Assembly: GCA_032249575.1 (NCBI GenBank)
Contig: JAVVHL010000007.1
Location: 1 to 22,130 of the forward strand
Length of the DNA: 22,130 nt
Origin: Candidatus Calditenuis sp.
Lineage (GTDB): Archaea; Thermoproteota; Nitrososphaeria_A; Caldarchaeales; Calditenuaceae
Reading direction: 5' to 3'
A model generated the notes under the pieces. The model had not been told where the DNA came from, ran no database searches, and saw only the letters and a program-made list of their open reading frames with translations. Of this stretch, positions 1-22,130 are shown in pieces (within the stretch, counting starts at the first letter, position 1; every line of letters starts with the position of its first letter). The translations under genes and the position numbers were made by a program.

Positions 1-509
1 ACAGGCGGAAGGGAGGCGATAGAGCCCCGCTTGAAGGGCCCCCTGCTCCGGCCCTCCTCATCGGTCACGGACGGGTAGTCCTCCGTGAAGACCAGCAGGA
101 CGTTCCCTCTCCTGTAGACCTTGCCCCTCAGGTCCAGATCCTCCACCGCTTGGGAGATCAGGTCCCTGTAGGCCTCGAGCGAGACCCTGAGGTCCTGGAG
201 AAGCTGGGCCTCGAAGGGCAGGGCGTTCTCGAGCGTCCCGCCGCGGAGCGCCGCGCCCACTATCTTCTCGAGCCTCTTCTCGAGGATTTCCGAGAGCAAA
301 CTCTTCAGGACCTCCAGCTCCTTCTCGCGGATGCGGTGGTGGAGCGAGCCCTTCTCGGCCGTCATCCTGATGGCCCTCCTGAGCTCTCTGGCGTAAGACG
401 CCAGCTGCTCCAGCAGGTCCTCGGGCATCTTGGCCAGCGTCTGGGACCCGAGCTCCTCGGCGTGGACCCTCAGCAACCTCTCGTAGACCATTTCCTCACT
501 GGTCGCCAT
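1..509 (-). CDS. GINS-like DNA replication complex subunit (Gins51/Gins15 type); C-terminal end runs off the window
   Basis: Absent from the ORF track because it is open at the window edge. The reverse frame from ATG (complement of 507..509) has no stop down to position 1. It reads MATSEEMVYERLLRVHAEELGSQTLAKMPEDLLEQLASYARELRRAIR...SEILEKRLEKIVGAAL...VLLVFTEDYPSVTDEEGRSRGPFKRGSIASLP. A helical N-domain ending in R..KI..AA plus a small C-terminal domain with GPF.(K/R)G..A.LP matches my memory of archaeal Gins51. No search was run. Confidence 0.55.
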   Translation of the reverse strand, partial: MATSEEMVYERLLRVHAEELGSQTLAKMPEDLLEQLASYARELRRAIRMTAEKGSLHHRIREKELEVLKSLLSEILEKRLEKIVGAALRGGTLENALPFEAQLLQDLRVSLEAYRDLISQAVEDLDLRGKVYRRGNVLLVFTEDYPSVTDEEGRSRGPFKRGSIASLPP

Positions 510-530
510 TGGCTGCAGTTTTCCGAGGGC

Positions 531-544
531 GAATATCGATATTC
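531..544. promoter_or_regulatory. Perfect 14-nt palindrome GAATATCGATATTC; candidate TATA element for the GINS-like gene
   Basis: Self-complementary A/T-rich 14-mer in the 78-nt divergent spacer. Its centre lies 28 nt upstream of the GINS-like ATG at 509 on the minus strand. A separate box GTTGATATGT (573..582) lies about 28 nt upstream of the rpl14e ATG at 606. Confidence 0.4.
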
Positions 545-605
545 CCTCGAGGTGAGCCCAGCGTATTGGTATGTTGATATGTAGGGCATGGGGTTTGGCG
601 GCGGC

Positions 606-896
606 ATGGGGCTGGAGGAGGAGGTCGGCAGGATCGCGGTCAAGACGCGGGGAAGGGAGGCGGGGCTGAAGTGCGTCATCGTGGACCTCGACAAGGAGGA
701 CGGGTTCGTCGTCGTGACGGGCCCGAAGGACGTCTCGGGCGTCAGGAGGAGGAGGGTCAACGTTCTGCACCTGGCCTTCACTCCCCACAAAGTTAGGATC
801 AGGCGCGGCGCGACGGACGAAGAGGTGAAGAAGGCGCTGGAGGAGGCCGGGCTCCTCGACTACGTCAGATCTAAGGTGAGGGCGGAGGCGCGGTGA
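606..896 (+). CDS. rpl14e: 50S ribosomal protein L14e (eL14, KOW domain)
   Basis: MGLEEEVGRIAVKTRGREAGLKCVIVDLDKEDGFVVVTGPKDVSGVRRRRVNVLHLAFTPHKV..RGATDEEVKKALEEAGL fits the archaeal L14e pattern (GR..vk.aGreaGk.cvIvd...fvlVtGP...gV.RRr.N..HL). The ORF is open from ATG 588. I prefer ATG 606 because it gives the usual ~96 aa and sits ~28 nt downstream of the TATA-like box at 573..582. Confidence 0.85.
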   Translation: MGLEEEVGRIAVKTRGREAGLKCVIVDLDKEDGFVVVTGPKDVSGVRRRRVNVLHLAFTPHKVRIRRGATDEEVKKALEEAGLLDYVRSKVRAEAR

Positions 897-1947
897 CGGT
901 GCTGAGGTTCGTCCACTCCGACCCCTTCAGGGAAAGGGAGAGGGAGACGGTGAGGGTCCGCGAAGCTACGACCGACGAGAGGTACGGGAAGAGGCCTGAG
1001 GAGAGATCGGTGGAGGACCTTCTCCGATTCGGGTACATAGCGGTCGACAAGCACTCGGGGCCTACAAGCCAGGACGTCGTCTCTTCGGTCAGGAGGGTCT
1101 TGGGTGCGGAGGAGGCCGGTCACGGCGGGACCCTCGACGCCGTGAGGGCGGGGGAGATCCCGCTGTAACCGGAGTGCTGCCGGTGCTGCTCGGAAGGGCG
1201 ACGAGGCTGACGCAGGCCGTCACTGGCCTACCGAAGGAGTACGTGGGCGTGATGAGGCTGCACGGCGACGTGAGGGACGAGGAGCTGGCCGAGGCGCTCT
1301 CGAAGTTCGTCGGCGAGATCTACCAGACCCCACCAGTCAGGTCCAGGGTCGCCAGGAGGCCGAGGCTCAGGACCGTCTATGAGCTGGAGGTCATCGAGAG
1401 GGAGGGGAGGGACGTCCTGTTCAGGGCCGTCGTCAGCGGAGGGACCTACGTCAGGAAGCTCTGCCACGACATCGGTCTCCTCCTGGGAACGGGCGCGCAC
1501 ATGAGGGAGCTGAGGAGGACCCGTGTCGGAAACCTCCACGAGTCCCAGTCCCACAACCTCCTCGAGATCTACGCCGCCGTTAGGGCCTACTCGGAGGGCG
1601 ACGAGGGATGGCTCAGGTCGATCCTGAGGAACCCTGAGGAGCTGGTGGCGCACTTGCCGAGGGTCGAGGTCCTCGACACGGCCGTAGACGCCATTTGCCA
1701 CGGAGCACCACTTGCAACTCCAGGCGTCGTGAGCTATGACAGGTCCATCGAGAAGGGCGACCTTGTCGCTATGTTCACGCTGAAGGGCGAGCTGGTGGCC
1801 CTGGGGAGGGCCGAGAAGTCGGCGCTGGACTTCGACGAGGGAGGAGTCTTCGTCAGGACCGACGTCGTCTTGATGGAGAGGGGCACATACCCTCCGTTTT
1901 GGAAGGGGCGCTTCAGAGGACCGGTATCTGGAGAACGCGCATCCTGA
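893..1947 (+). CDS. cbf5: Cbf5 / TruB-family pseudouridine synthase (H/ACA RNP catalytic subunit), interrupted by a 20-nt intron: join(893..1136,1157..1947)
   Basis: ORF 893..1168 carries GYIAVDKHSGPTSQDVVSSVRRVLG..EAGHGGTLD (TruB motifs I and II with the catalytic Asp). ORF 1174..1947 is in another frame and continues with (PAVTG)VLPVLLGRATRL...KEYVGVMRLHGDV and a C-terminal PUA domain. The spliced product is 344 aa, normal for Cbf5. The rpl14e-cbf5 neighbourhood is conserved in archaea. The start codon (GTG 893, overlapping the rpl14e stop) is uncertain. Confidence 0.9.
1137..1156 (+). other. Predicted 20-nt pre-mRNA intron within a canonical bulge-helix-bulge (hBHBh') motif
   Basis: Outer helix 1122-1130 (ACGGCGGGA) pairs with 1158-1166 (UCCCGCUGU), 9 bp including one G-U. 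The 3-nt bulge AGA (1155-1157) is on the 3' strand. The central 4-bp helix is CCCU (1131-1134) with GGGG (1151-1154). The 3-nt bulge CGA (1135-1137) is on the 5' strand. The inner helix is CGCC (1138-1141) with GGCG (1147-1150), closed by loop GUGAG. Cutting after the second bulge nucleotide on each strand (1136|1137 and 1156|1157) removes 20 nt and yields ...GGG ACC CTC GAT CCC GCT GTA ACC GGA... = GTLDPAVTG. Confidence 0.8.
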
Positions 1948-2032
1948 CCGCTGAGCCGCTGGAGGCACCGATAAGAGAGCGCCATCAAGAACAACGCTTA
2001 TCGTTTGGACGGGTAACGGAGTTGTAAAGGCC

Positions 2033-4042
2033 ATGTCCTCTGAGGGCATCATGGGAGAGCCTCTGCCCTTCGACGAGAAGATAGTGCCGCCGGGCTACAG
2101 CCAGAGGGTCGTGGACCCCGAGGCCTATTTCGCGTTCCACAGGACGTCGGTAGCGGACGTCGAGGCCTTCTGGGGAAGGGTCGCTGAGGAGCTGGAGTGG
2201 TTCAAGAAGTGGGAGAAGGTGATGGTGCCGGGAGAGTACCCGAACGTCTACAGGTGGTTCGTCGGTGCCGAGACCAACATCTCCTACCTCTGCCTCGACC
2301 GTCACGTCAGGACGTGGCGCCGGAACAAGGTCGCAATAATCTGGGAGGGCGAGCCGGTGGACGAAAAGGGGAACCCGAAGGAGCGGAGGGTCCTCACTTA
2401 CTTCGACCTCTGGAGGCTCGTCAACAGGATCGCCTTCGCCCTCAGACGTCTCGGCGTCCGGAGAGGGTCCCGGGTGGCGATCTACATGCCGATGATACCG
2501 GAGCTGCCTGCTGTCATGCTGGCCTGCGCGAGGCTCGGTGCCGTCTTCACGGTCGTCTTCAGCGGCTTCACCAGCGAGAACCTGGCCGTGAGGATGAGGG
2601 ACCTAGGAGCGCGGTTCCTGATAACGGCCGACGGCTTCTACAGGAGGGGACGCGTGATAGAGCTGAAGAAGGTGGCCGACGAGGCGGTCAACCTCTACGA
2701 CGGCATAGAGAAGGTCGTCGTGGTCAGGAGGCTGATGGCGGATGTGCCGATGAAGGAGGGGCGCGATCTATTCCTCGACGAGCTCCTTGCGGGCGTCCCA
2801 GCGAACGCCTACGTGGAACCGGAGAGGATGACCTGCGATGAGCCCCTTTACGTCCTCTACACCTCAGGAACGACGGGAAAGCCGAAGGGCGTCGTCCACG
2901 ACCATCACGGCTACTCGGTACTCCTGCACGCCACCATGAAGTGGGTCTTCGACATAAGGGACGACGACGTCTACTATTGCACCGCTGACATAGGATGGGT
3001 TACTGGACATAGCTACATCGTCTTCGGGCCTTTGATGGAAGGAGCTACGGTCGTGATGTACGAGGGGACACCCGATTACCCGGCGCCGGACAGGTGGTGG
3101 GCCATAGTCGAGCGTTACGGTGTCACGATACTTTACACGACGCCCACAGCTGTGAGGATGCTGATACGCTTCGGCGACGAGCACGTGAAGCGCCACGACC
3201 TCTCCACGCTCAGGCTGATCCACAGCGTCGGCGAGCCGATCAACCCCTCGGCCTGGAGGTGGCTGTACGAGGTAGTGGGAGGGAAGAGGTGCCCTGTTGG
3301 AAGCACTTGGTGGCAGACGGAGACTGGAGGCATCCTGATCAGCCACACACCCGGATTCATGCTCGTTCCCCTGAAGCCGGGCACTAACGGTCCGCCACTG
3401 CCGGGGATAGAGGTGGACGTAGTCGACGAGCAGGGAAGGCCCCTTCCGCCTGGGTCAAAGGGGTTCCTCGCGATCAAGAAGCCCTGGCCCGGAATGCTAG
3501 CCCCTCCAACCGGGTTGTGGGGCGACCCCGAAGGGTACAACAGGATCTACTGGTCCAGGTACCCGGGGATTTACTACACAGGCGATTACGCTGTTAGGGA
3601 CAAAGACGGCTACATCTGGGTTGCGGGGAGGGCAGATGAGGTGCTGAAGGTCGCCGGCCACAGGATAGGAACCTACGAGCTGGAGTCGGCGCTGGTGGCA
3701 CACGGGGCCGTCGCCGAGTCGGCCGTGGTCGGCGTTCCCGACGAGGTCAAGGGAGAGGCACCGGTGGCCTTCGTCGTCCTCAAGTCAGGGCACCAGCCTT
3801 CCGAGGAGCTGAAGGCCGACCTCGTCCGGTGGATAAGGGAGAGGTACGGGCCGATACTGGTGCCGAAGGAGGTCGTCTTCGTCAGGGCCCTCCCGAAGAC
3901 CAGGAGCGGGAAGATCATGAGGAGGCTCTTGAGGGCGGTCCTGATGGGAGCACCGTTGGGCGACGTCACGACTCTCGAGGACGAGGCTACGGTCGAGGAG
4001 GTAAAGGCGGCGTACGAGGAGCTGAAGAGGCAGATCCGCTGA
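2033..4042 (+). CDS. acs: Acetyl-CoA synthetase (AMP-forming)
   Basis: 669 aa with the AMP-binding signature YTSGTTGKPKG, then WWQTETGG, YYTGDYAVRDKDGYIWVAGRADEVLKVAGHRIGT and the C-terminal PKTRSGKIMRR lysine motif. Length and motif order are typical of Acs. Confidence 0.93.
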   Translation: MSSEGIMGEPLPFDEKIVPPGYSQRVVDPEAYFAFHRTSVADVEAFWGRVAEELEWFKKWEKVMVPGEYPNVYRWFVGAETNISYLCLDRHVRTWRRNKVAIIWEGEPVDEKGNPKERRVLTYFDLWRLVNRIAFALRRLGVRRGSRVAIYMPMIPELPAVMLACARLGAVFTVVFSGFTSENLAVRMRDLGARFLITADGFYRRGRVIELKKVADEAVNLYDGIEKVVVVRRLMADVPMKEGRDLFLDELLAGVPANAYVEPERMTCDEPLYVLYTSGTTGKPKGVVHDHHGYSVLLHATMKWVFDIRDDDVYYCTADIGWVTGHSYIVFGPLMEGATVVMYEGTPDYPAPDRWWAIVERYGVTILYTTPTAVRMLIRFGDEHVKRHDLSTLRLIHSVGEPINPSAWRWLYEVVGGKRCPVGSTWWQTETGGILISHTPGFMLVPLKPGTNGPPLPGIEVDVVDEQGRPLPPGSKGFLAIKKPWPGMLAPPTGLWGDPEGYNRIYWSRYPGIYYTGDYAVRDKDGYIWVAGRADEVLKVAGHRIGTYELESALVAHGAVAESAVVGVPDEVKGEAPVAFVVLKSGHQPSEELKADLVRWIRERYGPILVPKEVVFVRALPKTRSGKIMRRLLRAVLMGAPLGDVTTLEDEATVEEVKAAYEELKRQIR

Positions 4043-4046
4043 GCGG

Positions 4047-4475
4047 ATGGTGCGGAAAGAGAGGTCGGCTGGATTCGTAGTCTTCACGGAGCGGGAGGAC
4101 GGCAAGAGGCTTTACCTCTTGTTACATTACCCGAGCGGACATTGGGACTTCCCTAAGGGGCACGTTGAGGAGGGCGAGAGCGAGATCAGGGCCGCGCTCA
4201 GGGAATTGAGGGAGGAGACTGGCCTCACGGACGTCGAGGTCGTCTTCGGCTTCAGGAAGGAGATCAGCTACTTCTTCACTGAGGCTGGGGAGAGGGTTCT
4301 CAAGACCGTTGTCTACTATCTTTGCAGATCCAAAACAACCGAGATCAAACTCTCTTACGAGCACAAGGGCTACGAGTGGTTGCCCTACGAGGCCGCGCTA
4401 TCCAAGATCAAGTTCAGGACCTCGAAAGAGGTTCTCGAGGCGGCCGAGAAGTTCCTGGCATCTCAGAGGACCTGA
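4047..4475 (+). CDS. Nudix hydrolase (Ap4A/diadenosine polyphosphate hydrolase-like)
   Basis: Nudix box GHWDFPKGHVEEGESEIRAALRELREETGL (G x5 E x7 REUxEExGU). 142 aa. Starts 4 nt after the acs stop. Substrate specificity is not inferable from the sequence. Confidence 0.85.
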   Translation: MVRKERSAGFVVFTEREDGKRLYLLLHYPSGHWDFPKGHVEEGESEIRAALRELREETGLTDVEVVFGFRKEISYFFTEAGERVLKTVVYYLCRSKTTEIKLSYEHKGYEWLPYEAALSKIKFRTSKEVLEAAEKFLASQRT

Positions 4476-4795
4476 GATCCCTCGGCGATGTCCCTCTCAG
4501 GAACGAGCGGTACGACCTCGTTCTCGTCCTTCATCGCGGCCAGGATCATGCACTCGGAGACTAGTCCCCTGACCTTCTTCGGCTTGAGGTTCGTCACGAA
4601 CGCGAACTTCCGTCCGAGGAAGTGCTCGGGCTGGTATAGGTGGCCCAGACCAGTGAGGGCCTGCTTCCTGACGCCTCCGAAGTCGACGGTCAGACGGATC
4701 AGCCTGTCGGTCCCCTGAACCCTCTCGGCCTCCACCACCTTCCCTATCCTGATGTCGACCTTCCTGAACTCCGAGATGTCGATCTGCTCCTGCAC
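4463..4795 (-). CDS. Stand-alone tRNA-binding OB-fold protein (Trbp111/CsaA/MetRS C-terminal domain-like)
   Basis: IDISEFRKVDIRIGKVVEAERVQGTDRLIRLTVDFGG.RKQALTGLGHLYQPEHFLGRKFAFVTNLKPKKVRGLVSECMILAA is the typical tRNA_bind domain. The ORF is open up to 4927, but the extra 44 residues are Pro/Gly-rich with no homology pattern. A GTG at 4795 (giving MQEQIDISEF) lies 28 nt downstream of the minus-strand TATA-like AACATATATCA (about 4817..4828). Confidence 0.8.
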   Translation of the reverse strand: MQEQIDISEFRKVDIRIGKVVEAERVQGTDRLIRLTVDFGGVRKQALTGLGHLYQPEHFLGRKFAFVTNLKPKKVRGLVSECMILAAMKDENEVVPLVPERDIAEGSQVL

Positions 4796-4976
4796 ATCGG
4801 ACCGGAACCTCCCAGCATGATATATGTTAAGCGGTGGATTCGGCCCTGAAGAGCTGCCCTTAGGTGTCTCCGTGGGTCGGGGGCACTCGATGCCTGCTGA
4901 CGGTGGGTCCGGTGTCCCGCATCGCACCGGTTCGGCGGAGAAGCTTTAACCAGGAGCATCGTGGGTCATCTACGAG

Positions 4977-5732
4977 TTGTCGTTCAGGTTGACGAGGGAG
5001 GTGGCCGCGGGGAACCCGACGATCGTGGCGCTGCCGGACGTGGGGCTGGTGGGCGTCATAGCGGCCTCCTTCATGATCTCCAGCTCGAGGAGCGAGGTGG
5101 TAGGTAGCATAGAGCTCGAGGACCAGCCGCCGATAGCCGTGATCCAAGAGGGAAGGGTTCTGGACCCGATCAGGATCTACGAGGTGAGGAACGAGCAGGG
5201 GCCGAGCTTCAACGCGGTCTACTCAGACATACCTGTGCCTCCTATGTTGGCTTGGCAGATATCAGAGGCGATAATGGACTTCGCTGGCAGCGTGGGGTCG
5301 AAGGAGCTTTTGGTGCTGGGAGGTCTGCCCGAGCCCAACAGGATCAACATCGATAAGCCCAGGGTCTTCGTCGTCTCGAGCGATCCCGAGTACACTGCGA
5401 GCGTTGCACAGAGGGCTGAGGCCGAGGTCTTCGAGACGGGATACGTCACCGGTCCGAACGCGGCGCTCCTGAAGCTGGGGAGGGAGAGGGGGATCAGGGT
5501 CCTCCTCGTTCTGGCCCAAGCCCACCTCAACTACCCGGACCCTGGAGCATCTGCTGAGGTGATAGCCTTCGTCAACAAGGTCTACGGGACAGCGTATAAC
5601 GTCCAACCGTTGATCGAGCAGGCCGAGTCGATCAGGCTGCAGCTGAGGGACCTCATGAGGAGGACCGCAGCTTCCCTTTCAAGGGGACCGAAGGGGCTGG
5701 AGCTGGAGGCGCCTCCGGGCTACATCAGGTGA
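4977..5732 (+). CDS. PAC2-family proteasome assembly chaperone-like protein
   Basis: 251 aa. N-terminal PTIVALPDVGLVGVIAASFMI matches the PAC2 (archaeal PbaA/PbaB-type) G.pG.G.VG motif region, followed by a C-terminal helical tail. The start is TTG 4977 (or TTG 4989). The TATA-like AAGCTTTAAC at 4941..4950 is about 31 nt upstream. Confidence 0.65.
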   Translation: MSFRLTREVAAGNPTIVALPDVGLVGVIAASFMISSSRSEVVGSIELEDQPPIAVIQEGRVLDPIRIYEVRNEQGPSFNAVYSDIPVPPMLAWQISEAIMDFAGSVGSKELLVLGGLPEPNRINIDKPRVFVVSSDPEYTASVAQRAEAEVFETGYVTGPNAALLKLGRERGIRVLLVLAQAHLNYPDPGASAEVIAFVNKVYGTAYNVQPLIEQAESIRLQLRDLMRRTAASLSRGPKGLELEAPPGYIR

Positions 5733-6285
5733 CGATCGCCTTGACCTCTTTGTAGATCGAGCGGTAGTATAGGAGAACGCCTGCGACGAAGGTCCCCGTC
5801 ATTATTGTCAACGAACCGATCAGGATTGCGGGATTGAAGGAGAACGTCACTGCGGACTCCAGGATCGTCGTCACTACTGCGGCGTTGATCGCGAAAAGCA
5901 GGAAGAGAGTCAGCGGAAGGGCCACGAAAACCCTGTCGATGTACTCCCTCCTCTTCTCTTTGTCCGCGACCTTGCCGAGGAGCAGCGTGAGGCCTGGGAG
6001 GTTGATCAGATACGGGTAGTTGTTAAGGATCTTGTGCCTGAAGATGACGAAGGTCGTGACGAGCAACGCGACCGCAAGCCACGTACCGGTCATGACAGTT
6101 ATGGGCATGAGCAGCCTCGTTTTCGGCCCGATGATGGGCTGCCCGTCAGGTCCGAAGCTCACGGCCACATTCTCAGGGAGGGCGTTGTAGCGGTCCAGGG
6201 CGTACACGGTCACCGCCACGTTTAGGACCCATCCGATCACCAACAGTGCGGCCATGTAACGACCCGGACCGCCCATGTTCCGCAC
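5725..6285 (-). CDS. Integral membrane protein, DUF1648-like
   Basis: 186 aa with about 5 hydrophobic helices. After the first TM comes LPENVAVSFGPDGQPIIGPK, which resembles the DUF1648 signature (P..ip.HF...G.pd..g.K). Candidate starts are GTG 6285, ATG 6276 and ATG 6255. Confidence 0.6.
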   Translation of the reverse strand: MRNMGGPGRYMAALLVIGWVLNVAVTVYALDRYNALPENVAVSFGPDGQPIIGPKTRLLMPITVMTGTWLAVALLVTTFVIFRHKILNNYPYLINLPGLTLLLGKVADKEKRREYIDRVFVALPLTLFLLFAINAAVVTTILESAVTFSFNPAILIGSLTIMTGTFVAGVLLYYRSIYKEVKAIVT

Positions 6286-6334
6286 CTCGGAGAAAAACCG
6301 TGGATCCTGCTCTTGAACCTGCTCAGGGTGTTCT

Positions 6335-6838
6335 TCAGCCGGGCGTCGAAGAGGTGAGGATCGACCTGACTCGGTCCTCGCCGAACCTGCTGATTCTATA
6401 GGTCCCGGTCTCCTCCCTGATCAGGAGGCCGTCCTTGGCCAGCTCGTTGATCCGGGCGACGACGCTGCCGTAGTTCACGGGGAAGCCGTCGTTCCTGAGG
6501 AACTCGTACACCTCCACCGGCTTCATCTCCCTCCTGCCCTTCAACCCCATCGCGAAGTATGTCAGGAGTATTTGGTCCTTCAGCGGGAGCCTCCTGACGG
6601 GCGTGCCCATGTGCGGTACCTCACCGGTCAGGTCGATCCAACCTTCGAGGTTCAGCTCGGCCTCGGCAACGGGTGCGGCGGTTTTGGCGAGCGCCTTGGT
6701 CAGTTCGACGACCTGCTCGTGGACGGACCTCAGCTGTTCAGGGTCGAGGGACCTGAGCTCTTCCGGAGTCATCTCCACCTCATACGACTGACCCTCCTTG
6801 AGCTGGAACCTGAGGCGCACGATCATCCTCCAATACAC
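6335..6838 (-). CDS. Hypothetical protein with C-terminal winged-helix DNA-binding domain
   Basis: The C-terminal 70 aa (MKPVEVYEFLRNDGFPVNYGSVVARINELAKDGLLIREETGTYRISRFGEDRV) has the helix-turn-helix plus beta-hairpin wing pattern of wHTH regulators. The N-terminal half has no recognisable family. GTG 6838 is 28 nt from the minus-strand GGTTTATCAGC box; ATG 6826 is an alternative start. Confidence 0.6.
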   Translation of the reverse strand: MYWRMIVRLRFQLKEGQSYEVEMTPEELRSLDPEQLRSVHEQVVELTKALAKTAAPVAEAELNLEGWIDLTGEVPHMGTPVRRLPLKDQILLTYFAMGLKGRREMKPVEVYEFLRNDGFPVNYGSVVARINELAKDGLLIREETGTYRISRFGEDRVRSILTSSTPG

Positions 6839-6931
6839 CTACAATACTACGAAAAGGCCGGCTGATAAACCTACCGCACCGTCGGCGACCGTGGGATCGG
6901 GCTAATATCCCGCACGTAGTAAGCGCGGCGG

Positions 6932-7222
6932 ATGGACGTCTCAGAGGTCACGATCGAATCGGTCGAGACGGAGGAGAAGGTGAGCCTCTTCAGGGGAAAG
7001 GCGGTGGTCGACGGAGAGGTCGTCAGGTTCTCCGGGATAGCGGTCTACACGATAGGCGGGCCGACGGTCGGCATCAACCTCGAGCAGGAGGACGAGGCGC
7101 GGTTGCTGAGCGCGCTCGGCAGGGAAGGCGTCGACGCGCTGGTCGCTGAACTCCAGAGGAGGATCGTCGAGGGCGACTTCGTCGTGAGCGGCCCCGTGAG
7201 GATCAAGAGGCAACCGCTATGA
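6932..7222 (+). CDS. Hypothetical small protein (96 aa), no recognised family
   Basis: Acidic, protein-like composition. The ATG lies 27 nt downstream of TATA-like GCTAATATCC (6901..6910). The stop overlaps the next start (ATGA at 7219..7222), implying co-translation with the SnoaL-like gene. Confidence 0.55.
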   Translation: MDVSEVTIESVETEEKVSLFRGKAVVDGEVVRFSGIAVYTIGGPTVGINLEQEDEARLLSALGREGVDALVAELQRRIVEGDFVVSGPVRIKRQPL

Positions 7223-7653
7223 CCGAGGAGCTCGCTGTGGTCGAGGTCGTTCTGGACTGCTGGGATGCGGTGAAGGAGGGAGACTTCGGCAGGTTGGCCT
7301 CGCACTACGACCCCGAGCGTTTCACGCTCTTCAGCGAACATCCGCCCCACGGGCTGGAGCGCGGGGAGAGGGCGTTGCTGATCAAGAGGGGCCTCATCAC
7401 ACAGGTCTCAGGCATAGAGGTCGGGCTGGACGGGATCGAGGCGAACGTCTTCGGCGACGTGGCGGTGGTAACCTACACGGTCAGCTACAAGGGGATGCTC
7501 GTCTACCAGTATCGGTTCGAGGGGCAACTGATCTCGGTGACGGCCTTCTGCACCACGGTCCTCGTCAGGCAGCAGGACGGCTGGAAGATCGTCCACGAGC
7601 ACTTCACTAGGCTTCCGGAAGGCAGCGACCTCACCTCTCGGTCAGCCACCTGA
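7219..7653 (+). CDS. SnoaL/NTF2-like fold protein (DUF4440 / ketosteroid-isomerase-like)
   Basis: N-terminal VVEVVLDCWDAVKEGDFGRLASHYDPERFTLFS and C-terminal TTVLVRQQDGWKIVHEHFT are the characteristic first helix and last strand (..dG.WkivH.H.S) of SnoaL-like/NTF2-like domains. Confidence 0.65.
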   Translation: MTEELAVVEVVLDCWDAVKEGDFGRLASHYDPERFTLFSEHPPHGLERGERALLIKRGLITQVSGIEVGLDGIEANVFGDVAVVTYTVSYKGMLVYQYRFEGQLISVTAFCTTVLVRQQDGWKIVHEHFTRLPEGSDLTSRSAT

Positions 7654-8023
7654 TCACCTCCTCTGGCTCCTCAGTCTCGACGAAGACGTCTATCCAGCCT
7701 ATCTCCGGCAGCTCGTCCAGCTCGAGGAGTGAAGCTGTGCCCACGTAGGCCGCCTGCTTGCTGAGCATGAAGTGGACCAGCTTCTCGCCGGAGAAGCCGC
7801 GCATGATCCTCTCCGCCGCGGCCCTCACCTTCCTCCTCCTCAGGTTCTCCTTCAGGTAGCTGAGGGAACCCAACTCCTCGGATTCGCCCTCGATCAGCTG
7901 TCGCTGGCCGACGCTCTTGAGCTCGAACCGGATGGTCGGGAAGAGCTTGGCGAGGGCCCTCATCACCTTCTCCGGGTCCTCGGTCGATTTCAGCTCGGCG
8001 ACCACCCTCACCCTTACCCTCAT
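7631..8023 (-). CDS. UPF0201 / COG1931 archaeal RNA-binding-domain protein
   Basis: MRVRVRVVAELKSTEDPEKVMRALAKLFP... matches the family hallmark (v.v.a.v.pTED.eKV..Al.nlFP) at about 130 aa. The ORF is open to TTG 8035. ATG 8023 is 28 nt downstream of the minus-strand box GGGTTGAAAGC. The 3' end overlaps the convergent SnoaL-like gene by 23 nt. Confidence 0.65.
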   Translation of the reverse strand: MRVRVRVVAELKSTEDPEKVMRALAKLFPTIRFELKSVGQRQLIEGESEELGSLSYLKENLRRRKVRAAAERIMRGFSGEKLVHFMLSKQAAYVGTASLLELDELPEIGWIDVFVETEEPEEVIRWLTER

Positions 8024-8130
8024 CCCGCATTTCAACCGTCCTCGACGCTTTCAACCCTGTCTGCTCCGAAAGACTCGATTACGTGGGAAGCAATCGGATT
8101 GAAATACGAGCATAACGGTGTTATGGCGAC

Positions 8131-10599
8131 ATGGGCGCTCAGGCGATAAGCTTCGACTACAGCAAGTACAACTTCAGGGACGAGGTCCAGCCGGTTTACA
8201 GCACCAAGCCAGGTCTCTCGGAGGAGGTGGTCGACGAGATCTCGAGGCTTAAGGACGAGCCGGAGTGGATGAGGAGAAGGAGGCTCGAGGCCTACAGGAT
8301 ATTCCTGCAGAAGCCGATGCCGACGTGGGGAGCTGACCTGAGCTCTCTCGACTTCCAGAAGATGAGGTATTACGTGAGGCCGACCGAGGGGAAGTACAGG
8401 AGCTGGGAGGAGGTCCCGGAGTACATCAAGCGGACCTTCGAGAGGCTCGGGATACCTGAGGCAGAGCGGAAGTTCCTGGCGGGTGTAGGCGCGCAGTACG
8501 ACTCGGAGGTCGTCTACCACAACGTCCGGAGGGAGCTGGAGAAGCTCGGCGTGATCTTCTGCGACATGGACACTGCGGTCCGCGAGTACCCTGAGATCGT
8601 CAGGAGGTACTTCGGCACCGTCGTCCCTGCCGACGACAACAAGTTCGCCGCGCTGAACACCGCGGTCTGGAGCGGAGGATCCTTCGTCTACGTGCCGGAG
8701 GGCGTTGAGGTCGAGTTCCCTCTTCAGGCCTACTTCAGAATCAACGCTGCCAACATGGGACAGTTCGAAAGGACCCTGATCATCGCTGAACCTTACAGCA
8801 AAGTACATTACATTGAGGGGTGCCTTCCGGGCGACGAGCTTGTGCTGAAAGGCGACACCGTGAAACCCATCAGCGAGCTGATGCCCGGTGAGATCGTTCT
8901 CAACGGAGCTGGCGAAGAGACGGTGGTCAGGGCCGTCAGGATCAGGGACTATGAGGGCGAGCTGGTCGAGATAGTTCCCCTGTCACCCGGCAACGCGTTC
9001 CGTCTAACACCGGACCATCCGGTGCTGGTGGTGAGACGGGAGCAAGTGGCCGTCAGGAGGAGGCGCAGGTACAGGCTCGTCGAGACGGACTCTAAGAAGT
9101 TCGAGGGAGTAAGGCCGGAATACGTCCCGGCGGGCGAACTCCGCGAGGGCGACTTCCTGGTGTATCCGGTGAACAGGGAGGTGGAGGACGATCCGAGGTT
9201 CACCGAGGACGTCTTGAAGCTGCTCGGTTACTACCTCGCTGAGGGATCGGCCTTCATACACAAGTCATTGGGGGTGCCTGTTGTCGAGTTTTCCTTGGGG
9301 GCAGATGAGCAGGACATCGTCGAGGAGATAGCTGCATTGATAGAAAAGATTTCGGGGAAGAGGCCCTCTGTTATAAGCTACCGGGAGAGGAAGTCGGTAA
9401 CAGTCGTGACCTATTCCAAGACCGTCTATGACCTCTGCGTCAACGAGTGTCCCGGTCACTCGCACGATCGCGCACTCAGCCGGCGGATCATGAGGCTCCC
9501 ACCGGAGAAGCAGAAGGTGCTGCTGGAGGCCTACCTGAAGGGTGACGGGAGCGTCTACGTGAAGGGCAGGAAGCTGGTGAGGGCTTCTACCGCCTCCAAG
9601 ACGCTCGCCTTCCAGCTCCAAGAGATGCTGGCCAGGCTGGGCATCTTCGCCAGCATAATGGTCAGGAAGGGAGGGGAGGACCGGATAGGAGGGAGGAGAA
9701 TCGTGAGGAGGGACCAATACGTAATCGCGTTCTCGCCCAACAAGAGGTGGAGCGAGGTCAGGCTGGTCGACGGGTTCTTCTACGTCCCGATAAGGAAGGT
9801 GAGGAGGGTCAAGTTCGCAGGTAAGGTATACAATTTGGAGGTGCTCGGTCCCCACGATTCGTACTTAGCCAGAGGATTTGTGGTTCACAACTGCACTGCG
9901 CCGATTTACAGCACCGAGAGCCTCCACGCTGCGGTGGTAGAAGTGATAGCGATGAAGGGGGCGCATGTGAGGTACACGACGCTCCAGAACTGGAGCACCG
10001 ACGTCTACAACCTCGTGACGAAGAGGTCCTTCGCTTACGAGGGGGCGACGGTGGAGTGGGTCGACGCGAACATCGGGAGCAAGGTCACGATGAAGTACCC
10101 GAGCGTTTACCTGCTCGGGAGAGGTGCGAGGGCCGAGATCCTCTCGGTGGCCTTCGCTGGCAGGGGCCAGCACCAGGACACGGGAGCGAAGGCGGTCCAT
10201 CTGGCACCGGACACCACCAGCAGGATCACCTCGAAGTCGGTCTGCAAGGACGGCGGCCGCGTCACCTATAGGGGTCTCCTCCACGTAGCGAAGGGAGCGA
10301 AGAGGGTCAAGTCCAGCGTGAGGTGCGACTCGCTGATACTCGACGACAGGTCGAGGACAGACACTTATCCGTACAACGAGATACAGGAGGACGACGCGAC
10401 GGTCACGCACGAGGCAACTGTGGGCAGGATCGGAGAGGACCAGCTCTTCTACCTGATGAGCAGGGGCATACCGGAGCAGGAGGCGCTCAACATGATCGTG
10501 CTAGGGTTCTTCGAGGGCTTCACGAAGACGCTCCCGATGGAGTACGCCATCGAGTTCAACCGGCTTATAGAGCTGGAGATGAGCGGCAGCGTCGGCTGA
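8131..10599 (+). CDS. sufB: Fe-S cluster assembly protein SufB, containing an in-frame intein (extein 465 aa)
   Basis: N-extein FERTLIIAEPYSKVHYIEG and C-extein CTAPIYSTESLHAAVVEVIAMKGAHVRYTTLQNWS...VEWVDANIGSKVTMKYPSVYL...DTGAKAVHLAPDTTSRITSKSV...SRGIPEQEALNMIVLGF are classic SufB blocks. EG|CTAP is contiguous in intein-free SufB. Confidence 0.92.
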   Translation: MGAQAISFDYSKYNFRDEVQPVYSTKPGLSEEVVDEISRLKDEPEWMRRRRLEAYRIFLQKPMPTWGADLSSLDFQKMRYYVRPTEGKYRSWEEVPEYIKRTFERLGIPEAERKFLAGVGAQYDSEVVYHNVRRELEKLGVIFCDMDTAVREYPEIVRRYFGTVVPADDNKFAALNTAVWSGGSFVYVPEGVEVEFPLQAYFRINAANMGQFERTLIIAEPYSKVHYIEGCLPGDELVLKGDTVKPISELMPGEIVLNGAGEETVVRAVRIRDYEGELVEIVPLSPGNAFRLTPDHPVLVVRREQVAVRRRRRYRLVETDSKKFEGVRPEYVPAGELREGDFLVYPVNREVEDDPRFTEDVLKLLGYYLAEGSAFIHKSLGVPVVEFSLGADEQDIVEEIAALIEKISGKRPSVISYRERKSVTVVTYSKTVYDLCVNECPGHSHDRALSRRIMRLPPEKQKVLLEAYLKGDGSVYVKGRKLVRASTASKTLAFQLQEMLARLGIFASIMVRKGGEDRIGGRRIVRRDQYVIAFSPNKRWSEVRLVDGFFYVPIRKVRRVKFAGKVYNLEVLGPHDSYLARGFVVHNCTAPIYSTESLHAAVVEVIAMKGAHVRYTTLQNWSTDVYNLVTKRSFAYEGATVEWVDANIGSKVTMKYPSVYLLGRGARAEILSVAFAGRGQHQDTGAKAVHLAPDTTSRITSKSVCKDGGRVTYRGLLHVAKGAKRVKSSVRCDSLILDDRSRTDTYPYNEIQEDDATVTHEATVGRIGEDQLFYLMSRGIPEQEALNMIVLGFFEGFTKTLPMEYAIEFNRLIELEMSGSVG
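8821..9891 (+). mobile_element. Intein (357 aa) with LAGLIDADG homing-endonuclease domain
   Basis: Starts at Cys (CLPGDELVL, block A). Block B TxxH is present in FRLTPDHPVLV. The two LAGLIDADG motifs are LLGYYLAEGS (9220..9249) and LLEAYLKGDGS (9520..9552). Block F/G is VYNLEVLGPHDSYLARGFVVHN, followed by +1 Cys (TGC 9892..9894). The length is a multiple of 3 (1071 nt). Confidence 0.9.
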
Positions 10600-10605
10600 C
10601 CGAGC

Positions 10606-10610
10606 TTTTT
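10606..10610 (+). terminator. Oligo-T tract downstream of sufB (archaeal-type terminator candidate)
   Basis: TTTTT begins 7 nt after the sufB stop. Archaeal RNA polymerase terminates at oligo-T runs. A 7-bp inverted repeat CCGAGCT(10600-10606)/AGCTCGG(10641-10647) also flanks it. Confidence 0.35.
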
Positions 10611-10794
10611 CCCTGTCCGGATCTCTCGCGTTAAACCCTCAGCTCGGCTTCCAACCCTGTTTGTTTTGTGTGCCCATCGGGACGGAACGCGTAAACATGG
10701 AGTATATGCTGGCATATGCCGATAAATGCCCTAACGTGGAATACGTTCAGGCTATACGAAGGCGCTAAATCCGCAGGACTCCGACATCAGGACG

Positions 10795-11298
10795 GTGATA
10801 GGGTTGGAGGCAACCACGTTCCAGAGGTCCGGAAGGCTCGAGACGAAGCAGCTGGAGGTGGTGTTAGTGCCGGTTTTCGAGGGCGTCAACTCGGAGAGGG
10901 CTGTGATGGCGGCCGCGGAGCAGGCGAGGACATCGGGGAAGGAATTGATGCTTATGGTCGTCGTCGAGGTGCCGAAGTCCCTGCCTGAGGGCTTCAGCGA
11001 GTACGCGAAGACGGAGTGGAGGGGAGAGGAGCCGAGGTGGCTTTACGCACGCCTCAAGGGCGAGGAGATCGTCAGGTCTTTGGAGGGAGTTCTGAGGGAG
11101 AGCGGCGTCCGGTACGATTACGTGATAGAGACCTACGACTCCTTCAGTTACACCGTAAAGGGCAACGGTTATTGCAGGCCGTATAGAGCGGTGCTCCAGA
11201 TACCGACGAAGCTCGCCCCCAAGAAGGCGAGGAAGGCGTTCAAGCAGGTCCTCAGCATCCTCGAGGAACTCAGGATACCGATAACGCTGGTGCCCTGA
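10795..11298 (+). CDS. USP-like (adenine-nucleotide alpha-hydrolase fold) protein, degenerate
   Basis: LEVVLVPVFEGVNSERAVMAAAEQARTSGKELMLMVVVEVP resembles the beta1-alpha1-beta2 start of universal stress proteins. I cannot see the C-terminal G-x2-G-x9-G(S/T) ATP motif. GTG 10795 is 28 nt downstream of GCGCTAAATCC (10763..10772). Confidence 0.4.
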   Translation: MIGLEATTFQRSGRLETKQLEVVLVPVFEGVNSERAVMAAAEQARTSGKELMLMVVVEVPKSLPEGFSEYAKTEWRGEEPRWLYARLKGEEIVRSLEGVLRESGVRYDYVIETYDSFSYTVKGNGYCRPYRAVLQIPTKLAPKKARKAFKQVLSILEELRIPITLVP

Positions 11299-11352
11299 CT
11301 ACCGTCCCTGAGCCGATCTCGGGCTTTTAACCCAGCCCCTACTTCTACGTTT

Positions 11353-12009
11353 TTGGGAGTGACCAAGGAGAGATGGCTCGCTGAAAGGAGAAGTGACCCT
11401 TGGCACAGGAAGGCCAAGGAGGAGGGCTATCCGTCGAGGGCGGCCTACAAGCTGATCTTCATCCAGCAGAAGTATCGCGTCATCAAGAGGGGCGACCTCG
11501 TGGTGGACTTGGGCTCCTGGCCGGGCGGGATGCTCGCGGTGGAGTCGCAGACGGTAGGACCGGAGGGCCTAGTGGTCGCGGTGGACCTGAAGGAACCTGC
11601 CTTCAGGGCCGAGAACGTGGTCTTCCTGCGGATGGACGTGAACGACGCCGACGCTCCCTTCGCGATCCTCTCAGCGCTCGGGAACAGGAGGTGCGACGTG
11701 CTCGTCTCCGACGTCTCGCCTAAGTTCACGGGCGTGAGGGACGTCGACGTCTTCAACCAGCTGATGCTGGGGATAAGGGCCCTCGAGATCTCGGACGTGG
11801 TCCTCAGGAGGGGAGGGAACGTGGTGATCAAGTTCTTCGAGTGCGAGGAGCTCCCGAGGATAGAGAGGAGGCTGAGGAACGGTTTCAGGTTCCTCAAGCG
11901 CGTCATCACGCCCCCCACCCTCAGGAAGAACTCTTCTGAGCTCTTTTTGGTCGGGATCGGTAAGCTGACCGACAGGGTCTCGGACGGGCTCGCAGAGCTG
12001 GCGAGATGA
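11353..12009 (+). CDS. rlmE: 23S rRNA 2'-O-ribose methyltransferase RlmE/FtsJ
   Basis: DPWHRKAKEEGYPSRAAYKLIFIQQKYRVIKRGDLVVDLGSWPGGMLAV (SAM-binding motif), VLVSDVSPKFTGVRDVD and NVVIKFFE match the FtsJ/RrmJ family in order. The start is TTG 11353 or GTG 11359. TATA-like GCTTTTAACC is at 11323..11332. Confidence 0.85.
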   Translation: MGVTKERWLAERRSDPWHRKAKEEGYPSRAAYKLIFIQQKYRVIKRGDLVVDLGSWPGGMLAVESQTVGPEGLVVAVDLKEPAFRAENVVFLRMDVNDADAPFAILSALGNRRCDVLVSDVSPKFTGVRDVDVFNQLMLGIRALEISDVVLRRGGNVVIKFFECEELPRIERRLRNGFRFLKRVITPPTLRKNSSELFLVGIGKLTDRVSDGLAELAR

Positions 12010-12010
12010 G

Positions 12011-13045
12011 TCAGGGAGAACCCCGGACGAACCTCGGCCTCGGATACGAGAGGTTCAGGGCCACCTCGGCGATGTCGGTCGAGTACTCGACGACCCTCTT
12101 GACGTTGTCGTACAGCACCCTGAGGGCAACCTGAGATCCAATGGGCAGCCTCCGCTCGAGCGTCTTCACGAAGAGCCTTTCCAGCTCCCGCAGGTACTCG
12201 GAGGCGTCATCGATCAGCTTCTGCGAATTCTCCGCGTCCGGTTCAAGGACCGCATCCACCGACCTCCGGAAGTACGTTGTGCATGCGAAGCAGTCGTTGT
12301 AGAACTCACCGAAGGAATTGACGTCGAGGTTCCGCTCCAAAGTCAGCAACGCTACGTTGGTCGCATGGTCCGCAACCCTCTCGATGCTCCGAGCCACCAT
12401 CGTGTACCCGAGGAGGAGCTGGGGCTCATCGATCTCAAGCGGTTGGAGTATCCTAGGATCGATGATCGTCAGGTTGGTCAACCTGACCATGTAATGGTAG
12501 AACCGGTCCACCTCGTCGTCCCTGTCTATCAGGTCCTGCACCTCATCTCTTGAAGGGTTGGCCAGCAGCGAGAGCGAGTCCTGGACCATGCCTGCAGCTA
12601 TCGTCCCCATCCTCGAGATCACCTGCCTCGGAGGCAGATCCCTGTGAAGCTGGACCACGTTCAGCACGATCCCGTCGAGCCTCTCGTCGACGACCTCGAC
12701 GCCTGCCAGCCACCTCCTAGCCGTCTCCTTTATGCCCCTCAGGATGCCTGGAGCGGCGCCGTCGAGCTTGATCCTGATCGAGGAATAGCCGGCCAGATAG
12801 AGCGAGATCAGCGACCTCACGGCCACGTCCAGCGTCGCGTTCTCCCGCAGCTCGAGCACGCCCTCGTTCAGCGCGGCGTCCGCAGGGATCATCGTGACCG
12901 GACCTGTTGGCAGCACAACCATCGTCACCTCGTCGCCCTTGCCGAGGCCGAACTGCTCGGCCCACTCCTTCGGCAGAGAGACGATCAGCGTCGAGCCACC
13001 GGTCACCTGTAGCCTCCGGTTGAAGGTCCTCATTTCGTCCTTCAA
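12011..13045 (-). CDS. AbrB/SpoVT-domain plus PhoU-domain fusion protein (putative phosphate-responsive regulator)
   Basis: The N-terminus RRLQVTGGSTLIVSLPKEWAEQFGLGKGDEVTMV is a SpoVT/AbrB swapped-hairpin DNA-binding domain. The C-terminal part has two PhoU-like repeats ending in SIERVADHATNVA and RVVEYSTDIAEVA (the E/D-R-x-x-D-h motif). ATG 13033 is the more likely start than TTG 13045. The gene is divergent from pstS. Confidence 0.8.
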   Translation of the reverse strand: MKDEMRTFNRRLQVTGGSTLIVSLPKEWAEQFGLGKGDEVTMVVLPTGPVTMIPADAALNEGVLELRENATLDVAVRSLISLYLAGYSSIRIKLDGAAPGILRGIKETARRWLAGVEVVDERLDGIVLNVVQLHRDLPPRQVISRMGTIAAGMVQDSLSLLANPSRDEVQDLIDRDDEVDRFYHYMVRLTNLTIIDPRILQPLEIDEPQLLLGYTMVARSIERVADHATNVALLTLERNLDVNSFGEFYNDCFACTTYFRRSVDAVLEPDAENSQKLIDDASEYLRELERLFVKTLERRLPIGSQVALRVLYDNVKRVVEYSTDIAEVALNLSYPRPRFVRGSP

Positions 13046-13180
13046 TATAGAGATGAAGGGTGCTATATAGTCTGATATTTTTAGCCCGTCCTGTTGCGGC
13101 TCAATAGTCTATTTGTAGCTCTATATAGCAAGTCCGTCATCTATAAATTCAGTCGGGCCTGAGGGGAGATCGCGAAGGAC
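13046..13180. promoter_or_regulatory. A/T-rich divergent promoter/operator region between the AbrB-PhoU gene and pstS
   Basis: The palindromic octamer CTATATAG occurs twice (13063..13070 and 13121..13128). ATAGTCT occurs twice (13066..13072 and 13104..13110). A further TATA-like TCTATAAATT is at 13140..13149. Local GC is far below the window average. Confidence 0.55.
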
Positions 13181-14311
13181 ATGATCGGAATCCGGAATTC
13201 GAGGATCGGCATGGCACTGAACGTGATGGCGGTGGCGATGCTCGTGGCCGGGCTGCTGGTGGGGTTGGCGATCGGGTTCGGCGTCGGAATGGTGGGCGGC
13301 GGAGGCGAGAGGGTCGTGACCGTAACTGTTGGCGGAGGCGAGAGGGTCGTGACTGTTCAGCGTACCGTGACCGTTACTGCTGGAGGAGCTACGACGCCGG
13401 TTAAGCTCAGCGGCAAGATCGTCATAGACGGCTCCAGCACCGTCTACCCCCTGACTGAAGCCGCGGCTGAGGAGTTCATGAAGCTCCACCGAGACGTCCA
13501 GATCACCGTAGGCATCTCCGGAACGGGCGGAGGTTTCAAGAGGTTCGTCATCGGCGAGACCGACATCAACGACGCTTCCAGGCCGATACTGAAGTCCGAG
13601 GCTGAGATAGCGGCCAAGAGCGGCGTAGAGTGGATCGAAGTCCCGGTGGCCATAGACGGCCTCGTGGTGGTCGTGAACCCGCAGAACGACTGGGTCGATT
13701 GCATAACGATATCGGAGCTGAGGGAGATCTGGAAGCCAGACAGCAAAATAACCAAGTGGAACCAGATAAGACCGGAATGGCCGGATGCGCCTATCAAGCT
13801 GTACGGAGCAGGACCCGACTCCGGCACCTTCGACTACTTCACGGAGCGTGTGGTGGGCAAGACTAAGGCCTCCAGGACCGATTACGTGGCATCCGAGGAC
13901 GATAACGTTCTGGCAGAGGGAGTTGCGGCTGAAAAGTATGCACTCGGATACTTCGGTTACGCCTACTACTACGAGAACCCCGGGAGGCTCAAAGCGTTAA
14001 AGGTCAAGGACGACGCCATACCCGGTGCCGAGTGCGTTGAGCCCAACGACGATACGGTGAGCCGGTTCGTTTATCCGCTCTCCAGGCCGCTCTTCATCTA
14101 CGTCAACAAGAAGATGTGGAACGAGAAGCCCGCCCTCAGGGAGTTCGTGATCTTCTATGTCGAGAACGGCGCGAGGTTTGCCAAGAAGGTGGGCTACACA
14201 CCGCTGCCGGCCGACTACTACAAGGTCGCTGCAGCTCTGCTTAGGGCGGGGATGATTGACGGGCTATACGGTTTGACGACCGTGGTCCTGAAGAACGCAG
14301 GTCCTCACTGA
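13181..14311 (+). CDS. pstS: Phosphate ABC transporter substrate-binding protein PstS (membrane-anchored)
   Basis: N-terminal TM anchor MALNVMAVAMLVAGLLVGLAIGF, then IDGSSTVYPLTEAAAEEF, ISGTGGGFKRFVIGETDINDASRPI and the GAGPDSGTFDYF motifs typical of PstS/PBP2. It is the first gene of pstSCAB-phoU. Confidence 0.9.
   Translation: MIGIRNSRIGMALNVMAVAMLVAGLLVGLAIGFGVGMVGGGGERVVTVTVGGGERVVTVQRTVTVTAGGATTPVKLSGKIVIDGSSTVYPLTEAAAEEFMKLHRDVQITVGISGTGGGFKRFVIGETDINDASRPILKSEAEIAAKSGVEWIEVPVAIDGLVVVVNPQNDWVDCITISELREIWKPDSKITKWNQIRPEWPDAPIKLYGAGPDSGTFDYFTERVVGKTKASRTDYVASEDDNVLAEGVAAEKYALGYFGYAYYYENPGRLKALKVKDDAIPGAECVEPNDDTVSRFVYPLSRPLFIYVNKKMWNEKPALREFVIFYVENGARFAKKVGYTPLPADYYKVAAALLRAGMIDGLYGLTTVVLKNAGPH
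13298..13363 (+). repeat. Tandem 33-nt (11-codon) duplication inside the pstS linker
   Basis: GGCGGAGGCGAGAGGGTCGTGAC occurs at 13298..13320 and again at 13331..13353 (23/23 identical). It encodes GGGERVVTVTV / GGGERVVTVQR between the membrane anchor and the binding domain. Confidence 0.9.
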
Positions 14312-14314
14312 ACG

Positions 14315-15268
14315 GTGGCGGAAAACGAGGTAGGAATCATGGCCGAGCAACAGAGGTCCGTTATTTTTTTGGGTTCTAAATCCATCCATCGCCGGAACCT
14401 GATAAACAGGGTCGCCCAGTCCACCTTTTTGTTGGCGTCGCTGGTCTCCACGGTCGCACTCATCGTGATCTTCTTTACGCTGATCACAGAATCGATATCG
14501 TTCTTCACCCACGTCAGCGTCATCGAGTTCCTTACGGGGACCAAGTGGACGGTGCTCTTCGCTGAGAAGCACTTCGGAATACTGCCGCTGCTCAACGCGA
14601 CGCTCATCACGTCGGCTATCGCTGTTGCAGTCGCTGCACCGGCAGGGCTCGCGGCTGCCATCTATCTGAGCGAGTACGCGGGGAATAGGGCGAGGGGTCT
14701 CCTCAAACCCGTCCTCGAGACCCTCTCAGGAATACCGACGGTGGTTTACGGGTACTTCGCCCTCTACTTCGTCACGCCTCAACTCCTGAGAGGCCTGATA
14801 CCCGATCTCGGAATACACAACGCGCTCGCCGTCGGGCTCATGATCGGCGTGCTCGTCATGCCAATCGTAGCCTCCCTCAGCGACGACGCCATGAAGGCGG
14901 TACCGGAGGACCTCAGGATGGCGGCCTACTCGCTCGGCGCAAGGAAATACCAGGTGGTACTGCGGGTGGTCGTTCCTGCTGCCCTCTCAGGCATAATGGC
15001 CTCGGTGATTTTGGCCTTCGCGAGGGCGATGGGCGAGACGATGATCGCAGCCATAGCCGGCGGCTTCAGGCCCATACTCTCGTTCGACGTCAAGGAGGCC
15101 ATGCAGACCATGCCCTCGTACATCGCCCAGGTCGCAACCGGTGACGCGCCGCACGGAACGATCGAATACCAATCCCTCTTCGCGGTCGGGCTCTTCCTCC
15201 TGCTGATCACGGCTGCCCTGAACTTCATCGGCGTAAGGGTGGTGAGGAGATGGGAGATCAGGTATTGA
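14315..15268 (+). CDS. pstC: Phosphate ABC transporter permease PstC
   Basis: Multi-TM protein with the EAA-type loop (MAAYSLGARKYQVVLRVVVPAALSGIMASVILAFARAMGETM), positioned between pstS and pstA. ATG 14339 is an alternative start. Confidence 0.88.
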   Translation: MAENEVGIMAEQQRSVIFLGSKSIHRRNLINRVAQSTFLLASLVSTVALIVIFFTLITESISFFTHVSVIEFLTGTKWTVLFAEKHFGILPLLNATLITSAIAVAVAAPAGLAAAIYLSEYAGNRARGLLKPVLETLSGIPTVVYGYFALYFVTPQLLRGLIPDLGIHNALAVGLMIGVLVMPIVASLSDDAMKAVPEDLRMAAYSLGARKYQVVLRVVVPAALSGIMASVILAFARAMGETMIAAIAGGFRPILSFDVKEAMQTMPSYIAQVATGDAPHGTIEYQSLFAVGLFLLLITAALNFIGVRVVRRWEIRY

Positions 15269-16149
15269 AAGGCGGTGAGGTTTTGCGGCAGCGTGCAGCT
15301 AAGCGGAGGAAGGTCAACGACGTCCTCGTGCCTCTGGCAGCCAGCATAGGCGTCTTCGTCGCGATCGCCTTTCTGGTCTCTCTGCTGCTCTACGTCGTCA
15401 GCATGGGCGCAGGCAGGTTGAGCCCATCGCTGCTCTTCGAGTACCCTTCGGCCAACCCGAGGGAAGCGGGGATGAGGAGCGCGATACTCGGATCGGTGTT
15501 CACGGTGGGCCTTGCGGGGCTGATCTGCATACCGCTCAGCATCGTTACCGCCATCTACCTCACCGAGTACGCGGGCAGCAAGTGGTGGTCGCAAGTTCTC
15601 CGCTACAACATCGCTAACCTCGCAGGCGTACCCTCGGTCGTCTTCGGCGTGGTAGGGCTCGGGTTCCTCGTCTACGGACTCGGCCTCGGAAGGTCTGTGA
15701 TAGCAGGCGCGTTCACGCTGGCCATACTGACGCTGCCTTACGTCACGGTGGTCTGCGTCGAGGCCATCAAGACGGTGCCTGAAGACCAGAGGTTCGGGGC
15801 CTACGCTCTCGGAGCCACGACTTACGAGGTGGTGAGACACATCGTTCTGCCGAGGGCTCTGCCGATGATGCTGACCGGAGGGATACTGGGAATATCGAGG
15901 GCCCTGGGCGAGGCGGCACCGATACTGGTCATCAGCGGCCTGCTCTTCATAAGGGAGGACCCGACGTCGCTCCTCAGCGAGTTCACGGTCATGCCGCTCC
16001 AGCTTTACAACTGGATCAGCAGACCCCAGTTGGCTTTCCAGCAGCTGGCCGCTGCGGGCATAATCGTCTTGCTGGCGATACTGCTAGCGTTGAACTCGCT
16101 TGCGATTTACCTGAGGCAGCGCTTCTACAGGAGGCTCGAGGAGGGATGA
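15250..16149 (+). CDS. pstA: Phosphate ABC transporter permease PstA
   Basis: Multi-TM protein with the EAA loop [43 protein letters not shown]. It overlaps pstC by 19 nt and pstB by 4 nt (ATGA). Confidence 0.88.
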
Positions 16150-17003
16150 GCGAGGCCATCGCTATCAATACCCTCGAAGAGGTCGTTTCAGGGAGGTCAG
16201 AGGTAGAGGTGAATCAGATGTCAGCTCCCGACGACGCCATCATCCAGGTCAGGGACCTCGCTGTCAGGTACCGATCCCGCTATGCGATCAGGGACATCAA
16301 CATCGACTTCAGGAGGAACCACATAACCGCCATCATAGGGCCTTCCGGCTGCGGGAAGTCGACCCTTCTCAGATCACTTAACAGGATGAACGACCTGATA
16401 CCGGGAGCCGATGTCGAGGGAAAGGTCCTGTACCACGGCATCGACATATACTCCAAGGATGTGGACCCCGTAGCGCTCAGGTCGAGGATCGGCATGGTCT
16501 TCCAAAGGCCGAACCCGTTCCCGATGAGCATCTTCGACAACGTGGCCTTCGGTCTCAGGGTGAACGGCATCAAGCTTACGAAGGACGAGCTGCAGAGGAG
16601 GGTGAGGGAGGCGCTGGAGAAGGCGGCGCTCTGGGAAGAGGTCAAGGACAGGCTCGACGCCCACGCTTACTCGCTTTCCGGAGGACAGCAGCAGAGGCTC
16701 TGCATAGCGAGGGCCCTGGCAGTGGAGCCGGAGGTTCTGCTCCTGGACGAGCCGACCGTATCTCTCGACCCAATATCGACCGCCAAGATAGAGGAGCTGC
16801 TGATTTCGATCAAGAAGGACTACACCATCATCATCGTCACCCACAACATGCAGCAGGCCGCCAGGGTCTCGGACTACACGGCCGTCATGATGCCCGACGA
16901 GAACATGGTCGGGAGGCTCATCGAGTTCGGGCCGACGAAGGAGGTATTTACGAGGCCGCGTGACAGGAGGACTGAGGCCTACATCGCGGGGAGGATAGGC
17001 TGA
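16146..17003 (+). CDS. pstB: Phosphate ABC transporter ATP-binding protein PstB
   Basis: Walker [10 protein letters not shown], PstB-typical [10 protein letters not shown], signature [14 protein letters not shown], Walker B LLLDEPT, and the H-loop [13 protein letters not shown]. Confidence 0.95.
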
Positions 17004-17004
17004 G

Positions 17005-17622
17005 TTGACCAAGCTGATCGAGTCCAAGCTGAAGGACATCAGCGGGCTGCTGGGCGAGATGGCGGTCCTATCTCAGAAGGCGCTCAGCTTGGCGGTGGAC
17101 TCTTTCGTCAACAACAGGCCGCTCGAGAGCGAGGCGTTCAATCTTGCTGAGCAGCTGAGGATGCTTCACCACAAGGTGATGGACCTCTCAACGGAAGCCA
17201 TAGCCAGGTATCAGCCCGTCGCGACGGACCTGAGGTTCATCAGGGCTTGCGGCGAGGTCTCATACGGTCTGTATAGGACTGGCAGGTACGCGTACGACAT
17301 CGTGGGAACAGTCACCGTCTTCGGCGATCTGAGGGGTTGCAGCTGGGAAGACGTCATCAGGACGAGCGGCGTGGTGAAGGAGATGCTGGCTCTTGCGATT
17401 GAGGCCTTCAGCAACCTCGACGAGCGACAGGCGCTTGAGGTGATAAGGATGGACGACGTCGTCGACGGCGAGTACCGACGCTACCTCACGAAGGTGATCG
17501 AGGGAGGCGGTGAGCGGAGGTGCGAGATCGCTGGGCTCCTCATCATGCGCTACCTCGAGAGGATGGCCGACCACGCCAACGCGATAGCCGAGGCCGCGAT
17601 GTACGTGATCAGAGGGATCTGA
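17005..17622 (+). CDS. phoU: Phosphate signalling/uptake regulator PhoU
   Basis: 205 aa, two-repeat helical protein with PVATDLRFIRACGEVSYGLYRTGRYAYDI and LIMRYLERMADHANAIAEAA (the PhoU E-R-x-x-D-h motifs). It lies immediately after pstB. TTG start. Confidence 0.85.
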   Translation: MTKLIESKLKDISGLLGEMAVLSQKALSLAVDSFVNNRPLESEAFNLAEQLRMLHHKVMDLSTEAIARYQPVATDLRFIRACGEVSYGLYRTGRYAYDIVGTVTVFGDLRGCSWEDVIRTSGVVKEMLALAIEAFSNLDERQALEVIRMDDVVDGEYRRYLTKVIEGGGERRCEIAGLLIMRYLERMADHANAIAEAAMYVIRGI

Positions 17623-17681
17623 GAGGGCGGCTAATCCGTTCGAAATATCCTCAAATTTTTGCCGAGGACGCGTGTATACGA

Positions 17682-18299
17682 ATGTCGTCGGCCTTCGAGA
17701 GGGCTGTCGAGTGGGTCAGACAACAGGCAGCGAATGGGAAGCCGCTTCCGGTTATCCAGAAGGAGATGCCCGAGTTCAAGGACGAGCGGTTCACAGTGAA
17801 CAGGGTGGTCCTCTTGGACCCTGTGACGGTGGGCTACGCGGACCCAAAGGCGGCCCTCAAGATCACCGACGGACTGGTGAGGGCGGTCTCGAGGGTTGCG
17901 AAGATGCACGGCTTCGAAGCTGTCCAGACGAGCACCGGGATAGTCGTGAGGTCTGGGGAGAGGAACGTAGCCTTCGTCACGCAGGAGGGCGTCTTCTCGT
18001 CGGACCGGAAGCTCTTCGAGGACCTGATCGACGCTTTGAGGACCCAACCGGTTGACGCTCCGGTCAAGGACAGCTGGCTCGACTCGATCACGCAGCTGGT
18101 CAGCAAGTACGGCGTTGACCTGGTCTTCATGGCGCTGCTCTTCTTCCTTCTGCCGACCACCCTGGCCGCGATCTCGCTGATCACTACGCCTTCGCTGTGG
18201 TTCCCCTATCCCGTTAACGTCGCGGTCACCGTCGCCCTGCTTCTCGTTTCAGTCTACGTCTTCAGGAAGTACATCGCCGAGAACCGTCCCAAGCGGTGA
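17682..18299 (+). CDS. Hypothetical protein with C-terminal double transmembrane anchor
   Basis: The track ORF 17520..18299 overlaps phoU by 100 nt with an Arg-rich shadow-like N-terminus. An in-frame ATG at 17682 (MSSAFERAVEWV...) lies 27 nt downstream of TCAAATTTTT (17651..17660). The C-terminus LVFMALLFFLLPTTLAAISLI...VNVAVTVALLLVSVYVF forms two TM helices. No family recognised. Confidence 0.55.
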   Translation: MSSAFERAVEWVRQQAANGKPLPVIQKEMPEFKDERFTVNRVVLLDPVTVGYADPKAALKITDGLVRAVSRVAKMHGFEAVQTSTGIVVRSGERNVAFVTQEGVFSSDRKLFEDLIDALRTQPVDAPVKDSWLDSITQLVSKYGVDLVFMALLFFLLPTTLAAISLITTPSLWFPYPVNVAVTVALLLVSVYVFRKYIAENRPKR

Positions 18300-18466
18300 G
18301 CTTTCCGGTCAGGAATTCGTTGATGCTTTCCGTTTTCCGAACCAATTTCAGACGTCTTGCGAACTTCCAAATTATATGATGGTGTTGGGTGCGCGACTAA
18401 AAGTTTTGCAAATTCGCGCCACACAATAACATTAAATTCCGAAGTTGAGCTGATGTTGGACCAAGG

Positions 18467-19714
<1,248 letters not shown>

Positions 19715-19757
19715 AGCCGCCTTTCAGTTCACCCTCTTTCCGCGAGGTTCCTCCACG

Positions 19758-19763
19758 TTTTTT
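19758..19763 (+). terminator. T6 tract after aceA (terminator candidate; may double as the TATA-like element of nuoB)
   Basis: CACGTTTTTTACTGGGGTTTTACTGTGGG holds an oligo-T run 44 nt after the aceA stop. It is also centred about 28 nt upstream of the nuoB ATG at 19789. The direct repeat TTTTACTG(G/T)GG is at 19760..19770 and 19771..19781. Confidence 0.35.
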
Positions 19764-19788
19764 ACTGGGGTTTTACTGTGGGTGACGG

Positions 19789-20445
19789 ATGTACTGCTCC
19801 TGGCACGCGGGCAGCTCCTGGGGGAGGCCGAAGACGGGACTCTTCAACGTCACACTAGGCAGCTCGAAGGTCGTTCTGGACTCCATAACGTCGGTGACCG
19901 TGCCCAAGGCCGAGGAGAGGGAGGCCATCAAGAGGTTCGGGCTGGGGAAGGCGGTGAAGGTCGAGAGGCGAGGTGAGGTGAACTTCGTCGTCCAGTGGAT
20001 TAGGAACAGGTCCCTGATCAGGTACATCGTGAACTGGGGGAAGTTGTCGTCCATCTTCCCAGTCCACCTCACGACGGCCTGCTGCTCCGTCGAGTACGCG
20101 GCCACCGTGGGTTCGAGGTATGATCCGGAGAGGTTCGGGATACTGAACGCCGTTGGGTCCCTCAGGCAGTCGGACCTGCTCCTCGTCGAGGGAACTGTTA
20201 CAGCCAAGATGGCCCAGCGCGTCAGGGTGATCTACGACCAGATGCCGGACCCGAAGTGGGTGATCGCGATGGGGGCCTGTGCCATCTCCGGTGGACTCTA
20301 CGCTAAGGACTCTTACAACGTGATACAGGGAATCGACGACATAGTTCCGGTGGACGTCTACGTCCCCGGATGCCCTCCGAGACCAGAGACCCTGATTCAC
20401 GGCTTTATTCTGCTGAGGGACAAGATACTGAACGAGAGGCTCTGA
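19789..20445 (+). CDS. nuoB: NADH-quinone oxidoreductase subunit B (NuoB / 20-kDa, N2 cluster subunit) with an unusually long N-terminus
   Basis: WGKLSSIFPVHLTTACCSVEY, DLLLVEGTVTAKMAQRV, WVIAMGACAISGG and VPVDVYVPGCPPRPE supply the four conserved Cys of the NuoB/hydrogenase small-subunit family. About 85 aa precede the first motif, versus roughly 30-40 as I recall for typical NuoB. An in-frame GTG at 19978 would give a conventional 155-aa protein. Confidence 0.85.
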   Translation: MYCSWHAGSSWGRPKTGLFNVTLGSSKVVLDSITSVTVPKAEEREAIKRFGLGKAVKVERRGEVNFVVQWIRNRSLIRYIVNWGKLSSIFPVHLTTACCSVEYAATVGSRYDPERFGILNAVGSLRQSDLLLVEGTVTAKMAQRVRVIYDQMPDPKWVIAMGACAISGGLYAKDSYNVIQGIDDIVPVDVYVPGCPPRPETLIHGFILLRDKILNERL

Positions 20446-20446
20446 G

Positions 20447-20935
20447 GTGATAGCGTTGTCGAAGGTCCAGTCGATAATAGACGAGATGAGGGAGAGGTTC
20501 GGCGACAAAGTGAGGAACGTCGTCGTCGACAGGAAGATAATCAAGGTGGAGGTCGAGAGGTCAGTCGTCGTCGAGGCGGCGAGGTTCCTGAAGGAGAGGG
20601 GATTCGACCACGTGAAGGGCGTGACGGGGGCGGACCTGATCGCTTTGACGAAGCCGGAGAACGCGATCGAGGTGATTTACCACGCAGGCTCTTACACTGA
20701 CGAGGAGCTCAAGGGAACCGTGTTATCGCTTTCGGTGAAGCTTCCGCGCGACGACCCCGAGATGCCTTCGCTGACACAGGTCTGGCGGAGCGCCGAGTAC
20801 CACGAGCGGGAGACCTTCGAGATGCTGGGAGTCAAGTTCGTGGGCCATCCGGACCTGAGGAGACTGCTCCTGCCCGAGTGGTACTCCGACATACCGCCCC
20901 TCAGGAAGGACTTCAAGCCCGCCGGTCGCGCCTGA
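20447..20935 (+). CDS. nuoC: NADH-quinone oxidoreductase subunit C (NuoC / 30-kDa)
   Basis: SLTQVWRSAEYHERETFEMLGVKFVGHPDLRRLLLPE is the NuoC signature (E-R-E-x2-D/E-x-F-G-x3-G-H-P-x-L-R). GTG start 1 nt after the nuoB stop. Confidence 0.85.
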   Translation: MIALSKVQSIIDEMRERFGDKVRNVVVDRKIIKVEVERSVVVEAARFLKERGFDHVKGVTGADLIALTKPENAIEVIYHAGSYTDEELKGTVLSLSVKLPRDDPEMPSLTQVWRSAEYHERETFEMLGVKFVGHPDLRRLLLPEWYSDIPPLRKDFKPAGRA

Positions 20936-20980
20936 GTCCGTAATTCAGTTTTGCAGGGAGAAACCACCACAGTCCCACGT

Positions 20981-20990
20981 AAAGTTTATA
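20981..20990 (+). promoter_or_regulatory. rRNA operon promoter TATA box (AAAGTTTATA)
   Basis: A strong crenarchaeal-type TATA box (TTTATA core with an A-rich 5' flank) lies in an A/T-rich island 46 nt after nuoC and about 180 nt upstream of the mature 16S 5' end. This leaves a GC-rich leader, as expected for a processing stem. Confidence 0.6.
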
Positions 20991-21170
20991 GCTGGATCTT
21001 TTCACTACAAAGGGTTGGAGCCAAGACCCAAGGCGGCGCCGCCCCTGAGGGAGGCGGTGATGCTCGCTGTGACGGGGCGGTCTCCGGTCTTGGCGACAGG
21101 ATGAGGACCCGAGGTCACGGTTCGGGTCTAATGCGGGCCGGGTCGTGGAGAGACCCCCGCCAACGGGCAG

Positions 21171-22130
<960 letters not shown>

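Follow-up and report, generated by a model that had tools for sequence, protein, structure and literature searches.

A probable bulge-helix-bulge intron inside the catalytic aspartate codon of cbf5 in a Calditenuaceae archaeon

Introduction

Introns in the protein-coding genes of archaea are extremely rare. Reviews from 2020 (PMC7714728) and 2023 name only two cases in protein genes: the cbf5 intron of a small crenarchaeal group and one intron in a Haloferax 5' UTR. The crenarchaeal cbf5 pre-mRNA intron, described also by Watanabe et al. 2002 and Yoshinari et al. 2006, interrupts the codon for the catalytic residue, is cut by the splicing endonuclease EndA and, in Aeropyrum and Sulfolobus, is spliced out in vivo (Yokobori et al. 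2009, PMC2738675, and papers cited there). [quoted passage not shown] 2009, PMC2738675). The published introns measure 16-44 bp and most of their motifs are 'unconventional' or relaxed (PMC2738675). The strict form of the motif, hBHBh', requires a 3-4-3 geometry and at least 2 Watson-Crick pairs in each flanking helix (PMC7714728). In the 2009 survey the intron was confined to Desulfurococcales and Sulfolobales, and Thaumarchaeota, Korarchaeum and Thermoproteales were scored as intronless (PMC2738675). Losses of the intron have been published for Pyrodictiaceae and Ignicoccus.

Here we analyse cbf5 in a 22,130-nt stretch of DNA (the window) from Candidatus Calditenuis sp. NCBI taxonomy places Calditenuaceae in Caldarchaeales, within Nitrososphaerota ('Aigarchaeota'). 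We conclude that this cbf5 very probably gives rise to a pre-mRNA with a 20-nt archaeal BHB intron lying inside the codon for the catalytic aspartate and removed by splicing, the cleavage, the ligation and the enzymes responsible being deduced from sequence and structure. Our literature search, which left many subscription papers outside its reach, found no paper that describes an intron in the cbf5 of Aigarchaeota, Caldiarchaeum or Thaumarchaeota, and the extension of the known intron class to Aigarchaeota is apparently new to the literature.

Results

The cbf5 reading frame and its spliced product

The gene lies on the plus strand behind the gene for ribosomal protein L14e, and the features that define it are as follows.

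588..896, plus strand: L14e ribosomal protein gene, upstream of cbf5 (98.8 bits with the L14e equivalog NCBIfam PRK04333, for which the cut-off is 87)
893..1947, plus strand: cbf5, intron included (open reading frames)
893..1136, plus strand: cbf5 exon 1, with the DKCLD region and the motif ...AGHGGTL, G1136 being base 1 of the Asp codon (open reading frames, splicing in silico, Pfam, structure alignment)
1137..1156, plus strand: predicted BHB intron, 20 nt, ACGCCGUGAGGGCGGGGGAG (its deletion restores the frame and a gapless Cbf5 alignment, and 32 distinct relatives carry an insert of 14-38 nt at the same site)
1157..1947, plus strand: cbf5 exon 2, in which AU completes the Asp codon, followed by PAVTGVLPV..., TruB_N, TruB_C_2 and PUA (open reading frames, splicing in silico, Pfam, structure alignment)

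The L14e stop codon overlaps the GTG start of cbf5 at 893, and the order L14e-cbf5 is a conserved arrangement. Coupled translation across this overlap would tend to unwind the helix that the two exons are predicted to form with each other. This is a point against splicing, which would have to outcompete the ribosomes.

The first open reading frame (893..1168) departs from Cbf5 after GHGGTLD and terminates in ...GHGGTLDAVRAGEIPL, its C-terminal residues also being listed as ...AGHGGTLDAVRAGEIPL followed by the stop, with a TAA codon at 1166..1168. The homologous sequence resumes in a second open reading frame (1174..1947), which is in a different frame, starts (V)LPVLLGRATRL and ends with the cbf5 stop codon at 1945-1947, the end of exon 2. 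When 1137..1156 is deleted in silico, G1136 is joined to A1157 and the sequence reads ...GHGGTLDPAVTGVLPV... within a single open reading frame of 344 codons' worth of protein (344 aa). The junction after predicted splicing is GGGACCCTCG joined to ATCCCGCTGTAACC; the k-mer across it is GGCGGGACCCTCGATCCCGCTGTAACC, and its unspliced counterpart is GGGACCCTCGACGCCGTGAGG.

The spliced 344-aa product aligns with Pyrococcus furiosus Cbf5 (2hvy_A, E=2.3e-87) without a gap through AGHGGTLDP-V-GVLPV. It contains the Pfam domains DKCLD, TruB_N, TruB_C_2 and PUA, and scores above the cut-offs of the NCBIfam Cbf5 equivalogs (379 bits vs 242, and 363 vs 238). The combination that marks a Cbf5/TruB pseudouridine synthase, namely the catalytic Asp in GTLDP together with TruB_N and PUA, is present only in the spliced form. 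The initial annotation had described the frame break after GHGGTLD, the stop at 1166..1168, the resumption in another frame and the excision of these same 20 nt, all of which agree with the sequence and its reading frames. It was also right to locate the intron at the catalytic site, but its placement of the boundary between Asp and Pro (GTLD/P) does not stand: the cut falls within the Asp codon, as G/AU, and the intron is in phase 1.

No second copy of cbf5 was seen in the available part of the genome. At gathering thresholds, Rfam gave a single match in the window, a partial 16S rRNA (first 960 nt, 21171..22130), and no family for the cbf5 intron. ARAGORN found no tRNA genes in the window, hence no tRNA introns to compare, and neither EndA nor RtcB is encoded within its 22,130 nt.

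The RNA fold at the break

The RNA around the break is predicted to fold into the elements listed here.

1116..1120, plus strand: predicted lengthening of the outer helix by 5 bp, CCGGU pairing with ACCGG at 1168-1172, past a 1x1 mismatch (MFE and centroid, from the window sequence alone)
1122..1130, plus strand: outer helix h, 5' strand, ACGGCGGGA, exon 1 codons for His/Gly/Gly/Thr (pairs with 1158-1166)
1131..1134, plus strand: central helix H, 5' strand CCCU, end of exon 1 (pairs with GGGG 1151-1154)
1135..1137, plus strand: 5' bulge CGA, predicted cut G1136/A1137 (fold, and the cleavage rule from Yokobori 2009)
1138..1150, plus strand: inner helix h', CGCC (1138-1141) with GGCG (1147-1150), and the 5-nt loop GUGAG (fold; 4 Watson-Crick pairs)
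1151..1154, plus strand: central helix, 3' strand GGGG, within the intron (pairs with CCCU 1131-1134)
1155..1157, plus strand: 3' bulge AGA, predicted cut G1156/A1157 (fold)
1158..1166, plus strand: outer helix, 3' strand, UCCCGCUGU, exon 2, comprising base 3 of the Asp codon and codons for Pro/Ala/Val (pairs with 1122-1130)

This is a strict hBHBh' element, with two 3-nt bulges on opposite strands, a 4-bp helix between them, an outer helix h of 9 bp and an inner helix h' of 4 bp. The 9 bp of the outer helix are contiguous and comprise 8 Watson-Crick pairs and 1 G-U pair. The helices, bulges and loop are those that the initial annotation had drawn, and the ViennaRNA centroid for 1110..1180 is exactly this BHB. 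The minimum free energy (MFE) of the same segment is -41.2 kcal/mol (z=-3.55), a stability that none of 200 shuffles equalled. The MFE fold differs from the centroid only by part-pairing of the 5' bulge, and it has the 5-bp extension in addition; the exact BHB lies 0.9 kcal/mol above it.

We scanned the window and 40 dinucleotide shuffles of it for strict BHBs with an outer helix of at least 9 bp and an inner helix of at least 4 bp; from the shuffles, an equally strict element is expected by chance about 0.15 times per strand. A strict BHB placed at the very base that restores the frame of a broken essential gene is not a chance occurrence. Judged by its sequence and fold, the element has the essential features both of an archaeal BHB intron of the EndA type and of the cbf5 pre-mRNA intron class.

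U1158 makes the spliced Asp codon GAU and closes the A1130-U1158 pair. The gene has 18 Asp codons, and this is its only GAU; in the other genes of the window GAU has a 13% share of Asp codons. Synonymous sites are fixed so as to pair.

A second strict BHB-like fold lies at about 3878..3947, in an acetyl-CoA synthetase gene, with a would-be in-frame intron of 42 nt (3895..3936). We set it aside: chance alone would yield about 0.15 such folds on each strand, the inner helix is not preserved in the relatives L001 and L004, and excision would remove KTRSGKIMRRLLRA, including a conserved lysine motif.

Conservation and covariation in relatives

Relatives were collected by scanning species-representative genomes and metagenome contigs, and the insert at each locus was measured as the DNA between the GHGGTL and PxVxG motifs. 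The nearest relatives by Cbf5 include, as the closest with names, Ca. Calditenuaceae archaeon JGI OTU-1 (94% aa identity) and Ca. Calditenuis fumarioli (90%), and also further Caldarchaeales metagenome-assembled genomes (MAGs). Several metagenome contigs encode Cbf5 proteins with 97-99% identity, among them Ga0209670_100235 and Ga0079997_126088 (both 99% identical to that of the window), and in one locus (L081) the coding sequence is identical to the window's cbf5.

All 26 sequences from the intron-bearing Caldarchaeales clade carry an insert, of 14-22 nt. Loci from Ignisphaera, Desulfurococcales and Sulfolobales have inserts of 18-38 nt, a Methanomethylicia MAG has one of 23 nt and a Nezhaarchaeales MAG one of 19 nt, and several unlabelled hot-spring contigs likewise carry an insert. 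More than 100 loci, from Euryarchaeota, DPANN, Nitrososphaerales, Thermofilum and other Thermoprotei, have none. The register that gives four central pairs is identical in every intron bearer: the last base of exon 1 is the Asp codon's G, and AU or AC opens exon 2. The comparison of insertion positions that the initial annotation had proposed thus puts the window's intron in the same register as the loci from Ignisphaera, Sulfolobales HS-7 and Desulfurococcales. Its placing of the intron in the class of the published crenarchaeal cbf5 introns also agrees with our data, as the gene and the G/AY site are the same and the size falls within 16-44 bp. It further called the intron a lineage marker for its source, and here a refinement is needed: the host is a Calditenuaceae aigarchaeote, outside both Desulfurococcales and Sulfolobales, and no crenarchaeote of the Aeropyrum or Sulfolobus type, so the intron is no marker for those orders and its known host range is wider.

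Covariation was counted on an alignment of 32 distinct sequences and compared with the same alignment after sliding the 3' partners by 1-3 columns and with 500 shuffles. In the proposed structure 85.5% of cells are paired, as against 42-57% with slid partners, and no shuffle matched either the observed pairing or the covariation score. The central helix is paired in all 32 sequences, with compensatory changes from C-G to U-A in two of its four pairs. Pairing in the inner helix reaches 86% of cells, and each of its four pairs varies in both partners. The outer helix, which consists of conserved coding sequence, shows one-sided changes only, such as G-C to G-U; 8-9 of its 9 pairs form in Caldarchaeales, whereas in orthologues that lack the intron these codons form about 5 of the 9.

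These data bear on a recoding explanation, according to which full-length Cbf5 would be made from unspliced mRNA by a frameshift within 1137-1165 or by a ribosomal hop from GAC 1136-1138 to GAU 1156-1158. The window itself lends this some colour, as two Asp codons, at exactly these positions, flank the gap with a hairpin between them. However, the inserts (14, 15, 16, 17, 18, 19, 20, 22, 23, 33 and 36 nt) cover all three frame classes, so that no single direction of shift would suffice, and in the Caldarchaeales loci L002, L003, L004, L040 and L050 the unspliced codon after Leu, from which the ribosome would have to take off, encodes Gly or Val, an Asp codon being formed only after splicing. 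These two observations speak decisively against frameshifting and hopping alike. A frameshift would moreover add 6-7 residues between Asp and Pro; we looked for orthologues that tolerate such an insertion, a check put forward in the initial annotation, and among more than 100 intronless orthologues there was none with any residue between D and P. What is conserved at the site is a covarying BHB and not a slippery sequence, and we regard recoding as very improbable.

A dead or mis-assembled gene, be it a pseudogene or one into which sequencing or assembly had wrongly brought 20 nt, would account for the broken frame and the stop codon that follows it, and the public proteins of close relatives are indeed only truncated ones: the closest in the databases (73-99% identity) are all exon-2 fragments of 247-257 aa, some of them named Cbf5 by NCBI. 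Yet many samples, assembled independently, yield an identical or homologous insert (L081-L088, L001-L004 and others), and the insert is structured and covarying. Strong purifying selection acts on both cbf5 exons: relative to L001, exon 1 has a dN/dS of 0.14 and exon 2 one of 0.07 (dS about 0.4). We therefore concur with the initial annotation that a sequencing error or a pseudogene is unlikely, and would give either a very small probability. Finally, gene callers predict a 257-aa product from GTG 1174, and a split gene whose 91-aa and ~257-aa polypeptides assemble into an active enzyme without RNA splicing might be imagined, but this has hardly any likelihood, as it would leave the catalytic Asp on a fragment with 9 unrelated terminal residues, sever the invariant GTLDP loop, start the C-terminal part at the Val codon of TGVLPV, where relatives have SGLLP, and leave the conserved BHB without a role.

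Discussion

The sequence, the conserved and covarying fold, the shared insertion site and the purifying selection lead us to infer splicing of the EndA/RtcB type for this cbf5 mRNA. In the mechanism that we propose, cbf5 and the L14e gene in front of it would be transcribed jointly into a precursor mRNA, in which the exon codons for His-Gly-Gly-Thr and for Asp-Pro-Ala-Val would pair to form the outer helix. The CCCU at the end of exon 1 would pair with the GGGG at the 3' end of the intron as the central helix, and the rest of the intron would form a small hairpin. EndA, the endonuclease of tRNA and rRNA splicing, would then cut after base 2 of each bulge, at G1136/A1137 and G1156/A1157, and an RtcB-type ligase would presumably join the exons. 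Ligation would create the Asp codon from G and AU in the frame ...GHGGTLDPAVTG..., encoding the full 344-aa H/ACA pseudouridine synthase. In another aigarchaeote, Ca. Caldiarchaeum subterraneum, the encoded splicing endonuclease is heterotetrameric, and there are many BHB tRNA introns. As an unspliced mRNA would yield only a 91-aa peptide, which is devoid of the downstream catalytic domain, production of Cbf5 would depend on the RNA-splicing machinery.

The cbf5 intron occurs at the same base across most sampled Caldarchaeales and in further lineages: we found it in Caldarchaeales, in the Methanomethylicia/Nezhaarchaeales group, in Desulfurococcales/Sulfolobales and in one Aenigmarchaeota-like DPANN contig. 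In a rough neighbour-joining tree, an intronless group with full-length Cbf5 (53-57% identity), one member of which is named Ca. Wolframiiraptor by NCBI, nests in the intron-bearing Caldarchaeales clade; 100 of 100 bootstraps recover intron bearers and the intronless group together as monophyletic, and 0 of 100 do so for the intron bearers by themselves. This placement suggests that the group containing Ca. Wolframiiraptor lost the intron secondarily, as Pyrodictiaceae and Ignicoccus did. The DPANN case is a soil contig (Ga0066710_100019618, locus L119) with a 15-nt insert that contains an in-frame TGA and lies at the same G/AU site; its central helix is compensated (CCUU/GAGG) and its fold is stable (z=-4.2). 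Among database proteins, the 120 closest to its Cbf5 are all full-length, and those that are named are Ca. Aenigmarchaeota. Going by these relatives, this contig seems to have gained its intron independently, outside the TACK archaea.

The wider host range implies either that the cbf5 intron is older than thought or that its site has been invaded repeatedly. In the rough neighbour-joining tree the intron-bearing clades are separated by intronless ones, and the insertion site and architecture are shared with the crenarchaeal introns. It is possible, though we hold this with rather less than even confidence, that the codon for the catalytic Asp of cbf5 has been a site of repeated BHB intron gain across Archaea, the alternative being a single old origin in a TACK ancestor followed by losses, for which Wolframiiraptoraceae, Nitrososphaerales, Thermoproteales and Pyrodictiaceae would be candidates. 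If gain was repeated, the HGG(T/S)L and DPxV codons, already partly self-complementary, would have supplied a ready-made outer helix, and any small hairpin insert ending in GGGG-NN would have become an EndA substrate. Because of this partial self-complementarity of its flanking codons, the site may be prone to BHB acquisition.

There is also a practical side to the finding. With only exon-2 fragments of the closest relatives in the databases, it is evident that annotation pipelines overlook the cbf5 intron, and the genomes of the nearest relatives are scored as having a truncated Cbf5 that lacks the catalytic Asp. The strict and very stable BHB described here would offer a clean substrate for questions of how EndA recognises mRNA and how splicing competes with coupled translation.

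In eukaryotes, splicing of HAC1 and XBP1 depends on the endonuclease Ire1, which cuts the mRNA at two small stem-loop/bulge sites, after which the ends are joined by tRNA ligase or RtcB. The likeness to the cbf5 intron lies in the use of a protein endonuclease, in ligation of the tRNA type and in the change of reading frame. The endonuclease family and the RNA motif are different, however; HAC1/XBP1 splicing serves as a regulated response to stress, and the two are not known to be linked by evolution. With the BHB introns of archaeal tRNAs and rRNAs, the window's intron shares the 3-4-3 geometry with flanking helices and presumably the enzymes, but it interrupts a protein-coding frame, both strands of its outer helix are coding, and there is no tRNA body to aid recognition. 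The intron of Haloferax volcanii HVO_1309 is likewise a BHB intron in an mRNA and is EndA-dependent, as we would expect for cbf5 (Schwarz et al. 2020, PMC7714728). In contrast, the gene of that intron is euryarchaeal and carries it in its untranslated leader, whereas the cbf5 intron interrupts a codon, making its removal obligatory for the protein.

The closest described system is the crenarchaeal cbf5 intron. The host gene, the position in the Asp codon (G/AY in the Ignisphaera, Sulfolobales and Desulfurococcales loci) and the size are alike; both are of the BHB type with cuts placed after bulge base 2 and no open reading frame within the intron, and in both the intron's 3' end, made up of GGGG and a 2-nt bulge, base-pairs with the codons for Thr and Leu. 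The window's intron differs in its host, a Calditenuaceae aigarchaeote instead of a member of Desulfurococcales or Sulfolobales, and in its length class, the Caldarchaeales introns of 14-22 nt standing at the short end of the range. It differs also in its fold: the Caldarchaeales loci have a strict hBHBh' motif, whereas our folds of crenarchaeal loci show either a 3x3 internal loop or no continuous outer helix.

The cbf5 intron in annotation and within Caldarchaeales

In public databases, the Cbf5 of the closest relatives (protein matches P0001-P0006) is represented only by its exon-2 part of 247-257 aa, and some of these entries have been given the Cbf5 label by NCBI. This is a systematic mis-annotation, which arises because the intron is unrecognised. 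A further group of protein matches (P0007-P0037; 53-57% identity), one of which bears the NCBI name Ca. Wolframiiraptor, consists of full-length, intronless Cbf5. In a neighbour-joining tree, this group is nested within the Caldarchaeales clade that carries the intron, which suggests that the intron was lost secondarily.

Several introns of Caldarchaeales and Ignisphaera (L022, L035, L070 and L078) begin with a stretch, ACCCUAAC or AACCCAAC, that repeats ACCCUAG from the exon just before it. Local duplication may thus have given rise to these introns, or there may be alternative registers of pairing.

Other features of the window

2033..4042: acetyl-CoA synthetase gene
3878..3947: second strict bulge-helix-bulge (BHB)-like fold, lying within the acetyl-CoA synthetase gene; its outer helix is 11 bp long
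8131..10599, plus strand: SufB/SufD-family Fe-S assembly gene, 822 aa
12011..17622, minus and plus strands: phosphate-uptake cluster, followed by the three entries below; first a PhoU-domain regulator whose N-terminal domain is of AbrB/MazE type (minus), next, in this order, genes for a PstS-like binding protein, two permeases, an ABC ATPase and PhoU (plus)
18467..19714: isocitrate lyase
19789..20935: NuoB- and NuoC-like genes
21171: start of the 16S rRNA gene

The fold at 3878..3947 was considered as a second intron and rejected. Its excision would remove 42 nt in frame (3895..3936) and cost acetyl-CoA synthetase KTRSGKIMRRLLRA, of which the conserved lysine motif is a part. The relatives L001 and L004 do not preserve the inner helix, and chance would yield about 0.15 folds of this strictness per strand. 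This fold is probably fortuitous. The SufB/SufD-family protein contains an intein: its N-terminal region is separated from its core by inserted domains for intein splicing and a LAGLIDADG homing endonuclease.

The cbf5 intron in other lineages

On L119 (1651-1694; metagenome contig Ga0066710_100019618), cbf5 carries a 15-nt insert, AAAGAAAUUGAGGAA, which contains an in-frame TGA and is placed at G|AU of the Asp codon, identical to the site of the window intron. Its BHB has a compensated central helix (CCUU/GAGG) and an outer helix of 6 bp. All 120 nearest database relatives of this Cbf5 are full-length, the named ones being Ca. Aenigmarchaeota (DPANN), and the L119 intron may represent an independent gain. 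The same cbf5 site is also occupied by BHB inserts of 18-23 nt in six further loci (L068, L074, L132, L141, L156 and L159), whose hosts are a Methanomethylicia MAG, a Nezhaarchaeales MAG and related unlabelled contigs. The published distribution of the cbf5 intron is crenarchaeal, covering Desulfurococcales and Sulfolobales, and includes neither Methanomethylicia nor Nezhaarchaeales.
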